From IMG/VR virus record IMGVR_UViG_3300025913_000019: a stretch of DNA of 64,000 nucleotides; one strand, written 5' to 3'. How positions within the stretch are numbered: position 1 is the stretch's first letter; every line of letters begins with the position of its first letter. This document shows positions 1 to 64,000 of this stretch, in pieces. The notes under the pieces were generated by a model. That model was not told the origin of the DNA, did no database searches, and was given only the letters and a program-made list of their open reading frames with translations. The translations under genes were made by a program, and so were the position numbers. This DNA comes from a virus (Duplodnaviria; Caudoviricetes).

Positions 1-91
1 CACGAACCGACGCTGCCGACCGTCAAGCGTGATCCTCCTGGCCCGGACACGCCCAACGGGTCGGACCTGTGAGGCCCTGACCCCTGCCCCG

Positions 92-126
92 AAACGCCCC
101 GTCCGGACCCCTGGACGGGGCGTTTT
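92..126 (+). terminator. Intrinsic terminator-like hairpin
   Basis: Perfect 13-bp inverted repeat AAACGCCCCGTCC/GGACGGGGCGTTT ending in a T-run. Confidence 0.7.
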
Positions 127-221
127 GTCCTTCAAAACGGGTCAAAATCCACACTTTTTGCCCCAAAACGGACGAAAAAGGTGCCCCGGAGGACGATTTT
201 TGGTGTATTTGGGGTGTAAAA
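123..221. other. Helically phased A/T tracts (curved DNA)
   Basis: Tracts start at 123,134,144,155,165,175,197,208,218 (about 10.5-bp period). Confidence 0.7.
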
Positions 222-299
222 TGGAGGCGAGGGGAGAGGATCATCCGACCCCGCAATTCCCGGGCCTGTCCCGACATCCCACATTCACAGGAGCACATC

Positions 300-557
300 A
301 TGCAAATCGAACAACGCAAGGTCGCATCGCGCACGGGTCGCAACGTCACGGTCACGTTCTACAAGCTCCGCGCCAACGTCAAAAGCGGCATGCTCTACCG
401 CGCTGAGATGCGCGGCGAGCTGCCGATCTTCGTCTACAAGATCAAGGGCTCGACCAAGGTCGAGGCCATGATCCCTGGCGTCTCCAGCCGCATCTACCGA
501 GATGCCAAGCGCGCCTTCGTGTCGCTGTCGACCCGGTACTGGGGCCTGGGCGCCTGA
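300..557 (+). CDS. Hypothetical basic protein
   Basis: SD GGAG upstream; no family recognised. Confidence 0.75.
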   Translation: MQIEQRKVASRTGRNVTVTFYKLRANVKSGMLYRAEMRGELPIFVYKIKGSTKVEAMIPGVSSRIYRDAKRAFVSLSTRYWGLGA

Positions 558-610
558 AGCGCCACGCACAGCACATCGCACACAACCTACCGCATTCACA
601 GAAGCTCATC

Positions 611-1123
611 ATGAACACAATGGACACGCAAACGAATCGTGACGCCTTCATCAACGTGCGCAAGGCGCTGCTCACGCATCGTGAGTTCGTCGCAGGCGTC
701 CGCATGCTGTCGGACGCGCCTTACCGCTCGGACAGCCTGCGCCTCAGCGCCATCCCAGGCTGCAAGAACCTCATGACCGGCAACGTTCTGATTCTCGGCG
801 AGTGCGGCTCTGACGTTCGTGGCACGAGCGCTCGGAAGCTCGCCCCGAAGAATGATGCCCTGGACCGTCTCTCGAACATGGCGGTCAGCACGCTCCGCGG
901 CAAGGACATGATCTACGCCGGCGCCGTCCAATGGCGCGACGGTGGGCACGTCAAGTTTCTCTGGCAACGTCACGGCGAGACGCTGTGCCTCGTCATGATT
1001 CGTGCGGAGCGTTCCTTCCGCATCGGCAAGGAGTACTACCCGCCGTGCTTCCGCGTCTACGTCGAGTTCATGTCGACCCGCACGAAGGATGCACGCGAGT
1101 ACATGATGGGCAAGCTCGGCTGA
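611..1123 (+). CDS. Hypothetical protein
   Basis: Co-oriented ORF; no family recognised. Confidence 0.75.
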   Translation: MNTMDTQTNRDAFINVRKALLTHREFVAGVRMLSDAPYRSDSLRLSAIPGCKNLMTGNVLILGECGSDVRGTSARKLAPKNDALDRLSNMAVSTLRGKDMIYAGAVQWRDGGHVKFLWQRHGETLCLVMIRAERSFRIGKEYYPPCFRVYVEFMSTRTKDAREYMMGKLG

Positions 1124-1130
1124 GGTCAAC

Positions 1131-1535
1131 ATGGCAAAGAAGAAGGACGCTCAACCGTCGAAGACGAGCCTCGTGCTCAAGGCGCTCGAAGCCGCAGACG
1201 ATTTCGTCACGGCTGCGCAGCTGGTGAAGACGATGGCGGCCATCGCCAACCCCAATCAGATCAGCGCGGCGCTGCATCATCTGAAGAACAGACACGCGGT
1301 CGACTGCATGGAGAGCGACGGCAGCCTCTGGTGGTACACGACGCCAGACCTCGATGACCGGACGAAGACGGTTGACGAGCGCGTGGTCGAAGAGAACCCG
1401 CGTCGCCGTCGCGGCTCTCCCGTCATCGTGGACGAGGCGCGACCGCGCGCCGTCGTCAAGAGCACGACGAAGCGCTTCAAGACCGAGGCGCAAGAGGCGA
1501 ATGAGATCGCGGCTCGCATCCGCAAGAAGAACTGA
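1131..1535 (+). CDS. Putative winged-helix DNA-binding protein
   Basis: VLKALEAADDFVTAAQLV..NPNQISAALHHLK..GSLWW pattern; basic C-terminus. Confidence 0.5.
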   Translation: MAKKKDAQPSKTSLVLKALEAADDFVTAAQLVKTMAAIANPNQISAALHHLKNRHAVDCMESDGSLWWYTTPDLDDRTKTVDERVVEENPRRRRGSPVIVDEARPRAVVKSTTKRFKTEAQEANEIAARIRKKN

Positions 1536-1590
1536 ATCCCAACCCAGGGCGCTCGATGCGCCCGCTTCACATTCACACAGGAGCTATATC

Positions 1591-2511
1591 ATGGCCAAGA
1601 CCAAGACCCAAAGCAACTCTCTGTTCATCAAGCGCTCGTTCGAGTACACCCTCGATTCCAGCGACATCCACGACATCGCGCTCAATGCAATCGAGTCTGT
1701 CCTGGACGATTGCCCGCAGAAGAAGCAATGGCCGGAGCTGCGTGAGTGGAGGGTCAAGACCGGCGGCGAGAAGAAGCCCAGCGCCGGTGCGTTGCTGGTG
1801 TGCCTGAAGCACGACGAACTCTGCGATTTCGTACAAGCCGTGTTTCCCGACGACATGGTCCACACAGAACTCTTCGAGTTCTCCTACGGCATGATCCGTG
1901 GCTGGGAAGAGATGACGCTCAGCCAGCGTAGCGTGGAGGCCGCCGCAGACTGGATGAAGGAGCACCTCACCGCCGTGATGCTGTCGGACATCCGCGACAG
2001 CGAAGAAAAAGAGAAGAAGGCCGAGGCGCAGAAGATCGAGGCCGAGCAGCAGAAGCTGCGTGACGCCATCGACCTATGCATCCGCGTGGGTTGCACCGTC
2101 AACGTGCCCGAAGGCGTGGTCAAGCCGGGCCTGAGCCCGAGCCCCGTGACGCCGAAGTTCAAGATCGGCGTCGACAAGGCCACGGCAGGCGCCGTTGTGC
2201 GCAAGGCCTCGTCCTTCCGAGCACTGATCGTGGCCGCGGGTCGCATCATGGGCAGCACCCACGAGGCCATCTACAAGCGCGAGAACTCGGGTGAGACCGC
2301 GTACAAGCTCTTCAACGTCGGCACGAAGGCCAAGTGCGAGAGCATCCAGCAGCTGCTGGCCAAGGTCGGACTCATCCGCTCCAAGGTGACGCGCAATGTC
2401 AGCCGGCCGGGTTACTCCTTCACCGTCTACGTTCCGATCACGAACGGCGACAACTGGGGCTACTTCGAGTCGATCCAGAACTCGCTGGCGAACCTGATCG
2501 CAGGCCTCTGA
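1591..2511 (+). CDS. Hypothetical protein
   Basis: SD CAGGAG; start refined to ATG 1591. Confidence 0.75.
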   Translation: MAKTKTQSNSLFIKRSFEYTLDSSDIHDIALNAIESVLDDCPQKKQWPELREWRVKTGGEKKPSAGALLVCLKHDELCDFVQAVFPDDMVHTELFEFSYGMIRGWEEMTLSQRSVEAAADWMKEHLTAVMLSDIRDSEEKEKKAEAQKIEAEQQKLRDAIDLCIRVGCTVNVPEGVVKPGLSPSPVTPKFKIGVDKATAGAVVRKASSFRALIVAAGRIMGSTHEAIYKRENSGETAYKLFNVGTKAKCESIQQLLAKVGLIRSKVTRNVSRPGYSFTVYVPITNGDNWGYFESIQNSLANLIAGL

Positions 2512-2569
2512 CCTGATCCACGCGACAGGGAGCGCGCTCCCCATTCCACATTCATCACAGGAATACACC

Positions 2570-3091
2570 ATGTCCGAACAGAACCACGTCAACCAGATCG
2601 TCACCGTCATCGAGTACGGTGTCGTTACGAAGAAGTCCAAGAAGCCGGTCGAGCCTCCCATTGTGAGCAAACGTCTCGCGCTCATCACCGCGGGCTCCTA
2701 CCTGGGCGGCTATGGCCGTGTCAGCAATCACTGGGAATGGTCCTACGTGAACGAAGACGGGACGCTCGAAGCCAAGACCACGGCGGGCTACGACAACGGC
2801 GCCCCGTTCCGTCTTCTCCCGGCCGAAGGCTACGTGCTCGAGAAGCGCGTCGTCAAGATCGAGCCGAAGGAGCCAGTCCCGCGCGACTGTGCGTATGTCA
2901 ACGCCGACGAGCTCTGGTTCACGAACCGCCTGACACCAATCAGCTTGACCGGTGCCATCGACGCGGCAGCAAAGCTCGACGGCCAGCTGCGCGAGATCGC
3001 CAACGGCGAGCGCAAGCCGGGCAAGATCGCGGTCGATGACATCGCTGACCTCATCGCCTACGTGCGGCAGATGGCGAAGGCGCAGTTCTGA
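2570..3091 (+). CDS. Hypothetical protein
   Basis: SD CAGGA; co-oriented. Confidence 0.75.
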   Translation: MSEQNHVNQIVTVIEYGVVTKKSKKPVEPPIVSKRLALITAGSYLGGYGRVSNHWEWSYVNEDGTLEAKTTAGYDNGAPFRLLPAEGYVLEKRVVKIEPKEPVPRDCAYVNADELWFTNRLTPISLTGAIDAAAKLDGQLREIANGERKPGKIAVDDIADLIAYVRQMAKAQF

Positions 3092-3092
3092 C

Positions 3093-3497
3093 ATGGAGCT
3101 CGCCCTCAAACACCAGACGCTGCAGGATTGGATTTGGGCGATGCCGGATCTCGGACCCGACATCGGCTCGCTCATCGAGTTCGGCCCGCTGCAGGCGCAT
3201 CTCCACTGGACGAAGCGCGACATCTACGTGGACGCGCTGGACCGCACGCTCGTCGGCCGCAAGTGCATCGTGATCGAGACCATCGAGGTCGAACACGAGC
3301 ACCGCGGCAAGGGCTGGATGAAACGCATGCTCCACACGCTGGCTGTCATGTGCTCGGTCGACTTCATCGTCATCGCCTGCGTCGTCAACCTCGACCTGGA
3401 GCGCAGCTTGCAGCGCGACCGCTGGTCGCCCATCGACATCGAAGGCATCATGGCGAAGGACTTTGCCAAGACGCCCCGCCACATCCTCGGTCTCTGA
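3093..3497 (+). CDS. GNAT-like acetyltransferase
   Basis: IETIEVEHEHRGKGWMKRML resembles acetyl-CoA-binding motif A (R-G-x-G). Confidence 0.5.
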   Translation: MELALKHQTLQDWIWAMPDLGPDIGSLIEFGPLQAHLHWTKRDIYVDALDRTLVGRKCIVIETIEVEHEHRGKGWMKRMLHTLAVMCSVDFIVIACVVNLDLERSLQRDRWSPIDIEGIMAKDFAKTPRHILGL

Positions 3498-3508
3498 AAG
3501 GAATCAAC

Positions 3509-3748
3509 ATGTTCGGAACCCTCTGCGGTGTCGCTCTCGTCATCGCCGCCATCAGCGCCAGCATCCATGCCCTGCGCGATCAACACGCCGACATCAAGGC
3601 CAAGGAGCGCGAAGACGAACTCCGCAAGTTGGAAGCCGGCTTCGTCCAGATCGCGGTCCCCGTCCAGGATAGCGATGATGGCGAGCCCTTCATCCGTTCT
3701 GTCCTCGTCTGGCGCCGCACCGTGAACACTCAACGTCAAGGAGAATGA
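3509..3748 (+). CDS. Small membrane-anchored protein
   Basis: N-terminal hydrophobic helix; SD AAGGA. Confidence 0.65.
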   Translation: MFGTLCGVALVIAAISASIHALRDQHADIKAKEREDELRKLEAGFVQIAVPVQDSDDGEPFIRSVLVWRRTVNTQRQGE

Positions 3749-3762
3749 AGATGATCGATTGA

Positions 3763-4254
3763 GTGTTCAGACTCCCGAGCGACCTCCGCGTCGCCTACGT
3801 CCTCGGTGCTCGCATCGAGCTTCGCTTCTCGAAGAAGATGGGCGGCGTCCGACAAGAACAAGTCGGCGTCTGGCTCTCGGCACGTGACTGGGGCGCCGTC
3901 AGCGACTGCGAGTTCCGTGTCCATCCCGAAGACCAGGAACTGCTCGTGGCCGCACGCTGCGCCATCAACAAGACGAAGCTGTGCTTCTACTTCAAGTCGC
4001 CGCGGCACACGGAGGACGAGGATCGCCCCTGCCGGTACGCTGTACCGGCGCATGTGATCGGCACGGACACGCCGGTTCTCGCGCCCTACGGCATGGGCAC
4101 GTTCGTCGTCATCGACCGCGACCTCAATGCCACGGAGCTGGCCTACGCGGCGTTGCGTGGGCCACTTGGCGACAAGACCAAGAACGACATCGAGTTCGAT
4201 CGCCTGGCGAAGACGGCCTACGTCCTGGCCGAGAAGGCCGACGAAGACGCCTGA
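3763..4254 (+). CDS. Hypothetical protein (start ambiguous, see finding)
   Basis: GTG directly follows an in-frame TGA. Confidence 0.65.
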   Translation: MFRLPSDLRVAYVLGARIELRFSKKMGGVRQEQVGVWLSARDWGAVSDCEFRVHPEDQELLVAARCAINKTKLCFYFKSPRHTEDEDRPCRYAVPAHVIGTDTPVLAPYGMGTFVVIDRDLNATELAYAALRGPLGDKTKNDIEFDRLAKTAYVLAEKADEDA

Positions 4255-4316
4255 GTCGAGTCACCTGTCTCTCAGACCCATCACGCTTCCCATTCACCAC
4301 ACATAAGGAGTTCATC

Positions 4317-5069
4317 ATGGCTCAATCAAAGAAGAGCAAGACCTGGTCGCAGCCTATCGTCCTCGCCTTCACGGGCACAGCTCGCATCGATCCGATCGAC
4401 TCGTGCCTCTGCGTCCGTCAAGCCCTGTGCCACATCTACGGGCTCAGCGTCGACGATGACAACGACGACGAGTTCGACTTCATGGAGTTCCTGGACGATG
4501 ACATGTCCACGGTGCCGACGCCGACGGCCAACGACATGTTCCGCTGGTGGCTCTCCAGTTGCGACGTCGACCAGGCGTTGCAGGAGACCAAGCGCGTCGA
4601 CATCGAGTACGCCCTGCGCCTCATCTGGCCGAAGGAGATGACGACGAAGCAGATGGAGCTGTTCAGCCTGTTCACGGCGCGCCGGACGCTCGAGGACATG
4701 GATGACTTCAGCCTCAACATCACGCAGTCCGACGCGTTGAAGCGCTGGATGAACGAGACGTTCCTGGTCAAGGTCAAGCCGCTGTTCGACGCAGCGTTCT
4801 CCAAGTTCCAGGAGCAGGAGAAGTCGCGCGCCACGACCATCAACCAGGCGCGCAGCGCCGATGCCAAGGACGCGATCACGAAGCTCCAACGCCTGGGCTT
4901 CGAGTTCGGCACCATCGTCTGGCCCGAAGGCCTGGAAGATCCGACGCCGAAGATCGAGGGCAAGGTCGTGGTCCGCAAGCCGGCGGCGAAGCCGCCCGTG
5001 AAGACGACGCCGCGCGATGGCGGTGGCCGGAACGGGGAGCGAGAGCCGTTCCCCACCATGCGCAAATAA
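4317..5069 (+). CDS. Hypothetical protein
   Basis: SD TAAGGAG; start refined. Confidence 0.75.
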   Translation: MAQSKKSKTWSQPIVLAFTGTARIDPIDSCLCVRQALCHIYGLSVDDDNDDEFDFMEFLDDDMSTVPTPTANDMFRWWLSSCDVDQALQETKRVDIEYALRLIWPKEMTTKQMELFSLFTARRTLEDMDDFSLNITQSDALKRWMNETFLVKVKPLFDAAFSKFQEQEKSRATTINQARSADAKDAITKLQRLGFEFGTIVWPEGLEDPTPKIEGKVVVRKPAAKPPVKTTPRDGGGRNGEREPFPTMRK

Positions 5070-5088
5070 GCCACGACCGGAGGGTATC

Positions 5089-5658
5089 ATGGCAAAGAAT
5101 CTCTCACTCGTCATCAACACGCAGATCGACCTCTCAAAGGCGCAGGTCGTGGAGATGATTGCGTCAGTGCTGAGCTCGCACTACGTTGCCTCGCTGGAAG
5201 TCGACGATGGCAATGGAAACGGTGTCGCGTCCCAGGCTCATGCGTGGGCCACCGTCGCAGAAGTCGGCGGCCTTCACGAGCTGCTGTCCGAGCTGCACCG
5301 GAAGACGCTGCAGGAGGCGGTGGACATCATGTTCCCGAACCCGATGTCGGCACAGACATTCAGAGACCTGCTGACTGCCCTCAACATCGAGGACATGACG
5401 GCGATGGTCCTGAATGCCGGGCAGCAGGCGTCGCTCCTGAAATGGGCGATGCTTCGCATCGGCGATGCCGTAGCCGCGAAGTACGAGGAGTTGCTCAAGG
5501 AGTCGGAGCTCGAGCGCAAGGGTCGCGCCTTGATGATGCAACAGCGCGCGGCCGACACACTGAAGGAGGGAGGCTGGGAGCTCCAGCCTCCTACCCACTG
5601 GCATGGCGAACGTCGTCGCGGCTCACGCTCCGACCGACGCAAGTCGAAGAAGGAGTAA
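5089..5658 (+). CDS. Hypothetical protein
   Basis: SD GGAGG; start refined. Confidence 0.75.
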   Translation: MAKNLSLVINTQIDLSKAQVVEMIASVLSSHYVASLEVDDGNGNGVASQAHAWATVAEVGGLHELLSELHRKTLQEAVDIMFPNPMSAQTFRDLLTALNIEDMTAMVLNAGQQASLLKWAMLRIGDAVAAKYEELLKESELERKGRALMMQQRAADTLKEGGWELQPPTHWHGERRRGSRSDRRKSKKE

Positions 5659-5660
5659 AG

Positions 5661-6050
5661 ATGACGAAGAGCCACAAGGCCGTTGCACAGCTGATCGCCC
5701 TGAACGTGCAACGGTACACGCGCGAGAAGCCGGGGCGCAACAACCCGAGGCAGCATCGCATGTCGCTGTCGCAACTGCGCCTCATGTACGGCGTCGTTCA
5801 CCTGCTGCCGAAGGACTGGTTCACCGATCTCCAGTTCGAGCTGTCGGAGATCGGCTTCGTGTTGACGCGCAGCTGCGACACCGAGATCGTCATCACAGCG
5901 ATGGCCTACGTCGACTCGATGGTCAAGCTCAGTATCAAGCGCGTGGCCCTCCAGTGTCGCGACTCGGACGAGGACATCGACACCATGTTCAAGGCCGAGT
6001 ACGAACCCGCGACCTGGAAGCCCCCGGTCCGCGAAATCGAAGGAGAGTGA
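5661..6050 (+). CDS. Hypothetical protein
   Basis: SD AAGGAG; start refined. Confidence 0.7.
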   Translation: MTKSHKAVAQLIALNVQRYTREKPGRNNPRQHRMSLSQLRLMYGVVHLLPKDWFTDLQFELSEIGFVLTRSCDTEIVITAMAYVDSMVKLSIKRVALQCRDSDEDIDTMFKAEYEPATWKPPVREIEGE

Positions 6051-6051
6051 C

Positions 6052-6486
6052 ATGTTCACGATGATCTCGTTTCACGACGACGCCAGGGATCGCACCTGGA
6101 ACTGGAAGCTCGGCTCCGAGTTCCCGTTCGATGGCGCGTTCAACAACGACGCGAAGATCCGCATCATTGCGGACGGCAAGGAGCTCGAGTTCGTGCGTCA
6201 GCACTTCGACAACGTGCGCATGGCACGCGGCACCAACAATGTCGTCTTCAACGGTGAGGACGCACGCTTCATCGGCTCGAACATGAAGTTCGTGGTGTGG
6301 GAGAACACGTCGGTGCTGTACGACTCCAAGGTCGCTGCCTGCGAGAAGGCGATCAACGATTACCACGCAGCTCTCGATCGCAGGCAACACGGAGATGTCG
6401 CGGCCCACGCGTGCGTCTCCGCCATCGAGGACGCGCTGGGCATGCCCTGGCTCCAGGGTCAGAGCCTGGTGAAGAAGGAGAGCTGA
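6052..6486 (+). CDS. Hypothetical protein
   Basis: TGACATG junction, SD present. Confidence 0.7.
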   Translation: MFTMISFHDDARDRTWNWKLGSEFPFDGAFNNDAKIRIIADGKELEFVRQHFDNVRMARGTNNVVFNGEDARFIGSNMKFVVWENTSVLYDSKVAACEKAINDYHAALDRRQHGDVAAHACVSAIEDALGMPWLQGQSLVKKES

Positions 6487-6487
6487 G

Positions 6488-7279
6488 ATGGTGGCTCCCA
6501 AAAAGCGTGACTACGTCATCACGGTGCCGGAGGCTTCGACGAAAGGCGCGCCGTACATAAGCGGCGGTCTGCACTTCCCGACCAAGGAGACATACCAGCG
6601 GTATGAGGAGCAGCTCGAAGCTCTTGAGCTCCGCACCTACTGGGAGGTCCGCGAGCGCCACGGCATTTGGGCCACGAACCAGGACAAGTTCGTCAGCTCA
6701 TATGCCGATCTCAACGAGTGGGACAACCCGACGATGGAGCACCGATGCGTCGCCGTCTACGGACCACGAGGCTTCAACCTCATGGAGTTCCTTCGCTGCG
6801 AGATGCCATACAGCTTCTTCTGCCGTGTCCAGCGATGGAAGGTGAAGCCCGTCATCTCCGAGTTCCTGGCTCTGTCCGAGGACGACGTGATGCGCTGGCC
6901 GAACTGCGGCATCGTCACGTGGGCAGAGGTCGAGCGGTGCCAGCGCCTCTACGTCAGGAACTTCGGGCTCAAGTTCGACCTCTGGACCTTCCTCGAAAAG
7001 ACGATGCCCGTGTCCGTGCTCAGTGATCTGCACGAGATCGGGATCGAGACAGTAAAGGAGTTCATGACTCTCGATGAGACCATGACCCACGCGTACTCGT
7101 CCTTCACATGGGAGCACGTCCGCAACGCTCAACGCCGGCTGGAGGCCGTCTATGGCAATCATCAAGCAATACCTGGGCAAGAAAAAGAAGCGCAAGCCAA
7201 CGGCCGCCGAAAGGGAGCTGGCCGAAAGCTGGGAGAAGCTCAAGCTCCAGCACGCAAAGCCTCTCGAGCGCGGCTCTGA
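6488..7279 (+). CDS. Protein with RNA polymerase alpha-CTD-like (HhH) repeats
   Basis: ISEFLALSEDDVMRWPNCGIVTWAEVER and DLHEIGIETVKEFMTLDE resemble the alpha-CTD pattern [30 protein letters not shown]. Confidence 0.55.
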   Translation: MVAPKKRDYVITVPEASTKGAPYISGGLHFPTKETYQRYEEQLEALELRTYWEVRERHGIWATNQDKFVSSYADLNEWDNPTMEHRCVAVYGPRGFNLMEFLRCEMPYSFFCRVQRWKVKPVISEFLALSEDDVMRWPNCGIVTWAEVERCQRLYVRNFGLKFDLWTFLEKTMPVSVLSDLHEIGIETVKEFMTLDETMTHAYSSFTWEHVRNAQRRLEAVYGNHQAIPGQEKEAQANGRRKGAGRKLGEAQAPARKASRARL

Positions 7280-7538
7280 GGCCAGGGGCAAGCTCGCGGG
7301 CACGAGCCAGCACAAGAAGCAGAAGCACGAGCCCGCTGTCCCCTACAAGCGCCTGACTCCTGACATCCCCAGCCTCCCGATGACAGGAGCAGCTACGAAG
7401 CCCATCGCTGATCCGGCAGCCGCCGAGAAGCACGCAATGAAGGCGCGGGCCGGCATCAACTACAACAAGGGAGGCATCCAGTACCTGTCCGACTTGGACA
7501 TGGCCGAGCAACGCACGGGCGTTCACAAGCGCCGCTAA
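7152..7538 (+). CDS. Basic hypothetical protein (overlaps upstream gene)
   Basis: Lys-rich ORF with C-terminal NYNKGGIQY motif. Confidence 0.65.
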   Translation: MAIIKQYLGKKKKRKPTAAERELAESWEKLKLQHAKPLERGSEARGKLAGTSQHKKQKHEPAVPYKRLTPDIPSLPMTGAATKPIADPAAAEKHAMKARAGINYNKGGIQYLSDLDMAEQRTGVHKRR

Positions 7539-7567
7539 CGCATTCACCAACCACACAGGAGTTCATC

Positions 7568-8224
7568 ATGTCTCAAGCTGCTACCATGAAGGCCATCGAC
7601 GATTCGGGCGCGACCCACGATCAGGTCATCGCCGCCTTCCTCCGCTATATGCAAGGCCCGGACGCAGTACGCGCCCTGCGCCTCGTCCCCATGTCGAAGC
7701 TCGACGCCTTCATGGATCTGACGATGGGGCCCAAGGTCGTGGCCGCCTTCCTCGAACTGGAGACGAAAGCGGATGCGAAGCCGAAGTGGCTCACGGCCAT
7801 GAACGCCTCGGCTCGTGAGCTGCACGAGCGTGAGCAGCGGTATCAGGACGCCGAGCTGATCGAGTGCTTCCTCGCCGTCCTGCTCCAGTACCTGGTCGAT
7901 GAGGACATCGGCTACGGATTCGACCACATCATCGAAGGCAAGTACGGCGGCACCGGCGTCTACAATGGTGGTGTCAGCATCCGCTGCACGGACCTCAATG
8001 GCACGGACCGGCTGAACCTGATCCGTGCCGTCATGCTCGTGGCTTCCCTGTTCGATTCGCGCCTCAGCTCGATGCTGGACCTCGAAGCCATCGAGTTCGA
8101 GCGGGACGGCGACGAGGACTACACGATCCACATCAACTTCTCCGATCTGACGATGACGAATGCCGATCAAGAGCAGGTGATCGCCGCGTCGTTCGCCATG
8201 GACAACGCCTTCTACAAGGTCTGA
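7568..8224 (+). CDS. Hypothetical protein
   Basis: SD CAGGAG. Confidence 0.75.
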   Translation: MSQAATMKAIDDSGATHDQVIAAFLRYMQGPDAVRALRLVPMSKLDAFMDLTMGPKVVAAFLELETKADAKPKWLTAMNASARELHEREQRYQDAELIECFLAVLLQYLVDEDIGYGFDHIIEGKYGGTGVYNGGVSIRCTDLNGTDRLNLIRAVMLVASLFDSRLSSMLDLEAIEFERDGDEDYTIHINFSDLTMTNADQEQVIAASFAMDNAFYKV

Positions 8225-8225
8225 C

Positions 8226-8966
8226 ATGTCAAACTCCCAAACCCTCACGCTCGCCGAGGCAAACGATCGGCAACTGGGGCTCGGCTTCATCGAGTGGCTG
8301 CGCTACAAGGTCGAGTCCGACGAGCCGATCCCGCGCCGTGAGATCGTGCAGCTGCTCGAAGCCGACGGCATCGCTGGCGTCCAGTACTGGGCTCCGGACG
8401 ACGTGACCGACGAGACGGCGTCGCCCGTGACCGACGAGGACATGCCGGTTCGGTTCGTGCCTGACAACGACGACGACCGCAAGGTCGCCGACGGCATGCC
8501 CGATGATGACGAGGAGTTCGAGGATCTGCCGGCGGCGAGTCTCGACTCGACGTGGTCGGCTGCCGACCACGATGCCTACAATATCGAGACCTTCTACGTC
8601 ACGGTGCTGCTCGAACTCGCGCGAGTGAGCAGGGGCTTCATCCACACCGCGGAGCGCACGGTGCGTGAGAGTGCGGACCTCGGGTCCGTCATCACCAACG
8701 ACGGCATCGGTTGGACCTGCGGATTCAAGCTCTCTGCCGCTGACGAACTCGAGTGCCGCAAGATCATCATCGCTGCCCTCGAATTCTTCCCGTACCTGCA
8801 GCCTCTGTTCGGCCTGCGTGTCCGGCACGTTCGCAACGTGCTGTTCGATGACCAGCGACTGGTGCTCGAATGGCGGCCGTCCGTCAGCTCGACGGAAGAC
8901 ACGGAGCTCGACGAGTTCATCGACGAGCTGAAGGAACGCACCGACCTCATCTGGCAGGTGGACTGA
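8226..8966 (+). CDS. Hypothetical acidic protein
   Basis: Co-oriented, coupled start. Confidence 0.75.
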   Translation: MSNSQTLTLAEANDRQLGLGFIEWLRYKVESDEPIPRREIVQLLEADGIAGVQYWAPDDVTDETASPVTDEDMPVRFVPDNDDDRKVADGMPDDDEEFEDLPAASLDSTWSAADHDAYNIETFYVTVLLELARVSRGFIHTAERTVRESADLGSVITNDGIGWTCGFKLSAADELECRKIIIAALEFFPYLQPLFGLRVRHVRNVLFDDQRLVLEWRPSVSSTEDTELDEFIDELKERTDLIWQVD

Positions 8967-9250
8967 TGGATCGGCACGCATTCGGAAATCTCTTCCGCCA
9001 TCCGGAGTTCACGCACCAGATTCGCGTCTGTGCCAGGTGCGGCGTCGTCCGCACCACGGTGAACGGTCAGTTCCACTATTTCGGCAAGGAGCACATGGGC
9101 ACGGGGCATGAGCGCTGCCCCGCGAGTTTCGCTGGCTGCGGTACGAGCCCGTCCGACATCCGCGAGCCGGAGTCGGGGCCAGTGATCGACCTGGAGATCG
9201 CAGACGCAACGGTGGCCGAGCTGCCGTTGCGCGAGCGTCGCCAGCGCTGA
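8966..9250 (+). CDS. Small Cys/His-containing protein
   Basis: TGATG overlap; H..CARC..C. Confidence 0.6.
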   Translation: MDRHAFGNLFRHPEFTHQIRVCARCGVVRTTVNGQFHYFGKEHMGTGHERCPASFAGCGTSPSDIREPESGPVIDLEIADATVAELPLRERRQR

Positions 9251-9266
9251 GCAACAACGAAGAGGA

Positions 9267-9275
9267 GTACGGTAA
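9267..9275 (+). promoter_or_regulatory. Candidate phage promoter motif ACGGTAAAT
   Basis: Copy of recurring motif, intergenic. Confidence 0.45.
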
Positions 9276-9539
9276 ATGAAGACCATCACATACAAGCTCG
9301 GTGAGGTATGCAAATGGAGTCAAGGAGACAGGGTCGAGTTCCGCTACGTGGACATCGGCCTCAAGCTGATGAACGAGGACGGCGATACGTACCACGATTC
9401 GCACCAGGTGCTCGAGCTGCCGGCGGACGACGCCATGGCCCTGGTTACCCGAATGCAGGCGCTCGAGTCCGCACCGCCCGCTTCGGGTACGAACTCGGAG
9501 GCGGCTACAAGCCCGCCGGCCTGTTCTGGTGACGCATGA
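9276..9539 (+). CDS. Hypothetical protein
   Basis: SD AAGGAG. Confidence 0.65.
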   Translation: MKTITYKLGEVCKWSQGDRVEFRYVDIGLKLMNEDGDTYHDSHQVLELPADDAMALVTRMQALESAPPASGTNSEAATSPPACSGDA

Positions 9540-9780
9540 GATGGAGGTCTCACCCTGCACCATCGGGGCAGCCGTCTGCATCATCCTCCTGGCTGTCGCC
9601 GCAGTCCTCCATTGCCTCTGGCTCTGGCTGGCCCCTGAGCGAGCCCTGCAAGAGATCATCGAGCAGTACAGAGCCGACGACGGTTATCGCATCCCCAACC
9701 ACGAAGCCCAGCGCATCCTTGCCGGTCGGCGCCGGTGGATCACGATCCTGGCGTTGAGCCTCGTCTACTACATCGTCTGA
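9529..9780 (+). CDS. Small membrane protein
   Basis: Two hydrophobic stretches. Confidence 0.6.
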   Translation: MTHEMEVSPCTIGAAVCIILLAVAAVLHCLWLWLAPERALQEIIEQYRADDGYRIPNHEAQRILAGRRRWITILALSLVYYIV

Positions 9781-9787
9781 AAAGGAC

Positions 9788-10099
9788 ATGACCAACAAGA
9801 ACCCCTACCGTATGATCCGCCCTTGGGGCGTGTTCAAAGCACAATTCAAGCTCTTCATCCGAGGCCTGTGGGCGCCGTCCATCATCAAGATGGGTCGCAC
9901 CGTCACGTACTCGGAGACCAATGGCGTGGGCCCGCTCCTGACCAGCGTCCACTACGTCCAGATCGGCACCGAGAGCGGAGAGATCCTCTACCGGTCGCCC
10001 CACATGACGGCCAAGGACCGCGCGGAGTTCGTCCGTCGGACCGAAGCGATCCGTGACTACTACAACCGCAAGAACGAGCGAGGCACCTATGAATTCTGA
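9788..10099 (+). CDS. Hypothetical protein
   Basis: SD AAAGGA. Confidence 0.65.
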   Translation: MTNKNPYRMIRPWGVFKAQFKLFIRGLWAPSIIKMGRTVTYSETNGVGPLLTSVHYVQIGTESGEILYRSPHMTAKDRAEFVRRTEAIRDYYNRKNERGTYEF

Positions 10100-10499
10100 C
10101 ACCGGCATGATGACCGATCCCCGATCCATCAAGCGCGCCAATGCGCTGGGCGACATGCACGACGCGCTCCAAGCCGCGCTGCACGCGATGACCAAGTTCC
10201 TGGCGCTGGCCGATCTCTCGATCCCCGAGGTTAAGGCCAAGGCCGAGGCCATGGCGCTGCGCATGACGCAGCTCATCGACATCGCCGAGTCCACGTTCAG
10301 GAACCCGAACTTCGGCCGTGCCCGGAAGCCCAAGTTCCGCAACGACGGCCCGGTCGCCATGGTCGAAGAGGTGGTGGGTGGCGGAGTCCGACTCTACATC
10401 CACGGCGTCCTGATCCGCAGTGTCGGCTTCAACGAAGCGCCTGCGGTCCGTCGTCTCCGGGACATGGTCAACGAAGCCGCCCTGGCGGAGGCAGCATGA
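10089..10499 (+). CDS. Hypothetical protein
   Basis: SD GAGG; start refined. Confidence 0.65.
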   Translation: MNSDTGMMTDPRSIKRANALGDMHDALQAALHAMTKFLALADLSIPEVKAKAEAMALRMTQLIDIAESTFRNPNFGRARKPKFRNDGPVAMVEEVVGGGVRLYIHGVLIRSVGFNEAPAVRRLRDMVNEAALAEAA

Positions 10500-10858
10500 G
10501 CCACAAGACCTATCCGCGTTCGGGCCGCACGACGACGATGCTGACGGCAGCTCTCATGGCACACGACAAGGGCAAGGCTGTCTACGTCATCGGCATCGAT
10601 CATGCGCACGCCGAGTGGATGCGCGATGAAATGCGGGTCATCATGGAGCGCTTCGGCCGCAATCCGGTGGAGCGTGGCATCTCGAGTATCAAGTTCGAAT
10701 GTGAGTCCAGCCTGGCAGACAGCTTCGACTGGCGCACCGGCATACTCCACGGCGCTGCCAAGAACGTCGAGGTCTTCGTCGATCATTTCGCGCTCGAGTC
10801 GCACTTCTCGTGGGCCTTCCGCGAGGCCCATCGATTCGATCACCCGAAGGCGAACTGA
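10496..10858 (+). CDS. Hypothetical protein, degenerate P-loop-like N-terminus
   Basis: RSGRTTTML..KAVYVIG. Confidence 0.6.
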   Translation: MSHKTYPRSGRTTTMLTAALMAHDKGKAVYVIGIDHAHAEWMRDEMRVIMERFGRNPVERGISSIKFECESSLADSFDWRTGILHGAAKNVEVFVDHFALESHFSWAFREAHRFDHPKAN

Positions 10859-10859
10859 C

Positions 10860-11420
10860 ATGGGCATCGAACTCACCAACGACGACGGGTCTCCGATGGA
10901 CCCGCGGGTCAAGGCTGCTCTGTTCCAGGCCAAAGGATCGGCCGTCGGCGATCAGTACGGCGGACAAGCACCGTCGGACGATCACGAGACGGAGGCCCGC
11001 CGAGGACGCCTGCGAATCGCGATCCACAGCGCCTACAGGTCCCTGTGCAGAAGCATCGACGCCTACGGGTCCACCTTCCGAGGTGACGCCTTCAAGGCGC
11101 TCGAGCCCCTGATCGAACCGGCCGCGGCGCTGGAGCCTGTGCTCCGAAAGCACATCGTGGTCGACAGCGAGGATCAATGGCAAGCAGGCGGCCCCGTGGC
11201 CTGGGTAGCTCAACTGCCTAACAGGCCTGACGTCTGGTGCCTCGTCATCCACAACGTACCCGCTCGGTACCTCTTCAAGGACCGGCGTCTCAGTGGGCGC
11301 ATCGGTGGTGGTACTGACGAAGAGAAGTTCGAGAAGACGCTCGCGAGTCTCAAGCGCATCGCCAACGACATCAACAACGCAGCAGCAGAAGGCCGTCGAG
11401 GCGACGGCTACCGTTACTAG
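10860..11420 (+). CDS. Hypothetical protein
   Basis: TGACATG junction. Confidence 0.65.
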   Translation: MGIELTNDDGSPMDPRVKAALFQAKGSAVGDQYGGQAPSDDHETEARRGRLRIAIHSAYRSLCRSIDAYGSTFRGDAFKALEPLIEPAAALEPVLRKHIVVDSEDQWQAGGPVAWVAQLPNRPDVWCLVIHNVPARYLFKDRRLSGRIGGGTDEEKFEKTLASLKRIANDINNAAAEGRRGDGYRY

Positions 11421-11456
11421 ATCAACCACAACGTCTGACAGACTAGGAGTTAGAGA

Positions 11457-13517
11457 ATGGAATTCAAGCCTTTCAAGCAAGCCATCGCCGCGCAGTGGGC
11501 CCGTATGCAGGCCACCGGCAAGGTCTTCCTCACCGGCACGCCCAACGGCGACGAGAACGTCAAGGCCCGTGAGCGCGACCAGCTGTGGGAGCTGTACCTC
11601 GAGTCCTTCCCGGCGGGTACCAACCCGATCTACAAGACGCGCACGGACGCCGACTGCGCGTGCTGCCGCGCCTTCATCCGCACCATCGGCCTGGCTGTCT
11701 CCATCGTGGACGGCAAGCTCGTGTCCGTGTGGGACATCGGCCCCGACTGCGAAGGCGTCGAGCCCGGCTACTACGCGGTCGCGGCCGCCATGTCGAAGCA
11801 CGTCAAGGCGATGCTGCCGGTCGACATCTTCCTGCACTGGCAGAAGGGCGTCGGCACCGACACGTCGAAGAGCCTGACGGGTGACGGCCCGGTCACGGTG
11901 TGGGAGCACTTCCACGTCAACCTCGACCCCAAGTTCCGCCTCGACGAGGACAAGATCCCGACGCGCCAGTCGCAGGTGCGCCAGGCCCAGGCCGTACTCT
12001 ACCGCACGATGGAAGAGATCAGCCTGGACGTCTTCGAGACGGTGGACGAGCTGCTCGCGGTCGACAACCTCTACCGCGGCGAGGAGTTCAAGGACACCTT
12101 CCTGAAGCTCTACGAGGTGGCCAAGAGCTACGACAAGGTCGAGACGGATCGCGCCGGCGTCTACTTCACCTGGATCAAGGTCCTGGAGCTGGGCGAGCGC
12201 GTGACGAAGATGCGCAGCTCGGCCTTCGGCACGCTGCTGATCGATCTCAGCACGGGCATGGATCTCGAAGCGGCCGTGAAGCGCTACGAGGTCGTCATGG
12301 CGCCGACGAACTACCAACGTCCGCAGCCGCTCGTGACGAAGAAGCAGCTCAAGGCCGCGACCGAGAAGGTCGAGGAGCTGGGCTTCACGGGCTCCCTGGC
12401 CCGTCGCTTCGCCAAGCTGGACGACGTCAACGTCGGCAACCTGCTGTTCGTCGATCGCACGAGCCGCGTGAAGCTCGGTGGCAACCCGCTGGACGACCTG
12501 GAAGCGACGGCGACATCCAAGCCGAAGAACCTCGACCGCGTCGAAGAGATGCCGATCGGCGACTTCCTGTCCAACGTGCTGCCGCGTGCCCATCACATCG
12601 AGGTCATGCTCGAGAACCGGCACGCGTCCAACATGGCGGCGCTCATCACGGCGCAGGACCCGACGGCGCCGTCCCTGTTCAAGTGGGGCAACACGTTCAG
12701 CTGGGACTACCAGGGCGGCGTCGCCGACGCGATCAAGGAACGCGTCAAGAGCCGCGGCGGCTCGGTCGAGGGTGACCTGTGCTGCCGTCTCGCCTGGGAG
12801 TACACGGACGATCTCGACCTGCACATGGTCGAGCCGGGTGGCTTCCACATCTACTACCGGAACCGCAACAGCCCGATGGGCGGCCATCTCGACATCGACG
12901 CCAACGGCATGGACGGCCTCATCGAACACCCTGTGGAGAACATCTACTACCCGGACAAGGCCGCGATGCGGGAGGGCATCTACCGGCTGTCGGTCAACAA
13001 CTTCAACCGCCGCAGCATCGGCGTTGGCTTCATCGCCGAGATCGAATTCGGCGGCACCAAGTTCACCTTCGAGTATCCGAAGATGGTTCGCGACAACGAG
13101 ACCGTCGAGATCGCACAGATCAGGTACTCGAAGGCCAAGGGCTTCGAGATCATCGAGTCGCTCCCGCACTCCGAGACGGTAAAGGACGTGTGGGGCCTGA
13201 AGACGCAGAGCTGGCACAAGGTCAACGCCATCATGGTGAGTCCGAATCACTGGGACGGCGGTGCCGAAGGCAACAAGCACTGGTTCTTCATGCTCAACGG
13301 CGCGCGTCATCCCGGCTCGGCGCGCGGCTTCTACAACGAGTTCCTGACCCCGAAGCTGCGCGAGCACCGGCGCGCCTTCGAGCTGGCCGGTGCGAAGCTC
13401 AAGATCGAGGACACCAAGGACCAGCTGTCCGGCCTCGGCTTCAGCTCCACGCTGCCGGCCTCCGTCGTTGTCCGGGTCACCGGCAGCGTCACCCGCATGC
13501 TCCGCGTCGTCTTCTGA
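11457..13517 (+). CDS. Large phage protein with YfaP/DUF2135-like C-terminal domain
   Basis: RLAWEYTDDLDLHMVEPGG..GGHLDIDANG..ENIYY motif; N-terminal DCACC. Confidence 0.6.
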   Translation: MEFKPFKQAIAAQWARMQATGKVFLTGTPNGDENVKARERDQLWELYLESFPAGTNPIYKTRTDADCACCRAFIRTIGLAVSIVDGKLVSVWDIGPDCEGVEPGYYAVAAAMSKHVKAMLPVDIFLHWQKGVGTDTSKSLTGDGPVTVWEHFHVNLDPKFRLDEDKIPTRQSQVRQAQAVLYRTMEEISLDVFETVDELLAVDNLYRGEEFKDTFLKLYEVAKSYDKVETDRAGVYFTWIKVLELGERVTKMRSSAFGTLLIDLSTGMDLEAAVKRYEVVMAPTNYQRPQPLVTKKQLKAATEKVEELGFTGSLARRFAKLDDVNVGNLLFVDRTSRVKLGGNPLDDLEATATSKPKNLDRVEEMPIGDFLSNVLPRAHHIEVMLENRHASNMAALITAQDPTAPSLFKWGNTFSWDYQGGVADAIKERVKSRGGSVEGDLCCRLAWEYTDDLDLHMVEPGGFHIYYRNRNSPMGGHLDIDANGMDGLIEHPVENIYYPDKAAMREGIYRLSVNNFNRRSIGVGFIAEIEFGGTKFTFEYPKMVRDNETVEIAQIRYSKAKGFEIIESLPHSETVKDVWGLKTQSWHKVNAIMVSPNHWDGGAEGNKHWFFMLNGARHPGSARGFYNEFLTPKLREHRRAFELAGAKLKIEDTKDQLSGLGFSSTLPASVVVRVTGSVTRMLRVVF

Positions 13518-13571
13518 CGCGAGCTGCATCGCTCTTTTGTCTTCCCATTCATCAACGCTAGAGGAATTCAC

Positions 13572-14030
13572 GTGAACACGAACAGCAACATTTTCGAGCA
13601 AGCCACGCGCCAGCGCATCCGCTTCGAGACCGGCCGCGGCCTCGTCTCCATCGAAGAGGTGTGGGGCATGCCCCTGAAGCACGATCACCGCTACAGCCTG
13701 GACGACCTGGGCCGCGCACTCCTGACCGAGCAGAAGGAAGCCGAGCGCAAGTCGACGGCCAGCCTGGTCGACGACACGGCCGACAGCACCGAGGACTCCA
13801 CGCTCGAGCTGCGCCTCGCGCTCGTGAAGCACGTCATCGGCGTCAAGAAGGCGGAGGAAGCGGCGCGCAAGAACGAGAAGGCGGCCCGCCAGAACCGTCG
13901 CGACCTGCTCGACCTGCTGCACAACGCCGAGAACGCCGAGCGCGCGAACTGGACGCCGGACCAGATCAAGGCCAAGATCGCCGAGCTCGACCAGCAGCTG
14001 GGCGCCGAGTCCGAAGTCGCCGGCGAGTGA
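13572..14030 (+). CDS. Coiled-coil protein (partner of upstream gene)
   Basis: SD GAGGA; helical E/K/A-rich. Confidence 0.75.
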   Translation: MNTNSNIFEQATRQRIRFETGRGLVSIEEVWGMPLKHDHRYSLDDLGRALLTEQKEAERKSTASLVDDTADSTEDSTLELRLALVKHVIGVKKAEEAARKNEKAARQNRRDLLDLLHNAENAERANWTPDQIKAKIAELDQQLGAESEVAGE

Positions 14031-14197
14031 AGGCCGAGCCCCAGCTGCGTCTCAGGACGCAGCCCGTGGGCTCTGTGATGACGCGCGAGCGCGCGGCGGA
14101 AACGCTGTGGCTCGCGCGCCGTCACATCAAGCGCACCAACAACAAGCAAGGACGGGTGTATCGCATCAGCGACGCACTCGAGATCAACATCAACTGA
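14027..14197 (+). CDS. Small hypothetical protein
   Basis: GTGA overlap fills the gap. Confidence 0.45.
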   Translation: MKAEPQLRLRTQPVGSVMTRERAAETLWLARRHIKRTNNKQGRVYRISDALEININ

Positions 14198-14207
14198 AGG
14201 AGTCCTC

Positions 14208-15002
14208 ATGGACTTTGACATCGACGCGGTTGCCGCGCAGATCAAGGCCAAGTTCAAGAAGCGCATGTGGCTCGCGGGCCTCGCCGTCCTGATCTTGGCC
14301 CCGATCGCTGCGTGGGTCTTGACCGCGCTTCTCACGGCCGCGGCCATCGGTATCGTCTGCACCTTCCTCGCGGCGCTGTCGGTGGTGGTCATCAACGTCC
14401 TCCCCGCGTTCATGGACCGCATGGCCAACATGCGGATCAACCTGATCGTGGCAGAGGCGATGCGGAGCCCGATCCCGACGCTGCAGAACGACATCAACCA
14501 GGACAGGTCGGATCGCAACGAGGACAGCACGCTCATCACCGAGTACGAGAAGCGCATCCTCGCCATCCGGCAGCAGTTCCGCGCCCTGACTGCCGACCTC
14601 GGTCCGGCCGACATCATCGACTTCGAGCAGACGCTCAAGGAGATGGAGGACGACTGCGAAGGCATGAAGCAGGACCTGCAGGCAACCGACGCGCTGATCG
14701 AGGTGAAGGAGAAGCAGCTCCGTCGCCTCAGCGCATGGTGGGATCTCAACGGCGCCATCATCGACATCAAGGACAAGGTCGGGGCCCGCAAGGCCGGCGA
14801 GGCGATCCGCAAGATCAAGACCGACGCCGCTCTGAAGTCGGTGAACGACCAGCTGGCCGAAGCGCGTGCGAAGCTGCGTGAGCGCGTGCGCAATCGCAAG
14901 GACCCGAACTCGGTGCATCCGGCCCTCTCCAACAACCCCAGCCCGGCCGTCATCGAGCACATCGACACGCGCGCCGAGGCCATCGTCAAGGTGCAACGAT
15001 GA
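14208..15002 (+). CDS. Two-TM membrane protein with long coiled coil (PspA-like architecture)
   Basis: Two N-terminal hydrophobic helices, then heptad-rich region; SD AAGGAG. Confidence 0.7.
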   Translation: MDFDIDAVAAQIKAKFKKRMWLAGLAVLILAPIAAWVLTALLTAAAIGIVCTFLAALSVVVINVLPAFMDRMANMRINLIVAEAMRSPIPTLQNDINQDRSDRNEDSTLITEYEKRILAIRQQFRALTADLGPADIIDFEQTLKEMEDDCEGMKQDLQATDALIEVKEKQLRRLSAWWDLNGAIIDIKDKVGARKAGEAIRKIKTDAALKSVNDQLAEARAKLRERVRNRKDPNSVHPALSNNPSPAVIEHIDTRAEAIVKVQR

Positions 15003-15175
15003 AGGCATTCCGCATCACCCTGAGCGTGTTCGTGCTCGTCGTCCTGGCGGGCATCTACATGCTCTTCGCTCCCGCCAGCGGCGAACAGTCGGCAACCGAC
15101 AACTCGGGCCCTGCGTCCTCGCCGACGCAGAGCCAAAGCTCCGACTCCGGGTCCTACTCCGGCATCGGCAAGTGA
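14999..15175 (+). CDS. Small single-TM protein (58 aa, missing from ORF track)
   Basis: ATGA overlap; MKAFRITLSVFVLVVLAGIYMLFAP plus Ser-rich tail. Confidence 0.65.
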   Translation: MKAFRITLSVFVLVVLAGIYMLFAPASGEQSATDNSGPASSPTQSQSSDSGSYSGIGK

Positions 15176-15198
15176 AGTCCCCACTCCAAGGAACAACC

Positions 15199-16194
15199 AT
15201 GAAGCGTTTCTATTCCCTGAGCATCGCTCTCGTACTCGCGGCCTGCTCCGGCCTGGCCATGGCCGCTCCCTTCTCCATCGCGGGCGGCGGCGGTGCCAAG
15301 AACGGCAGCGTCTACTCGCAGGTCGTCGGCGACATCGCCGGCAAGTGCAGTACCGACGACGTGGCCATCGCCGAGACGCAGACCAGCGGCGGCGTGCAGA
15401 ACCTGCAGCTGCTGCAAGGCAACCAGGTGAAGGCCGCAATCGTGCCCTCCGATGTGCTGTTCGCGGCCAAGCTGGAGAACGCGAGCTCGGTGGCGCAGAT
15501 CAAGACCCTGTTCGGCCTGTACCCCGAGTCGGTGCATCTGATCGTCCGCGCCGACGCGAAGATCGAAGGCGGCACCCACATTTGGGGCACCAACAAGGTG
15601 ATCGGCGGCACCGATGTCGTGTTCAATCAGCCCGAGGACCTGAAGGGTCGTCCGGTGGGCGCCGTCGGTGGTTCCGTCGTCACGGCCAAGGTGCTGTCGT
15701 CGATGCTGAAGCTCGGCTTCGTCGTCAAGGAGTACGGATCGACCTCCGACCTGACGGCTGCGCTGACGAAGCACGAGGTGGACGCCATCATCATCGTCGC
15801 CGGCGCTCCGTCGGATGCGGTGAAGAAGATCCAGGGCAGCTTCAAGCTCCTGCCGATCCGCGGCAACAGCGACACGGCCGTGCTCTATCAGCCGACGAAG
15901 CTGGGCGGCTACCCGAACCTGGGCGGCGCCACGGTGGACACGGTCAGCGAGCAGGCCCTCATGGTGACGCGCCAGTGGAAGTCGCAGGCGATGATCGACC
16001 AGCTGTCGGCCCTGCGTTCCTGCTTCTACAAGTCGGTGCCGGAGATCCAGGACACGACGGGCACGCATCCCGTGTGGCAGCTGGTCGCCGGTGACGAGGC
16101 GGCCGACAAGAACGGCAAGTGGACGTGGTACGACCTGCCGTCGGACCAGAAGGTCGCAGCTCCGGCACCGGCCGCGAAGAAGGCGAAGAAGTAG
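15199..16194 (+). CDS. TAXI-family TRAP solute-binding-like protein
   Basis: Signal peptide; G..YSQ, TSGGVQNLQLL, LYPESVHLIVR, DLKGRPV.VG..GG, DAIIIVAGAP motifs. Confidence 0.8.
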   Translation: MKRFYSLSIALVLAACSGLAMAAPFSIAGGGGAKNGSVYSQVVGDIAGKCSTDDVAIAETQTSGGVQNLQLLQGNQVKAAIVPSDVLFAAKLENASSVAQIKTLFGLYPESVHLIVRADAKIEGGTHIWGTNKVIGGTDVVFNQPEDLKGRPVGAVGGSVVTAKVLSSMLKLGFVVKEYGSTSDLTAALTKHEVDAIIIVAGAPSDAVKKIQGSFKLLPIRGNSDTAVLYQPTKLGGYPNLGGATVDTVSEQALMVTRQWKSQAMIDQLSALRSCFYKSVPEIQDTTGTHPVWQLVAGDEAADKNGKWTWYDLPSDQKVAAPAPAAKKAKK

Positions 16195-16491
<297 letters not shown>

Positions 16492-16548
16492 GCCCTGGCA
16501 ACGGACAACGCAACTGATCCATTCACCAACCGATACGAAGGAAGAATC

Positions 16549-17238
16549 ATGGCACTGAACGAGAAGCAACGTCAACGCGCTCTGGAACGCAACCTGGCGA
16601 CCGTGACCGAGAGCCGCTACCGCCTCAACCGGCTGATGGCCGACATCGGCAAGCTCAAGAGCACGGCCGGCGTCTCCAAGGCCGAGGACATGATCCGCAA
16701 CCACGTGCGCAAGATCCGCGATGCGGCCGGCGCCATCGAGACCGAGCTGCTGGATCGCCACGCAGCGCGCTTCGACCTCATGTTCGAGAAGGAGCACAAG
16801 GAAGCGCGCGAGAGGCGCGAACGCGAGGCGGCCAAGGCTGCGAAGAAGGCCGAGAAGCTGAAGGCGAAGCCGAAGAAGGCTGCGAAGGTGGCCGCCAAGA
16901 CGGCGAAGAAGGCGGCGAAGATGGAGATCAAGGCCGCGAAGCCCGTCGCTGCGTTCCCGTTCCCTGCCGACCCGCCGGTGCAGCCCACGAAGCCGGCCAC
17001 CATCGAGCCCTCCAAGCCCATCAAGCCGAAGAAGGCGAAGACCCCGAGCACCAAGCCGTGGCCCAAGAAGAATCCGAAGCCGAGCGCGAAGGCCGTCAAG
17101 CCGAAGAAGGCGAAGTTCGACCACGACAAGATGGCCAACACGCTCGACCCGGGCTCGGCCATCGGCATCATGGCCGCGCGTCCCAGTTCGCACGACCTGC
17201 CGATGGGCAGCCTCCAGTCGGACGGCGGCGCCTACTGA
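16549..17238 (+). CDS. Histone H1-like Lys/Ala/Pro-rich protein
   Basis: Helical N-terminus, then AKKA/KPKK repeats. Confidence 0.6.
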   Translation: MALNEKQRQRALERNLATVTESRYRLNRLMADIGKLKSTAGVSKAEDMIRNHVRKIRDAAGAIETELLDRHAARFDLMFEKEHKEARERREREAAKAAKKAEKLKAKPKKAAKVAAKTAKKAAKMEIKAAKPVAAFPFPADPPVQPTKPATIEPSKPIKPKKAKTPSTKPWPKKNPKPSAKAVKPKKAKFDHDKMANTLDPGSAIGIMAARPSSHDLPMGSLQSDGGAY

Positions 17239-17249
17239 CCACAACCTGA

Positions 17250-17290
17250 CAGAGCGCCCGCCGGTTCACGCCTGCGGGCGCTCTGCTTTG
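17250..17290 (+). terminator. Intrinsic terminator-like hairpin
   Basis: CAGAGCGCCCGC/GCGGGCGCTCTG followed by CTTT. Confidence 0.6.
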
Positions 17291-17294
17291 AGGT

Positions 17295-17303
17295 ACGGTA
17301 AAT
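17295..17303 (+). promoter_or_regulatory. Candidate phage promoter motif ACGGTAAAT
   Basis: Intergenic, just after terminator. Confidence 0.55.
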
Positions 17304-17336
17304 AACGCATATCTTCAACCCTCAACGGAGTCCTTC

Positions 17337-17915
17337 GTGAGCACCATCCTTCTGCTCCTCATCAACCTCGGCATCGCCTGGTGGAACTGCTACGCGGTCG
17401 GGTCGGCGTGGCCCGAGACCAAGGCGGCTGGCGGCTTCACCCGTGTCCTCGCATGGTGCGGTGCGATCCAGTCTGCGGTCGGCTTCTCGATGGCCATCGG
17501 CGCCGTCGAGCTCTGCATCCTCAAGGCTACGGGGCATCTGCCTCCGCGCATCATGAACGGCGCGCTGAGCCTGTGGTACCTGCTCATCATCGTGCCCGTC
17601 ATCGGCTCCGGCCTCGCCATCACGATCCAGTCGTGGATCACCTTCTGGCGCGAGCGCACCATCGGCAATTTCGGCGTCACGGCCTGGAACACCTACGCGC
17701 AGCTGTCGAACATGTACCAGGCTATCGATGGCGTGGGCGCAGCCTTCAAGGGCGTCGGCGATCTCTTCTCCAGCAGCGACGAGGACGATGACTCGAGCTG
17801 GCAGATCGCTGTCGCACTCGTCGCCATCGCACTCCTGGGTGGCGTCCTCCTGACGCGTGCCCTCATCTTCCATTACGCGGGACGCCGGCCCTTGGTCCAG
17901 CGTCAGGCGGCATGA
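17337..17915 (+). CDS. Multi-pass membrane protein
   Basis: About 4 hydrophobic helices. Confidence 0.7.
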   Translation: MSTILLLLINLGIAWWNCYAVGSAWPETKAAGGFTRVLAWCGAIQSAVGFSMAIGAVELCILKATGHLPPRIMNGALSLWYLLIIVPVIGSGLAITIQSWITFWRERTIGNFGVTAWNTYAQLSNMYQAIDGVGAAFKGVGDLFSSSDEDDDSSWQIAVALVAIALLGGVLLTRALIFHYAGRRPLVQRQAA

Positions 17916-18091
17916 GCTCGAAGCGCGAACCCATCAAGTACAAGGACACGCTGGCGATGCCAGGCTCCGAGCTGTGGGAACTCCTCACGGCTGGCAAGAA
18001 GAAGGAGGCCGAAGCCTCCTATCAAGCCACGGAGCTGCGTCTCCAGCGCGCCTTGAAGATGGGCACCGAACCGAAGAAGGAGCAACCGTGA
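17912..18091 (+). CDS. Small hypothetical protein
   Basis: ATGA overlap; 59 aa. Confidence 0.55.
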   Translation: MSSKREPIKYKDTLAMPGSELWELLTAGKKKEAEASYQATELRLQRALKMGTEPKKEQP

Positions 18092-18579
18092 GCAACGAAA
18101 GCCTGTGGCCGCCGGGCGAACCCAAGAGCGAGAAGCTCTACCTCAACCCCAGCGAGATGGATGCCGCCATGCGTGGTCTCTTCACCAAGCTGGTGGCGCC
18201 GAGGCGTGGCTTCAAGCGCGACCTGCTGACGCTCGATCAGGCCATGGAGTTCGGCGGGGTCGCCTTCAACGCAGGAGTCGAGCCCTGGGTCAAGTACGAT
18301 CCGAACGTCGATCCACACTTTGTCTTCAAGCGCAGCCACGCCACCGACGGGACGCTGGCCCTAAGCCAGAAGTTCATGCTGGAGATGCTGCGTCCTCTGC
18401 TCGCGCGCTACATGTTCTACAAGCCTGAGCCGCTGCCCGAGGGCACGCTTCCGTTCTACACCGTGGGTCGCATCCGCGTCGCATCCGTGTTCGGTCGCGT
18501 CGAGCTCAAGGCCGGCACCTACCCAGGGATGCGGGAGTCGATCTCCATCCCTGTCCGTGTTCACCACAAAGGAATCTGA
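18088..18579 (+). CDS. Hypothetical protein
   Basis: GTGA overlap, SD AAGGAG. Confidence 0.65.
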   Translation: MSNESLWPPGEPKSEKLYLNPSEMDAAMRGLFTKLVAPRRGFKRDLLTLDQAMEFGGVAFNAGVEPWVKYDPNVDPHFVFKRSHATDGTLALSQKFMLEMLRPLLARYMFYKPEPLPEGTLPFYTVGRIRVASVFGRVELKAGTYPGMRESISIPVRVHHKGI

Positions 18580-18580
18580 C

Positions 18581-18883
18581 ATGAAGTCCATCGCATCCAC
18601 CCTGGCCGCGGCCATCCTGCTCGCAGCCATGAGCGCACACGCAGTCGTCGTGGTCCCGCACATCGTCGTCGCGCCTCACGTCACGGTCGTGCCGCACGTG
18701 TCGTCGCCTGCGGCCCATGTGGCTCCGGCTGCCCACGTCACGGAAGTCGCGCCTGCAGCTCACGCGACCGAGGCACCGAAGGCGGCGAGCCCGAAGCCCG
18801 CGCCCAAGGCTGTCACGGCCCCGATCATCGCTCACGCTTCGGTCGCGCACCCCGCTGCCAGCGCGGCGTCGGCCAAGAAGTGA
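18581..18883 (+). CDS. Secreted low-complexity V/P/H/A-rich protein
   Basis: Signal peptide ending AHA; VVPH/APAAH repeats. Confidence 0.65.
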   Translation: MKSIASTLAAAILLAAMSAHAVVVVPHIVVAPHVTVVPHVSSPAAHVAPAAHVTEVAPAAHATEAPKAASPKPAPKAVTAPIIAHASVAHPAASAASAKK

Positions 18884-18890
18884 GGACCTG

Positions 18891-20549
18891 ATGGATCTCC
18901 AACTCAAGGTCAAGACGATCCGGGACATGGTGAAGGCTCTCGGCGATGATGCCGAGCAGCTGGGCACCGCGTCCTGGCGACAGAAGGGGATGAAGCCGGG
19001 TGAGACCCTGCTCGTCAACACGCGCGATCTCGATCCGGCGCAGCTCCAGCTGCTGAAGGAGATCATGAAGGCGAACGACGAACCGGCCAACCGCCAGTTC
19101 AGCCGGCTCGTCAACGTCATGAACGATCCGAGCGCCAAGTCGGTTCCCGGCCTGGACAAGTTCGTCCCGCTCTTCAAGCTCTGGCTGAGCAAGCACGGCA
19201 ATCCGTGGCTTTACAGCGCGAATCCGAAGCTGGCCGGCATCGCTTACTGCGTGGTCGAAGCCACCTACCATCCGCCTGAGTACCGTCGCCGTGACGAGGC
19301 CTACGTCACCATCGAGCTCGGGTACAACACGAAGATGGAGTACCGGACGTGGTCGATCACGATCTACAAGGGCGACGTGAACGAGCCGATGGACAAGATC
19401 CTGGAGAAGAAGGGTCTGGTCCTGCCTGATGAAGACCTGGAGGAGCGCTACAAGCGGCTGTACGCGCGCTACCAGGAGTTCGGCGGCATGCATGGCGAGC
19501 AGTTTTGGGTCAGAGGCGAGGCCGCCGTCCGCCCCACCAAGCGCAACCGCGACTACTACTGGTGGGGCGAGAGCAAGATCAGCCTCATGGGCAAGGGTCG
19601 TCCCACGAAGGCGGTGCTGGATCTCGGGCTCGACAACGACCGCATGGATGCCACGCGCTTCTTCCAGCACTCCGAGGTCTACGGGTCCCGCGTCAAGGTT
19701 CCGACCCATCCGGTGCTGCCGTGCTTCAGCCTCGCGCATCACAGCACGGTGTGGGTCAACGTCGCGGACATGAGCCCGTACAAGTACGAGGAAGGCCTGG
19801 GCGAGCGACTCGTGCTGCCCAACTCGCACCGCAAGCTCATCGGCGCCCTGGTCAAGAACCTCGAAGTCCTGAAGATGGAGGCCGAGGTCGAAGGCAAGTC
19901 GCGGACGATCCGGGCTAAAGCCAGCTCGAACATCATCCTGGCGATGGGCAAGGCCGGCACGGGCAAGACCCTGACGGCCGAGGTCTACGCGGAAGAGATC
20001 CAGCGCCCGCTCTACGAGGTGAACTCGGGGCAGCTGGGTTCTACACCGGATGCGATCGAGACGAACCTGTCCGACGTGCTGGAGCGTTCCGTCCGGTTGA
20101 AGATGCCGCTCCTCATCAACGAGGCCGATGTCTTCATCATGACCCGTGGCACCGACATGCTGCAGAACGCCATCGTCACGGTGTTCCTGCGTCTGCTCGA
20201 GTACCACACTGGCCTCGTCTTCATGACGACGAACCGGCCGAAGGACGTGGACGAGGCGATCAAGTCGCGCTGCATCGCCGAGATCACGTACAACGTGCCG
20301 AAGGCTCCGGAGCGCAAGCGCCTGTGGCAAGGCCTGCTCGCCGAGTTCAACGTCGACCTGGACAAGGACGAGCTGAAGCGTGCGGTCGAGGTGTTCCCCA
20401 CCGTGACTGGTCGCGACATCCAGAACCTGATCCGCCTCACGAGCCGCTACTGCACGGCCGTCGAGGAACCGTTCAACCTGCAGGCGCTGATCGACTGCTC
20501 GATCTTCAAGAGCATCGATCTCGCAGAAGGGACCAAGGTCACCGAATGA
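18891..20549 (+). CDS. AAA+ ATPase
   Basis: Walker A GKAGTGKT, Walker B LLINEAD, sensor MTTNRP, DEAIKSR. Confidence 0.85.
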   Translation: MDLQLKVKTIRDMVKALGDDAEQLGTASWRQKGMKPGETLLVNTRDLDPAQLQLLKEIMKANDEPANRQFSRLVNVMNDPSAKSVPGLDKFVPLFKLWLSKHGNPWLYSANPKLAGIAYCVVEATYHPPEYRRRDEAYVTIELGYNTKMEYRTWSITIYKGDVNEPMDKILEKKGLVLPDEDLEERYKRLYARYQEFGGMHGEQFWVRGEAAVRPTKRNRDYYWWGESKISLMGKGRPTKAVLDLGLDNDRMDATRFFQHSEVYGSRVKVPTHPVLPCFSLAHHSTVWVNVADMSPYKYEEGLGERLVLPNSHRKLIGALVKNLEVLKMEAEVEGKSRTIRAKASSNIILAMGKAGTGKTLTAEVYAEEIQRPLYEVNSGQLGSTPDAIETNLSDVLERSVRLKMPLLINEADVFIMTRGTDMLQNAIVTVFLRLLEYHTGLVFMTTNRPKDVDEAIKSRCIAEITYNVPKAPERKRLWQGLLAEFNVDLDKDELKRAVEVFPTVTGRDIQNLIRLTSRYCTAVEEPFNLQALIDCSIFKSIDLAEGTKVTE

Positions 20550-20713
20550 ACAAACTCATCTCTGCGGCCGTCGTCGGCATCGTGTCCGGCCTCGGCTATC
20601 TGGCGATCGGTCCCCGCACTGCGGTGGCCATCATCGTCATCTACGTCGTCCTGGTCGGCCTCGCGCGACTGGTGGCCGACGTGATGGCGCGCAAGAGCCA
20701 CGGCGGCATGTGA
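20546..20713 (+). CDS. Small two-TM protein
   Basis: Hydrophobic; ATGA overlap. Confidence 0.6.
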   Translation: MNKLISAAVVGIVSGLGYLAIGPRTAVAIIVIYVVLVGLARLVADVMARKSHGGM

Positions 20714-20735
20714 GAACGCGATGCTGCTGTGGCTG

Positions 20736-20955
20736 TGCTGGATCGCAGCACTGGTTTTCCTCCGGTTCGCACGTCCAGTCCACGTCGAACCGGTGGCAAA
20801 ACCGGATGCTGTAAATAGGCCCGACGGTGCTTGGACCTAGGTGCTCGAGCTGACCGTCGGCTGACTGGAGCCGTGCGAACTCGCCAACAAGAACGCACCA
20901 CGGTCTTCACCATACAACGAGAGGCACGCCTTGATACCCCGGGCGTGCCTCTTCG
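20736..20955 (+). ncRNA. Candidate structured RNA/leader (4-5 hairpins)
   Basis: Intergenic; stems at 20751-20805, 20821-20860, 20871-20903, 20919-20955. Confidence 0.4.
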
Positions 20956-20974
20956 ACCATTCGGGGGTCAATCG

Positions 20975-21496
20975 ATGAACATCTTCGCGTCCTTTCCTTG
21001 TCCGGAACGCAGCGCCAGGTACCTCGACGACACTCGCATCATCAAGATGGTGCTCGAGTCGTGCCAGTTGATGGCTACCGCGGCGTCGATGCACGGGCGA
21101 TGGGTTGAGGGCTTCCCGTATCCGAGCCACGTCCACCACCCGCTGACGAAATGGGTGGCGGCAGGACGAGAAAATTTCGACTGGCTGTGGGCACACGCCT
21201 GGGCCATGGACTATGAGCGCCGCTGTCGCTACGACAACGACAGGGTGCACAAGACGCTTGACGCGTGCTGGCATGCGAACATGCACAAGGTGCGGTCTGC
21301 ATTGCCGTATGGGCAGACCCCGTTCCACAACAGCGCGCGCAACATGGAGCTCGGCATCGACTTCACGCACATCAAGGACGTGCACAAGGCGTACCGTCTC
21401 TACCTCAAGGCTCGCTGGGAGACGCAGAAGCGCCCCGCGGCCTGCAACATCGCTGGCGTCATGGCACGCGGCGCACACTGGAGAGATCACGAATGA
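20975..21496 (+). CDS. denV: Pyrimidine-dimer DNA glycosylase (endonuclease V family)
   Basis: MNIFASFPCPERSARYLDDTRIIKMVLESCQLM..HVHHPLTKWV..NFDWL. Confidence 0.8.
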   Translation: MNIFASFPCPERSARYLDDTRIIKMVLESCQLMATAASMHGRWVEGFPYPSHVHHPLTKWVAAGRENFDWLWAHAWAMDYERRCRYDNDRVHKTLDACWHANMHKVRSALPYGQTPFHNSARNMELGIDFTHIKDVHKAYRLYLKARWETQKRPAACNIAGVMARGAHWRDHE

Positions 21497-21750
21497 AACC
21501 CTTCGTCGTTGTCACCGCCACTCATTTCGTGACGGCCCTTGGGCACCACCGATACTTCAGGACTCACGCGCATTTCGTCACCGCGAGGACGCAGACGGCC
21601 GCAGTACGGACGGTGGAGAATGAGTTGAAGCTCAAGGGCAAAGAACGCAAGGGTGGATGGGGTCACGCTGTGATTCGCAGCAGCGGATTTCCGGCACAAG
21701 GCGATCGGCTGATCGCGGACTGCTTCCGTCGCAATGGAGTACGAGCATGA
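21493..21750 (+). CDS. Hypothetical protein
   Basis: ATGA overlap. Confidence 0.55.
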   Translation: MKPFVVVTATHFVTALGHHRYFRTHAHFVTARTQTAAVRTVENELKLKGKERKGGWGHAVIRSSGFPAQGDRLIADCFRRNGVRA

Positions 21751-21920
21751 TTGACGAGCAGTATCTGAAGCCGGACTGGGATGGCGGTAACCGCTGCTAC
21801 AACTGGCGCCGCTACATCAGTGATGAGGTCGCTGACATGTGGGATACGTTCACGTCTGAGCAGAAGTCGGCTCTCGGGCGTCAAGCACAGGAAGCAGCCG
21901 ACCGAGAGGAATGGGAATGA
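21747..21920 (+). CDS. Small Trp-rich hypothetical protein
   Basis: ATGA overlap; PDWDGG..NWRRY. Confidence 0.6.
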   Translation: MIDEQYLKPDWDGGNRCYNWRRYISDEVADMWDTFTSEQKSALGRQAQEAADREEWE

Positions 21921-22573
21921 GTGACAAGCATCTGAGGATCGTGGACGAGATGACGGGCATCGAGTACGATCCGCTCAAGCCATCGGTCGGAGTCGACACG
22001 GAGACGAAGCGAGACCGGGAAGCGTCCTTCGATCCCGATTGGCTCTTGAAGACGCTCAAGACCTGGGAGGACAACCCGACTGCGTTCTACATGGCGTCGA
22101 TGTCGAAGCCGCGGCTCGTCAACAACATCATGCAGACGGCCCTGGAGCGCGGCTTCAAGGCGCCGTTGCCGGATGCGAAGCGCGAGCTCAAGCTGTATCC
22201 GCATCAGCAGCGCATGATCGACAAGCTCAAGGCCATGCCGGACTTGTGGCTCTATCCACACGATCCTGCATACGGCTTGCAGATGATGATGGTGGGTGCC
22301 CGGCCGGGTAGAAGCACCATGGTCGAGAGTCTGTGGCGGCAGGTGATGAGCGAGCGCATGAAGCTCTCGGTCTTCGACACTCCGATCCTGCCGACTGGCA
22401 AGAATCAGATCATCATCGACAGCCTGGGTGCGCTGAAGGCCAGCAAGACATTCCTGTCGCCGACCGATCAGCACTGTCACCAGCTGCAGTACGACTGCGA
22501 TCCTCTCATCATCCCGGGCAGGCTCAATCCCATCGTGTCCGGCCTTATCATCTACTACGGAGCACAGCAATGA
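21917..22573 (+). CDS. Hypothetical protein
   Basis: LYPHQQ and GARPGRST resemble degenerate helicase motifs. Confidence 0.65.
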   Translation: MSDKHLRIVDEMTGIEYDPLKPSVGVDTETKRDREASFDPDWLLKTLKTWEDNPTAFYMASMSKPRLVNNIMQTALERGFKAPLPDAKRELKLYPHQQRMIDKLKAMPDLWLYPHDPAYGLQMMMVGARPGRSTMVESLWRQVMSERMKLSVFDTPILPTGKNQIIIDSLGALKASKTFLSPTDQHCHQLQYDCDPLIIPGRLNPIVSGLIIYYGAQQ

Positions 22574-22767
22574 CCGTCTACGTGGGCCCCGGCCCCGACA
22601 ACAGCGTTTCGATCTCCCCGGTCTCGCAGGACGATCCGGGCTACGAGTCGAGTCACGTGATCGTGCTCGATGCCTTCGATCCGAAGCGCACGACTCAGGG
22701 CGCGCTGACCGCCACTCTCATCAACCTGCTCCGCCTCGGCGGCGCTGACGTAGTTCACGAGGCCTGA
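22570..22767 (+). CDS. Small hypothetical protein
   Basis: ATGA overlap. Confidence 0.55.
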   Translation: MTVYVGPGPDNSVSISPVSQDDPGYESSHVIVLDAFDPKRTTQGALTATLINLLRLGGADVVHEA

Positions 22768-22768
22768 C

Positions 22769-24193
22769 ATGGAAGCTCTCAAAGACAAGATCAACGCGAT
22801 GTGCGTGCAACTGATGCCGCTGCACAACGCACGTGGCATGACCAGCAGCATCATGTCGGCCTCGTGCTCGATCCCCGCCCTCAACTACGTGGCCATGGCC
22901 CTGCAGCAAATCACCGACGTTCTCGTCACGCAGGTGACGAGCCCTGTGGTCACAGCGCAGCTGGGCCTGCGCGCCAATCGCGGTCCCCGAGCACAGACGA
23001 TGCTGGATGGTATCCAGCTGGAGCTCGAGCGCAAGTCGATCGAGGCCTTGATCGGCGAGAAGTATCCGCCGCGTGACCAGGTCACGGTCGACTATCGGAA
23101 AGACCTTCTCCGAGGTCTGGTTTCGAGCTCGGAGCCCGCCAACGACGTGCTCGACGTCTGGCCTACCGATCAGGTCCTGCTGAACCTGCTGGGCAATTGG
23201 TCGAACCTGAAGCCCAGCAAGTACACGCGGTCGTGGCTCCACAACTACCAGGAGGATCGCAACGATGAGACGCGTCCTCACGGCTGGTTCGGGACCGCCA
23301 TTGTCAGGATGGAACCGGAGCCGCACTCGAACGGCCTTCAGGACCCGTTCGTCCTCAAGGTCAGGATCGAGTACGACTCTGGCTCCTGGGTCTCGTCCAG
23401 GCTCGTCTTCCGCTATCACCCGAGCAACAGACAGCCGCTCCATGTCGAGTGGGACAACACGCACGACGAGAACTGGAGCATGCTGCGCTCGACGCGCAAC
23501 CAGATCGGCAGCACCAGCTTCGTGACAATCGAAGGCTCGGGCTCGGTCTTCGATTCGTCGACCACGGTGTACAACGCCTACGAGAACCTGCTGTATCCGG
23601 GCGACACGAACTACATGCCGTACTCGCTGATCGACCCGAGCCTGGTGGCCTTCTTCAAGACCAACGGTTACGATCCGCTGAGCCAGGCTGCCGATCCTCT
23701 CATCGAGGTGCGGCACGCGTACTCCGAGTTCCTGCGCGTCGAGGCCGCACAGGGCGGATGGCCGTTGACGCGTCGTGAGCGTATGCGTAGCAAGGAGCGC
23801 AGTGAGCTCGACGACAGGAAGATCGATCTTCCGACGATTCTTCAGGCCTTCGAACACCTGAAGTCCGACTACCGGGCCGATGTCTTCCTCCACCGAGCCT
23901 ACTACGATGCCGAAGGCAAGGAAGGTGAAGGATCGGTCGGCAGCTTCTACACGCTGCGGTACGACACGCTGCGGCAGCTGGCTGACTCGGACTACACCAT
24001 CGGCATCAGCGTCGACCGCAAGCGAGGCGAGGCCAAGGTCCATATCTGGTCGCATCGCAAGAGCAGTTGGGTCGGTGCGACACCGAGGACGCTGCGCACG
24101 ATCTTCAACCTGTGGGTCCAGGCGCGTGCGGCCCACATCGTGCAGCAGACCGAGCGGGTGGCTGCCGAGGAACGCGGCGACGAGGATTACTGA
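22769..24193 (+). CDS. Hypothetical protein (474 aa)
   Basis: Long co-oriented ORF; no family recognised. Confidence 0.75.
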   Translation: MEALKDKINAMCVQLMPLHNARGMTSSIMSASCSIPALNYVAMALQQITDVLVTQVTSPVVTAQLGLRANRGPRAQTMLDGIQLELERKSIEALIGEKYPPRDQVTVDYRKDLLRGLVSSSEPANDVLDVWPTDQVLLNLLGNWSNLKPSKYTRSWLHNYQEDRNDETRPHGWFGTAIVRMEPEPHSNGLQDPFVLKVRIEYDSGSWVSSRLVFRYHPSNRQPLHVEWDNTHDENWSMLRSTRNQIGSTSFVTIEGSGSVFDSSTTVYNAYENLLYPGDTNYMPYSLIDPSLVAFFKTNGYDPLSQAADPLIEVRHAYSEFLRVEAAQGGWPLTRRERMRSKERSELDDRKIDLPTILQAFEHLKSDYRADVFLHRAYYDAEGKEGEGSVGSFYTLRYDTLRQLADSDYTIGISVDRKRGEAKVHIWSHRKSSWVGATPRTLRTIFNLWVQARAAHIVQQTERVAAEERGDEDY

Positions 24194-24194
24194 C

Positions 24195-24653
24195 GTGAGC
24201 CGCAACAACATCAAGGTCCTGGACCCGGGTCATGTCTACCAGCTGCCGGACATCGATCACGATCACCTGTTGCCGCGGCCCGAGGCACACAACCAGTACC
24301 TCGTGTTCATCAAGCGCTCGGGCGGTGCCATCCAATACGAGGATGAGCACCATGGGACGAACGTCCAGTCCGTCGTGCGCGTCCTCATCGACCGCACGAA
24401 GTACCTGGACTCAATCATCCCTGCAGTCGAGAACGCGGATGTCCTGTACCACCTGCGCATGGTCCTGCTCTCCTACGAGGGCCGTGCGTGGCGGCGCAAG
24501 CTCGACAAGGTGAACCGTGGCGCCGATGAGCATCACTCGTTCCGCGAGCGAGACAAGGACCTGCCCTTCGACGAGCTTGGGCTCAAGTCAGACCCCGACC
24601 GTGACGGCATCGAGAACTGCGCACTCGGTGACGACGGTCACATCCTCATCTGA
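24195..24653 (+). CDS. Hypothetical phage protein
   Basis: GHVYQL..LVFIKR..GTNVQSVVRVLIDRTKYL. Confidence 0.7.
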   Translation: MSRNNIKVLDPGHVYQLPDIDHDHLLPRPEAHNQYLVFIKRSGGAIQYEDEHHGTNVQSVVRVLIDRTKYLDSIIPAVENADVLYHLRMVLLSYEGRAWRRKLDKVNRGADEHHSFRERDKDLPFDELGLKSDPDRDGIENCALGDDGHILI

Positions 24654-24666
24654 AAGGAAACACCGT

Positions 24667-24927
24667 ATGGAAGTCAAGATCACAGTGTCCGGCACTCAGG
24701 GTGCAGGCAAGTCCGCGATCGCCCAGTCGATCTCCAACCTGCTCACCTCGCATGGGTTCATCACGAAGATGGAGGGACAGGTCGTGGTGCGCGATCCGGA
24801 GCGCCTCGCAGTCTGCATGAGAAGCCTGGCCGACCTCACGATGGTGACCATCGTGGAGCAAGGCGGCCTGAGCGTCTTCGCGCCGAAGGGCGGCCCCGTC
24901 ACCGGCATCAAGGGGATCGATGTATGA
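24667..24927 (+). CDS. Tiny P-loop protein (86 aa)
   Basis: ITVSGTQGAGKS Walker A; SD AAAGGA. Confidence 0.6.
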   Translation: MEVKITVSGTQGAGKSAIAQSISNLLTSHGFITKMEGQVVVRDPERLAVCMRSLADLTMVTIVEQGGLSVFAPKGGPVTGIKGIDV

Positions 24928-25421
24928 AGAGGCACGAGCACGCCTTGGAGGCGCGCCCGATGGGGAAGAACGAGATCGATCATTGGTACGCGCTCGGGCG
25001 CTGGCCGTGCGGTCATCACGAGTCGAGCCGCTTCCTCTACGGCCCGAGCGGGGAGCAGACGCGGCAGGTGCTGTGTCCTACCTGTGGCCTTCACCTCCGA
25101 GTCCTGGTCGAAGAGCATCCGCGTCTCCCATACGGCGAGGTCCTGTTCGAGCCGGATAACTATCGGCAGCCGAAGATCGTCTGGCGCGAGACGCACCTGT
25201 GGCGTACCTTCATCGGCCGGCGCAAGCTGCCCGGCGGCAAGGGTTCGATCACGCGCATGGCATCGTGGCTCACGGTGCTCTACTGCGTCTACTGCTTGGG
25301 CTTCGCAGCGTTGCTCATCTGGAAGAACGAGTGGAAGTACGGACTCTTCGGCATCCTCGGGCTGCTGCCGCTGCTCCTCGTCTCGACGATGGTGCGGCTC
25401 CTTCTGAAACGGAGATCATGA
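24924..25421 (+). CDS. Membrane protein with N-terminal Zn-binding-like motif
   Basis: CGHH..CPTC; two C-terminal TMs. Confidence 0.65.
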   Translation: MKRHEHALEARPMGKNEIDHWYALGRWPCGHHESSRFLYGPSGEQTRQVLCPTCGLHLRVLVEEHPRLPYGEVLFEPDNYRQPKIVWRETHLWRTFIGRRKLPGGKGSITRMASWLTVLYCVYCLGFAALLIWKNEWKYGLFGILGLLPLLLVSTMVRLLLKRRS

Positions 25422-25912
25422 TGGGCTATGCCAAGACTGTTTTCGGTGCCAGACCGATCTTCGAGATCTACTCGATGGGCGGCAACTACGGAGCGTCGGC
25501 TTTCCGCCGTCGCATCGTTCATGCACACGTCGGCAGCGCCGAAGAGGCTGAGGCCTACATCAACAGGCCCGAGCACCGGCAGCGTTCCATGAAGGCGCTG
25601 CGTCGCTGGGCTTTCCGCGTCGTCGGCGAGTGGTACCTCCTGGCTTCGGTAGCACCGATCCACATCCTCAACGAGGCCAGGTCAAATCGCTACGCGGAGA
25701 TCGATGCCGCGATTCAGAATGAGTGCGCACCGGCTCTGGCTCACATCGTCGAAGGCCAAGCCGAAGTGATCCGACAGCAAGGCGAGCTGCTGGATCGTTG
25801 TCTCCAAGTCCTGCAAGACCCTGCCAACCTTCTCGAGCGCCGCAAGCTCATCAACGCAATCCGACACAACCTCACGGAGATTCCCGATGGACACGAAGAT
25901 GCCGTTCGCTGA
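25418..25912 (+). CDS. Hypothetical protein
   Basis: ATGA overlap. Confidence 0.65.
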   Translation: MMGYAKTVFGARPIFEIYSMGGNYGASAFRRRIVHAHVGSAEEAEAYINRPEHRQRSMKALRRWAFRVVGEWYLLASVAPIHILNEARSNRYAEIDAAIQNECAPALAHIVEGQAEVIRQQGELLDRCLQVLQDPANLLERRKLINAIRHNLTEIPDGHEDAVR

Positions 25913-26420
25913 CGAATACCTGCGCGTGCCGCTCAACAGCGGCGCCATGCTCCGGGTGCTGCAAGCCCTGTGCGGCCCCGATCACCTGGTCCGAGAACTG
26001 CAGGTGCTGGCCAACAGTCAGTTCCTGCCTGCGGGACAAGACAACCCGCTGCGACTCGTCATCGACGAGTTCAACTCCTTCGCCCAGGATCACAAGGGCG
26101 CCCATTACGGATGGGTCGTGCTGCCGGCCATCATGGGGCTGAATGCAGTCTTCAACGACGGTTTCCGCTTCTTCGGTCACGGTGATCGCCGTCGTCCTAT
26201 GGTCTACGGTCGTCGCCATGTCGCAGTCAAGGCAACACAGGACGACTGCAACCGGTATGCGCCGGGCATGATCCGTTCGCCGATCGTCCGTGTCCGCCTC
26301 GATGGACTCAAGTATCGGGAGGAAGGTGATCTCGTCCGGTTCGATGAAGACCTCGAAGGGCTCGAAGCCTGGCGCTTCGATGGCTCGGACATCGAGATCA
26401 TTCAGCGCAGGGCCGACTGA
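25887..26420 (+). CDS. Hypothetical protein
   Basis: SD GGAG. Confidence 0.65.
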   Translation: MDTKMPFADEYLRVPLNSGAMLRVLQALCGPDHLVRELQVLANSQFLPAGQDNPLRLVIDEFNSFAQDHKGAHYGWVVLPAIMGLNAVFNDGFRFFGHGDRRRPMVYGRRHVAVKATQDDCNRYAPGMIRSPIVRVRLDGLKYREEGDLVRFDEDLEGLEAWRFDGSDIEIIQRRAD

Positions 26421-26644
26421 TGCGGGCCCTCATCGTCCTGCTGGCGCTGGCTGGTTGTGAGCGACACGCAGAACCGACGCCGGTCCCGGTCGTGGCGGCC
26501 GTCGCATCGGCTCCGGCTTCTGCTCCTGCTTCTGCTCCTGCGTCGGCACCGCCTCCGGTCTGGCACTACCATCCGACGCCCAAGCAACAACACGCGTGTC
26601 TGTACGCCGACTTCGACTACAGACGTGATCGCTACTGTCATTGA
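26420..26644 (+). CDS. Small lipoprotein
   Basis: Lipobox LAGC; APAS repeats. Confidence 0.65.
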   Translation: MRALIVLLALAGCERHAEPTPVPVVAAVASAPASAPASAPASAPPPVWHYHPTPKQQHACLYADFDYRRDRYCH

Positions 26645-26654
26645 AGGAGTTCAC

Positions 26655-27572
26655 ATGAGCAACGAAATCAAGTACGCACCCGCTGACGATCCGAACGTGC
26701 AGCTGATTGCCGACACCCTGGTCGATGCGCTGGGGCTCAAGGTCCTGCCGCACGTCGCACTCGTGGAGATCGCACAGCGCGTCGTCGCCAAGATGAAGAT
26801 CGAGGCGGGCGAACCCGAACCCTTCTTCGTCGGCAACACGTACCGGACGCAGGACGGCCAGCTCGTCAAGTTCGTAGGCGTCGCCAACGAAGGCAACAGC
26901 TACGAGACGATGGTCGACGAGAACGGGCATCATCGCTACACGCGGCGCGGTGCCGACAGTGGCCGGCTCACGGGCACGAACGGCGAGTTCGGCGAAGGCG
27001 GCAACGTGCGACCGCTGTACGCACGACCGCCTGCCTACGCCATCCCGCCCATGACGCTCATGGTGCCCGAGGGCTACAAGATCCTCAAGACCACGACATT
27101 CGAGGAGCGCAAGTGGCCGGGTGGCGACTACTACGGCAAGTGCTGTGACTGCGGCCGCGAGTTCATGGGCCCGAAGCGTCAGCACATCTGCAACGTCTGC
27201 GTCAACGAGGTCGAAGCCCCGCTGATTCCGACCGCGATCCACGGCCTGGGCAACGGCGCGTTCAAGATCGGACACTTCAACGTCTTCACCGACGTGAAGA
27301 ACGATCCCGAGTACAAGGGCGAGGCCGTGGTCTCCTACGGCGAGCGTCTGGTCTACAAGGAGCCGAAGGCGCCCGAGGCAATGACCAACATGGAGCTCAG
27401 CGGCGCCATCATCAAGATGCAGCGGCTGCTCGAACATCGCCTGGCAGTCATCAACGGCGAAGAGAAGCCCGACGCAGCACAGAACGCGGGCTTGAAGATG
27501 TGGAAGGCCGCAGGTGGTCACACCGATCTCAGCTCGGCGCCGCTGTCGGAGTCGGACGGCATGCCGACCTGA
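26655..27572 (+). CDS. Modular hypothetical protein with Zn finger
   Basis: CCDCGREF..HICNVC; SD AAGGAG. Confidence 0.7.
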   Translation: MSNEIKYAPADDPNVQLIADTLVDALGLKVLPHVALVEIAQRVVAKMKIEAGEPEPFFVGNTYRTQDGQLVKFVGVANEGNSYETMVDENGHHRYTRRGADSGRLTGTNGEFGEGGNVRPLYARPPAYAIPPMTLMVPEGYKILKTTTFEERKWPGGDYYGKCCDCGREFMGPKRQHICNVCVNEVEAPLIPTAIHGLGNGAFKIGHFNVFTDVKNDPEYKGEAVVSYGERLVYKEPKAPEAMTNMELSGAIIKMQRLLEHRLAVINGEEKPDAAQNAGLKMWKAAGGHTDLSSAPLSESDGMPT

Positions 27573-27580
27573 CTGTAAAG
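27572..27580 (+). promoter_or_regulatory. Candidate phage promoter motif ACTGTAAAG
   Basis: Intergenic, 26 nt before Nudix gene. Confidence 0.6.
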
Positions 27581-27605
27581 ATGGACGTAACCGTTAGGAG
27601 CACAC

Positions 27606-28124
27606 ATGGACCACAACGACATCCCGAACCGATTCTCGATCGGTTTCCCCATCGACCTCGAGCGCATGGAGGTGGCGCTCGTGCGCAAGAAGCGCGGGCC
27701 GGTCTTCAACGTCGGTCGACTCAATGGCTGCGGCGGCCACATCAAGATCGGTGAGTCCGCGGTCGGTGCCATGCGGCGCGAGGCCAACGAAGAGCTGGGC
27801 CTGTGGCTGCCGGCGTCCGGTCAGTGGCAGCAGTTCCATTACGAGCGCCGCATCGGCAACGACAACTGCCTGTCCTTCTTCGTCGCCAACGTGCCGGATG
27901 TTCGGAACAAAGCGAAGAAGATGACCGACGAGGACGTCGAGATCATCATGATCGAGGGCCTGTTGAGCCGCATGGCCGGTCAGACGTACATGGGTGGCGA
28001 CGGCAAGAATTCCATCCGTTCCCTCGGCAAGGAGCACTCCGACTTCGTCTACAACCTCGGCTATCTGATCCCGATGGCCGTCTGCTGGCTGCTCAATCCC
28101 GAGCACGCCTACACGGGAGCGTGA
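27606..28124 (+). CDS. Nudix hydrolase
   Basis: Nudix box GHIKIGESAVGAMRREANEELG. Confidence 0.85.
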   Translation: MDHNDIPNRFSIGFPIDLERMEVALVRKKRGPVFNVGRLNGCGGHIKIGESAVGAMRREANEELGLWLPASGQWQQFHYERRIGNDNCLSFFVANVPDVRNKAKKMTDEDVEIIMIEGLLSRMAGQTYMGGDGKNSIRSLGKEHSDFVYNLGYLIPMAVCWLLNPEHAYTGA

Positions 28125-28540
28125 TGATGCTGACGCAAGAGCAACTCGCGCGTTTCACGGCCGAACCCTGCGACTTCGAGGTCAGCGCCTGGGTCTTCAC
28201 CGGCTGGGGCAACAACGGGGAGGAGCGCTGCTTCCCGCCCAAGCCGGGCATCTACGAGATCGAGGAATCGAACCCGTACCTTGGCTCCGGCGAGGATCAC
28301 TGCCCTGCGACGACCTTCTTCGAGTGGCGGGGCCAAGGTCGGCACCAGATGCACCTCTACTCCGTCGACCCGCGCATCCCGAGCACGCAGCACATGGGCG
28401 CCTTCACCTGGCGCGGCATGCTCGTCAACGGCGTGGTCGAGCCCTTCATCGACATGACGCCGCTGAGCCTGGGGCCCAACTCGAGCGTCACCCTCGACGA
28501 CGATGAAGATTCCGACGAGGAACTCGACTCCAACATCTAG
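28124..28540 (+). CDS. Hypothetical protein
   Basis: TGATG overlap. Confidence 0.65.
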   Translation: MMLTQEQLARFTAEPCDFEVSAWVFTGWGNNGEERCFPPKPGIYEIEESNPYLGSGEDHCPATTFFEWRGQGRHQMHLYSVDPRIPSTQHMGAFTWRGMLVNGVVEPFIDMTPLSLGPNSSVTLDDDEDSDEELDSNI

Positions 28541-28549
28541 GAGAACACG

Positions 28550-28939
28550 ATGACGAGACGCTATTGCACAGCCGCAGGCTGCACCGTCCCTTGCGCAGAG
28601 CTGCGTGCCTCAGGTGGTGACGTGTGCCCGCTTGATGTGGAACGCAGCAAGCCGCCCAAGCTCGTGATCGAGCCTGGGTCCGGTCTGAGCCCCGCACTGA
28701 CGAAGCTGCAATCGGAGGGTCGGGCACTGAAGCCGAAGGTCGTGCCGGAGATCGTGCAGTACGACGTGAACCCGAGTGTCGGATTCTCGCAATCGTCCGC
28801 GCATTGGGTGGAGTCGAAGGACAAGAAGCTCAAGACCGATCTCCGGTTCAACGATCCGACCCTGCCGGCTGTCCTCGGCAACAACAACCTGACCCAGGGT
28901 CGCTTCGAGTCCCTGGGTGAGCAGCAAGGAATGCGATGA
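28550..28939 (+). CDS. Hypothetical protein, N-terminal Cys cluster
   Basis: C..C..C..C; SD AGGAG. Confidence 0.65.
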   Translation: MTRRYCTAAGCTVPCAELRASGGDVCPLDVERSKPPKLVIEPGSGLSPALTKLQSEGRALKPKVVPEIVQYDVNPSVGFSQSSAHWVESKDKKLKTDLRFNDPTLPAVLGNNNLTQGRFESLGEQQGMR

Positions 28940-29199
28940 ACGAACCCAAGCGAGGGCCGAACTGGCCCTTCCCTCAGTCCACGGCTCCGGCCCTCAGTGA
29001 CGTTGTCGACTTGATCCCGATCCCCGAGGGCGAGGTCGTGAAGGTCAAGGTCACGGGCGACTGGAGACCGCTGGACCCCGAGCAGGACGAAGCCCGGCTC
29101 GAAGAACGCCAGGACCCGGACATCAAGGCGATGAAGAACCAAGGTCTCGGTGCATTCCCGACCACGACCTTCACCCACGTACCGAAGGAGAAGAAGTGA
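28936..29199 (+). CDS. Hypothetical protein
   Basis: ATGA overlap. Confidence 0.6.
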   Translation: MNEPKRGPNWPFPQSTAPALSDVVDLIPIPEGEVVKVKVTGDWRPLDPEQDEARLEERQDPDIKAMKNQGLGAFPTTTFTHVPKEKK

Positions 29200-29477
29200 C
29201 GACACCGATGCTCCATGCCATCGTCACGATGAGCAAGGTCGATCGCGTCCTGCTCGATGGCAAGCCCACCCGCGGCTACATCCACGGAGCCAACCTGTGG
29301 CGAGTGCGAAATGAGCCATTCGATCAGGCCCGTCCCGAACGTGGCTTCTACGCGTTCCGAGACCAGCCGGTTGTCCTCGACGCGACGGGTACGACTACGC
29401 TCGACGACACCAACGGCAAGCAGCACACGGCAACCTTCTTGAAGATGAAACCCGCAACTACCGAGGACCTCCAATGA
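29196..29477 (+). CDS. Hypothetical protein
   Basis: GTGA overlap, SD. Confidence 0.6.
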   Translation: MTTPMLHAIVTMSKVDRVLLDGKPTRGYIHGANLWRVRNEPFDQARPERGFYAFRDQPVVLDATGTTTLDDTNGKQHTATFLKMKPATTEDLQ

Positions 29478-30013
29478 GCAACGGCGACCCCGCAACCAAT
29501 CCGATGCACGAGGCACACCCGCAGGTGTTCCTGCGCCTCAACAAGCAGGCACTCGATGCCCTGTTCCCCGAGGACTCGCAAGCACGCATCGACCTCCAGA
29601 ACTCGGTCATCAAGCACCTGATCGAGAAGCTGGAGGGCAAGCACCTGCACGAGACGCTGGCGCAGCACGTGGCCAAGCTGGAAGACTACGCACGCACGCA
29701 GGCCGGTCAGTTCGAGACGCAGATCGAGCAGCACGCGAACGCGGCCATCAAGGCCTACTTCCCCGCCGGCGATGCGGTCTGGAACTACTCGCAGCGCAAG
29801 CTCGGCGCGGAAACGATCAAGCGCATCCAGGATCTCGTGGCACTCAACATCAACTCGACCATCCAGCAGGAGCTGATGAAGCTGATGCCGAGCGAGGTCA
29901 TCCAGGCTGCGATCACGACGAAGCTGGCCGAGATCGTCGGCTCCGATGTCACGACGGTGAAGCACAAGATGCGGCTGCTCATCAAGGAAGTGATGAAGGA
30001 GTCGCTGGGATGA
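29474..30013 (+). CDS. Hypothetical helical protein
   Basis: ATGA overlap. Confidence 0.7.
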   Translation: MSNGDPATNPMHEAHPQVFLRLNKQALDALFPEDSQARIDLQNSVIKHLIEKLEGKHLHETLAQHVAKLEDYARTQAGQFETQIEQHANAAIKAYFPAGDAVWNYSQRKLGAETIKRIQDLVALNINSTIQQELMKLMPSEVIQAAITTKLAEIVGSDVTTVKHKMRLLIKEVMKESLG

Positions 30014-30303
30014 GCGACAACACCGTGACCCCTGAGCGCCTGGTCTCGTACCTGCGCACGCGCCGACACGATGCGGCCAACGTCTGCATCGTCATCGAGG
30101 ACGGGACGGATCGCCGCACATGGCTCGACAAGATCATCAAGCTGCTCGACGCCGAAGAAGGCTTCAAGCTCTGGTACTCCCTCAGTGAGGCCAAGCTGGC
30201 CGTGCAGTGGACGGCCGTGAGCCCGGAGCAGAAGGTGCGCGTCTTCAGTTCGTACCGGAAGGCGTGCGAGGCAGCTTTCGACACGGTCGCTCTCGGCGGC
30301 TGA
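30010..30303 (+). CDS. Hypothetical protein
   Basis: ATGA overlap. Confidence 0.65.
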   Translation: MSDNTVTPERLVSYLRTRRHDAANVCIVIEDGTDRRTWLDKIIKLLDAEEGFKLWYSLSEAKLAVQWTAVSPEQKVRVFSSYRKACEAAFDTVALGG

Positions 30304-30340
30304 CCACAACCACAGAGCAACAGAGCACTAGGAGAGAATC

Positions 30341-30886
30341 ATGAGTGAGAAGAAACAGTGGGAACTCGTCTACGACGAGAACGGCGAGAACCCCGTGGTC
30401 GCGAAGGTCGAAGCGTACCGCGCGCTGATGATGCTGGCCGACTTCGACTACACGTCGGAACATCGGCTGGTCAACGGGTACTGCAGTAATCGCGGCACCG
30501 GCAATCCGCAGTACAGCCAGCCGTGGATGATGTTCATGACCGAGTGGGGTCCGATCGTCATCGGCTGGCGCAAGCGCGTCATCAACATCGAGTGGCGCGA
30601 TTCCAAGTTCCCCGACCTGCTGATCGAACCGCCGGACCTCTGGATCACGCACGGCCCCGGCTACATCCACTGCTACGGCTACGAGCAGGCGATCCGCGCA
30701 CTCGAGCGTCTCAAGTTCATGTTCGGCCGCAAGTCCTACCTGGCGGCGTTGCCCGAAGGTGCACGACAGGCTGACATCGACCGTCTGGCGAAGGCAGAAG
30801 CCGAGGAACGGATCGGCAAGGCCGAGTCGCGACTCGAAGCCGCGCAGCGTCACCTCCTCGCTGTCAAAGTCGGAAAGGAGAACTGA
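30341..30886 (+). CDS. Hypothetical protein
   Basis: SD AGGAG. Confidence 0.7.
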   Translation: MSEKKQWELVYDENGENPVVAKVEAYRALMMLADFDYTSEHRLVNGYCSNRGTGNPQYSQPWMMFMTEWGPIVIGWRKRVINIEWRDSKFPDLLIEPPDLWITHGPGYIHCYGYEQAIRALERLKFMFGRKSYLAALPEGARQADIDRLAKAEAEERIGKAESRLEAAQRHLLAVKVGKEN

Positions 30887-30887
30887 C

Positions 30888-31223
30888 ATGGCGATGACCT
30901 ACTGGCCCACGCGCGAAGAAGACAAGCCGCGGCTCGACATCCTGCAACTCGAGATCCTGATCTTCTACTTCCGCAACCAGGACGACCGGTACTCCGACGT
31001 GCGAGCCGACGGCACCATGAGCGGTCACGCGAAGGAGGCTCACTTCAAGCTCATCGAGTGGGCCATGATCCAGACCTCCGACTCGTCGACGCCCGACTAC
31101 GGCAACGACTCATGTCGCTTCGACATCACCGACCGCGGCTCCGAGCACATCAAGCGCCTGCTCAAGACCGCACTGCCCGTCGGTCGTGTCGTCTACACGC
31201 TGCCGGAGGACGATCCCAAGTGA
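30888..31223 (+). CDS. Small winged-helix-like protein
   Basis: FDITDRGSEHIKRLL wing/helix pattern. Confidence 0.55.
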   Translation: MAMTYWPTREEDKPRLDILQLEILIFYFRNQDDRYSDVRADGTMSGHAKEAHFKLIEWAMIQTSDSSTPDYGNDSCRFDITDRGSEHIKRLLKTALPVGRVVYTLPEDDPK

Positions 31224-31432
31224 ACTGGCGCGCTCAACGCGACGAGATGGAGGCTCGCAGCCAGCGTTGGTCCGAACGGACTGCGCTGGCAGAGCTCTCC
31301 CTGACCCACACCATCGACAAGGGCCTGATTCGTGCGAAGGGTAAAGAGGGGCTGACGGCCCATCAAGCCGACGCTCTGCAGTACCTGATCGATGACCACG
31401 ATTACCGAAAGGATGACGATGCCGACGAATGA
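31220..31432 (+). CDS. Small hypothetical protein
   Basis: GTGA overlap. Confidence 0.5.
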   Translation: MNWRAQRDEMEARSQRWSERTALAELSLTHTIDKGLIRAKGKEGLTAHQADALQYLIDDHDYRKDDDADE

Positions 31433-31682
31433 CCGCGAGCCCGTGCTCACGGACCTGGACCTCGCGCTCCTGGTTTTCCACGGACAGCTCGCACAGAACC
31501 CGACACCCGACGAGGTGGCCGAGAGTCGAGAGCGGCTCATCTTCCTCGGTCTTCTGCACGAGCCGAGCGAAGATGAAAGCGAGGATGCGACGCCGCTGAC
31601 CGAACGCGGCGAGATCCATCTCGAGTATCTGCTGACCACGGGCTTGCCGCAACGCCGCCGCGTTTGGGTGCACGACGACTAA
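31419..31682 (+). CDS. Small winged-helix-like protein (paralog of 30888)
   Basis: PLTERGEIHLEYLLTTGLP. Confidence 0.55.
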   Translation: MPTNDREPVLTDLDLALLVFHGQLAQNPTPDEVAESRERLIFLGLLHEPSEDESEDATPLTERGEIHLEYLLTTGLPQRRRVWVHDD

Positions 31683-31924
31683 TGCAGTTCCTCATCGCAT
31701 TCCTTGTCTCACTCGCAACCGTGGGCCTCAAGATCACGCAGCAGCAGAACGTCAACCACGGTCGCAAGCAATGGGCCGTGGTTTGCTCGTTTTCGATGGC
31801 CGCGCTTGACGTCTGTGTCATCGGCCTCATCGTCAAGAACAGCTACTGGATCTGGCTGCCCGTTGGTGCGGGCGGCGCTCTCGGCTGCGTTCTCTCCATG
31901 CACTTCTACCCCAAGAGGAAATGA
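31682..31924 (+). CDS. Small three-TM protein
   Basis: Hydrophobic; GGALG helix. Confidence 0.6.
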   Translation: MQFLIAFLVSLATVGLKITQQQNVNHGRKQWAVVCSFSMAALDVCVIGLIVKNSYWIWLPVGAGGALGCVLSMHFYPKRK

Positions 31925-32265
31925 TGGGACATCTGACATTCAAGCCCGTAGGTCTCAGCGATGACGACCTGCGCGATCTCCGCTTTCTGCTCTCGCGCGG
32001 CGTCGAGCTCTACTACAAGGACACGCACCAGGCCACTGGCGGCTTCCGCACTGCATCCTGTGCTGCCAGCTACCGCGTGCAAGGCCTCATCGACAACATC
32101 GGCAACCCGCAGTTCGCGATGGTGCCGACGAACATGATGGCCACGAGCCTGCCGCCGACCATGTTCGCGGCCAACAGCATCCACGTCAATGACTTCTTCG
32201 TCCTCGAGCGTCACTCGATTGGCTCCGCCATCGATCGCTTCCTCGACGCACCGCCGGCGCTCTGA
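31921..32265 (+). CDS. Hypothetical protein
   Basis: SD GAGGA. Confidence 0.65.
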   Translation: MMGHLTFKPVGLSDDDLRDLRFLLSRGVELYYKDTHQATGGFRTASCAASYRVQGLIDNIGNPQFAMVPTNMMATSLPPTMFAANSIHVNDFFVLERHSIGSAIDRFLDAPPAL

Positions 32266-32266
32266 C

Positions 32267-33064
32267 ATGGACAATCTCCAACCCGACGATGAAGACGAGG
32301 GCATCGTCTACTTCCCGCCGAGCCGCGAGTCGATCCAGGCTGCCATCGACTACGCGAACCGTATGGACGCCTACGTGCGTTCTGTCTACGGGTCCGGCAT
32401 CATGTACACGTACCACGATCCGCTCGACGTTCGCGACTTCGCACAGTTCTTCCGGCGCACGAAGGCCGAGGTCGAAGGCGCTCGGCCGCTGCCCTCCAAT
32501 GTGGACAAGCTCTACACGGAGCGATTGACGGTGCCCGATGTACGTCACCCGGACATTCGTCCGGTCGAAGGCATTCCCTTCTACGACCAGAAGCCGCAGA
32601 GCGCAGAGCTGCAGCGCGTGACCAAGCCCTGGGCCAACTACCCGGTGCAGGGCTTCATCGCTGACATCAGCGCGAAGATCGGCAAGGCCTTCGCGGTCGA
32701 CCGCGAGCTCCTGGGCCAGATTGGGCGCGAGAGCACAGCCGACGCAATGACGATGACGTTCAAGGCCGCCGAGTCCTACTTCGACAAGATCAGGGACAAG
32801 ATCCCGATGCCGACGATGGAAGGCTGGACCATCGAGTCCTGGTTCATCGTCTACATACGGCGTCGGCCGTGCGTCTTCACCTGTGGGTTCAGCCCCAATG
32901 GAACGTACCACGAGATAGGGCCGAAGCCCTTCAAGCACGGACGTGCAGCACGCAAGTGGGCACGCCGGCAAGTCGGGCAGCTCATCATCGAGATGGTGCT
33001 GAAGCCTCCCGTCCCGCTCAACTGGACCAGCATCGAGATCATCACCGAGGGTCAACATGATTGA
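32267..33064 (+). CDS. Hypothetical protein
   Basis: TGACATG junction. Confidence 0.7.
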   Translation: MDNLQPDDEDEGIVYFPPSRESIQAAIDYANRMDAYVRSVYGSGIMYTYHDPLDVRDFAQFFRRTKAEVEGARPLPSNVDKLYTERLTVPDVRHPDIRPVEGIPFYDQKPQSAELQRVTKPWANYPVQGFIADISAKIGKAFAVDRELLGQIGRESTADAMTMTFKAAESYFDKIRDKIPMPTMEGWTIESWFIVYIRRRPCVFTCGFSPNGTYHEIGPKPFKHGRAARKWARRQVGQLIIEMVLKPPVPLNWTSIEIITEGQHD

Positions 33065-33644
33065 AGAAACCGCGATCCGTTCCATGCTCATGGAGCTGGA
33101 TGTCCCGCCTCACAAGCTGGACGTGTCGAAGCCCGACACCACCAAGTGGCTGCTCGACAACCTGCGAGTCCGCAACGTCGGCCACGTGGCCTACGCGCCG
33201 ATCATGGAGAACCTGATCCTCCTGTGCGAGCGCAAGAACTGGCTGAAGCACACGCGGCTCAAGTCCTATCGTGAGCACGTGGCGGAGGTGAAGAACAACG
33301 ACGCCTACCAGGCCTTGAAGGCCATGGTGAAGACGCCGGGGCCGTCCACCGGCCGCATGGACTCGGGCCGGACTCCTCCCTACCACAGCATCCCGGCTGG
33401 CCTGACGATCAAGCGTGCGCGGGAAGAGGCAGACAAGATGCTTCTGATCCCAAGGCAAGAGCCGAAGCCGGGTGCCAGGCTCATCATCACGATGCCCAAG
33501 GCCCGGCCTCCGGGCACCGGCATGGCCGTGATGGATGCACCTTACGGCCTTGGCAAGAGCAATGGCCCGCGTCGGCAGCGCGGTCGCATCAACGAAGAGG
33601 CCACTGCGGTTCGACTCGAAGAGGAGCTGAACCGCAAGACCTAA
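33057..33644 (+). CDS. Hypothetical basic protein
   Basis: SD GAGG. Confidence 0.65.
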   Translation: MIEETAIRSMLMELDVPPHKLDVSKPDTTKWLLDNLRVRNVGHVAYAPIMENLILLCERKNWLKHTRLKSYREHVAEVKNNDAYQALKAMVKTPGPSTGRMDSGRTPPYHSIPAGLTIKRAREEADKMLLIPRQEPKPGARLIITMPKARPPGTGMAVMDAPYGLGKSNGPRRQRGRINEEATAVRLEEELNRKT

Positions 33645-33675
33645 TTTCATTTCCTTCCAGTGAGAGGAGCGGATC

Positions 33676-34431
33676 ATGATGATTGCACTTGCGATCGCAG
33701 CAGCAACCCACGCGGCACCCGATGCGTGCTCGTGGGCTCAGCCTGGCCGCGATCCTTACCGAACCCGTGGTGAGCTGACGCGCGCCCTGGCCGACATGAA
33801 CATCGATTCGGCCGACAAGGCGCTCATCAAGGACAAGATGGAGCGCGTCGCGTACACCGAGATCGTGTCCATCGGTCGCGACCAGATCGACGGCTACGCG
33901 AACCTGCGCGACATGCACAGCGGTCACAGCACGTGCCATGGCCCTGTCAAGCGCGAGAGCTGGGACGCGAACCACGTCGAGCTCGCGCTCGTCTACTGCG
34001 GCAACGGTCCGACCTGCGTCGCCGTCCCCATCGTCTGCGACAACGTATCGCTGATCGACCGCGTGCCTCACGAGCAGGAGCCGGTGGCCGAGCTGGAGTT
34101 CGCACCGCCGGCTGCGGGCACACCCGTGACTGATCCCGCACCCGCGCCGGTCGAAGATCGCTCGTTCGCATTCGTGCCGGACGTGCCGACTGGCGGCTCC
34201 TACGGTGGAGGCGGCTTCGGCGGCGGTGACTATGGAGGTGGTGGAGGCGGCGGTCCCGTCTGGCCTCCGCACCCGCCCGCATCCGGTCCGGACTGTGGCT
34301 GCAAGCCGCCGCCTCCCGTGTGCCCGCCTCCGCCGCCCCCGATCAGCTCGGTGCCGGAGCCGGCTTCGCTCTGGCTCGCGGTTGCGGGTCTGCTGGTCCT
34401 GCGTTTCGTCAGGAAGATGAAGAAGAACTAG
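33676..34431 (+). CDS. MHFG-family-like PEP-CTERM surface protein
   Basis: Signal peptide; CSWAQPGRDPY..RDMHSG..C..W..ALVYC..C.AVPIVCDNVS; G/P linker; VPEPASLWLAVAGLLVLRFVRKMKKN. Confidence 0.88.
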   Translation: MMIALAIAAATHAAPDACSWAQPGRDPYRTRGELTRALADMNIDSADKALIKDKMERVAYTEIVSIGRDQIDGYANLRDMHSGHSTCHGPVKRESWDANHVELALVYCGNGPTCVAVPIVCDNVSLIDRVPHEQEPVAELEFAPPAAGTPVTDPAPAPVEDRSFAFVPDVPTGGSYGGGGFGGGDYGGGGGGGPVWPPHPPASGPDCGCKPPPPVCPPPPPPISSVPEPASLWLAVAGLLVLRFVRKMKKN

Positions 34432-34465
34432 AGGGTTGTGTCGTCCGATCAACTGGGAGATTCCT

Positions 34466-34657
34466 ATGGCATCCGACATTTGGCAACCGGTCAAGCGAGT
34501 TCCGACCCGTCGTGAAGAAGAGGCAAAGGCCGCCGAGCGCAAGGCGCAAGCTGCTCAGCCTCATCCCGTGCCCGGCAAGCCCGGGTTCTTCATCGACGGC
34601 CAGGGCCGCATGAGCTACAACCCCGATCTCGACAAGAACAAGCAAGCGTACAAGTGA
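34466..34657 (+). CDS. Small hypothetical protein
   Basis: SD GGGAG. Confidence 0.6.
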   Translation: MASDIWQPVKRVPTRREEEAKAAERKAQAAQPHPVPGKPGFFIDGQGRMSYNPDLDKNKQAYK

Positions 34658-34683
34658 GGAGGGACTCAACCAAGGAGTCTCAA

Positions 34684-34881
34684 ATGGCACTCAGCTCTCT
34701 GCTCGTCGTGATCCTCGTTCTCATCGTCATCGGCTTTCTGCTGTGGCTGGTGCAGACGAAGATCCCGATGGACCCGACGATCAAGACCATCATCTATTTC
34801 GTGGTGGTGCTCGCGGTCGTTCTCTGGCTGCTGAACGTGTTCGGCGTCCTCCACGCACTGACCGGCGTCCGCGTCGGATGA
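34684..34881 (+). CDS. Thivi_2564-like two-TM membrane protein
   Basis: LLVVILVLIVIGFLLWLVQTKIPMDPTIKTIIYFVVVLAVVLWLLNVFG. Confidence 0.7.
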   Translation: MALSSLLVVILVLIVIGFLLWLVQTKIPMDPTIKTIIYFVVVLAVVLWLLNVFGVLHALTGVRVG

Positions 34882-34888
34882 TCCACAG

Positions 34889-34897
34889 ACTGTAAAG
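34889..34897 (+). promoter_or_regulatory. Candidate phage promoter motif ACTGTAAAG
   Basis: Intergenic. Confidence 0.6.
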
Positions 34898-34941
34898 ACA
34901 AGGAGGTGACACATGTTATAGTCCAACAACGGAGCTATACC

Positions 34942-35127
34942 ATGAGTCGTTCGTACTACCACCGTCGCCATCGTCAATACTGGCGCACTCCGCATTACTG
35001 GATCACGCTGAACAACACCAAGCCCTGGCGTCAGGCGACTCGTCGCTTCTGTCAGGACCTGGTCAAGGGTCGTCGTGAGCTGGATGATGTGGAGCCGGTG
35101 GTTCAGCCCCTGCCCTACTGGGACTGA
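34942..35127 (+). CDS. Small basic/aromatic protein
   Basis: SD GGAG. Confidence 0.55.
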   Translation: MSRSYYHRRHRQYWRTPHYWITLNNTKPWRQATRRFCQDLVKGRRELDDVEPVVQPLPYWD

Positions 35128-35129
35128 GA

Positions 35130-35138
35130 ACTGTAAAG
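35130..35138 (+). promoter_or_regulatory. Candidate phage promoter motif ACTGTAAAG
   Basis: Intergenic, heads the RNA island. Confidence 0.6.
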
Positions 35139-35291
35139 AAGGAGTACAAGGGCTTCGGCCCCCGTCAACAGGATAGCACCTGGCGAAACGGATGATGAAC
35201 ACGGCAAGCTGAACGTGCGAGTTGAGAAACGCACGGGCAGTTTTCGGGTAGCCACTCCCGATTCTTCATCAACGCCGTTAGGAGCTACACC

Positions 35292-35696
35292 ATGATCGCA
35301 TCGCAACAACCCCTGAACCTGACCGTCAACGTCTCCGGCTTCGTGCCGGTGGATGTGACCCTGCAACCGCTGCCGAGCCCCGCGACCAGTTCCGTGGCTG
35401 CGCCGGCGGTCATCAAGGAAGACGTGGTCCGTCGTGTCAACCTGCGGGACTTCATGTTCAAGCAGGTGGGCAAGTTCGTGACCATCGACTTCGTCAAGAA
35501 CGACGGCACCGACCGTATGCTGAACGGTCGCCTTGGAGTGCGGAAGCACCTGAAGGGCGGCGACAGCACGTTGGCCGATGCCGACAAGCCGTACTTGGTG
35601 GTCTATGACATGAAGGCGAAGGGTTACCGGGCAGTCAACCTGGAGACCGTGAAGGAAGTGCGTGCTCAACGGACGCGCTACACCGTGATCGGCTGA
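35292..35696 (+). CDS. SH3-barrel/WYL-like protein
   Basis: FVTIDFVKNDGTDRMLNGRLG..LVVYDMKAKGYRAVNLETV. Confidence 0.65.
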   Translation: MIASQQPLNLTVNVSGFVPVDVTLQPLPSPATSSVAAPAVIKEDVVRRVNLRDFMFKQVGKFVTIDFVKNDGTDRMLNGRLGVRKHLKGGDSTLADADKPYLVVYDMKAKGYRAVNLETVKEVRAQRTRYTVIG

Positions 35697-35784
35697 TGGA
35701 ATTCCTGTAGGTGAGTAAGCCTGGACCCTCCCTAGCTTATTCGCGCGCACAGGCGGTGGGACTATTGCGAAGGTCCCAACCCCT

Positions 35785-35860
35785 GCTGTCTTAGCTCAGT
35801 TGGTAGAGCATCTGCCTTGTAAGCAGGAGGTCAAGGGTTCGAGTCCTTTAGGCAGCACCA
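35785..35860 (+). tRNA. tRNA-Thr(UGU)
   Basis: 76-nt canonical cloverleaf, loop CTTGTAA, GGTTCGAGTCC, encoded ACCA. Confidence 0.96.
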
Positions 35861-35879
35861 AACAACAAGAGGAGCCACT

Positions 35880-36308
35880 ATGTGGACGTGGAAGAGTGAA
35901 CTGAAGCGCTTCGGCGCAATCGTCGTGGTCGCAGCCGTCGGCATTGTCCTGATGGCCTCGACCACGAAGGCCAAGGCCACCGGCTACATGTACGGCGTGC
36001 CTCCGGGCGTCAAGGTCGACCACGATGTGAGCGGCGCCTTCGACGACACGGTCACGTTCGTGAGCCCGGCAACGGGCATCTACAACGTGACGTTCGAGGC
36101 CACGGACCTCCGTCCCATCAAGGTCGCAACCAAGTTCAAGATGGTGCAGCTGTCGACGACCCTCAAGGACGGCCGGCAGTTCTACAACATCACGCACAAC
36201 CCGGATGCCGCGATCTACGCAGAGCGCGGGCAGGTGTGGACCATCCGCTTCATCGGCACCTCGGCGGAACGCGGCGGCTCCTATTCGCTGCTGATCGATC
36301 CGCAGTAA
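35880..36308 (+). CDS. Secreted beta-sandwich-like protein with FxDx(F/V)-type motif
   Basis: Signal/TM N-terminus; VSGAFDDTVTF; no PEP-CTERM tail. Confidence 0.6.
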   Translation: MWTWKSELKRFGAIVVVAAVGIVLMASTTKAKATGYMYGVPPGVKVDHDVSGAFDDTVTFVSPATGIYNVTFEATDLRPIKVATKFKMVQLSTTLKDGRQFYNITHNPDAAIYAERGQVWTIRFIGTSAERGGSYSLLIDPQ

Positions 36309-36339
36309 GACAAAGGCTGTGCCCGCTGCAGTCCTGGAG

Positions 36340-36519
36340 TCCTAGGCTCCAAAACCCTTCGGGGTAATAGCGGGAGACCGGGAGGCATGCCTCCCGGCAC
36401 CTATTCCGGGGGTGTCCAATGGGGGCCGCTAGTAGGGCGGGGCAAGGTACGAGACGCTGACGCGTTGCTTCCGAGCCCTGTGGCCAAACGCGCCAGGTTC
36501 GAATCCTGGAACCCGACCA
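36340..36519 (+). ncRNA. Structured RNA ending in T-arm plus ACCA (tRNA-like 3' end, no canonical cloverleaf)
   Basis: CCAGG-TTCGAAT-CCTGG-AACCCG-A-CCA; upstream hairpins. Confidence 0.5.
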
Positions 36520-36523
36520 ACCC

Positions 36524-36654
36524 GAGTGCAGAGCTACGGGCCGAGGACCATGGGCCGTAATGGCGGTCACCGAGAACAAGCGGGAAGAAGTTGGTCACCT
36601 GACGGAGACCAGACCGGCGATGCTTGCGCGGCCTCGGTTCGTAGCTCTGCACTC
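36524..36654 (+). ncRNA. Unknown RNA closed by a 23-bp stem
   Basis: 36524-36546 pairs with 36632-36654 (21 WC + 2 GU). Confidence 0.6.
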
Positions 36655-36686
36655 TTGTCCCCCAACCACAAACGAAGGTTCACCAC

Positions 36687-37067
36687 ATGAAGATCAAGCC
36701 CCGCAACGAGCACGTCGTCGTTCGCCGCATCCCCAGCCGTGAGAAGAGCAGCGGCATCATCATCCCGGGCCAGGAAACCGAGCGCGATCTCTTCGCCGTC
36801 ACCGCGGTGGGCCCCGGCGGCTTCACACCGGCCGGCACGCGTGCACCCATCGAGCTCGACGTCGGTCAGCCGATCGTTCCCGGCATGCTCGTCTTCGTCC
36901 GCCCCGGCGACTACGAGATGTTCGACTCGGACCCGAACAGCCCGGGCGACGAAAGCCTGCGCATGGTGATCCCGCAGTCGGCCATCATCGGCGTCGAGGT
37001 CGACGACAACGACCAGCCGCTGATGTTCGCCGAGCCCGCGCAGTCGATGATCGCGACCCTCAACTGA
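36687..37067 (+). CDS. groES: GroES-like co-chaperonin
   Basis: MKIKPRNEHVVVRR..SSGIIIPG..AVTAVGPG. Confidence 0.85.
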   Translation: MKIKPRNEHVVVRRIPSREKSSGIIIPGQETERDLFAVTAVGPGGFTPAGTRAPIELDVGQPIVPGMLVFVRPGDYEMFDSDPNSPGDESLRMVIPQSAIIGVEVDDNDQPLMFAEPAQSMIATLN

Positions 37068-37080
37068 CCAAGGAGCTGCC

Positions 37081-37380
37081 ATGAGCACAACCTGGAAGGA
37101 CGCGCTGGCGGACAAGCCGAGCGTCATCGATTTCGTGCAATCCATCGTCGACCAAGTTCCGACCACGGGCGGCGCCCAGGACGCATTCGAGATGGCGCTC
37201 AACGGCCTGGCGACCTTCGTGCCCGAAGAGATCCAGATCAAGGCCGACAAGTTCGACGCGCTGGTCGACGAAGGCGTCGACGAGTGGGCCGGCTACGAGT
37301 CCGCCATGGCCGAGTTCGAGGACGAGGACGGCGATGACGACTCAGATTCGGACGACGGCGACGAAGACGACGAGGACTGA
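37081..37380 (+). CDS. Small acidic protein
   Basis: SD AAGGAG; D/E tail. Confidence 0.7.
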   Translation: MSTTWKDALADKPSVIDFVQSIVDQVPTTGGAQDAFEMALNGLATFVPEEIQIKADKFDALVDEGVDEWAGYESAMAEFEDEDGDDDSDSDDGDEDDED

Positions 37381-37382
37381 CC

Positions 37383-37661
37383 ATGGGCTGGCGCTCGTGG
37401 TTCGGCCTCAAGGAGCCGGTCCGGTTCATGGATGAGAGCGACGAGAAGGTTCGTGGCGCCCTCACCCTGCTGTCCCAGCTCGGTAGCAACAACGTCCACT
37501 GGAACGACGTGGACGTGATGGCGACGGCGAAGGCCGCGCTGTTCGAGGAACCCAGGTACGCACGCGCGGGCCTGGAACGCATCGCTGCCGCGGTGTCGCC
37601 CGGTGATCTCTTCATCAACGGAGTTGACATCGGCCTCCTGGCCGAGCGCGGCTTGCAATGA
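37383..37661 (+). CDS. Hypothetical protein
   Basis: Coupled start. Confidence 0.6.
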   Translation: MGWRSWFGLKEPVRFMDESDEKVRGALTLLSQLGSNNVHWNDVDVMATAKAALFEEPRYARAGLERIAAAVSPGDLFINGVDIGLLAERGLQ

Positions 37662-37668
37662 GCAACGA

Positions 37669-37708
37669 AGGTACCCGGCACCTGGTTCGATCCCAGGGCC
37701 CGGTATCT
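37669..37708 (+). ncRNA. T-loop-capped minihelix
   Basis: AGGTACC/GGTATCT + GGC/GCC + CCTGG-TTCGATC-CCAGG. Confidence 0.35.
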
Positions 37709-37717
37709 CCGGCAGGG

Positions 37718-37832
37718 TGGAGAGTGACGAAATTGGTAGACGTGCTGCCTTGGCAAGGGTGGTGCCCCTCGGGTCTCGGCCGCCAACTGAGACAATGAGG
37801 ACCGCGTGCTGGTTCGAGTCCAGCCTCTCCAT
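37718..37832 (+). tRNA. Non-canonical type-II tRNA-like gene (GGC loop, about 43-nt variable arm, no encoded CCA)
   Basis: TGGAGAG/CTCTCCA acceptor, Leu-type D arm ACG-AAATTGGTAGA-CGT, T arm GCTGG-TTCGAGT-CCAGC. Confidence 0.6.
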
Positions 37833-37841
37833 TTCTCCGAA

Positions 37842-37850
37842 ACGGTAAAG
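37842..37850 (+). promoter_or_regulatory. Candidate phage promoter motif ACGGTAAAG
   Basis: Intergenic, before structured region. Confidence 0.55.
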
Positions 37851-37857
37851 AAGTAAC

Positions 37858-38075
37858 ATCGCGTTGCAGCGATAGGGCAAGCTGATCGTGCCCTGGTTTG
37901 CGCCTGACCAAATTCGGCGTTCGCGCTCGTAGTGGTCGGCCGTAGTTGACATGTGCCTGGCATGTCTGCGCCTAAGCACTCTGTGCACAGATTAGAGGCC
38001 CGCCGGGTTGGTTGCAGATCCTTGCCGGCGGCCACCTACATGTAGCTTGCGTGCCAGACACGCGAGCCTGATTCC
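37858..38075 (+). ncRNA. Candidate structured RNA
   Basis: Non-coding gap with several stems (37858-73, 37874-94, 37957-64/38050-57, 37997-38033). Confidence 0.4.
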
Positions 38076-38099
38076 CCAACCACAGCCTAGGAGCTGAAG

Positions 38100-38252
38100 A
38101 TGAAGAAGACCCTGTTCTCCGCCGCACTGCTGATCGCGGTCGCCCTCGGTGGCGTCGCCATGGCCCAGGATTCGACGCCGGACGGCTGCATGCCCGGCAA
38201 CGGCGGCTCGGCCCCCATCTGCACCCCGGGCACGGGCCCCGGCGGCAAGTAA
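38100..38252 (+). CDS. 50-aa secreted peptide with two Cys (missing from ORF track)
   Basis: SD AGGAG; MKKTLFSAALLIAVALGGVAMA|QDSTPDGCMPGNGGSAPICTPGTGPGGK. Confidence 0.7.
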   Translation: MKKTLFSAALLIAVALGGVAMAQDSTPDGCMPGNGGSAPICTPGTGPGGK

Positions 38253-38299
38253 AGATCAACGCAGCGAGGGCGAAAGAAGAGTCACCCGCAGTTGCAGTG

Positions 38300-38760
38300 A
38301 GAAGTCCCGCCTCCCCAGGGACGACGTAGTGTCCGAGCAATCGGGCGTGTGTCAAACCATAGGGAACATGGTCGTGTGTCGGCACTCGCCGACGAGAGTC
38401 TGAAGCTGACGGATGTTGGACGGGGGTTCGATTCCCCCCGGCTCCACCACTAGCGCCTGCGTACATGCGGGTGCTAGTGATGGGGCCGACCAGGTTTCGA
38501 CAGCGTTGCTGATGTGGAGGACGACGACTCGCGCGTATGGCCTAGTCTAGCTCAGCGTTACAGAGCCGACAGGGTACAAAACTAACTGCCAACGACGAGC
38601 AATTCGCTCAGGCCCTCGCGGCCTAAGCGCAGAACAGCTGCGGGTTCTACCTAGGCAACTAGGTGTGTACGCAGCCGGGCCGGACACAGCGGATAACCTC
38701 TGCTGTGTGTCTGAGTAAGCCGGGGCCGCAAGGTCCAGGTTAGGGACGGTGGGCTTCGGC
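38300..38760 (+). ncRNA. ssrA: Circularly permuted two-piece tmRNA (outer ends uncertain)
   Basis: Acceptor half ends CGGCTCCACCA at 38449; 5' half GGGGCCG starts 38482; G3-U70; tag ANDEQFAQALAA* at 38588-38626. Confidence 0.92.
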
Positions 38761-38805
38761 TCTCTGCTCCCGAACGTCCGGCCCACCCCTAACAATGAGG
38801 CATCG

Positions 38806-39201
38806 ATGACTGAACTGAAGACCGCACCGGTGGACACGGCCTACGCCGAGATGCAGGCCTACGTCGCCAAGTTGGAAGCCGCCGGCGTCAAGAGCGACAA
38901 CGGCTGGTACCCGATCATGACGGCTCCGTGGGAGATCGAGATCATGATCGGCCGCTGGCAGACGATCGGCAACAAGGAGCCGCAGTTCATCACCTGCAAG
39001 TCGAGCCAGGAGCACGACCCGGGCAACGAGTTCGAGGGCGAAGCCGCCTACGACTACTGGGCGACCGATGACGACACAGCAGGCGTGGTCGACTCGGCGA
39101 TGCCTGATGTCTGGCGTCCCATCTTTCCCCAGCCTGCGTTCATCAACACCTACGAAGACCAGCTGGCCGAACAGGCCGCGGCTGCCGAGGGAGAAGGCTG
39201 A
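38806..39201 (+). CDS. Hypothetical acidic protein
   Basis: SD GAGG; start refined. Confidence 0.7.
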   Translation: MTELKTAPVDTAYAEMQAYVAKLEAAGVKSDNGWYPIMTAPWEIEIMIGRWQTIGNKEPQFITCKSSQEHDPGNEFEGEAAYDYWATDDDTAGVVDSAMPDVWRPIFPQPAFINTYEDQLAEQAAAAEGEG

Positions 39202-39449
39202 TGGGAGTCGTCGTGTTTCCTGGCCACGAAGGTTCGGCGCTCGAAGCTCTGGCAAAGGCGAAGACCGCGGTCGACGAGATCGGCCCGGATGCACGGATCT
39301 TCATCTTCGTCCGCGATCCGAAGAAGCAGGCCACGCGCTCTCTGAGTTCGGAGTTCAATACCATCGATCTCGCAGTCGTGACCGCCTACGTCAACGCATA
39401 TTGCTCGGATCACATGATGCGAGCGCAGGGCGAGGACGGCGACGATTAG
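39201..39449 (+). CDS. Hypothetical protein
   Basis: TGATG overlap. Confidence 0.65.
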   Translation: MGVVVFPGHEGSALEALAKAKTAVDEIGPDARIFIFVRDPKKQATRSLSSEFNTIDLAVVTAYVNAYCSDHMMRAQGEDGDD

Positions 39450-39506
39450 TACAACGAGCCCCGGGTCGAGCAGTCGATGCCGGGGCTACCCATTTCTGGA
39501 GCACAC

Positions 39507-39935
39507 ATGATCGAGCACCACACCAAAGACGGTGAAGTACCACCGGTTCGTTTTCCTCGGCGCATGCTGCAGCTGTGGAGCCTGGGTCGTGCTCAGCGTC
39601 GACCCGACTGGCTCGCGCGCTTTCGACTCCGTCCTGACCACGAGCAGATCGATCTCGAATGGGGTCTCTTCCAGGTCTTCCACGATCTCGGCATCACCAA
39701 CCTGCAGACCGCGAAGGAATGGGCGCTCCTGCAGTACAACAGGCCCGAGTGCTTCGATGCATTTCCGATCATGGGCACTCGTGACATGTGCTGGCAGCTG
39801 AGCTGGTACGTCGAGACGTTGGAGGGTCGCTACCCCGAGGACATCAGCGCCCAGTACGCGCCGAACTTCTACCTGAACTCCAGGTACGGGACCGACATCT
39901 ACTCCTACATCTTCCATCCGCAAGCGAGGACATGA
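39507..39935 (+). CDS. Hypothetical protein
   Basis: SD GGAG. Confidence 0.65.
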   Translation: MIEHHTKDGEVPPVRFPRRMLQLWSLGRAQRRPDWLARFRLRPDHEQIDLEWGLFQVFHDLGITNLQTAKEWALLQYNRPECFDAFPIMGTRDMCWQLSWYVETLEGRYPEDISAQYAPNFYLNSRYGTDIYSYIFHPQART

Positions 39936-40408
39936 TGGCACACGAGTATCACATCGACGCCCTGTTCGGCGCGCACCTGGACGCGGCAGTCATCGCGACC
40001 TTGGGCAAGCCCTGGCGCATTGAAGTCTTCTGCGTCCGCTACCCGCACCCGGAGCGCCACATGACTGCGCGAGTCGTCAATGAGCACGGTCGCGTCATCA
40101 ACTTCAATCACGACAACCGGTTCCATCGTGACTGGCTGCACGCCGGTTACCTCATGGAGACCGGGAAGATCAGCATCTCCTGGCCTCAAGATCCGGTCAA
40201 GGGTCGACCGTGTGCCTGGGGTACGCCCGAGTCCGAGACGAGGTCATTCGGTCGGACCATGCCGGAGGCGATCACGCGTGCGTACCTGAAGCAGCACACG
40301 AAGTCCCCGTTCGTCGAGCTCGACCAGAAACTCGAGCTCTACATACCCTACCAAGACGACCTGCTGGCGCAGCTGGCGGGTGTCACCGAAGTGAAGAAGG
40401 ACTACTGA
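39932..40408 (+). CDS. NinX/DUF2591-like phage protein
   Basis: LDAAV..DWLHAGYLMETGKISI..GRTMPEAITRAYL. Confidence 0.55.
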   Translation: MMAHEYHIDALFGAHLDAAVIATLGKPWRIEVFCVRYPHPERHMTARVVNEHGRVINFNHDNRFHRDWLHAGYLMETGKISISWPQDPVKGRPCAWGTPESETRSFGRTMPEAITRAYLKQHTKSPFVELDQKLELYIPYQDDLLAQLAGVTEVKKDY

Positions 40409-40409
40409 C

Positions 40410-40901
40410 ATGAATCCGACTCGCCGTGGTTTCCTAGGTGCGATGCTGGCTGCGGCGGCCGCACCTGCAATCGTCAAGGCCGACTCGTTGATGAAGGTCG
40501 TGGTGCCCAAGCACGTGGCTGACGGGCACTTCATCACGATCTACGACTACAAGATCGGCAACGGTCCCACCACGTTCGACAAGCAGTTCAAGTCGGACGT
40601 GGTCGATGCGTACACGCGTGGCGATTGCCTGCAGCAGCAGTACGCGGACGTCATTGAGCGCGTCATGCTCGACGAAGACCAGGCGCCACTCATCTCGGGT
40701 GAACTCGGCTACGTGAATGGATTCACGGTCGTCGTCAGCGAGATCGACAAGTCGAATGTCGTCTTCGACCGCGGCGTCACCCAGCCCATGTTCATGGGTG
40801 CGAAGCGTGGGCCCAAGCCAGCACGTCGGCTCGGACGCAATCAGATCGAGTCGCTGTTCGACAAGGCACGCGACCTCGCCTATCTCAAGATCAGGAGCTG
40901 A
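40410..40901 (+). CDS. Twin-arginine (Tat) leader protein 1
   Basis: MNPTRRGFLGAMLAAAAAPAIVKADSLMK. Confidence 0.7.
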   Translation: MNPTRRGFLGAMLAAAAAPAIVKADSLMKVVVPKHVADGHFITIYDYKIGNGPTTFDKQFKSDVVDAYTRGDCLQQQYADVIERVMLDEDQAPLISGELGYVNGFTVVVSEIDKSNVVFDRGVTQPMFMGAKRGPKPARRLGRNQIESLFDKARDLAYLKIRS

Positions 40902-40903
40902 CC

Positions 40904-41203
40904 ATGCAGTATCCGCGAATCGTGATCGACGGCACGGACTGCCAGACACCGAGTGGTGATCTCAAGTCGGGCTGGATCATCACCTACGAGGTGACGCTCG
41001 ACGCTCAGGGTCGTGAGCAGCGCAGAGAGAAGAAGCGTCAATGGGCGCAGGACCCGAAGCCCGTTGTTTTCGACAACGGTATGACCTCGCAACAACATGC
41101 GGCGGCTGTCGCACGTGGCGAGAATCCCGGACCCCTGGTCAAGACAGGTATCTTCTATCCGCACAAGATGCTGGAGCTGATGCCAACTGAAGGAGTGCAC
41201 TGA
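40904..41203 (+). CDS. Hypothetical protein
   Basis: SD AGGAG. Confidence 0.6.
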   Translation: MQYPRIVIDGTDCQTPSGDLKSGWIITYEVTLDAQGREQRREKKRQWAQDPKPVVFDNGMTSQQHAAAVARGENPGPLVKTGIFYPHKMLELMPTEGVH

Positions 41204-41625
41204 TGTCAACACGTCGTGGTTTCCTGGGCGCCATGCTCGCAGCAGCCGTGGCACCCGCCGTCGTCAGAGCCGAGTCGCTGATGAGGCTGCCGTCGGCTCC
41301 GAAGATCCTGCGTACCTACTGGGATGGCTCGAACTGGCGTTGCGAGCCGGTGACTGTCGAGTCGCAGATAACTGCCGACCCGTGGTACACGCCGCCCGAG
41401 CGCATCATTCACGCACGGCCCTACGTCTCGGGTGACGAGATCAAGACGGCATCGGGCATCGACGAATTCGTCGACCGCGCGGTCGAACAGCTCTCGCGCG
41501 AGACCGGCATCTCCAAGCCCATGCTTCTCGGCCAGTCGTACAGCGATGGTCTGTACGCGGCATCGCGGCAGCCCTCGAAGTTGCCGTTCCTCATCGAGCG
41601 CGGGTTCATCAAGCGTCGAGTCTGA
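41203..41625 (+). CDS. Twin-arginine (Tat) leader protein 2
   Basis: MSTRRGFLGAMLAAAVAPAVVRAESLMR. Confidence 0.7.
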   Translation: MSTRRGFLGAMLAAAVAPAVVRAESLMRLPSAPKILRTYWDGSNWRCEPVTVESQITADPWYTPPERIIHARPYVSGDEIKTASGIDEFVDRAVEQLSRETGISKPMLLGQSYSDGLYAASRQPSKLPFLIERGFIKRRV

Positions 41626-41626
41626 C

Positions 41627-41803
41627 ATGGCACCGACCCATGTCTCAACAGATTGCAACGGCATGATCGCAGTCACGGTCATGCCGGAAGCAGAGGAGTC
41701 TGCAGCGGAGGGTAGCGAGCAGACCGAAGAGGAGCGCGGGCCAGACCTCAAAGACTGTAAAGAGGATCGTCCGCGTGACAATCAACTCAACCAAAGCCGT
41801 TAG
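41627..41803 (+). CDS. Small acidic hypothetical protein
   Basis: TGACATG junction. Confidence 0.4.
   Translation: MAPTHVSTDCNGMIAVTVMPEAEESAAEGSEQTEEERGPDLKDCKEDRPRDNQLNQSR
41754..41762 (+). promoter_or_regulatory. Candidate phage promoter motif ACTGTAAAG
   Basis: 44 nt before glycosyltransferase. Confidence 0.55.
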
Positions 41804-41806
41804 CAC

Positions 41807-42592
41807 ATGACCATCACTGCCAAAGAGATCGGAGAGAACTACCCGCTCTCCATCGACGACGCCAAGGAGTACGCTGGCCGCACCATCGCGAGCCGCGCCT
41901 TCTACCACACCGTCTTCTCCGCCGTCAAGAACAAGCTGCCGCTGTCCGTCGTCCGCATGGGTGATGGCGAGCGTCACCTCTTCATCGACTGCGCGACTGC
42001 TGCCGCCAACAAGGTGTCTGGCCTCCCGGTCGATTCGTTCGACACCGCGTGGCGCACGCGCATGGGCATCGAGGGCATGACCTTCGAGCAGCTCAACGAT
42101 TCGATGCGCGCGTCGATCGCTCTCACCAACTACTTCGGGCCGAACGTCAACGGCCTGATGCAGCCCAACTACAGCGTCTACCCGTGGTACAAGATCCACG
42201 GCAAGGGTCAGCCGCTGGTCGACAACTTCTTCGTCAACGAGTGGGACCTGGAACATCGCACCGCGCTCCTGAAGGCGGCCGGCAATGTCCTGGTGCTGCA
42301 CGCGAACCCGGTGACGGCCATCACGTTCGCACGCCGTGCGCGGGCCTACCTCAACGTCGGCATCCGCCACGTGAGCCTCAAGTCCTGGCGTGATGCCGAC
42401 GCGGCCCTCACGGAGTGCGCGAAGTGGGACTACCCGCTGGTCCTCGTCAGCGCCGGTCCGGCCTCCAAGTGGATCATCCCTGGGATCGCCCGACAAGGCA
42501 AGGTCGCGCTCGACATCGGCAACGCCATGGACCACTGGCTGCTGCTCGAACTCTACAAGGCCGACCCGTCGAAGCTGGACGCCGTCAAGTGA
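41807..42592 (+). CDS. GT-D-fold glycosyltransferase-like protein
   Basis: SVVRMGDGE and LVLVSAGPASK..GKVALDIGN match GT-D (DUF1792) signatures. Confidence 0.75.
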   Translation: MTITAKEIGENYPLSIDDAKEYAGRTIASRAFYHTVFSAVKNKLPLSVVRMGDGERHLFIDCATAAANKVSGLPVDSFDTAWRTRMGIEGMTFEQLNDSMRASIALTNYFGPNVNGLMQPNYSVYPWYKIHGKGQPLVDNFFVNEWDLEHRTALLKAAGNVLVLHANPVTAITFARRARAYLNVGIRHVSLKSWRDADAALTECAKWDYPLVLVSAGPASKWIIPGIARQGKVALDIGNAMDHWLLLELYKADPSKLDAVK

Positions 42593-43074
42593 CCGAGATC
42601 CACGTCCTTCCGTACCGCGAACCACCGCCCAGGTTGACCGCGACCGCAAGGTCGAAGACGTTGAAGGCGCACTACGAGGCCTTCCTCGCACATCATCGGT
42701 CTGACCAGCGCGTCGAGATCGAGGAAACGCTGCAAGACGAAACCATCGGCGACATCCTGACCTTCATCGGTCTGGAGCCGCTGGTGTCGATCAAGCACAT
42801 GCGGTCGATGGCGCGTCGCATTCGCATGCTGAGTCGTGGCAAGATTGGCTATCAGCAGGCGATCGAGTTGCAGGCTCGGGCTCTTGGCTACCGGACGCAG
42901 GCAGCCATGTTCGCGGCGAACCCGCGGAAGGTCGTGGCTCTCAACATTCGAGGCGGCAACGAGGTCCCATTCTCGATGTCGCTCTTCATGAACGAGAAGG
43001 AAACGCGTGGTGATCGTGTGCAGCGACGCAAGCGCACGCTCTACCTGCGCGACAACCCAGGAGCTCAAGCTTGA
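42589..43074 (+). CDS. Hypothetical protein with small helical domain
   Basis: AIELQARALGYRT resembles glyoxalase-superfamily-associated helical motif. Confidence 0.55.
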   Translation: MTEIHVLPYREPPPRLTATARSKTLKAHYEAFLAHHRSDQRVEIEETLQDETIGDILTFIGLEPLVSIKHMRSMARRIRMLSRGKIGYQQAIELQARALGYRTQAAMFAANPRKVVALNIRGGNEVPFSMSLFMNEKETRGDRVQRRKRTLYLRDNPGAQA

Positions 43075-43313
43075 GCGACTACAAGCAACCGATGCAGCAC
43101 GGCCCGGGCACTGGCCCCATGTACGTCAATGACATGCCTCTGAAGCTGACACCGCGGCTGAAGCGCTGCGCCCGATGCAACACCGATCGGGAGCCTCAAG
43201 GTGGCTGCCAGGTCACGGTCGATAAGTGGGTGTGCGGCAAGTGCTGGCGTCCCAGCCTTCACACCCAGCGGCTCAAGAGCAAGTCCAAGGCGGTCACGGC
43301 CCCGGCGGCCTGA
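43071..43313 (+). CDS. Small Zn-ribbon protein
   Basis: CARC..CGKC. Confidence 0.6.
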   Translation: MSDYKQPMQHGPGTGPMYVNDMPLKLTPRLKRCARCNTDREPQGGCQVTVDKWVCGKCWRPSLHTQRLKSKSKAVTAPAA

Positions 43314-43324
43314 TCAAATCCGAA

Positions 43325-43333
43325 ACTGTAAAG
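43325..43333 (+). promoter_or_regulatory. Candidate phage promoter motif ACTGTAAAG
   Basis: Intergenic. Confidence 0.6.
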
Positions 43334-43401
43334 AAGACAAGTGCACGTTTGCAAACACGCATAGCACTTCTTCACCACACAACGCAAGAGGTTACACCAA
43401 C

Positions 43402-44487
43402 ATGACGACGATCGACGCAGCGACCAAGACCATCCTGGTGCCTGGCTCCGTCTGGACCCGCGAGACCAAGAACGGCAACAAGGACGTCACGGTCCTGTTC
43501 ATCACGAACCAGGGCCTGCCGCCCGAGACGCTGGCCAAGTGCCCGCAGCAGGTGGTCTTCCTCAACGACGAGGGCGCCGTCCTGTCGATGAAGCCCGAGC
43601 AGTTCGTGGCCAAGCGCAACTTCTCGACGATGAACCCCGAAGCCGAGGTGATCCTCCGGCACATCGTCGAGGGCTTCGACGACGAGGACGAAGAAGGCGA
43701 CGACGAGATCGACCTGGACTCGATCCAGCTGCCCGAGTCGTCCGAAGGCGATGCCGACGTGAGCCTGGAAACCGAGCCGGTCGCCGAGAACTTCGAGACC
43801 ACGGGCAACCTCCTGGCCGTGCAGGCGCAGCAGCAGGCGCAGATGAACAACACGTCGCCGGTGCTGCAGCTGCAGGACGGCCTGAACGCCGCGCTGGTGC
43901 ACCTGCTGACGAGCCGCTTCGTCTCCTACTCCGAGTCCGTGGCGCCGAACGGCACCGGCGACACGCTGCACACGATGCGCTTCGCCCTGAGCCCGGAACT
44001 CGACCTCGACATGCTCAACAAGGCGTTCGGCCTCGAAGGCCCGATCACCAAGTTCACGATCAACAGCGCTGTCGCGCCGACGACGGTGGACATCGACGGC
44101 TTCTTCCAGGTCTGGCTCGAAGTCGTGGCACCGATGGGCAAGTTCCCGTCGCAGTCCTACGGCCTGGTCCAGCTGACGAGCCGCGGCGACTTCCGTGAAC
44201 AGCAGGTCGTGCAGCAGAAGCCGCAGCCCGCAGCCGCGCCGGTGGCCGCCGATCCGATGGAGACCCCGAGCGGCCTGTACCAGGCGCCGGAAGTCGAAGC
44301 CGAGACGGCCGACGAGCAGGCGGTGGCCAAGGCGGCGCCGGCTCACAGCTCGTTCATCAGCGACGCGACCATCGTGGGCCAGAAGCCGACGCCGCCGGCC
44401 GCCGAGCCGACGATCAACCTGGCTGCGATCCCGACCGAGACGCCTGCGGCGCCGCAGATGCCGGGTCTCAACATCGTGAACGCGTGA
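43402..44487 (+). CDS. Hypothetical acidic protein
   Basis: SD AGAGG; strong codon bias. Confidence 0.75.
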   Translation: MTTIDAATKTILVPGSVWTRETKNGNKDVTVLFITNQGLPPETLAKCPQQVVFLNDEGAVLSMKPEQFVAKRNFSTMNPEAEVILRHIVEGFDDEDEEGDDEIDLDSIQLPESSEGDADVSLETEPVAENFETTGNLLAVQAQQQAQMNNTSPVLQLQDGLNAALVHLLTSRFVSYSESVAPNGTGDTLHTMRFALSPELDLDMLNKAFGLEGPITKFTINSAVAPTTVDIDGFFQVWLEVVAPMGKFPSQSYGLVQLTSRGDFREQQVVQQKPQPAAAPVAADPMETPSGLYQAPEVEAETADEQAVAKAAPAHSSFISDATIVGQKPTPPAAEPTINLAAIPTETPAAPQMPGLNIVNA

Positions 44488-44551
44488 GCTGATCCGATCA
44501 ACTGGCAACTGCGAACCTACGACTAGAACGACAACGATTTGTTCCTGAACC

Positions 44552-44585
44552 GAAGGGGCCCCACTCGGGGCCCCTTCTGCCTTTT
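44552..44585 (+). terminator. Terminator-like hairpin
   Basis: GAAGGGGCCCC-ACTC-GGGGCCCCTTC then CTTTT. Confidence 0.65.
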
Positions 44586-44610
44586 CCGGGCCAAAATTCG
44601 AGGTGAAAAC

Positions 44611-45672
44611 GTGAAAAATCAGGCATCTGTGACCGTCTCTGAAGGAGACTACGTAATCGGCAAAATCAGGACCGCGGAGTCGCATGTCCTGGTTTTTGGC
44701 AAGGTCGATGAACTGGCCAAGGGCTATGTCGTCGGCACGGTCGAGAAGAACCGCCACATCAAGCAGCTCCGCAAGGGCTTCGAGGTCGTGAACAAGGACA
44801 TCGTTCTGAACCTGGGGCCGAAGCCCTACGGCGGCACGATCCTGAAGTTCGACACGAGCCACATCTACACGGGCCGGAAGATCACCCACGACTTCTTCGG
44901 CGCCATCCACTTCTTCTACGCGATCCAGACCGAGGTCGGCAAGACGCTGATGAAAGCGTTCGACAAAGCCGCCGAGATCCTGCGCAAGGCAGGGCTCCCC
45001 GAACCCGTGAACACGGTGTGGGAGGTCAACCCGAAGGAAGCGAAGCCGACGAAATACGCCGGCTACTACAAGCACAGTCGCACGCCGGCCAAGAAGCCGC
45101 ACACCCTGGCGATCAAGCCGGAGGCCGTCCCCATGACGGTCAGCGACTACCTGTACGTGATCCTCCACGAGTACGCGCACTACCTCCACTACAACCACCT
45201 GCGGAATCCCAAGGTCAATGCCGCCTGGATCAAGCTCTTCAACACCTCGATCAAGCCGCAGACCATCGACCGCGAGGCCTCGAAGAAGCTGCTCAAGCAG
45301 CTGATCGACGGCGAGGAGCGTCCTTCCGACCTCAAGGGCCAGCTCGACGAGGCGGACCGCAACGCCTGGAACTGGATCATGCGGACCATCAAGCAGGATC
45401 ACGCGGTCGGTATCAAGGAACTCGACTTCCTGTTCGAGGCCGAGCAGAAGCCCGAGATCGAAGCCCTGTGGCCGCGCCGCACGCTCATGAAGAAGGAGCT
45501 GGCTCCCGTCATCAGCGAGTACGCTACGACGAACTACCGCGAGACCTGGGCCGAGGCCTTCAGCTTCCACTTCACGAAGCGCAAGCTGCCCGCCGTCGTC
45601 ACGACCCTGCTCGAGAAGACGCTGCGCAAGGTCGAGGCTTTGGAAGAAGCGGCCGAGGAGTCCGAGGAATGA
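44611..45672 (+). CDS. Zincin-like metallopeptidase
   Basis: VILHEYAHYLH plus downstream EYATTNYRETWAEAF; GTG start after GAGGT. Confidence 0.7.
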   Translation: MKNQASVTVSEGDYVIGKIRTAESHVLVFGKVDELAKGYVVGTVEKNRHIKQLRKGFEVVNKDIVLNLGPKPYGGTILKFDTSHIYTGRKITHDFFGAIHFFYAIQTEVGKTLMKAFDKAAEILRKAGLPEPVNTVWEVNPKEAKPTKYAGYYKHSRTPAKKPHTLAIKPEAVPMTVSDYLYVILHEYAHYLHYNHLRNPKVNAAWIKLFNTSIKPQTIDREASKKLLKQLIDGEERPSDLKGQLDEADRNAWNWIMRTIKQDHAVGIKELDFLFEAEQKPEIEALWPRRTLMKKELAPVISEYATTNYRETWAEAFSFHFTKRKLPAVVTTLLEKTLRKVEALEEAAEESEE

Positions 45673-46028
45673 GCGCGCAGCGTCCGTTCGGCTACCTGTA
45701 CGAGAACGTCGGCGGCGCCATTGTCTTCCATCGGGAGGGTAGCTGCAACAGGGACGTTCTGAATGCGGACATGGAAGCCGCCGCCATGTACCCGAAGGGA
45801 CATGTGCTGACGCCTCTGTTCACGCAACCAGTGGTCACACCGGAAGAAGAAGAGCTGCTGCTCGCCACCGGTCGTCTCTGGAACGACTTCTGCCAGCTGC
45901 CTGACAGCGCGGCATCTGACACCGACGACTTCTACCGAGCTGTCCACGAACTGCAGCGCATCATCGCACTTCGTGGCATGCGACGTGCCGTGCCTGCCCT
46001 CTTCACCCAGCACAAGGATCGGACATGA
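45669..46028 (+). CDS. Hypothetical protein
   Basis: ATGA overlap. Confidence 0.65.
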   Translation: MSAQRPFGYLYENVGGAIVFHREGSCNRDVLNADMEAAAMYPKGHVLTPLFTQPVVTPEEEELLLATGRLWNDFCQLPDSAASDTDDFYRAVHELQRIIALRGMRRAVPALFTQHKDRT

Positions 46029-46456
46029 AGACCATCATCTACGACATCGACGGCTGCTGCATCGACTCGACGTTCCGCCACGAGCACGTGCAGGTCGACT
46101 TCAAGCGCTATCTGGAACTGCACCCGACTGACAAGCCGATCATGCAAGGCGTGCTCGTCTACACGCTGCTGCTCGAGCTCCAGGACTTCCGGCACGTCTT
46201 CATCACCGGCCGCGGCGAGGAAGAGCGTGATTCCACGACCGCGATCCTCGAGCGCCTCTTCCACGGCAAGACCTTCGAGCTGCTGATGCGGCCGGCCGAT
46301 GATCGACGGCCTGACGTCGAGATCAAGGGCGAGCTCATGCAGCAGAACGGCATCTGGCCCAAGGACGTGTTCCTGGCCTTCGATGATCGTCCGGTCATGG
46401 TCGAGTTCTACCGGAGCCTCGGCATCGTCGCCTACCAAACCGCGGAGGGTTACTGA
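46025..46456 (+). CDS. HAD phosphatase (polynucleotide kinase 3'-phosphatase-like)
   Basis: IYDIDG, FITGR, LLMRPADDRRPD..K, AFDDR. Confidence 0.85.
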   Translation: MKTIIYDIDGCCIDSTFRHEHVQVDFKRYLELHPTDKPIMQGVLVYTLLLELQDFRHVFITGRGEEERDSTTAILERLFHGKTFELLMRPADDRRPDVEIKGELMQQNGIWPKDVFLAFDDRPVMVEFYRSLGIVAYQTAEGY

Positions 46457-46457
46457 C

Positions 46458-46685
46458 ATGAAGCTGCCTCAAGACCCGGCTCGCAGGTTCCTGCTGGCCG
46501 CACTCGTCGCCTACATGCTCTTCGTCGTTGGCTGGCTGTGCTTCTACGCCGGCCCTGACCTCAAGCTGCCGCCGCACCTCTTCATGTGGCAAGTGATCGG
46601 CCTCATCGTCGTCCTCGTCATCTACGTGCTGCTGATCTGGCGCGAGGTCGTGGCGGATCGCAAGGAGCGCGAGGGCGATGCCTGA
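46458..46685 (+). CDS. Small two-TM protein
   Basis: Hydrophobic helices. Confidence 0.65.
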   Translation: MKLPQDPARRFLLAALVAYMLFVVGWLCFYAGPDLKLPPHLFMWQVIGLIVVLVIYVLLIWREVVADRKEREGDA

Positions 46686-46726
46686 CGTGACCCTCATTTT
46701 GATCCTCCACTGAAGGAGAGTGACCG

Positions 46727-47146
46727 ATGATGAAACTCGACAAGCTGGTTCGTCTCAGCGAACGGATGCGCCGGCTCAACAGCCGCCTGGTCAAGGTCGT
46801 CGGCTACAAGACCGGCACCGGCAAGGACGGCATCCCGACCGCGGTGGCGCGCACCTACACGCCCCTCGAGTACAGCCTCGGCGGCCGCCGCATCATGCGT
46901 GCTCGGGACAAGAACAAGTACACGTCGTCGATCAAGTTTCTCGACCGCGGACTCCACGTCCGTGTCTCGTGCTCGTGTCCCGACTACATGTACCGGTGGG
47001 AGTACGCCAACAACCTGGTCGGTGCCTCGCACATCATCTACGGCAACGGTGAGGCGCCGGACGAGACCAACCCGCAGTACAGGCCCGGTCTTTGCAAGCA
47101 CCTGCTTGCGCTCCGGACCTTGGTGAAGGAGCAGCACGGGATATGA
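46727..47146 (+). CDS. SWIM zinc-finger protein
   Basis: VSCSCPDY..GLCKHLLAL. Confidence 0.8.
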   Translation: MMKLDKLVRLSERMRRLNSRLVKVVGYKTGTGKDGIPTAVARTYTPLEYSLGGRRIMRARDKNKYTSSIKFLDRGLHVRVSCSCPDYMYRWEYANNLVGASHIIYGNGEAPDETNPQYRPGLCKHLLALRTLVKEQHGI

Positions 47147-48093
47147 CGAGCAACTACACCCACAGCGCTACGTTCGCGTCGCTGAAGGGCATCAAGGAAG
47201 AGCTGACCGAGAACTACACGACGTTCCAGCTGCTGACGACCCTCGACTACTTCATCGAGAACGCGATCGATCCGATCATCAGCGCCCATCCGGACCTGAC
47301 CGACGTGTACTTCTCCAAGGTCATCGCCTACCAGTTCGACAACCCGAACGTGAAGTGCAGCCGCAATGAGAAGGCGTCGCTGCCGCAACTTCTGTTCAAC
47401 GCGGTGACGACGCAGGGACGACGCAAGCGGGAGTTCCAGCGCAAGATGCTGCTCAACCGCGGGCTGCTCTTCGGACTCGTCTCGGTCTTCCTCAAGACTG
47501 TAAATACGTATCGGAAGTTGCACAGCCCGCACGTGAAGTTGCGTCGGGCTCAGCGACTGGTACTTCGTCAGCTTGCCGAGGAGCGGACGGGCTCGTCCCA
47601 CATCTTCCCTGCGATCCTGCAGGTGGAGTTCTGGATTCAGCACGCCTACCACTTCAAGGAACTGATCGTCCAGAAGTACACGCGCCTGGCGTCGAACCAG
47701 GCGCGCAAGACATACATGGACGTCAACTGCGACAAGAGCCTGGACGACATCATCCAGGTGTACATGGTCTTCCTCGCCAAAGCGATCGACCGATGCGACA
47801 GTCGGCAGGGCGTGCTGACGGAGTACATCAAGTACTGGTTCTACTCGGCGAAGTCCGAGATCATGAAGGAGGTAGCCAAGGACGGGCTCAACACGAGTTA
47901 CGATCAGCTGCTCGAATCGGGCATCGACTCGCAGTCGGTTGATCCTGACACCCAGTTCGAGGCGGCGCAGCACATCTGTGCGACCGCCAAGGGACTCGAT
48001 CCAACGGGAGCGTATCGGTTTGCGCTCCACATCCCCGAGCACTACAGCAACGCGGATCTCCGCAAGCTGCAACTTTTCACCACAACCAACTGA
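47143..48093 (+). CDS. Divergent sigma70-like transcription factor
   Basis: DDIIQVYMVFLAKAIDRCDSRQGVLTEYIKYWFYSA aligns with region 2 DLIQEG..L.KAVDKF..RG..FSTYA.WWIRQA. Confidence 0.55.
   Translation: MTSNYTHSATFASLKGIKEELTENYTTFQLLTTLDYFIENAIDPIISAHPDLTDVYFSKVIAYQFDNPNVKCSRNEKASLPQLLFNAVTTQGRRKREFQRKMLLNRGLLFGLVSVFLKTVNTYRKLHSPHVKLRRAQRLVLRQLAEERTGSSHIFPAILQVEFWIQHAYHFKELIVQKYTRLASNQARKTYMDVNCDKSLDDIIQVYMVFLAKAIDRCDSRQGVLTEYIKYWFYSAKSEIMKEVAKDGLNTSYDQLLESGIDSQSVDPDTQFEAAQHICATAKGLDPTGAYRFALHIPEHYSNADLRKLQLFTTTN
47497..47505 (+). promoter_or_regulatory. Internal candidate promoter ACTGTAAAT
   Basis: Formed by rare ACT GTA AAT codons upstream of SSB/UvsX. Confidence 0.45.
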
Positions 48094-48101
48094 GAGAACA
48101 C

Positions 48102-49682
48102 ATGGATCTCGACGACGCAAAAACAAGCCGCGGTGGCGACCGCGTTCCCGGCATGGCCGACCTCGTGGAGGTCTTCAAGTTCCCGCCGAAGAAGTGGGCG
48201 CCGGTTCGTCTGCTGAAGGGCATCGTCTCGACCGCGGGCTACTGGGTCAAGACCACGTCGAAGGACGGGAAGAAGACGGCGTTCTACACGGTGTGCCCGA
48301 GCTACGATCCGGCGACGCAGGAGCGCGACTCCACGAAGTTCGACCCGTGGCGCGACCTCCAGTCGGCCGAGCAGGCCAAGCTCGAAGCCGACGGGGTGGA
48401 CAAGGCCAAGTGGCGCGACAAGATGCATGTCCAGTACTCGCAGTACTACTGGATCAACGCCATCATCCGCGCGCTGCAGAAGGCCGAGCCGGCGTCGCTG
48501 CCGAAGCACACGAAGAAGGAAGCCAAGTCGGGCTTCAAGGAGAAGGAGAGCGACAGCTGGACGCCGGTGCGTGTGCTCCGCGTCAGCCGCTCGCTGGCCG
48601 AGAAGATCAAGAAGCTCAAGGGCCTCAACATCGTCGAGTCGAGCTCCGGCGCCTCGAAAGCGTTCCCGCTCGATGACCCGAAATTCGGCCGCGATCTCCG
48701 CATCCAGCACGACCCCGACGTGTCGCCGTCCGAGCAGTACAGCCTCTCGATGGGCGACAAGCGCACGAAGCTGACCGAGGAAGAGCTGGCCTACCTGACG
48801 TGGGACCTGGAAGGCGCGGCCGAGAAGTGCTCGGTGACGTCGAGCGAGGACGAAGTCCTGCGCGACTACGAGTCCTGGGCCAAGCGCAACGGCATCAAGA
48901 CCAAGATCAAGTCGAAGAAGGCGAAGGCCAAGGACGACGACGAGGACGAAGACGCCGACGACTCGGATGATGACGAGGACGACGAAGACGAGAAGCCAAA
49001 GTCGAAGTCGAAGAAGGCCGCGGCCGCGAAGTCCAAGTCGAAGAAGACCGACGACGAGGACGATGAAGACGACTCGGACGACGGCGAGGATGATGACCTC
49101 GACGAGGACGACGAGGACGAGAAGCCCAAGGGCAAGAAGGCAGCTGCGAAGAAGGCGCCGGCCAAGAAGAAGGCCAAGTCGGACGACGACGAGGACGACG
49201 ACTTCGATGATGAAGACGACGACGGCGATGACGACGAGGACGAGGACGAGAAGCCCAAGTCGAAGTCGAAGAAGGCGTCGCCGGCCAAGGGCAAGGCCAA
49301 GAAGAAGTCGGACGACGAAGACGACCTCGATGAAGACGACGAGGACTCCGATTCGGACGACGACGAGGACTCGGACGACTTCGATGACGACGAGGACGAG
49401 AAGCCCAAGTCGAAGAAGGGTGCCAAGGCCAAGCCGGCTGCGAAGAAGGCGCCGGCCAAGAAGAAGGCCAAGGACGAGGACGAAGACGACGACTTCGATG
49501 ATGAAGACGAAGACGACGACTCGGATTCGGACGACGACGAGGACGACGAGGACGAGAAGCCCAAGTCGAAGTCGAAGAAGCCTGCTGCGAAGAAGGCACC
49601 GGCGAAGAAGACGGCGGCCAAGGGCAAGAAGAAGCCCGCCGACGACGAAGACGAAGACGAAGACGACTTCGACGACGAGTAA
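48102..49682 (+). CDS. Single-stranded DNA-binding-like protein with very long D/E and K/A block tail
   Basis: About 240-aa folded N-terminus (YYWINAII..VRVLRV..KIKKL..FGRDLRI), acidic end, adjacent to UvsX. Confidence 0.6.
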   Translation: MDLDDAKTSRGGDRVPGMADLVEVFKFPPKKWAPVRLLKGIVSTAGYWVKTTSKDGKKTAFYTVCPSYDPATQERDSTKFDPWRDLQSAEQAKLEADGVDKAKWRDKMHVQYSQYYWINAIIRALQKAEPASLPKHTKKEAKSGFKEKESDSWTPVRVLRVSRSLAEKIKKLKGLNIVESSSGASKAFPLDDPKFGRDLRIQHDPDVSPSEQYSLSMGDKRTKLTEEELAYLTWDLEGAAEKCSVTSSEDEVLRDYESWAKRNGIKTKIKSKKAKAKDDDEDEDADDSDDDEDDEDEKPKSKSKKAAAAKSKSKKTDDEDDEDDSDDGEDDDLDEDDEDEKPKGKKAAAKKAPAKKKAKSDDDEDDDFDDEDDDGDDDEDEDEKPKSKSKKASPAKGKAKKKSDDEDDLDEDDEDSDSDDDEDSDDFDDDEDEKPKSKKGAKAKPAAKKAPAKKKAKDEDEDDDFDDEDEDDDSDSDDDEDDEDEKPKSKSKKPAAKKAPAKKTAAKGKKKPADDEDEDEDDFDDE

Positions 49683-49700
49683 CCGTCACCCGTGAGCGCC

Positions 49701-49735
49701 AAGGGCCCGCTGGATTCTGGTCCAGCGGGCCCTTT
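49701..49735 (+). terminator. Intrinsic terminator
   Basis: AAGGGCCCGCTGGA/TCCAGCGGGCCCTTT. Confidence 0.7.
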
Positions 49736-49760
49736 CCATTTCAGACTCTCAAGGATAGCA

Positions 49761-51353
49761 ATGGCTACCAAGACTCCCACGAAGCCAGTGAAAAAGGCGG
49801 CTGCGAAGCCTGCGGTCAAGAAGCCGAGCCCGAAGGCGCGTGCTGCCGCGAAGGAAGAAGCCACGAAGGCGATCGCCAAGGCGAAAGCGAAGCCGGTCAA
49901 GAAGGCGCAGGTCGAGGCCGACGAGCCGCCGCAGCGCAAGAAGAAGGGTGTGGTCGGCCTCGACCTCATCTCCATGTACAGCGAGACCATGGACGTGATC
50001 GCGAAGCGGCAAGGCTTCGAGTCCTCCAGCCTGGAAGCAAGCCCGCCCATGAGCACGGGCCTGCTGACGGTCGACATGCTGCTGGGCGGCGGTGCGCGTC
50101 CGTGTATGCTGACCGGCGCGGGCAACGAGCAATGCGCGAAGACGACCCTGGCGCTGGTCGCCATGGCGAACTCGATCAAAGAGCAGATCCCGGTCATCGC
50201 CTTCATCGACTACGAGGGCTCGACCAAGAACTCGAAGCCTTACGTGGCATCGATCCTCAAGACCTGCGGCATCAACATGTCGGTCGACCAGCTCTTCGGG
50301 AAGAAGGACAAGAAGACCGGCAAGTGGATCACGCCGCCGCGCGTCCGGTACCGCTCCGAGACCATCCTGGAGAAGTTCTACGACTGGATGTCGGAGATCC
50401 TTCGCGACCTGCCGGACAAGCGCTTCGTCGAGAACGAGTGGTGGCTCATCTTCGAGGACAACAAGAAGAAGGGCATGCGTGCCAAGCTCGGCGACAACAT
50501 CGACCAGGGCATGACCCGCAAGTACGGCAACGGCCTGTGGGTCAAGGCCGACGACGGCAAGATGCAGGGCATCGTCTTCGTCGACTCGTACACGGCGATG
50601 CAGCCGAAGATCAAGGACGAGGAAGAGATCGGCAACCAGTTCTCGGTCAAGGCCTCGGCGTTCTCGAAGCAGCTCGAGCGCATCAAGGGCCGCATGGCCG
50701 AGAAGATGGTCATGGTGTGGGGCCTGAACCACCTGCGCCAGAACCCCGGCCAGATGTACGGCCCGAAGGAAACCGAGAAGGGCGGCGAAGCCCTGAAGCA
50801 GTTCTCCGATGTCCGCATCCGCCAGACCTCCAGGTCCGACTCCGCGCATCCGTTCAAGGCCGGCATGGTCACGAACAAGAAGTTCAAGGAAGTCGAAGCC
50901 TCGGTCGAGCACAAGGGCACGCAGGACAAGTACCGCCTGGTCCACCTGAAGACGGTGAAGAACAAGCTCTGGACTCCGGAGCGCGAGACCTTCATCCGCA
51001 TTTGGGTCGAGGACGGCGCCGGCGAAGCTCGTGGCATCGACCCGGTCTTCGACACGCTGCTGTTCCTGAAGGAGACCGGCCAGATCAGCGGCAGCCGCAA
51101 GGCCTTCAAGCTGAACTTCGGCGATCAGGGCGTTTCCAAGCCCATCACGTGGCAGGACCTGAAGCTGTGGATTCTCGGCTCCAAGGAAGAGATGGTCGCC
51201 ATGTCGAAGAAGGCTGGCTACAAGCCGATGAACCTGCGCTCCCTCTGCTTCAAGCAGATCAAGAGCGGCGTTGCCGAGGACAAGTATGTCGAGGCCATGA
51301 ACGGCAAGGCCAGCGGTGGCGAGGACGAAGACGACGAGGACAGCGAGGACTGA
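49761..51353 (+). CDS. uvsX: RecA/UvsX-like recombinase
   Basis: MSTGLLTVDMLLGGG, GNEQCAKTT, IVFVDS, LNHLR, KGGEALKQFSDVRI, GID. Confidence 0.9.
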   Translation: MATKTPTKPVKKAAAKPAVKKPSPKARAAAKEEATKAIAKAKAKPVKKAQVEADEPPQRKKKGVVGLDLISMYSETMDVIAKRQGFESSSLEASPPMSTGLLTVDMLLGGGARPCMLTGAGNEQCAKTTLALVAMANSIKEQIPVIAFIDYEGSTKNSKPYVASILKTCGINMSVDQLFGKKDKKTGKWITPPRVRYRSETILEKFYDWMSEILRDLPDKRFVENEWWLIFEDNKKKGMRAKLGDNIDQGMTRKYGNGLWVKADDGKMQGIVFVDSYTAMQPKIKDEEEIGNQFSVKASAFSKQLERIKGRMAEKMVMVWGLNHLRQNPGQMYGPKETEKGGEALKQFSDVRIRQTSRSDSAHPFKAGMVTNKKFKEVEASVEHKGTQDKYRLVHLKTVKNKLWTPERETFIRIWVEDGAGEARGIDPVFDTLLFLKETGQISGSRKAFKLNFGDQGVSKPITWQDLKLWILGSKEEMVAMSKKAGYKPMNLRSLCFKQIKSGVAEDKYVEAMNGKASGGEDEDDEDSED

Positions 51354-51354
51354 C

Positions 51355-52023
51355 ATGATCGAGACTCTAGTTGGTGCCAGTCAGGCCCAGCTGGATCATG
51401 AGGACGCCCTCACCCGAGGGCTCCTCACGGTCGCGTACTCTGATCCCGCGGCACCCAAGGCTGAGAAGCCGAAGGTCAGCCGCTTCGGGACACGTCAGAG
51501 TCGCTTCTGGTTCCGGCTGGAGACACTGACCGAAGAAACGAACCGCCGCAAGGCGCAGTTCAAGCCGAAGGAGCTCGAGCACATCGACTCCGCGGTCGTC
51601 GCTCGCCTCAGGTCCTTCACGAAGGAGATCCCACTCGACCTCAAGACCCGAATCGAGCAGGTACGCGAGTTCTTCCTCAAGGAGTTGTCGCCGCTGACCA
51701 TGGCGTCGTCGGGCGGCGCACTGCAGGCCAAGGAGGTTGCCGAGCGCATGTTCAAGACCGAGGTTGACCCGGCCTTGTTCTCGCGCTTCGACAACATGGT
51801 CAATCGCGCCGCAACCATCAAGGTTGCCCTGTTCGTCAAGTCCTATTTTGATTTGCCGGACGAGTACATCTCGTCGCTGCTCGGACCACAGCAGCACAAT
51901 CCTGACTCGGACTTCCAGAAGCTGCAAGCGATGATGAAGCAGCTCGTCGAATCGCAGACCGAGCATGGACGGCAACTCAAGAAGGTGGCAACCAATGTCT
52001 CACAACGAAAACCTCGACCGTAA
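51355..52023 (+). CDS. Hypothetical protein
   Basis: TGACATG junction. Confidence 0.7.
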   Translation: MIETLVGASQAQLDHEDALTRGLLTVAYSDPAAPKAEKPKVSRFGTRQSRFWFRLETLTEETNRRKAQFKPKELEHIDSAVVARLRSFTKEIPLDLKTRIEQVREFFLKELSPLTMASSGGALQAKEVAERMFKTEVDPALFSRFDNMVNRAATIKVALFVKSYFDLPDEYISSLLGPQQHNPDSDFQKLQAMMKQLVESQTEHGRQLKKVATNVSQRKPRP

Positions 52024-54100
52024 GGTCGCAGCCATGTTCCCCGGGCTCATGCCCGGGGGTTACGTTCCGGAGCACGAACCCGCTTCGGAAGACTCGACCA
52101 TCCTGGTGCCGAAGAAGCACTACGATGACGACTTCGACATCGTCAAGCTGATGGCCGAGTCGAAGGACCCGGACACGGGTCTGCTGCGCGATCTGAAGAT
52201 CGACGACCGCGACCTCGCGTCTGCCGGCTCGTACTACGACTACTGCTTCAACATCATCGGCAAGGATGCGCACCCGCCGTGGATCGTGCAGATGTGGATC
52301 GGCCTCATGCTGTTCGCAGAGGTGTGCCCGTGCTGCTCGAACAAGAAGTGGTTGAACCTCGAGTGGTTCGTTGCCAACGTGCCGAAGCAGAAGCCCAGCT
52401 TCGACATCAAAGAAGGTATCGAGATCCTGCATCACGGCAAGTGCCCGAAGTGCAAGCGCAAGAAGTGGGAGCTCATCACCGACCACGGGCTGCACAACTT
52501 CACCGAACTCGTGAACGTGCTGGGTCAGCGCTCGGGCAAGTCGTCCAGTGCTGCATCGTACGCCAGCTACCACACGCATCGGATGCTGAAGTTCCCTCGA
52601 CTCGCCGACTTGACCACGTCGATGCAGAAGTCGACCGAGCTGACGACTACGTTCGTGAGCTTGACCTACGACAAGGCTTTCGCGCTGCTGTGGACGCCGT
52701 ACCGCAACATTATCAACGAGAGCGCGTGGTTCGACCAGTACCACGAGATGCTGGACTACTACGGCAACAAGTACGGCATGGAGCTGTACCGGAAGAAGGA
52801 CGAGTTCATCAAGTACTTCCATCGTGGGCTGAAGATGTACCCCACGAACCCGAAGTCGCAGACCCTTCGCGGTGACACGCGTGTCATGGCGCTGGTTGAC
52901 GAGTTGGGCCTGTTCCCGCTGCCGACCGGCAACGACGAGGAAGATGAGAAGTCGGATCGCGCGAACAGCGACGAAGCCCACAAGTCGCTGACCAACTCGC
53001 TGGTGACCGTGCAGGCGATTCAGAACCGCCTGCTGTCGGAAGGCCTGAACTGCCCGCCGGCATTGATGCTCGGCGTCTCCAGCCCGATCTCGATCCGCGA
53101 CAAGGTCATGCGTCTGCTCGCCGACTCTCGGACCGAGGAAGGCAAGAAGTACATCCTGGGCGTCAACCTGCCGACGTGGCACGTCAACCCCAGCATCGAG
53201 CGTGACACGCCGATCATCGCGCTGGCGTACGCACGCAATGCTGAGAAGGCAGAACGTGACTTCGGCGCCAACCCGCCGCGAGTCCACCAGACGTACATCA
53301 AGCCGGAGCAGGTGCCGCACAAGCTGTTCGCCGGCAAGAACACGCACATCCTGCGCCACCACTACGACCAGCCGGGTCTCGTCTACGGCAAGCTGCAGCA
53401 GGTCTACACGCCCCGATTCCCGTCGGTGGTGTGCCTCGATGCCGGCCACTCGAACAACAGCTTCACGCTGGTGGGTGCGCACTTCGACTTCGTGCGGCAG
53501 AAGACCGTGATCTCGACGATCCTCGAAGTCATGGCACACGACGGTCGCAAGGTCGACTTCAACCTCGTCTACACCAACGTGATCCTGCCGGTCATGAAGG
53601 ACCTGAACGCGGTGGCGTTGATCGCTGACCAGTGGCAGTCGCTCGACATCCTGAGCCGTGCACGTGCCGACATGGGCAAGGCGCTCATCAATGGCAAGGA
53701 GAAGGATCGGTGTCTGACCAAGCAGTACAGCCCGCGCCCGAAGGACTTCGAGTCGCTGGTGTCGATGCTTGAGAACGGCAGCTACGAGCTTCCCTTCCTG
53801 TCGGAAGCGGACTACAAGCACGTGTGCACCGAGTACATCGAGTTCAAGACGCTGCGGGAGCAGCCGACCAAGCATCTGCTGCTGCAGATGCTGACCGTGG
53901 CCGACGGCGGGTTCAACAAGTGCCCGACCAAAGGCCCTGGCTTCACCGACGACATCTTCCGCGCTACGGTGCTGACGACCCTGATCCATTTGCCCGCGGT
54001 TATGGAGCGACTGGTCGAGGCCAACAACAGCTACGTGAAGGAAGCAAAAGCGATGCCCATGCCGGCATTCCTGGGTCGCTCGGCAGTGCATTATCGCTGA
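51995..54100 (+). CDS. terL: Terminase large subunit
   Basis: Walker A GQRSGKS, Walker B ALVDE, motif SSP, nuclease CLDAG..DD; N-terminal CxxC pairs. Confidence 0.85.
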   Translation: MSHNENLDRKVAAMFPGLMPGGYVPEHEPASEDSTILVPKKHYDDDFDIVKLMAESKDPDTGLLRDLKIDDRDLASAGSYYDYCFNIIGKDAHPPWIVQMWIGLMLFAEVCPCCSNKKWLNLEWFVANVPKQKPSFDIKEGIEILHHGKCPKCKRKKWELITDHGLHNFTELVNVLGQRSGKSSSAASYASYHTHRMLKFPRLADLTTSMQKSTELTTTFVSLTYDKAFALLWTPYRNIINESAWFDQYHEMLDYYGNKYGMELYRKKDEFIKYFHRGLKMYPTNPKSQTLRGDTRVMALVDELGLFPLPTGNDEEDEKSDRANSDEAHKSLTNSLVTVQAIQNRLLSEGLNCPPALMLGVSSPISIRDKVMRLLADSRTEEGKKYILGVNLPTWHVNPSIERDTPIIALAYARNAEKAERDFGANPPRVHQTYIKPEQVPHKLFAGKNTHILRHHYDQPGLVYGKLQQVYTPRFPSVVCLDAGHSNNSFTLVGAHFDFVRQKTVISTILEVMAHDGRKVDFNLVYTNVILPVMKDLNAVALIADQWQSLDILSRARADMGKALINGKEKDRCLTKQYSPRPKDFESLVSMLENGSYELPFLSEADYKHVCTEYIEFKTLREQPTKHLLLQMLTVADGGFNKCPTKGPGFTDDIFRATVLTTLIHLPAVMERLVEANNSYVKEAKAMPMPAFLGRSAVHYR

Positions 54101-54118
54101 TGACCAGGTGGTGCTGTC

Positions 54119-54133
54119 GCAATTTTATGCCAA
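54119..54133 (+). promoter_or_regulatory. Candidate late-promoter motif CAATTTTATG.CAA
   Basis: Second copy at 59535-59549; both intergenic. Confidence 0.4.
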
Positions 54134-54157
54134 TACAGAGACTGAGGCAGCACCACC

Positions 54158-54817
54158 ATGGTACGCAAGAGCAAGAAGCCGCCCAAACCCAACACACCAT
54201 ACACGCTGCCGAAACACCTCGGCGGTGATCCCGAGAAGCTGGTCCTGGCGATGGACCCGGGGTCGCGCAATTTCGGAATCGCACTCGTCGGACTCGAGAA
54301 CGGACAGCCCAGGTGCTACCTGAACTCGGTGATGATGCGGCCGGTCAATGACCTGGTCGCCTTCGCTCGAACTCGGAAGAACTTCTTGATCGAGGTCGCG
54401 GCGTGGATGAAGTATCAGCCCGGTGGCGTAGTCGCTGAGCGGTTTCAGACCCGCGGCGGCTCCAGCATGGGCCCGCTGATCGAACAGGTCTCGGCCATGC
54501 TCGGCCTCATCGCAGGTTCGTACCCGAACGTCCCGATCAAGCTGACCATCGCGTCCGTGTGGAAGAACTCGATGCAGCGTCGCTTCGCCGACGAGTATCG
54601 CGGCCACGTGGACTACGCGAATGACGAGGGCGAGTTCGATCTGCGCGCTGTCTACAAGCGCATCAAGGTCGAGCCGCATCAACTCGACGCCAGCCTCATC
54701 GGCATCTACGGCCTCGAGCAAGGTCTCAACATCGTGATCGACTTCGACTTCGAGGACTGGGTGTCTCAAGTCGAGGCGAGCTCTCGCATTCCGCTGCGCA
54801 AGAGGCGCGGCACCTGA
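54158..54817 (+). CDS. ruvC: RuvC-like Holliday junction resolvase/RNase H-fold nuclease
   Basis: VLAMDPGSRNFG, VVAERFQ, HQLDA. Confidence 0.75.
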   Translation: MVRKSKKPPKPNTPYTLPKHLGGDPEKLVLAMDPGSRNFGIALVGLENGQPRCYLNSVMMRPVNDLVAFARTRKNFLIEVAAWMKYQPGGVVAERFQTRGGSSMGPLIEQVSAMLGLIAGSYPNVPIKLTIASVWKNSMQRRFADEYRGHVDYANDEGEFDLRAVYKRIKVEPHQLDASLIGIYGLEQGLNIVIDFDFEDWVSQVEASSRIPLRKRRGT

Positions 54818-54832
54818 CATCAAGGAGTCACC

Positions 54833-56152
54833 ATGAAAGTCCCGAAGGCATGGGCCAACGGCAAGGCGCCGACAAGCCTCACCGCGTTCCAACTCGACGC
54901 ACACAACCTGGTGCCGAAGCCGGCCGCGCGTCTGGCCTCGAAGGTCGAGCCGACGAAGACCAAGATCGTGGCTCGTGGCGACACGCTGATCGAGCAGCCG
55001 GGCACCAAGATCGAAGCCGACGGTGACGTCGCGCGCTGGTGGGTCGAGATGAGCCCGGAGTCGAAGAAGGAGTACGTGGCCGAGCACCCGAACTCCAAGT
55101 ACGCGGACATGCACCGCAAGGAAACGGGTGAGAGCCCGGCTCCGAAGACCGACAACGAGGTCAAGCCTGCGGGTCCTGCCAAGGAGCAGCCGGCTCCGAA
55201 GTCCCAGCCGAAGAAGCACGGTCCCGGCCACAAGGGCCATGCACCTGCGCAGAAGCCGAAGGCTCCGAGCCAACAGCCGCCTGCCAGCGCCGAACACGAG
55301 AAGGTCGGCACACCGGACAAGGCTTCGGTGCTCAAGTCGCTTCACGACGATCCGCACATGCAGCCGAACAGCCCGGAGCGCAAGGGCGCCGTCGGCTTCC
55401 TGCGAAAGAAGACCGGCCACATCATCTCGCACCTGAAGAAGGATGCGAAGGAGTGGAAGGTCGCTGGCGTCGCGATGAAGAAGCTGGCGACCCGTCAGCC
55501 GCTCGATCATGCCGACAAGCACGCGATGGGTGCGGTCGCCGCCGACATCGCAGCCGTGACCGTGAGCCTGGCTCTGACCGGTGGTGCCGCTCACGGCATC
55601 GTCGCATTCCTCCAGCACTTCGGCACCCACATGGCGCAAGAAGCAATGCTGAAGGCCGCGATCAAGGGTGCAGCCGGTGCCGCAGCTCATGCGTCGGTCA
55701 AGGTCCTCAGCTCGGACCCGGAAGAAGATCGCGCGATGCAGAACGTCATCAAGGAGATGATGGACATGCTCGAGCACGGCGACCTCGAAGAGCTGGCGCG
55801 CAAGTTCGAGGCCGAAGCGCAGAAGGAAGGCAAGGGCGGCGAAGCCAAGAAGGAAATGCGCGAGGCCTCCGTGACTGCTACGACCTTCAACGATGCCATT
55901 CGCGGACTGCGCAAGGATTTCGTCGAGGTCAGCGCCAAGCTGGACATGAGCGCCGAAGTGGCCGGGGCTGGCAACTGCCCCGAGTGCAAGAAGCCCATGA
56001 CCATCGCCCTCGTGTCGGCCACCGGCGCAGACGGCGACGAAGCCCCGAGTTACGCGTGCAGCGCCTGCCGCATCTCCATTCCCATCCCGGACGATCATGA
56101 CTACTTCAACAGCAACGCTCCTGAAAAAGAAGGCCAAGCTCAAGTCGGGTGA
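54833..56152 (+). CDS. Hypothetical (possibly virion) protein with C-terminal Zn ribbon
   Basis: WW..EYVAEHPNSKYA; CPEC..CSAC. Confidence 0.7.
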   Translation: MKVPKAWANGKAPTSLTAFQLDAHNLVPKPAARLASKVEPTKTKIVARGDTLIEQPGTKIEADGDVARWWVEMSPESKKEYVAEHPNSKYADMHRKETGESPAPKTDNEVKPAGPAKEQPAPKSQPKKHGPGHKGHAPAQKPKAPSQQPPASAEHEKVGTPDKASVLKSLHDDPHMQPNSPERKGAVGFLRKKTGHIISHLKKDAKEWKVAGVAMKKLATRQPLDHADKHAMGAVAADIAAVTVSLALTGGAAHGIVAFLQHFGTHMAQEAMLKAAIKGAAGAAAHASVKVLSSDPEEDRAMQNVIKEMMDMLEHGDLEELARKFEAEAQKEGKGGEAKKEMREASVTATTFNDAIRGLRKDFVEVSAKLDMSAEVAGAGNCPECKKPMTIALVSATGADGDEAPSYACSACRISIPIPDDHDYFNSNAPEKEGQAQVG

Positions 56153-56891
56153 CGGCCTCACCAAGGTGCCGCAACGCAAGACCGTGAAGCACGCCAACGA
56201 TGACATCCCCGTCAAGCGTCGCGCGCGGTCTCTCGTCATCGGCGGTACCGCCTCGAAGCGGAACCCCGCGGTCGAAGAGCTGGAACACGAGCGCGCGAAG
56301 AAGAAAAAGAAGAAGCCCAGCCACGCGCTCGTGATCCCGAAGCTGAAGAAGGACAACCTGCCGGCGCGACTGGAGAAGCCTGCGACCAAGCGCATCTCGA
56401 AGCTCAACCCGAACAAGCTGAAGTCGATCCTGGGCGACAGTGCCGAGCAGATCAACCAGCTGCTGGAGTCGGATGCGAACGAGAGTGCGCAAGCCCTGTT
56501 GCTGAAGCGCCTCGCGCAGGCCACGCTCGACATGCTGCCGTATGCGGAACACGCGATCCGCAAGACCAAGGGTGCGCGCGGCGTCTACCAGTACAACTCC
56601 CTCATCACGTCGATCCGTGAACTCGTGATCGACATGCAGTCCAGCCGTGACAAGGGAGCACTGGGCGACGCACTGATCGAGAAGATCCTGCGGCCGGTGT
56701 TCCTCGACATCGCGGTGACGCTGATGAAGGAAGACCAGATGCTGAACAACTCGGTCAAGGCCGTGACTTCGGTCGAGGTCGCGAAGCACATCGAGCAGGA
56801 GAAGAAGGCCTCGATGGTCCGCATCTCCGAGTTCATCCAGCGCAAGTACGACGACGTGAAGCGCGACACGATCTCGTTCCTGCAGCAGTGA
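56097..56891 (+). CDS. Basic N-terminus plus helical domain (possible terminase small subunit)
   Basis: Position between TerL and portal only; no motif. Confidence 0.55.
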   Translation: MTTSTATLLKKKAKLKSGDGLTKVPQRKTVKHANDDIPVKRRARSLVIGGTASKRNPAVEELEHERAKKKKKKPSHALVIPKLKKDNLPARLEKPATKRISKLNPNKLKSILGDSAEQINQLLESDANESAQALLLKRLAQATLDMLPYAEHAIRKTKGARGVYQYNSLITSIRELVIDMQSSRDKGALGDALIEKILRPVFLDIAVTLMKEDQMLNNSVKAVTSVEVAKHIEQEKKASMVRISEFIQRKYDDVKRDTISFLQQ

Positions 56892-56898
56892 GGCTCAA

Positions 56899-57399
56899 GT
56901 GAGCAGACGCAGAAGAACAAAGGCCATGAGCTACGGCGCGCTCGCGGCGGCGCTACCAAAGCGCAACACGAGTATCGCCGACAGCATCAAGCACGCGGTT
57001 GCGAAGTACTACGTGGGCAAGATGCGGATGTGCTTCTTCGAGATCGGCCTGGTCCCTGGTGGCAGACTCCGGGCCGATGTCCTTGCTCTGGCGATGAACG
57101 GCTACCTCGTCATCGTCGAAGTCAAGTCGTCGGTCGCTGACTTCCGGGCCGACAAGAAGATGGACCAGTACGAGGAGTACTGCAACCAAAGTTACGTGGC
57201 GATGCCGCAGGCCGTTTACGCAAAGGTTAAAGAGAAGGTCCTCCCAGGCTGGGGCGTCTTCATCATGACCGACGACGGTACTCGAATCCTGAAGGTGAAG
57301 GGCGCCAAGCCCTTTGAAGTTGAACCGGAGACCGCAAGAAGTCTCTACATCCGTGCCGCGTTCCGGTCTGCGGATACGAACGCGGCGAAGAGCAAGTAA
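56899..57399 (+). CDS. MmcB-like PD-(D/E)XK nuclease
   Basis: RADVLAL..IVEVKSSVADFRADKKM..YEEYCN. Confidence 0.75.
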   Translation: MSRRRRTKAMSYGALAAALPKRNTSIADSIKHAVAKYYVGKMRMCFFEIGLVPGGRLRADVLALAMNGYLVIVEVKSSVADFRADKKMDQYEEYCNQSYVAMPQAVYAKVKEKVLPGWGVFIMTDDGTRILKVKGAKPFEVEPETARSLYIRAAFRSADTNAAKSK

Positions 57400-57418
57400 A
57401 CCTCTCACGAGGTGCTTC

Positions 57419-57598
57419 ATGTTCACACGCCACCACCGTCCGACGCCCTCTGTTCTGGAGGCGCGACGTGAACGTCACCACCGCAAACAAGCGCTGCTCC
57501 GTGTGAGGCTGCGCGAAGAGTTTGTCGCTTTGATCGATGCCTTCCGCTCGGATCGTGTCGAAGATCGCTTCGATACTCCACGCAGCCTATACCTCTGA
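57419..57598 (+). CDS. Small basic hypothetical protein
   Basis: SD GAGGT. Confidence 0.4.
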   Translation: MFTRHHRPTPSVLEARRERHHRKQALLRVRLREEFVALIDAFRSDRVEDRFDTPRSLYL

Positions 57599-57614
57599 CA
57601 GCATAGGAAGACCC

Positions 57615-59531
57615 ATGTTCCCCAAGAATCGTGTGACCGCCGTGACCTCCAAGGGCGAGATCAAGACCACCGCAGACATCCCGGCGCAGAATCAAGTGCA
57701 GGCCTCGATCGGCGGCTCCAGCGGCACGTTCGGCACCTCGAACGTGAGCACGCAGTTCTACGCGGCCTCGCAATACAACTACCTGTTCTCCGGTCTGCTG
57801 CCTGCGACCCCGGACATCCCGGACTCGACGGCGCTGCAGTACTTCTACCGCGATATGTACCTGCACGACAACGTCGCAGGTTCGGCCATCGACATCCAGA
57901 GCGTGTTCCCGTTCAGTGACTGGGAGCTGCTGGGTCTCGAAGACCACGAGAAGGACGTGTTCGATTCGGCGCTGGCTCGCCTGAACCTGCAAGAGCTGAT
58001 GCCGCAGCTCAGCGTCGCGTACCTGACCGACGGCTTCTTCTGCGGCTCGCTCATCTACGACGCGGGTGCGAAGAACTTCATGGACATCCTGATCCACGAC
58101 GCGCTGCAGTGCGGCGTGAGCCCGAGCCCGCTCAACAACGTCGACCCGACTGTTCGCGTCAGCGTCAGCGGTCCGACGCTGCGCTTCCTCGACAGCGCCA
58201 CGGACTACGCCAAGGCCTACATCCGAACCATGCCGAAGGCGTTCGTGAATCTGCTGCGCGAGGGCTCGTTCGTCCTCGACCCGATCACGACGCTGTGGCT
58301 GGGCCGCCGCGGTCTCACGGATCGCGCGTACCAGTCGTACCTGCATCGCATCCTGCCGATGTACCTGATCGAGAAGACGATGTTCCGCGGCACGCTGATC
58401 GAAGCGCAGCGCCGCCAACGCGCCATGAGCCACATCACGGCCGGCGACGACATCTGGACTCCGACTGGTCAGGAGCTGCAAGCTCTGGTCCAGCAGTTCA
58501 TGGATGCCGAGAAGGACCCGCTCGGCGGCTGGCTGTCGACCCGCAACGCGGTGCAAGTCCAGGACCTTCGCCCCGGTGGCGACTTCTGGAAGTGGACCGA
58601 CATGGTCGACGTCATGAACAACTACAAGTACCGTGGCCTCGGCATCAGTGAAGCGCTGCTCAGCGGTGACGCGTCGTATGCAGCGGCCGAGTCGGCGTAC
58701 TCGACGTTCCTGGAGTCGACCAACGCGTATCGCACGCACCTGACCAACTCCATCTTCTACAAGAAGCTGTTCCCGCTCATCGCGATCTCGAACGAGATGT
58801 TCCGTGACCCGGCGAAGCGGAAGAAGACCGACAGCCTGGTCGACTTCATGTTCAACGCGTCGAACCGGCAGAACCTGAAGATCCCTGTCCTGCACTGGCA
58901 CAAGGACCTGACCGCGAAGTCGGAAGAGAACATGATGGACATGCTCGAGAAGGTCGAGCAGCACGGCGTGCCGGTGCCGCTGAAGATGTGGCTCGCGGCC
59001 GCCGGCGTCGACAAGGACACGCTGATCCGTGACGCGCGCGAGAACGAAGAGATCCGCAAGGAAATCTCGAAGTACATGAAGCTGCCTGACAACGTCGCGA
59101 ACAACGGCGAAGGCGGCGATGACATGAGCGGCGACGGCTCGGGCAACGACGAGTTCGGTGACGGTGGTGGCTCGGGTGACGACAGCCTGGCGCCGACGCA
59201 AGGTCAGAAGGCCGACGCGACTCAGCTGGCATCGGCTCTCCGGTCGAAGGTGCTGACGTCTACGTCTGCGAAGACCGGCCTCGGTAACTGGACGAAGGGC
59301 ATCCTGAACCGCGAGTTCACGCACGAGGAGTTCACCGAGACCGTGACCGGGAAGAAGAAGCACATCCCGTCGGCGGCACAGCCGCGCATGAAGGCGCGCG
59401 ACATGAATGCCCGCATCGCACGGCTGGCCGCGCAGGTCGAAGCGAGCCCGCACTATCGTCGCAAGCTCGCGGCCGAGAACCAGAAGCGCGGCATCGGTAT
59501 GCTGCGTGGTCTCCCCGGCACCGGCCTCTGA
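57615..59531 (+). CDS. Portal protein
   Basis: FYRDMYLHDNVAGSAIDI (T4 gp20-like N-terminal pattern); size and synteny with TerL. Confidence 0.7.
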   Translation: MFPKNRVTAVTSKGEIKTTADIPAQNQVQASIGGSSGTFGTSNVSTQFYAASQYNYLFSGLLPATPDIPDSTALQYFYRDMYLHDNVAGSAIDIQSVFPFSDWELLGLEDHEKDVFDSALARLNLQELMPQLSVAYLTDGFFCGSLIYDAGAKNFMDILIHDALQCGVSPSPLNNVDPTVRVSVSGPTLRFLDSATDYAKAYIRTMPKAFVNLLREGSFVLDPITTLWLGRRGLTDRAYQSYLHRILPMYLIEKTMFRGTLIEAQRRQRAMSHITAGDDIWTPTGQELQALVQQFMDAEKDPLGGWLSTRNAVQVQDLRPGGDFWKWTDMVDVMNNYKYRGLGISEALLSGDASYAAAESAYSTFLESTNAYRTHLTNSIFYKKLFPLIAISNEMFRDPAKRKKTDSLVDFMFNASNRQNLKIPVLHWHKDLTAKSEENMMDMLEKVEQHGVPVPLKMWLAAAGVDKDTLIRDARENEEIRKEISKYMKLPDNVANNGEGGDDMSGDGSGNDEFGDGGGSGDDSLAPTQGQKADATQLASALRSKVLTSTSAKTGLGNWTKGILNREFTHEEFTETVTGKKKHIPSAAQPRMKARDMNARIARLAAQVEASPHYRRKLAAENQKRGIGMLRGLPGTGL

Positions 59532-59534
59532 GCG

Positions 59535-59549
59535 CCAATTTTATGGCAA
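59535..59549 (+). promoter_or_regulatory. Candidate late-promoter motif CAATTTTATG.CAA
   Basis: Matches 54119 copy. Confidence 0.4.
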
Positions 59550-59595
59550 CCGCGGGCCCTTGATTGGGCCCGCCCTCCTTCAACCTGGAGTCCAC

Positions 59596-59853
59596 ATGAA
59601 GCTCAATGCGAAGTCTCGCCTGCAGGCTGACGATGCAGCAGCCGACGCCGACAAGAAGGCGAAGGAGAACATCGACAAGCGGATCGAGAACAACAAGCAG
59701 AAGGTCGAGCACCTGAAGCACTCGATGCCGAGCCGCGAGAACCGGCAGTCCGAGAACCAATTCCAACGCAACACGACCGAGAAGCAGATCAACCGCACGA
59801 AGGAGGAAAACTCCGACCTGCGGCTCCGCAAGTCTCAGATCGGGAACCACTGA
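59596..59853 (+). CDS. Small coiled-coil protein
   Basis: SD GGAG. Confidence 0.65.
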   Translation: MKLNAKSRLQADDAAADADKKAKENIDKRIENNKQKVEHLKHSMPSRENRQSENQFQRNTTEKQINRTKEENSDLRLRKSQIGNH

Positions 59854-59854
59854 C

Positions 59855-60115
59855 ATGTTCGCCTACCTCCTGGATGCCCGGATCAAACCGGAGTCCGCAT
59901 ACGAGTTCTTCACCTACCAAGGTGCAAAGCCGGTGACGGTCGACTTCCGTGGCAAGCCGATCACCATCAAGCAGGGCACGCGCTTCGGCGTCCGCCCGAG
60001 CTCGAATGGCAAGCACATCCGGCTCGTGTTTCCTCAAGACCAGACGCGCGTCATCACCATCGACCTGCCGACTGCCGAGCAGCTGGCCAAGGGCGTGAAG
60101 CGGGAGTCGAAATGA
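59855..60115 (+). CDS. Hypothetical protein
   Basis: TGACATG junction. Confidence 0.7.
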   Translation: MFAYLLDARIKPESAYEFFTYQGAKPVTVDFRGKPITIKQGTRFGVRPSSNGKHIRLVFPQDQTRVITIDLPTAEQLAKGVKRESK

Positions 60116-60537
60116 CCATCCACTCCGTCGGCATTCAGTACGACCAGATGAATGGCGACGTGGAGGTGCAGGTGCTGCGGGATCTCATGATCCTGCAAGG
60201 CACCTTCGGCAACGTGTGGGTCAACGACCCGGCCGGCAAGATGGACCCCGAGATGCTGAAGCGTATCGGAGTCAGCCGCACGTCCGATGCACCGGAGCTC
60301 ATCATCAACTACAAGGTGGGCTCCGAGTTCCTCCCCGTCGACCCCAACATGGAAGTCGTCGAGCGTGACCTGTCGCCACCGAACGGTGCGCCGACCCTCG
60401 ATGGTTCGGAGCGACCTGGCTACTACCTGAAGCCGCAAGGGCGCGACTGCACGAACTTCACCGAGCTGTACCTCAACCGTGCCCACCCGCGGGGCAACGG
60501 CGTGACTGATCCCCTGGTCATCTATCTGTGGTCCTAA
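60112..60537 (+). CDS. Hypothetical protein
   Basis: ATGA overlap. Confidence 0.7.
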   Translation: MTIHSVGIQYDQMNGDVEVQVLRDLMILQGTFGNVWVNDPAGKMDPEMLKRIGVSRTSDAPELIINYKVGSEFLPVDPNMEVVERDLSPPNGAPTLDGSERPGYYLKPQGRDCTNFTELYLNRAHPRGNGVTDPLVIYLWS

Positions 60538-60646
60538 GGCTGCTCCTGTTTTAAGGACGGCCTCCACAGCCTCATATCCTGGCGATTGGCTGTCGTCTGT
60601 GATTCACACTTCAGCCATTCTCGCTCTCAACTTCGCAGAGCAAACA

Positions 60647-61492
60647 ATGCCCTCCATCAACGATTACCTCGGTGTAGCGTCCTCCCTGAAAGGTACAGGG
60701 CTGACGCTCGCCAACCAAGTTGCACAAGGCAACGTCGAAGGCGGTGTCGCAGGCGCCATCGGATCGGTTCAGACACTGTCCGGCAGCCTCGGTTCCTTCG
60801 GCGGCACAAGCCTCGGCGATGACTTCGCTGGCATCAACGCGCGCGGCGATGCCGTGCAGTCGTGGTGCTGGTACGCCGTCATGCCTGACATCTCGAACAC
60901 GAGCGCTCTCAACGCCGGCGTCGTCTCTGGCACGAACGTGGGTGCCCCGCTGGTCGGTCTGCCCTGGTACTACGTGCAGACGGCCAACCTCCCGATGCGC
61001 CAGTTCGGCCTCGACACGATCAAGCGCAATGGCCACAGCGTGCACTATGCTCAAGGCTACGAAGTTGGGACGCTGAGCCTGGGCCTCTTCATGGACTCGA
61101 GCTCGAAGGCGCATCAGTACCTCAAGGCCTGGCAGGGTCTCGTCCTCGCCAACACGAATCCGAAGTCGGTCCAGAACCAGGGCAACTGGGGCTATCCGGC
61201 CGACTACAAAAAGGACATCGTCATCGTCGTCCTCTCGGTCGACAAGAAGGTGCTGCTGAACGTCAAGCTCATCAACTGCTGGCCGTCGGAGCCGACCGCC
61301 ACCGAGCTGACGAGCGGTGAGGCCACACCACTTGTCCAGACGGTAACTTTCGTCGTCGAGGATGTCGACATCACTGTAAATAACGACCGGGGTCTGCTGG
61401 ATACCCTGACCAGTACTGCGACCGGATACGCAACTTCGGCCCTGACTGGCGCCCTGAATTCCCAGCTCAACGACATCATCACGAACTTCTAA
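60647..61492 (+). CDS. Tail tube/baseplate tube-initiator-like protein (gp19/gp54 fold)
   Basis: ANLP..TLSLGLFMD..YLKAWQ..YPADYKKDI..LINCWPS..TVTF. Confidence 0.7.
   Translation: MPSINDYLGVASSLKGTGLTLANQVAQGNVEGGVAGAIGSVQTLSGSLGSFGGTSLGDDFAGINARGDAVQSWCWYAVMPDISNTSALNAGVVSGTNVGAPLVGLPWYYVQTANLPMRQFGLDTIKRNGHSVHYAQGYEVGTLSLGLFMDSSSKAHQYLKAWQGLVLANTNPKSVQNQGNWGYPADYKKDIVIVVLSVDKKVLLNVKLINCWPSEPTATELTSGEATPLVQTVTFVVEDVDITVNNDRGLLDTLTSTATGYATSALTGALNSQLNDIITNF
61373..61381 (+). promoter_or_regulatory. Internal candidate promoter ACTGTAAAT
   Basis: Rare ACT GTA AAT codons, 114 nt before next gene. Confidence 0.45.
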
Positions 61493-61494
61493 CC

Positions 61495-62628
61495 ATGACA
61501 GACTTCACCGCACCGCAACCGACACCTGGCTTCGAGTTCCCTGCGTCGATGAACGCGGATGTCATCGATGCAAAGCTGAAGCAGGGCATCCACAACCCGG
61601 TCGACTCGATGGCGAGGCCGAAACTCGAGTCCGTCAGGCCCGAGCGTCGCAAGCCCGTGATTCCCGAAATGGCGGCGCCACCGACGGTCATGCAAGCACC
61701 CGAAGCCGTGCGTCAACAAACGCAGGCGCTGGTGCAGCAGGCGCGCAAGATCGTGGACTCGGGCATCCAGCCCTTCATGATCGACAACGAGCACCCGCCG
61801 ATCACTCCGATCTCGGACCCGAACTACACGTCGATCGACCTGCCGTCGAAGTTCGTGTACTACCCGTTCAAGGACCTATACATCAAGCCGTTCCGGGTCA
61901 CGCACCTGGCGAAGTTGGCGAAGGCCAACGAAGTCGACTCGATGCAGCTGGTCTGCGAGGTCGTGTCGTCGGTGCTAATGACGCCGCAGGGCCACAAGAA
62001 CATCGGCTTCGGCCTCTCGGTCAACGACTTCAACGCGATCCTGTACTGGCTGCGGGCTCACAGCTTCGAGAAGCAGACGATGCGTGTCGTCACGCACTGT
62101 CAGAATCCGAAGCACCACGCGCTGGTCATCGACGGCAAGCTCCAGAAGGAGACGCTGAAGTCGGAGTCGGTGCACGACGTGTCGAAGCTCGTGACCAACT
62201 ACCTGCACAAGATCCCGGACCCCGAGGTCTACCACATCATGGTCACGCTCGGCAACGGAGAGACCAAGCGTGTCGATCTCCGGCCCGAGACCATGATGGA
62301 CAGCATCGAGTTCCTGGACGATCCGCGGTTCATCGACGAGGAGTTCCAGTACCTGGCGCGCATCGCCTCGATGCTGGACCTGGACACGCCGTTCCCGCTC
62401 ACCGCGGAGAAGGCAGGTGATCCGACTCGCTGGACGCTGCAGTCGAAGATCCAGGTGGTCGAGGAGTACCTGACCAACGAGCAGTGCCTGCTGGTGCTGC
62501 AATTCTCGGACCTCGTCGACGAGTTCGGCGTGGATGAACTGGTCGAAGTCAAGTGCAAGGAGTGCGGACACGTCGAGCTTACCAAGCTGACGATCGACGC
62601 ACGTACCTTTTCTGCCCCGCGTTTCTAG
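61495..62628 (+). CDS. Baseplate hub assembly/tail chaperone (T4 gp26-like)
   Basis: IDLPSK..YIKPF..D...ILYWLRAHSF..C; C-terminal CKECG; upstream of tape measure. Confidence 0.65.
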   Translation: MTDFTAPQPTPGFEFPASMNADVIDAKLKQGIHNPVDSMARPKLESVRPERRKPVIPEMAAPPTVMQAPEAVRQQTQALVQQARKIVDSGIQPFMIDNEHPPITPISDPNYTSIDLPSKFVYYPFKDLYIKPFRVTHLAKLAKANEVDSMQLVCEVVSSVLMTPQGHKNIGFGLSVNDFNAILYWLRAHSFEKQTMRVVTHCQNPKHHALVIDGKLQKETLKSESVHDVSKLVTNYLHKIPDPEVYHIMVTLGNGETKRVDLRPETMMDSIEFLDDPRFIDEEFQYLARIASMLDLDTPFPLTAEKAGDPTRWTLQSKIQVVEEYLTNEQCLLVLQFSDLVDEFGVDELVEVKCKECGHVELTKLTIDARTFSAPRF

Positions 62629-62644
62629 CTCGGAGCTTCAGTGG

Positions 62645-62791
62645 ATGAAGCGCAGCATCGCTCAGGAGCTGCACCTCAACGCTGAGGACATGCTATCGTC
62701 CGACCTCTTCTACTACACGGGCTTCGTCAAAGACGTGTGGAAGAAGAAGGCTGAGGCGGCGAAGAACGGGGAGCTCTACATCGGAGGTTGA
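62645..62791 (+). CDS. 48-aa chaperone-tail-like ORF (possible frameshift extension)
   Basis: Frame open from 62591; GGAG upstream of ATG. Confidence 0.55.
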   Translation: MKRSIAQELHLNAEDMLSSDLFYYTGFVKDVWKKKAEAAKNGELYIGG

Positions 62792-62792
62792 G

Positions 62793-64000
62793 ATGGCCAA
62801 GAAAGTCAAGGGTCCGTCGACAGCGGCGCGACCCGGACAGAAGCGGTCGGTTGCTGCGAACCAGGCGACTGATCGCCTGAAGAAAGCGCAGGACCTGTAC
62901 GACGAGGTCGAGTCCAACCCGCAAGGCCCTGACCTCAAGCACTTGATCTCGCAGGTGAAGGGTCTGGCCGAACAGCAGTCGAAGCAAGAGCAGCGGCTGA
63001 CCAAGAAGCAGATCAAGAACCTGAAGACCGAGCTGGATCGCGAGGCACAGCTGCAGGCGCGCAAGGAGAAGCTGCTGCAGGCCGAAGCCGAAGTCGCTGC
63101 TGAAGAGGCCGCCGAGAAGGAACAGGAGCTCAAGGAGCGCGAGGACGATCTCAAGACTGAGAAGGTCGAGCTGCCCAAGGCGAAGAAGGAAAAGGAGAAG
63201 AAGAAAAAGAAGGAGAAGGAGGTCTCCGACTTCGACAAGGCGCTCACCGACTTCCGGACCATGCTGGACAAGAAGCGCAAGAGCCTCCAGACGCTCAGCG
63301 GCAAGGACACGTCGAAGCTGAAGGCGGCGCTCCTTGGCCTGTGGCAGCTGTACCAGAAGCTGAAGACGAAGGTCAACGATCCCGACGGGTCGAAGCTCGC
63401 AGCCGCTGACAAGCACGGCAACGTCGACGAGATGCTGAAGGACTACAAGCGCGAGATCGACGCGATGGACCTCATGGCCCAGCGCAACGATCGCCAGCTT
63501 GCGGCTCACAAGGCCCGTCACCCGGACGCGAAGCCGACGGGCTACGACGACCTGTACCAGTCGAAGTTCTCCAAGTTCCTGGCTCTCGGGCGCGACGAGA
63601 AGGGTGGCGCGAGCCTCAGCCGGTCGATGATGAAGGCCGCTGCCATGTTCGGTCGCAGCCTCCAGAACAGCGCATCGAAGCTGAAGCCTTCGGAGCTCTA
63701 CGGGTCTGGCGTCAGCTGGGCTCTGAGCAAGGCAGGATCGAATCCGAAGGCGATCAATGCGATCCTCAAGGTCGACAAGAGCCTGCGCTGGGTTGGTGAG
63801 AACGTCAAGGACCTGGGCATCTCGACGGCGCAGTGGTTGCACAAGTCGATGTCGGACATCTTCGGCTACCTCAAGCGCAAGTGGAGCTCGCTCTCCAGCG
63901 GTGAGGGCATGGGTGCGCTGGGCAAGCTCGTCGGCCTCGGTGCTCTCTTCACGTCGCTGATCCAACCGCTGCTCGACGGCATCAATACCGAACTCGAGAA
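62793..64000 (+). CDS. Probable tape measure/tail-length protein (runs off window)
   Basis: SD GGAGG; long helical K/E/A-rich ORF open to window end; synteny. Confidence 0.6.
   Translation, partial: MAKKVKGPSTAARPGQKRSVAANQATDRLKKAQDLYDEVESNPQGPDLKHLISQVKGLAEQQSKQEQRLTKKQIKNLKTELDREAQLQARKEKLLQAEAEVAAEEAAEKEQELKEREDDLKTEKVELPKAKKEKEKKKKKEKEVSDFDKALTDFRTMLDKKRKSLQTLSGKDTSKLKAALLGLWQLYQKLKTKVNDPDGSKLAAADKHGNVDEMLKDYKREIDAMDLMAQRNDRQLAAHKARHPDAKPTGYDDLYQSKFSKFLALGRDEKGGASLSRSMMKAAAMFGRSLQNSASKLKPSELYGSGVSWALSKAGSNPKAINAILKVDKSLRWVGENVKDLGISTAQWLHKSMSDIFGYLKRKWSSLSSGEGMGALGKLVGLGALFTSLIQPLLDGINTELE

What the first reader, a model, noticed from the sequence alone, without database searches (positions are those of the whole stretch)
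36524..36654. 131-nt RNA closed by an uninterrupted 23-bp helix
Seen: GAGTGCAGAGCTACGGGCCGAGG pairs with CCTCGGTTCGTAGCTCTGCACTC (two GU wobbles, suggesting RNA-level selection). It encloses 85 nt with inner stems (GGCGGTC/GACCGGC, TGGTC/GACCA) and a purine-rich loop AACAAGCGGGAAGAAG. It starts 4 nt after the CCA of the preceding element. It lacks SRP and RNase P consensus motifs; the shape is reminiscent of 6S or Y RNA or an RNase III substrate.
Basis: partly seen in the sequence, partly recalled or inferred. Interest (0 to 1): 0.6.

Follow-up and report, generated by a model that had tools for sequence, protein, structure and literature searches.

The report
Orphan long-stem hairpin before phage GroES
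A large soil phage has a 131-base stretch whose ends pair into an unbroken 23-base-pair stem, lying between a tRNA-like remnant and a chaperone gene; the stem is real and far beyond chance, but no relatives were found, and it is more likely a transcript-processing hairpin than a 6S- or Y-type regulatory RNA.

Summary
Window 36524-36654 (+) folds into one hairpin closed by 23 contiguous pairs (21 Watson-Crick, 2 adjacent G.U), MFE -76 kcal/mol, z -7.1. It is the only stem of this quality in about 121 kb of this phage.

The 85-nt interior is not significantly structured (z -0.8) and is non-coding (GC3 0.53 against 0.87-0.91 in nearby genes). Rfam gives nothing: no 6S, Y, SRP or RNase P.

The window is a phiRSL1/BcepSauron-type jumbo phage. 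The hairpin starts 4 nt after the ACCA of a tRNA-like remnant and ends 32 nt before a GroES-like gene, with no promoter or terminator in between.

I found no homologue, so covariation could not be tested. I searched 35 related phage records, IMG/VR, GenBank phages, plasmids, and GroES-anchored scans of metagenomes and GTDB genomes. The two relatives that keep GroES lack the hairpin.

Relatives do carry unrelated hairpins of the same shape directly 3' of tRNA-type genes. One is the excised spacer of a two-piece tmRNA.

Best reading (about 45%): a transcribed spacer hairpin cut by host RNase III, separating the tRNA-like RNA from the GroES mRNA. Rivals: a neutral inverted-repeat relic, or a discrete stable RNA.

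The parts
36495..36519 (+). T-arm (CCAGG-TTCGAAT-CCTGG), acceptor 3' strand and ACCA tail of the upstream tRNA-like remnant. It is not called as a tRNA by ARAGORN or Rfam.
   Evidence: Sequence; no tRNA call here. The T-arm resembles the intact tRNA-Pro of relative G002.
36520..36523 (+). 4-nt spacer ACCC between ACCA and the hairpin
36524..36546 (+). 5' arm of the 23-bp closing helix
36547..36631 (+). 85-nt interior. The fold is ambiguous. It holds a purine-rich run at 36572-36590 and a small apical hairpin, TGGTC...GACCA, at 36592-36610. It is not significantly structured on its own.
   Evidence: z -0.84. The embedded ORF has GC3 0.53 against 0.87-0.91 in real genes.
36632..36654 (+). 3' arm of the closing helix. 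It is followed by CTTGTCCCCC, with no U-tract.
   Evidence: no terminator predicted here
36661..36670 (+). CCCAACCACA leader motif, 26 nt before the GroES ATG. An identical copy lies 26 nt before the ATG of the secreted-peptide gene at 38101.
   Evidence: 8 hits at <=1 mismatch against 2.9 expected; 2 exact
36674..36678 (+). GAAGG Shine-Dalgarno of the GroES-like gene. It lies outside the hairpin and is not sequestered.
   Evidence: full intergenic fold
36687..37067 (+). GroES-like co-chaperonin gene (126 aa), the first gene downstream of the hairpin
   Evidence: Pfam Cpn10 E 2.4e-7; homologues P0002-P0004

Best explanation
The hairpin is a transcribed spacer inside a polycistronic precursor: WYL-like gene, tRNA-Thr, 142-aa secreted protein, folded RNA plus tRNA-like remnant, HAIRPIN, GroES-like gene. 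Its 23 bp of unbroken dsRNA make it a likely substrate for the host's RNase III. A double-strand cut in the stem would do three things. It would free the upstream tRNA-like RNA with a short 3' trailer that exonucleases can trim back to ACCA. It would release an upper hairpin of roughly 100 nt. It would also give the GroES mRNA a defined 5' end about 40 nt before its start codon. If the stem is bound but not cut, it would sit 4 nt from the new 5' end left by tRNA-type 3' processing and act as a 5'-terminal protective stem-loop. Shown: the helix, its uniqueness, its position, the absence of a promoter or terminator between it and GroES, and its non-coding status. Inferred: transcription through it, RNase III cleavage, and the effects on the two neighbouring RNAs.
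For: The stem is 23 contiguous pairs, z -7.1, which is the two helical turns that bacterial RNase III needs (established knowledge). It is the only such stem in about 121 kb of this phage. All local genes are on the + strand, and the G.U pairs favour that strand. No sigma-70-like promoter and no terminator lie between the hairpin and GroES, and the nearest GTAAAGA promoter-like motif upstream is at 35132, so GroES can only be expressed by transcription through the hairpin. The SD and ATG lie outside the fold. Hairpins of the same shape recur in related phages directly 3' of tRNA-type genes. In G002 one lies between the CCA end and the 5' end of a two-piece tmRNA, a segment known to be excised. 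In G006 one starts 11 nt after a tRNA. In G009 one starts 43 nt after the tmRNA and ends 17 nt before an ATG. That is 4 of about 15 strong long stems in 730 kb falling in about 0.1% of the sequence. Precedent: Correia elements (26-bp inverted repeats enclosing about 105-155 bp) form mRNA hairpins in 5' leaders of a betaproteobacterium, and RNase III cleaves or binds them (PMC2649163).
Against: There is no transcript data of any kind. No homologue was found, so there is no covariation and no evidence of purifying selection. The two relatives that keep GroES (G002, G009) express it without any such hairpin, so it is not needed for GroES as such. The analogous hairpins in relatives share no sequence with it (local alignment p>0.1; shared 7-mers not collinear), so the class is defined by shape and position only. 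RNase III antideterminants were not evaluated. No phage RNase III gene was found in the 91 kb searched, so cleavage would depend on an unidentified host.
Confidence: 0.45

Rival explanations
1. It is a relic of a DNA-level event: a MITE-like insertion, or an inverted duplication made during the rearrangement that truncated tRNA-Pro. It has no selected RNA function. It is transcribed and perhaps cut only as a side effect.
For: The only exceptional feature is a near-perfect terminal inverted repeat; the interior is not structured beyond chance. The element is lineage-specific, since the whole intergenic block differs from G002 at the same place. It abuts a tRNA 3' fragment, a typical scar of recombination. 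A 6-nt direct repeat, CCAACC, lies 1 nt before and 7 nt after the element. Size and arm length match Correia-type MITEs.
Against: It is single-copy. There is no second copy in about 121 kb of this phage, in 35 related records, in IMG/VR by its arms or its loop, in GenBank phages or in plasmids. There is no clean target-site duplication abutting the arms. Both arm differences keep pairing on the transcribed strand. Hairpins of the same shape recur next to tRNA-type genes in relatives far more often than chance.
Confidence: 0.27
2. It is a discrete, stable, trans-acting small RNA excised from the precursor, analogous to T4 RNAC/RNAD or to a 6S/Y-type protein-binding RNA. The purine-rich bulge would be the business end.
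For: It lies in an RNA island with tRNA, tRNA-like RNAs and a two-piece tmRNA. A long closing stem protects the ends of many stable RNAs. The purine-rich single-stranded run contains GGA motifs. T4 encodes small RNAs in its tRNA region whose functions are still unknown (PMC9697503).
Against: No Rfam family matches at E<=10. The interior fold is not significant and differs between predictions. There is no conservation anywhere. No antisense target for the loop exists in the window. No Ro60/TROVE gene is present in 91 kb. It has no promoter or terminator of its own.
Confidence: 0.13
3. It is a DNA-level site, such as a protein-binding inverted repeat, a CIRCE-like heat-shock operator in front of groES, or an origin or cruciform.
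For: It sits directly upstream of a groES-type gene. The outer 9 nt of each arm (GAGTGCAGA / TCTGCACTC) match CIRCE half-sites at 7 of 9 positions. Relative G004 has a perfect 23-bp inverted repeat around an AT-rich, iteron-like interior that looks DNA-level.
Against: The half-sites are everted and 113 nt apart, not 9 nt. No CIRCE (<=3 mismatches) exists in the window. The interior is GC-rich and has no iterons. GroES in relatives has no such repeat.
Confidence: 0.05

Closest known systems
RNase III processing hairpins in phage and bacterial polycistronic transcripts (T7 early-region R sites; rRNA-operon processing stems)
   Same: An intergenic stem of about two helical turns, transcribed with its neighbours, lying a few tens of nt upstream of the next start codon and next to stable-RNA genes.
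   Different: T7 sites have an internal loop and are cut once, and there are about ten per genome (own knowledge). This one is a single unbroken 23-bp helix with an 85-nt cap. Cleavage is untested.
Correia repeat enclosed elements (CREE/nemis) of Neisseria, and ERIC-type MITEs
   Same: 26-bp terminal inverted repeats enclose an element of about 105-155 bp in total. They often sit in 5' leaders, fold as mRNA hairpins, and are bound or cleaved by RNase III. The host is a betaproteobacterium, and one copy lies in a prophage (PMC2649163).
   Different: CREE are present in more than 100 copies with TA target duplication and a conserved core. This element is single-copy, has no abutting duplication and shows no sequence similarity to them.
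Intervening segment of two-piece (permuted) tmRNA genes
   Same: A hairpin that starts right after a ...CCA 3' end and is removed during maturation. Relative G002 has one of almost the same geometry: a 16-21 bp stem with 93-103 nt inside.
   Different: In those genes the far side of the hairpin is the 5' acceptor strand of the coding piece. Here it is an mRNA leader, and no sequence complementary to the acceptor strand follows.
T4 RNAC and RNAD (species 1 and 2 RNAs)
   Same: Small non-tRNA RNAs encoded in a phage tRNA region, with function still unknown (PMC9697503).
   Different: No sequence or Rfam link. That this hairpin exists as a discrete stable RNA has not been shown.
5'-terminal stabilising stem-loops (ompA-type leaders)
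   Same: After 3' processing of the tRNA-like RNA, the stem would lie within 4 nt of the new 5' end of the GroES mRNA.
   Different: Known stabilisers are short hairpins. A 23-bp helix would itself attract RNase III.

Membership tests
6S RNA (Rfam RF00013 and relatives) | Match to the covariance model | tested here: not met
   No 6S hit at the gathering score or at E<=10 on 35600-39000
6S RNA (Rfam RF00013 and relatives) | Large two-sided central bubble between a closing stem and a terminal stem | tested here: not met
   The predicted interior has a one-sided purine-rich bulge and varies between folds
Y RNA / bacterial YrlA | Match to the covariance model, with a Ro-binding helix | tested here: not met
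   No Y_RNA or YrlA hit at E<=10
Y RNA / bacterial YrlA | Ro60/Rsr (TROVE) partner gene | tested here: inconclusive
   No PF05731 match in G001 (91 kb, about 39% of the genome). The rest of the genome and the host were not searchable.
RNase III substrate | About 20 bp or more of uninterrupted dsRNA in a transcribed region | tested here: met
   23 contiguous pairs. The hairpin lies between co-oriented genes with no promoter or terminator in between.
RNase III substrate | Actual cleavage; absence of antideterminant base pairs | not testable with these tools
   Needs an enzyme assay or end mapping
MITE (Correia/ERIC type) | Terminal inverted repeats enclosing a short non-coding core | tested here: met
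   23-nt arms and an 85-nt core with GC3 0.53
MITE (Correia/ERIC type) | Multiple copies in a genome or across genomes | tested here: not met
   Single copy only. Host genomes could not be searched.
MITE (Correia/ERIC type) | Target-site duplication abutting the repeats | tested here: inconclusive
   ACCC and TTGT abut the arms. A CCAACC direct repeat lies 1 nt and 7 nt away.
Intervening segment of a two-piece tmRNA / permuted tRNA-type gene | The hairpin is flanked by the 3' acceptor strand plus CCA on one side and the complementary 5' acceptor strand on the other | tested here: not met
   The upstream side is met (ACCA at 36516-36519). The downstream sequence TTGTCCCCCAACC has no complement to AACCCGA.
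Intrinsic terminator | Stem followed by a U-tract | tested here: not met
   The stem is followed by CUUGUCCCCC, and the scan finds none here
CIRCE/HrcA operator | TTAGCACTC-N9-GAGTGCTAA | tested here: not met
   No match with <=3 mismatches in the window. The arm ends resemble half-sites but are everted and 113 nt apart.

The most novel reading that the evidence does not exclude
phiRSL1-like jumbo phages may share an unrecognised class of 110-300-nt RNAs closed by a long stem and placed directly 3' of tRNA-type genes. These RNAs would have been replaced in sequence repeatedly while keeping their shape and position. Once excised they could persist as stable dsRNA-ended hairpins with a job of their own, for example titrating RNase III or another dsRNA-binding host factor, or chaperoning maturation of the adjacent tRNA mimic. 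The window's hairpin would be one member.
Probability: 0.12. Interest if true: 0.6.

Novelty: new member of a known kind. Interest (0 to 1): 0.3.

Why it matters
If it is cut by RNase III, this hairpin marks where a jumbo phage separates a tRNA mimic from a chaperone mRNA made on one transcript. That would be a small but concrete handle on how the RNA islands of these phages are processed. The wider pattern, in which unrelated long-stem hairpins abut tRNA-type genes in four related phages, suggests a rule of architecture worth testing. As it stands, the element is an orphan with no evidence of conservation, so its value is mainly as an annotation and as a cheap experimental target.

Tried and rejected
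- Rfam at the gathering score and at E<=10: no family over the hairpin.
- Homologue hunts, all negative or self only:
  - blastn against GenBank phages and plasmids.
  - Exact loop 19-mer and paired-arm pattern in IMG/VR.
  - Single-sequence covariance model R1 against 35 related records. With filters off on four RNA islands, only shape-alike stems scored, at 12-13 bits, E about 0.3.
  - GroES-anchored scans of IMG/VR, metagenomes and GTDB genomes. Scan anchored on the upstream gene.
- A 21-nt match to the 5' arm in G016/G017 proved to be coding sequence.
- AGAACAA...CGGGAA is shared with the G004 hairpin, but the alignment is not significant (p 0.155), although the motif is otherwise rare.
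- 7-mers shared with the G006 element are not collinear.
- A 46-codon ORF ending in ATGA on the GroES start was rejected: GC3 is 0.53, and its SD is 3 nt from the ATG and buried in the stem.
- CIRCE, a terminator or sigma-70 promoter, an antisense target of the loop, and RNase III or Ro60 genes in G001: none found.
- Downstream genes of the analogous hairpins are unrelated to one another.
- BcepSauron and Motura have GroES but no comparable hairpin.

Full report
**What is there.** Window 36524-36654 on the + strand has two 23-nt arms, 36524-36546 and 36632-36654, that pair without interruption. There are 21 Watson-Crick pairs and two adjacent G.U pairs. The 131-nt stretch folds at -76 kcal/mol against -46.8 +/- 4.1 for dinucleotide shuffles, z -7.1.

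I enumerated every contiguous stem (G.U allowed, loop 30-270 nt) on both strands. This is the only stem of 20 bp or more with 2 or fewer G.U in the window and in the overlapping 91-kb IMG/VR twin G001, together about 121 kb of one phage. From base composition I estimate 1e-2 to 1e-4 such stems per window by chance.

On the - strand the two G.U become C.A, and the longest run drops to 15. That strand still folds at -68 kcal/mol, z -6.65. The 85-nt interior alone is not better folded than shuffles (z -0.84), and its predicted pairing changes between runs. A 46-codon ORF that starts inside the hairpin and ends in ATGA on the GroES start has GC3 0.53, against 0.87-0.91 for neighbouring genes, so it is not coding. 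The exceptional feature is therefore the closing helix and nothing else.

**Context.**
- The window belongs to a high-GC jumbo phage. Its large terminase is 54% identical to Ralstonia phage phiRSL1 and about 50% to Burkholderia phages BCSR5 and BcepSauron. The longest contig carrying its GroES is 212 kb.
- Local genes are all on the + strand.
- The hairpin lies in a 378-nt gap between a 142-aa ORF (35880-36308) and a GroES-like gene (36687-37067; Cpn10).
- It starts 4 nt after ...CCTGGAACCCGACCA, which is the T-arm and ACCA tail of a tRNA-like remnant that neither ARAGORN nor Rfam calls.
- It ends 32 nt before the GroES ATG. The SD (GAAGG) is outside the fold.
- No sigma-70-like promoter is predicted anywhere in 35000-39500, and no terminator is predicted at or after the hairpin. 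The nearest upstream copy of the recurrent GTAAAGA motif is at 35132.
- GroES must therefore be transcribed through the hairpin. This is an inference from sequence; there are no transcript data.
- A tRNA-Thr (35785-35860) and a permuted, beta-type tmRNA (38357-38717) lie close by.

**Known families.** Rfam 15 gives no hit over the hairpin at the gathering score or at E<=10. That covers 6S, Y/YrlA, SRP, RNase P and riboswitches. No TROVE/Ro60 or RNase III gene is present in G001, but this record is only about 39% of the genome. The stem is not followed by a U-tract. CIRCE, the inverted-repeat operator of groES operons, is absent. The arm ends look like CIRCE half-sites at 7 of 9 positions, but they are everted and 113 nt apart.

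**Homologues.** None was found.
- Near-identical copies in two other assemblies (G001, and Ga0207674 = L005) are uninformative: there are no differences in the hairpin.
- blastn against GenBank phages and plasmids gave nothing.
- Exact-pattern scans of IMG/VR with the loop 19-mer and with both arms returned only the phage itself.
- An alignment of terminases found 58 related IMG/VR contigs.
- A covariance model of the hairpin (R1) found nothing at E<=1 in 31 of these records plus phiRSL1, BCSR5, BcepSauron and Motura.
- GroES-anchored scans of IMG/VR, metagenomes and GTDB genomes reached only two relatives that keep this GroES.
- G002 (terminase 71%) has the same gene order, secreted protein then GroES, but a small ORF in place of the RNA block. 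Homology with our GroES leader starts at about the CCACAACCA motif, right where our hairpin ends.
- G009 (68%) has coding sequence running up to its GroES.

**Analogues by shape and position.** The RNA islands of relatives contain unrelated long-stem hairpins of similar geometry.
- G002: the intervening segment of the two-piece tmRNA is a 135-nt hairpin that starts at the acceptor-piece 3' end. It has 21-nt arms, 90% complementary (16 contiguous pairs), enclosing about 93-103 nt.
- G006: a 292-nt element closed by 18 bp starts 11 nt after a tRNA and ends in U7.
- G009: a 150-nt hairpin (17-22 bp stem, z -6.9) starts 43 nt after the tmRNA and ends 17 nt before an ATG.
- G004: a 115-nt hairpin (17-21 bp, z -6.0) starts just after a CTGTAAAT promoter-like motif and ends 38 nt before an ATG.

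With filters off, model R1 ranks exactly these elements first, at 12-13 bits, through the stem alone.

Across 730 kb of nine records there are about 15 distinct strong long stems. Four of them, counting ours, begin within 45 nt after a tRNA-type 3' end, a target that covers about 0.1% of the sequence. This enrichment was defined after I had seen the cases, so it should be treated as a lead. It is large all the same.

None of these hairpins shares significant sequence with ours, and their downstream genes are unrelated. One G004 inverted repeat, perfect over 23 bp and with an AT-rich, iteron-like interior, looks like a DNA-level element. It is a warning against reading every such repeat as RNA.

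**Mechanism.** Bacterial RNase III needs about two turns of dsRNA (established knowledge). This helix offers 23 unbroken pairs inside an obligatory transcript. The most economical reading is a processing spacer. A cut in the stem would separate the tRNA-like RNA from the GroES mRNA, give exonucleases access to trim the former back to ACCA, and set the 5' end of the latter. If the stem is bound but not cut, it would lie 4 nt from the 5' end left by tRNA-type processing and would protect the mRNA.

The closest documented parallel is the Correia element of Neisseria. It has 26-bp inverted repeats enclosing about 105-155 bp, is often found in 5' leaders, and forms mRNA hairpins that RNase III cleaves or protects (PMC2649163). 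The excised spacer of two-piece tmRNA genes is the closest parallel within this phage clade. T4 RNAC and RNAD show that phage tRNA regions can encode small RNAs whose function is still unknown (PMC9697503).

**Rivals.**
- A neutral relic of rearrangement or a MITE-like insertion. This fits the featureless interior, the lineage-specific block and the neighbouring tRNA fragment. It is weakened by single-copy status and by the recurrence of such hairpins next to tRNA-type genes.
- A discrete trans-acting RNA. No positive evidence supports it.
- A DNA-level operator or origin. This is unlikely on geometry and composition.

**Verdict.** The 6S/Y reading is not supported, and the RNase III reading is plausible but untested. 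The element is an orphan, and I file it as a new member of a known kind: an RNase III-type intergenic or leader hairpin. Interest is modest.

Noticed in passing
window 36661-36670 and 38075-38084: An identical CCCAACCACA motif lies exactly 26 nt upstream of the ATG of both the GroES-like gene and the small secreted-peptide gene (38101). Each copy is preceded within 4-6 nt by a hairpin. G002's GroES leader has CCACAACCAAC at the same place. It may be a shared leader or translation element.
   Followed up: partly
window 35132, 37844, 38249, 41756, 43327; L104:7261-7268 and 3763-3770: A recurrent GTAAAGA (window) or CTGTAAAT (G004) motif occurs in intergenic positions shortly before genes or RNAs. 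It is probably a phage promoter core. I did not test it beyond counting.
   Followed up: partly
L104:3520-3760 (G004 79520-79760): A perfect 23-bp inverted repeat is nested in a longer imperfect palindrome. Its AT-rich interior is made of CTTTCGACTTTT-like repeats. It looks like a DNA-level element, such as an origin or a protein-binding array, rather than an RNA.
   Followed up: no
L107:6480-6870 (G006 72479-72870): A tRNA (ARAGORN: Ile, anticodon AAT, odd position) is followed after 11 nt by a 292-nt element closed by an 18-bp stem and ending in U7 (z -4.0). It may be a tRNA-linked structured RNA with its own terminator.
   Followed up: partly
L105:8330-8775 (G002) against window 38357-38717: The two-piece tmRNA genes of related phages differ mainly in the spacer between the CCA end and the coding piece: about 28 nt in the window, about 60 nt in G009 and about 135 nt in G002. 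The tag peptide ANDEQFAQALAA is identical in the window and G002.
   Followed up: partly
window 35785-36519 against L105:5181-5354: G002 has tRNA-Thr followed 21 nt later by an intact tRNA-Pro. In the window, tRNA-Thr is followed by the 142-aa gene, and only a Pro-like T-arm plus ACCA remains. This suggests an insertion or replacement within tRNA-Pro.
   Followed up: partly
window 37081-37380: A 99-aa ORF just after GroES has a weak Pfam match to the T7 Gp5.9 RecBCD-inhibitor domain (E 1.3e-5, just above the cut-off).
   Followed up: no
window 36394 against L005: The only difference in 401 nt between the window and the Ga0207674 assembly is a C-to-T change in the 9-bp palindromic hairpin at 36380-36399. 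It turns a G-C pair into G.U.
   Followed up: no

Follow-up and report, generated by a model that had tools for sequence, protein, structure and literature searches.

A 115-nt tRNA-shaped element with a Leu-type body closes an operon in the RNA island of a phiRSL1-like jumbo phage

The stretch of DNA analysed here (64,000 nt, hereafter the window) encodes a terminase, a portal protein, a UvsX-like recombinase and an SSB. Its terminase shares 54% identity with the one from Ralstonia phage phiRSL1 and 45-52% with the terminases of Burkholderia and Achromobacter jumbo phages. The window is part of the genome of an uncultured jumbo phage of phiRSL1-like type, and its nearest relative is the IMG/VR contig G001. 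Within the window lies a 3-kb RNA island with a tRNA-Thr, T-arm modules, a permuted tmRNA and a 115-nt tRNA-like element that closes an operon. On the plus strand the order is ORF134, tRNA-Thr(UGU), ORF142, two structured RNAs, a GroES-like gene, a gp5.9-like gene, a 92-aa ORF and the 115-nt element. The island's genuine tRNA-Thr (35785-35860, 76 nt, UGU) reads the rare codon ACA, and reading rare codons is the usual pattern for phage tRNAs. The features at the end of the operon are as follows.

37383-37661, plus strand: 92-aa ORF, final protein gene of the unit ended by the 115-nt element (GC3 0.85)
37670-37710, plus strand: minihelix, an acceptor-like stem on a consensus T arm CCUGG-UUCGAUC-CCAGG (sequence, T-arm scan)
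37718-37832, plus strand: tRNA-like gene of 115 nt, full cloverleaf with extended extra arm (Rfam RF00005, ARAGORN with introns)
37718-37724, plus strand: acceptor 5' strand UGGAGAG, pairing with CUCUCCA at 37825-37831
37727-37743, plus strand: Leu-type D arm, 3-bp stem ACG/CGU and 11-nt loop with A14, G18 G19 and A21 (sequence)
37745-37762, plus strand: anticodon-like arm, 5-bp stem including two G-U pairs, 8-nt loop UUGGCAAG (covariance model alignment, MFE)
37763-37807, plus strand: 45-nt region at the variable-arm position (sequence, MFE fold)
37808-37824, plus strand: T arm GCUGG-UUCGAGU-CCAGC, 5-bp stem, consensus loop UUCGAGU (T-arm scan, covariance model alignment)
37825-37832, plus strand: acceptor 3' strand CUCUCCA and U73, followed by UUC without CCA (sequence)
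37842-37851, plus strand: ACGGTAAAGA, one of six plus-strand copies of ACNGTAAAGA, a candidate phage promoter (motif count)

The minihelix lacks a D arm, an anticodon arm and CCA, has one C-C mismatch in its stem, ends 7 nt upstream of the 115-nt element and is identical in G001. Downstream, ACGGTAAAGA begins 10 nt after the element. The window has six copies of ACNGTAAAGA (27572, 34889, 35130, 37842, 41754 and 43325), all on the plus strand, against 0.03 expected, and by this count the motif is probably a phage promoter. No terminator-like site was found downstream of the element on the plus strand; a small peptide gene follows, and then a complete permuted tmRNA at a distance of 525 nt. In the contig G002, a homologue of the 92-aa ORF (43% identical) is followed by an ordinary tRNA-Thr and tRNA-Pro, which there occupy the syntenic slot.

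Other components of the island were also recorded. The two structured RNAs lie at 36340-36519 and 36524-36654 on the plus strand; the 3' end of the first is a consensus T arm followed by A-CCA, and relaxed ARAGORN models this RNA as a tRNA with a 73-nt insert. Compared with G001 they contain a single difference, in the first, against 9.7 and 7.1 expected at the silent-site rate. The island proteins comprise a GroES-like co-chaperonin (36687-37067, plus strand) and a small protein with a T7 gp5.9-like RecBCD-inhibitor motif (37081-37380, plus strand). Circularly permuted tmRNA genes were located at 38357-38717 of the window, at 6330-6775 of L213 and at 7139-7530 of L215, and the tag ANDEQFAQALAA occurs in both the window and G002. 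G001 has 115 extra bases (8314-8428) at window position 38366, just before the tmRNA; these adopt a tRNA-like fold in which the D arm is of the AGCUCAGGUGGUAGAG type, the loop at the anticodon position has 5 nt, the T loop departs from the consensus and CCA is absent.

Rfam model RF00005 matches 37718-37832 (plus strand) end to end over model positions 1-71, at 34.0 bits and an E-value of 3.2e-5. The gathering score of the model is 29 and the element is reported with relaxed filters only; neither a default Rfam run nor default ARAGORN reported it. When introns are allowed, ARAGORN calls a tRNA-Ala(ggc) with a 21-nt intron and keeps a mismatched stem. The E-value of the covariance model supports a match beyond chance; the fold energy by itself is weak evidence (z = -1.94, with 10 of 200 shuffled sequences folding equally well). 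A protein-coding reading of 37718-37832 was rejected: overlapping ORFs show a GC3 of 0.52-0.69 versus 0.85-0.91 for real genes and have no Pfam match.

The acceptor stem consists of seven Watson-Crick pairs (UGGAGAG/CUCUCCA), among them U1-A72 and G3-C70. The flanking G-1 and G-2 could form G-U pairs with U73 and U74 and lengthen the helix; eight positions are paired in the MFE fold, and a helix of 8-9 bp needs these flanking G-U pairs. After U8 and G9 follows ACG-AAAUUGGUAGA-CGU, a leuX-type D arm. The anticodon-like stem CUGCC/GGUGG encloses the 8-nt loop UUGGCAAG; in the covariance model alignment two of its pairs are flagged as non-canonical, an alternative pairing bulges a G and leaves the 7-nt loop UUGGCAA, and the MFE fold makes the arm a 10-bp hairpin with a GGCA cap. 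The 45-nt region that follows forms a two-part hairpin of about 11 bp, with an outer 4-bp stem CCUC/GAGG, an internal loop and an inner perfect 7-bp stem (37773-37779/37787-37793) closed by the loop CCGCCAA. All 31 of the 31 proposed base pairs form. The bases of the tertiary core (A14, A15, G18 G19, A21, U48, U54 U55 C56 and A58) are all present, and an L-shaped core should form on this evidence.

The first-pass annotation of this DNA had described a Leu-like D arm, a perfect T arm, a CTGCC/GGTGG stem and an 8-nt or bulged 7-nt loop, and all of these are in the sequence as stated. It had also given the extra arm its own 7-bp stem with the 7-nt loop CCGCCAA, correctly, and a length of 43 nt, where we count 45. 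The lack of G3-U70 and of an encoded CCA was likewise rightly noted: the pair is G3-C70, and U73 is followed by UUC.

Inside the element the loop sequence UUGGC is complementary to GCCAA in the other loop, a coincidence with a chance of 1.2-1.7%. Kissing of the two loops within one molecule is hardly possible, because the hairpins (5 and about 11 bp) are adjacent and joined by 4 nt. The extra-arm hairpin was also considered as a repeated mobile unit, which was rejected since it occurs in one copy within the 64-kb window.

The D arm, the T loop and the general layout match tRNA-Leu genes of related phages, for instance the tRNA-Leu(UAG) of G008. Together with the T arm and the core, this comparison bears out the earlier proposal of a type-II, Leu-derived tRNA body. 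Relative to the G008 gene the D, T, anticodon and acceptor stems all differ in sequence while every pair is kept, which points to long selection on the fold if the two are homologous. The differences in kind are one extra loop base, a GGC triplet, U73 for A73 and UUC for CCA; as far as the alignment goes, they are confined to the sites of decoding and charging. The D stem with its A10-U25 pair, rare in bacteria, recurs in a 179-nt Leu-like element of G016 and G017. An exact 20-mer of the D arm containing this stem had five scattered matches in 185,579 bacterial genomes, and no donor or host was found among these genomes by that means.

When the element is held against known tRNA classes, it has the Leu-type D arm and tertiary core of tRNA-Leu, as its alignment with the tRNA-Leu genes of the clade makes clear, but neither A73 nor a Leu anticodon: position 73 is U and the loop triplet is GGC. 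A tRNA-Ala would carry G3-U70, and this element has G3-C70 instead. Its stems are 7/5, with U8 and G9 in register, and do not have the 8/4, 9/3 or 8/5 geometry of allo-tRNA and tRNA-Sec; its 3-bp D stem and the lack of a UCA anticodon also set it apart from tRNA-Sec, which has a 6-bp D stem and UCA. A functional adaptor should have a 7-nt loop on a regular 5-bp stem, where the element offers either 8 nt in the loop or, in its 7-nt version, two mismatches or a bulged G. Finally, the insert of an intron-containing tRNA lies in or beside the anticodon loop, and here it lies in the variable arm. The Rfam search returned no intron or ribozyme family for the element, no YrlA (RF02553) match at E-values up to 10 and no tmRNA match.

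Related phages recurrently carry tRNA-like genes that either contain large inserts or have no usable anticodon loop. In phiRSL1 (NC_010811.2, 188801-188924, minus strand) a 124-nt tRNA-like gene of 41 bits, unannotated in RefSeq, occupies a syntenic place, and G012 has one of 114 nt and 43 bits (204111-204224, minus strand). Both have the canonical loop UUGGUAC and, ahead of it, an insert at 31/32 starting with GCRUCUCG. The heptamer UCUCGGC common to the phiRSL1 insert and the 115-nt element was disregarded, as a match of seven is expected by chance at such lengths. G017 has a 150-nt Leu-type gene with encoded CCA, and the T arm of the 179-nt element of G016 and G017 is broken. In G002 (L213, 5605-5686) an 82-nt gene encodes its CCA and pairs perfectly in the acceptor, D and T arms; its anticodon loop is replaced by a hairpin with a UUCG cap, and a promoter-like ACTGTAAAGA lies just upstream. 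From these sequences, a class of non-decoding tRNA look-alikes in the clade is plausible.

Three further observations were made in these loci. In phiRSL1, weak YrlA-like and tmRNA-like matches lie 350-700 nt from the 124-nt gene. In G001 (L153, 5654-5743) a 90-nt tRNA combines a type-II, Ser-like body and a long variable arm with the anticodon UGU (Thr), acceptor GCUGAGA, A73 and CCA; it stands in the slot of the 76-nt tRNA-Thr(UGU) of the window, and from the two sequences this is a swap of the body with the anticodon kept. G022 (L220, 2162-2261) has a 100-nt tRNA of 58 bits with CCA, a class-I D arm, the loop CUUAUAC and about 26 nt in its variable arm.

Could the element nevertheless work in translation? 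The first-pass annotation had led with mistranslation of GCC codons or frameshifting. A working adaptor of this kind would receive its CCA from the host, be charged through its type-II body and read GCC or GCC-N, giving amino acid substitution or a +1 frameshift. The loop UUGGCAA does have U33, a GGC anticodon and A37, the L-shaped core is intact, and the 90-nt tRNA of G001 and the 100-nt tRNA of G022 are apparently functional, CCA-ended tRNAs with long variable arms and anticodons other than Leu, Ser or Tyr. Against this, LeuRS requires A73, which is U73 here, and AlaRS requires G3-U70; judging by its G3-C70 pair, the element cannot be an AlaRS substrate. CCA is encoded in 29 of 33 ARAGORN calls in the clade loci, the remaining four being doubtful calls, so that all convincing tRNAs of the clade encode it and the 115-nt element does not; no CCA-adding enzyme was found in five relatives. 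The anticodon stem, moreover, is irregular. GCC is the commonest Ala codon of the phage (518 of 14,221 codons, 3.6%, or 36 per 1000), and its mis-decoding would be harmful to the phage itself, affecting nearly every one of its proteins; this usage argues against a mistranslating tRNA, and a GC-rich host should already hold ample tRNA-Ala(GGC). With U73, no CCA, an irregular anticodon arm and GCC so common, mistranslation or frameshifting is not supported as the leading explanation. We regard a working adaptor as very improbable, and the specific version in which an RNA tailed by the host and charged through its long arm reads GCC or GCC-N by the 8-nt loop as slightly more so. If true, a phage would naturally encode a tRNA for recoding or +1 frameshifting.

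A second possibility is that the gene encodes a precursor, from which the extra hairpin or part of it is excised and the ends rejoined, possibly by the RtcB of the clade, to give a shorter, working tRNA. ARAGORN does model a tRNA with a 21-nt intron, and several relatives (phiRSL1, G012 and G017) have inserts of 17-70 nt in or beside the anticodon loop. Full-length RtcB genes with E-values of about 1e-123 are encoded in phiRSL1 (40946-42115), G008 (63971-65095) and G017 (143003-144133); a search of relatives for an Rnl-type ligase found none. Against this reading, the insert of the 115-nt element sits in the variable arm, and no excision yields a regular tRNA, the ARAGORN solution retaining its mismatched stem. 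The splicing endonuclease family PF01974 is absent from five relatives, and the element matches neither a ribozyme nor an intron family. RtcB had no match in G012, although that genome carries an insert-bearing gene, nor in the partial G001. The product, with no CCA, U73 and G3-C70, would still be without clear identity, and we consider a spliced precursor improbable.

The 115-nt element is identical in G001 and in the JGI metagenome contig Ga0207674_10000325, as are the spacer and the minihelix. Because the two contigs share their flanking differences they probably represent one lineage, to judge from the sequences. The G001-type variant is also present in the DNA runs X5 and X7; the reads of an RNA run matched only tmRNA-like parts from other organisms, with none over 37600-38050. 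Third codon positions differ between window and G001 by 5.4% overall (131 of 2422) and by 5.3% in the three ORFs just upstream, and 37659-37853 shows no difference at all. At the silent-site rate 6.2 changes would be expected in 115 nt and none is seen (Poisson P 0.002). As divergence is patchy an empirical control was added, in which 6.8% of 115-nt and 1.3% of 195-nt coding windows of an 11-kb alignment are also unchanged. The unchanged stretch 37659-37853 coincides exactly with the non-coding elements, and RNA elements of the island account for three of the seven longest invariant tracts. Since coding sequence also holds invariant tracts longer than 300 nt between window and G001, the comparison with this one diverged lineage suggests sequence constraint on the 115-nt element with moderate strength.

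No orthologue was found beyond about 5% divergence. Queries with the 92-aa ORF returned near-identical copies only, from viral contigs, metagenome contigs and a protein collection, and an exact 34-mer returned G001 only. A covariance model of the element (R1), run on 30 related genomes, found G001, ordinary tRNA-Leu genes and a few long, low-scoring matches. Elements in G005 (93 nt) and G006 (150 nt) were rejected as orthologues despite a shared UGGAG.../...CUCCA top half: the first is in a different genomic place, the second lies on the strand opposite to the G006 terminase, and their T arm is common among ordinary tRNAs, 66 of 87 pattern matches ending in CCA. Apparent compensatory pairs in these two elements were not counted as evidence. 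A wide D-arm-to-T-arm pattern scan of viral contigs proved unspecific.

These data bear on whether the element does anything at all. It might be a young relic, a tRNA-Leu recently disabled by a variable-arm insertion, an extra loop base and loss of its 3' tail, functionless but undecayed. Its covariance model score is low (34 bits versus 41-75 for the tRNAs of the clade), CCA is absent, position 73 is U, the anticodon is not that of Leu, and the share of equally invariant coding windows of its length has been given above. A recent relic is plausible also because the island turns over fast and holds tRNA debris: the deletion-like minihelix adjoins the element, the Leu-like element of G016 and G017 is visibly broken, and the tRNA content varies even between near-identical phages. 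On the other hand, all proposed pairs are intact and the insert itself makes perfect helices; four successive tail positions differ from ACCA with no stem position unpaired, unlike point decay; and the close fit of the invariant tract to the non-coding elements is not what a relic leads one to expect. A decaying pseudogene, the outcome that the first-pass annotation had named as speaking against its proposal, is not seen, the helices being intact and unchanged in a lineage with about 5% silent-site divergence. On balance we think a functionless relic rather unlikely, though clearly less so than a precursor or an adaptor.

The reading that we tentatively prefer, with a probability of about 0.45, is a conserved non-decoding tRNA-shaped RNA that derives from a phage tRNA-Leu and stands at the end of an operon. 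Of the features behind the L-shape of a tRNA, the acceptor/T-arm minihelix, the elbow of D loop and T loop, U8, A14, A15 and U48 are kept; of those required for charging and decoding, A73, CCA and a regular 7-nt loop with a Leu anticodon are missing or altered. In favour of this reading, damage to tRNAs or translation plausibly matters to a clade that encodes both RtcB and a tmRNA. The alternative of a tRNA decoy, mentioned earlier beside mistranslation, comes close to this tRNA mimic. We infer its expression, processing and role as follows. The element would be co-transcribed as the last module of an operon beginning at the ACTGTAAAGA motifs around 34.9-35.1 kb. Host RNase P may recognise it as a tRNA on the 5' side, and the 3' side would be handled by RNase Z or exonucleases because CCA is lacking. 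The RNA would then persist as a stable tRNA look-alike. It could serve to mark the upstream message at its 3' end or to protect that end, or it could tie up tRNA-binding proteins of the host.

Clusters of tRNA genes in phages are commonly interpreted as supplements for codon usage, and the RNA island argues for more than that: this jumbo phage and its relatives appear to keep several non-decoding tRNA-shaped RNAs beside a tmRNA, with an RtcB ligase in the clade. If expressed and stable, such look-alikes would be natural tRNA scaffolds for RNA processing or for counter-defence against host systems that target tRNAs. Should the 115-nt element be a relic, it would document fast remodelling of tRNA genes in a phage lineage.

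Among known systems, tRNA-Leu (the leuX type and the tRNA-Leu(UAG) of G008) is alike in the AAAUUGGUAGA D loop with its 3-bp stem, U8 G9, the A15-U48 pair, the T loop UUCGAGU and an arm at the variable position. The 115-nt element differs from it in U73 instead of A73, the lack of CCA, U1-A72, GGC in an 8-nt or bulged loop and a variable region of 45 nt versus about 12-15 nt. Another comparison is with allo-tRNAs and other non-canonical long-arm tRNAs (Krahn et al. 2020), which share with the element a type-II-like body and an anticodon mismatched to the amino acid of that body. The allo-tRNAs reportedly have 8/4 or 9/3 acceptor/T stems and regular anticodon loops and can be charged by SerRS, whereas in the element the stems are 7/5, the loop is irregular, position 73 is U and CCA is lacking. 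Frameshift suppressors of the sufD and sufJ types have 8-nt anticodon loops and are otherwise normal, chargeable tRNAs with CCA and cognate identity elements; the extra anticodon-loop nucleotide is common to both, but the CCA end and the cognate identity elements are missing here. The tRNA-like domain of tmRNA, the Y RNA YrlA, mascRNA and the tRNA-miRNA units of gammaherpesviruses keep the acceptor/T arm and elbow and drop decoding, and in this the 115-nt element resembles them. Unlike the tmRNA and YrlA modules, it has no match to their Rfam families, its acceptor stem has the open end of a genuine tRNA, and the permuted tmRNA nearby is a separate, complete gene; no TROVE/Rsr gene was found in relatives. 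In T4, species 1 and 2 (rnaC and rnaD) are non-decoding structured RNAs among the phage tRNA genes, co-transcribed and co-processed with them, and are not full cloverleaves. The 115-nt element would likewise be a non-decoding RNA amid tRNA genes, and differs from them in being a full cloverleaf.

Follow-up and report, generated by a model that had tools for sequence, protein, structure and literature searches.

Between positions 38,300 and 38,760 of a 64,000-nt stretch of viral DNA (IMG/VR record IMGVR_UViG_3300025913_000019; the whole stretch is called the window here), an unannotated RNA gene has the appearance of a tmRNA encoded as two pieces in permuted order. tmRNA is the RNA that rescues stalled ribosomes, and its occurrence in phage DNA raises the question of whether such a gene is genuine, which lineage of two-piece tmRNAs it belongs to, and what it might do during infection. 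With good confidence, the locus can be regarded as a genuine and selectively maintained ssrA gene in circularly permuted form, of the two-piece type known from betaproteobacteria, carried by an uncultured soil and rhizosphere jumbo myophage resembling phiRSL1 and BcepSauron, for which a role in host-dependent trans-translation is proposed.

Identification of the Permuted tmRNA Gene

The identity of the gene is supported by independent detectors. ARAGORN calls a permuted tmRNA at 38357-38717 on the plus strand, with the tag ANDEQFAQALAA followed by a stop codon. The Rfam model RF04321 (tmRNA_permuted) recognises the same locus with 87.5 bits (E = 2e-15), above its gathering threshold of 47 bits. 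In the search with the tRNA/tmRNA clan of Rfam, the model RF01850 (beta_tmRNA) gives 69.7 bits (E = 6e-21), which lies below its gathering threshold of 84 bits, and it is nevertheless the top scorer among the three subtype models. Since the score falls under the RF01850 threshold, the gene is classed, from its sequence, as beta-like and divergent rather than as a canonical member of that family. The agreement of ARAGORN, RF04321 and RF01850 on a tmRNA is far beyond chance. Thus, the proposal of an earlier note that the phage encodes a circularly permuted tmRNA is borne out by both ARAGORN and Rfam, the tools that it had suggested as a check, and every coordinate that it gave, including those of the spacer hairpin, P2a and the tag reading frame, agrees with the letters.

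Architecture of the Two Pieces

The defining feature of the locus, read directly from the sequence, is its permuted order: the 3' half of the tRNA-like domain comes first, followed by a short spacer and then by the 5' half. The predicted acceptor piece (38368..38449, plus strand) contains the 3'-side strands of P2, the T arm, the 3' strand of the acceptor stem, the discriminator A and an encoded CCA. Its 5' end is uncertain: pairing in the RF01850 alignment begins at 38370, and an insertion found in a sister phage (described below) abuts 38367/38368. The T arm (38422..38438) is formed by GGGGG (38422-26), the loop TTCGATT (38427-33) and CCCCC (38434-38), giving a 5-bp stem. It is followed by the acceptor 3' end (38439..38449), composed of CGGCTCC (38439-45), the discriminator A (38446) and CCA (38447-49).

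The intervening spacer (38450..38481, plus strand) has a length of 32 nt, contains no open reading frame and is predicted to be removed at maturation. Both direct reading and the minimum free energy (MFE) fold of the precursor give a hairpin with strands at 38448-60 and 38467-79, consisting of 13 pairs (two of them G-U) closed by the loop GTACAT, and the spacer ends in GAU immediately 5' of G1. These properties are common in the family. Among 46 non-redundant permuted copies (that of the window and 45 others), the spacer usually forms a hairpin of 8-12 bp with GAU before G1, the GAU|GGGG context is typical, P2a consists of 6-7 pairs in most copies, and acceptor positions 5-7 covary with Watson-Crick pairing.

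The predicted coding piece (38482..38717, plus strand) starts with GGGGCCGACCAGGTTTCGACAG, and its 3' end is uncertain; its extent is drawn from ARAGORN, Rfam and the MFE fold. It begins with the acceptor 5' strand GGGGCCG (38482-88), which completes an acceptor stem of 7 bp. In this stem, G3 (38484) pairs with U70 (38443), which, together with the discriminator A and the CCA end, corresponds to alanine identity. The D-loop analogue (38489-38500) is followed by the 5'-side strand of P2a, where CAGCGTT (38501-07) pairs with GATGTTG (38412-18) of the acceptor piece in seven of seven positions, three of them G-U. This pairing, which is also given by the Rfam structure lines, has the same pattern as in other phage copies. 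Distal P2 lies at 38523-29, and a 3' hairpin domain occupies the downstream portion of the coding piece.

Two regions depart from the beta consensus. Firstly, the acceptor piece contains a strong local hairpin, GTCGGC-ACTC-GCCGAC (38378..38393), found both by direct reading and in the precursor MFE fold, which competes with the weak distal P2 pairing that the consensus has there; the RF01850 alignment flags non-canonical pairs in the same stretch. Secondly, the PK1 region (38530..38575) is expanded to 35 nt, in comparison to 12 nt in the beta consensus, and appears as an insertion relative to RF01850 and as an alignment gap in all other copies. An irregular 11-bp hairpin at 38540-38575 is predicted there by MFE only, and covariation gives it no support because the only relatives are near-identical. 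When the two pieces were cofolded without constraints, the acceptor stem and the T arm formed but the consensus P2 did not, and the P2 helices described here are therefore taken from the Rfam alignments.

The tag reading frame (38588..38626, plus strand) starts at the alanine resume codon GCC, continues through 12 codons encoding ANDEQFAQALAA, and ends at an in-frame TAA. The tag has a hydrophobic end in LAA, with an ALAA degron, and a QA insertion sets it apart from the 10-residue beta tags. Downstream of the gene, direct reading reveals a long imperfect hairpin (38740..38793, plus strand) between the tmRNA and the next gene, which starts at 38806. Lacking a U-tract, this hairpin may serve in processing or stabilisation instead of acting as a classic terminator.

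Phage Context and Habitat

The window is phage DNA, as indicated by PHROG matches on the same strand as the tmRNA to a terminase large subunit (51965-54100), a portal protein (57537-59531), a UvsX-like recombinase, a single-stranded DNA-binding protein (SSB) and a sigma factor, as well as to a peptidase and an ATP-dependent protease-like gene. In terminase sequence, Ralstonia phage phiRSL1 has 54% identity to the window, Burkholderia phages BCSR5, BcepSauron and BcepSaruman have 50-52%, and Achromobacter phage Motura has 45%; all of them are jumbo myophages of Burkholderiales with genomes of 220-265 kb. Because the terminase is closest to this group, the host is inferred to be a betaproteobacterium. 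The nearest IMG/VR record is a 91-kb contig estimated to be 39% complete, which implies a full genome of roughly 230 kb.

Metagenomes of several rhizosphere and soil studies contain DNA of the locus. A blastn search of the locus against 50,697 deposited phage records gave no match, which indicates that a close cultured relative is missing from that set, and megablast of 20 kb returned only a 36-nt match to Caulobacter phage BL47, which is not meaningful.

Directly upstream of the tmRNA are a GroES/Cpn10-like gene (36687-37067), a gene for a small protein with a motif resembling the RecBCD inhibitor gp5.9 of T7 (37081-37380) and a 50-residue open reading frame with a signal peptide (38100-38252). 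At the E-value limit applied, Pfam gave no match for the small neighbouring reading frames. A tRNA-Thr(TGT) gene of 76 nt is located nearby (35785-35860), and it was the only Rfam match over this "RNA island", even at E = 1 or below; at the tmRNA locus itself, no Rfam riboswitch was matched. Between the window and G001, an IMG/VR record of a sister phage in which the call spans 90 nt, identity falls to 67% at the tRNA-Thr site, with flanks at about 96%, which points to an apparent turnover of tRNA genes in this island. Three putative T-arm-bearing tRNA-like elements, at 36360-36519, 37533-37705 and 37717-37833, were considered and set aside, as Rfam found nothing in them at E = 1 or below. ARAGORN calls tRNAs there only at a 90% threshold combined with an intron search, with "introns" of 62-87 nt or 21 nt.

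Assembly Integrity and Conservation

The possibility that the locus is an assembly chimera or host contamination, raised by the earlier note as something that would overturn its reading, was checked and rejected. G001, an independent assembly of a phage 97% identical to that of the window, carries the same gene in the same place. Contigs from independent runs on rhizosphere and soil material bridge the tmRNA and both flanks (X2 over 36500-40642 and X5 over 37806-41000). Independent contigs show no differences over 38418-38591 and 38432-38695, which cover the tRNA-like domain and the tag. Identical junctions in G001 and in contigs of several independent runs and studies, along with a uniform G+C content across the window, argue against a chimera, and the probability left for this explanation is negligible.

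The comparison with G001 also bears on whether the gene is maintained. Within 38368-38717 there is one difference in 350 nt, in comparison to 3.3% divergence in the surrounding 11 kb, a rate that predicts about 11.6 differences (Poisson P ~1e-4). This suggests selection on the tmRNA gene, which is likely to be purifying. The signal is suggestive rather than proof, because divergence is uneven, and conservation equal to that of the tmRNA is reached by about 7% of the 350-nt windows that the shared region contains. The tag reading frame is identical in G001.

These data can be weighed against the view that the gene is a non-functional passenger, namely a host gene that was captured recently or is decaying, or a remnant of an integration site. 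The score below the RF01850 cut-off and the atypical PK1 region would fit such a relic. On the other hand, the gene is complete instead of being a 3' fragment, it is more conserved than its flanks, and its tag reading frame is intact and conserved. Neither an integrase nor an att-like partial copy was seen, and the search for a donor described below indicates that capture was not recent. A passenger is therefore very improbable.

In addition, the population is polymorphic for an insertion of 114-115 nt directly 5' of the acceptor piece, present in G001 (L002:1386-1499) and in the strains of runs X3 and X5. In G001, it is placed at window position 38367/38368 and consists of a degenerate tRNA-like element, called by ARAGORN as tRNA-Phe AAA only at a relaxed threshold, and a small hairpin.

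Relationship to Known Two-Piece tmRNAs

The earlier note left it unsettled whether a permuted form had already been described in phages, and the literature answers this positively. Buchholz et al. (2022) described the two-piece ssrA of the OM43 phage Melnitz and, screening 18,146 phage genomes with ARAGORN, obtained 53 two-piece tmRNAs, of which 50 came from marine or aquatic phages (PMC9004378). Entries marked "Permuted" in their Table S1 include Caulobacter phages CcrSC and CcrBL9, Synechococcus phage S-CBWM1, Stenotrophomonas phages Mendera and Moby, and Streptomyces phage BRock; Ralstonia and Burkholderia phages are not mentioned in that table (PMC9004378). A tmRNA database paper of 2025 contains 79 unique bacteriophage tmRNA sequences (PMC11915505), and the genome paper of phage phiCbK makes no mention of tmRNA (PMC3556154). 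Two-piece tmRNA genes of phages are thus both published and annotated, and the copy in the window is a sound annotation and not a discovery. It is, nevertheless, a divergent copy in a phage group and a habitat with no earlier record of such genes.

The two-piece form of Caulobacter goes back to Keiler et al. (2000), and the betaproteobacterial form is the "third lineage" of Sharkady and Williams (2004), both as cited in PMC9004378. The core of the window's gene is 55-65% identical to beta-type copies in general. With the bacterial beta-type of RF01850, it shares the gene order, the spacer hairpin, the tRNA-like domain, P2a and a tag of the ANDExFA..LAA type. However, bacterial members score 160-169 bits with RF01850, in contrast to 69.7 bits for the window, and their cores are only 55-59% identical to it. 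They encode 10-residue tags such as ANDENFALAA rather than 12 residues, they have a PK1 of 12 nt instead of 35 nt, and they have the distal P2 pairing where the window has its local hairpin; additionally, the window's gene is borne by a phage.

Among phages, close parallels are found in Stenotrophomonas phages. The copies in DLP_6 (vB_SmaS-DLP_6), a phage from soil, and Marzo, whose copy is annotated as "tmRNA" in GenBank, are likewise of the beta-type, with RF01850 scores of 103.7 and 94.6 bits. The group of DLP_6, Marzo, Moby and Mendera, the last three belonging to Menderavirus, has tags longer than usual (ANDDSFAPMAIAA; VAANDDSYTVRIAA). These phages nevertheless represent other lineages, with genomes of about 160-168 kb and the tmRNA located inside tRNA clusters, and their copies are 59-62% identical to the window's core.

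Other systems are more distant. Melnitz and the pelagimyophages provide the precedent of a complete permuted tmRNA in a lytic myophage, for which the same functional hypotheses have been discussed, but their copies are of the alphaproteobacterial type, marine, low in G+C and accompanied by a 3' glutamine riboswitch (PMC9004378). Jumbo siphophages of Caulobacter (CcrSC and CcrBL9, with BL47 verified here at 73.9 bits with RF04321) also combine a jumbo phage with a permuted tmRNA, but the BL47 copy is only 50% identical to the window's core and has a 21-residue tag, and these siphophages infect an alphaproteobacterial host. Mycobacteriophages of the Bxz1 group and DS6A resemble the window in having phage-encoded RNAs derived from ssrA, but the Bxz1-group tmRNAs are one-piece and non-permuted, the DS6A RNA lacks a tag reading frame, and the hosts are actinobacteria (Hudson et al. 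2014, PMC4131195).

The significance of the locus is correspondingly limited. A correct annotation is supplied for an unannotated RNA gene of an uncultured soil jumbo phage, and the range of phage two-piece tmRNAs, mostly marine or aquatic according to PMC9004378, is extended to a high-G+C rhizosphere phage of the phiRSL1 kind. The 12-residue tag, being specific to the phage, could be used in mass spectrometry as a marker for protein tagging by phage tmRNAs during infection. The knowledge of tmRNA or of phages in general is not altered by the finding.

Possible Origin of the Gene

The complete genomes of phiRSL1, BCSR5, BcepSaruman and Motura carry neither a permuted nor a standard tmRNA. As all four of these cultured relatives are without it, the gene was gained within the sub-branch of the window's phage. 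In a BLAST search of 401 Burkholderiales genomes, no close full-length relative was found; the best match was 77% over 126 nt, and most matches covered only a generic 32-nt segment of the T arm and acceptor. The absence of a close donor among these genomes suggests that capture was not recent.

A scan with an exact pattern, requiring the same acceptor stem in permuted order, found two kinds of loci. The first consists of canonical beta-type genes on contigs that look phage-like (L005 and L008). The second is a clade of "extra" permuted copies in bacteria, located at L009:1045-1375 on the minus strand in Caldimonas mangrovi, at L007:1147-1477 on the plus strand in a metagenome-assembled genome (MAG) of a betaproteobacterium, and at approximately 7223-7560 of L006 in a Burkholderiaceae MAG. 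The extra copies are 77-80% identical to each other. Those of C. mangrovi and the betaproteobacterial MAG encode the non-degron tags ANDSIYLKRA and ANADIYLKWA, respectively, and both genomes also carry a standard one-piece tmRNA (204 and 194 bits). The copy in L006 has no ARAGORN call, and its genome, which is incomplete, yielded no standard tmRNA above the cut-off. The window's tmRNA shares its acceptor stem and a P2 motif with the extra copies that have non-degron tags in Burkholderiales chromosomes. A prophage origin of the bacterial extra copies was considered and rejected, as their neighbourhoods consist of ordinary chromosomal genes. Just upstream of the permuted copy in the betaproteobacterial MAG (L007:502-951) is a release-factor-like gene of the baeRF_family12/Host_attach type.

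A search with one narrow pattern yielded 51 IMG/VR viral contigs with permuted genes, 50 of them called by ARAGORN, and the copies in Stenotrophomonas and Caulobacter phages were verified as well. A wider scenario can be drawn, in which a beta-type two-piece lineage circulates among phages of hosts that have a one-piece tmRNA, as in the Stenotrophomonas phages, and one phiRSL1-like branch gained a divergent copy, maybe tuned, for example, against RNA-cleaving defences. This scenario is speculative and unlikely. As a separate observation, some phage permuted tmRNAs have predicted tags of 25-30 residues, such as AEKTSKFETVKVSMGKGFRFGSADRAVALA; these very long predicted tags are those of IMG/VR loci L048, L052, L058-L061, L076, L078, L086 and L087.

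Proposed Function during Infection

Following established tmRNA biology (Keiler et al. 2000, as cited in PMC9004378), a sequence of events can be proposed for this RNA. Transcription of the gene would take place together with its co-oriented neighbours or next to them. RNase P of the host would then cut 5' of G38482 and 3' trimming would halt at the encoded CCA (38449), releasing the 32-nt spacer hairpin. The resulting acceptor piece of about 82 nt and coding piece of about 240 nt would be held together by the 7-bp acceptor stem, P2a and distal P2. Host AlaRS would charge the tmRNA by means of G3-U70, and host SmpB and EF-Tu would bring it to ribosomes stalled on broken mRNAs, with compatibility with the host AlaRS and SmpB being assumed. 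Translation would resume at GCC 38588 and add ANDEQFAQALAA, whose ALAA end would route the product to host proteases. The net effect would be an extra capacity for ribosome rescue and recycling during infection. For this phage, we infer transcription, processing, charging, tagging and benefit by analogy with known systems.

The dependence on host factors, proposed by the earlier note, is upheld, as SmpB was found neither in the window (tblastn) nor in G001 (PF01668), both of which are partial genomes. This result is consistent with the use of host factors, and it can also be turned towards a different role, in which the phage RNA is a decoy or inhibitor that titrates host SmpB or competes with the host tmRNA, blunting host trans-translation; lacking a phage SmpB, as far as these partial genomes show, the RNA must share the host pool. 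Such a decoy role was proposed for the RNA of mycobacteriophage DS6A, which consists of the tRNA-like domain only (Hudson et al. 2014, PMC4131195), and the divergence of the P2 and PK1 regions in the window would agree with it. A decoy, however, does not need a resume codon, a 12-codon reading frame, a stop codon and an ALAA degron, all of which are complete and perfectly conserved between the strains. This argues against a decoy, which we regard as quite improbable, and leaves host-dependent rescue as the preferred role.

A more specific purpose for this rescue, suggested by the earlier note, would be counter-defence, according to which the tmRNA is kept to clear ribosomes stalled by host abortive-infection nucleases or toxins that cleave mRNA or tRNA, rather than for general rescue. 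The region also holds a tRNA gene, the GroES-like gene and the motif resembling the gp5.9 RecBCD inhibitor, and the absence of a tmRNA from the four cultured relatives marks the gene as an accessory gain. However, no analysis linked a defence or anti-defence gene to the tmRNA, the tag is a normal degron, and nothing separates counter-defence from general rescue. This more specific purpose is accordingly considered unlikely, and rescue of a general kind remains the preferred reading.

Expression Signals and Minor Observations

A promoter and terminator scan found no sigma-70 promoter and no intrinsic terminator on the plus strand, and the tmRNA probably arises by processing of a longer transcript with the same orientation. 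In metatranscriptomes, the only matches were the generic 32-nt tRNA-like tail, belonging to other organisms, and two low-depth contigs (runs X23 and X24) from plant-associated samples. These contigs are about 93% identical over 38522-38633, the part of the coding piece extending from PK1 to the tag, and they are divergent upstream. The tmRNA of a relative may therefore be present in these RNA libraries.

The heptamer GTAAAGA occurs nine times on the plus strand (5655, 27575, 31341, 34892, 35133, 37845, 38249, 41757 and 43328) and not at all on the minus strand, in comparison to about two copies expected per strand. A role as promoter of the tmRNA is not supported, since the copy upstream of the gene coincides in part with a stop codon and is changed to GTAAAGC in the sister phage. 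Five copies are intergenic and have the extended form (A/G)ACTGTAAAGA, and the motif may mark phage promoters or gene junctions.

Elsewhere in the window, the SSB-like gene (48102-49682) is internally repetitive in its 3' part, at approximately 48900-49680, giving multiple self-similar BLAST alignments of 70-73% between the window and G001. The AT skew is very high (0.435) in 48001-50000.
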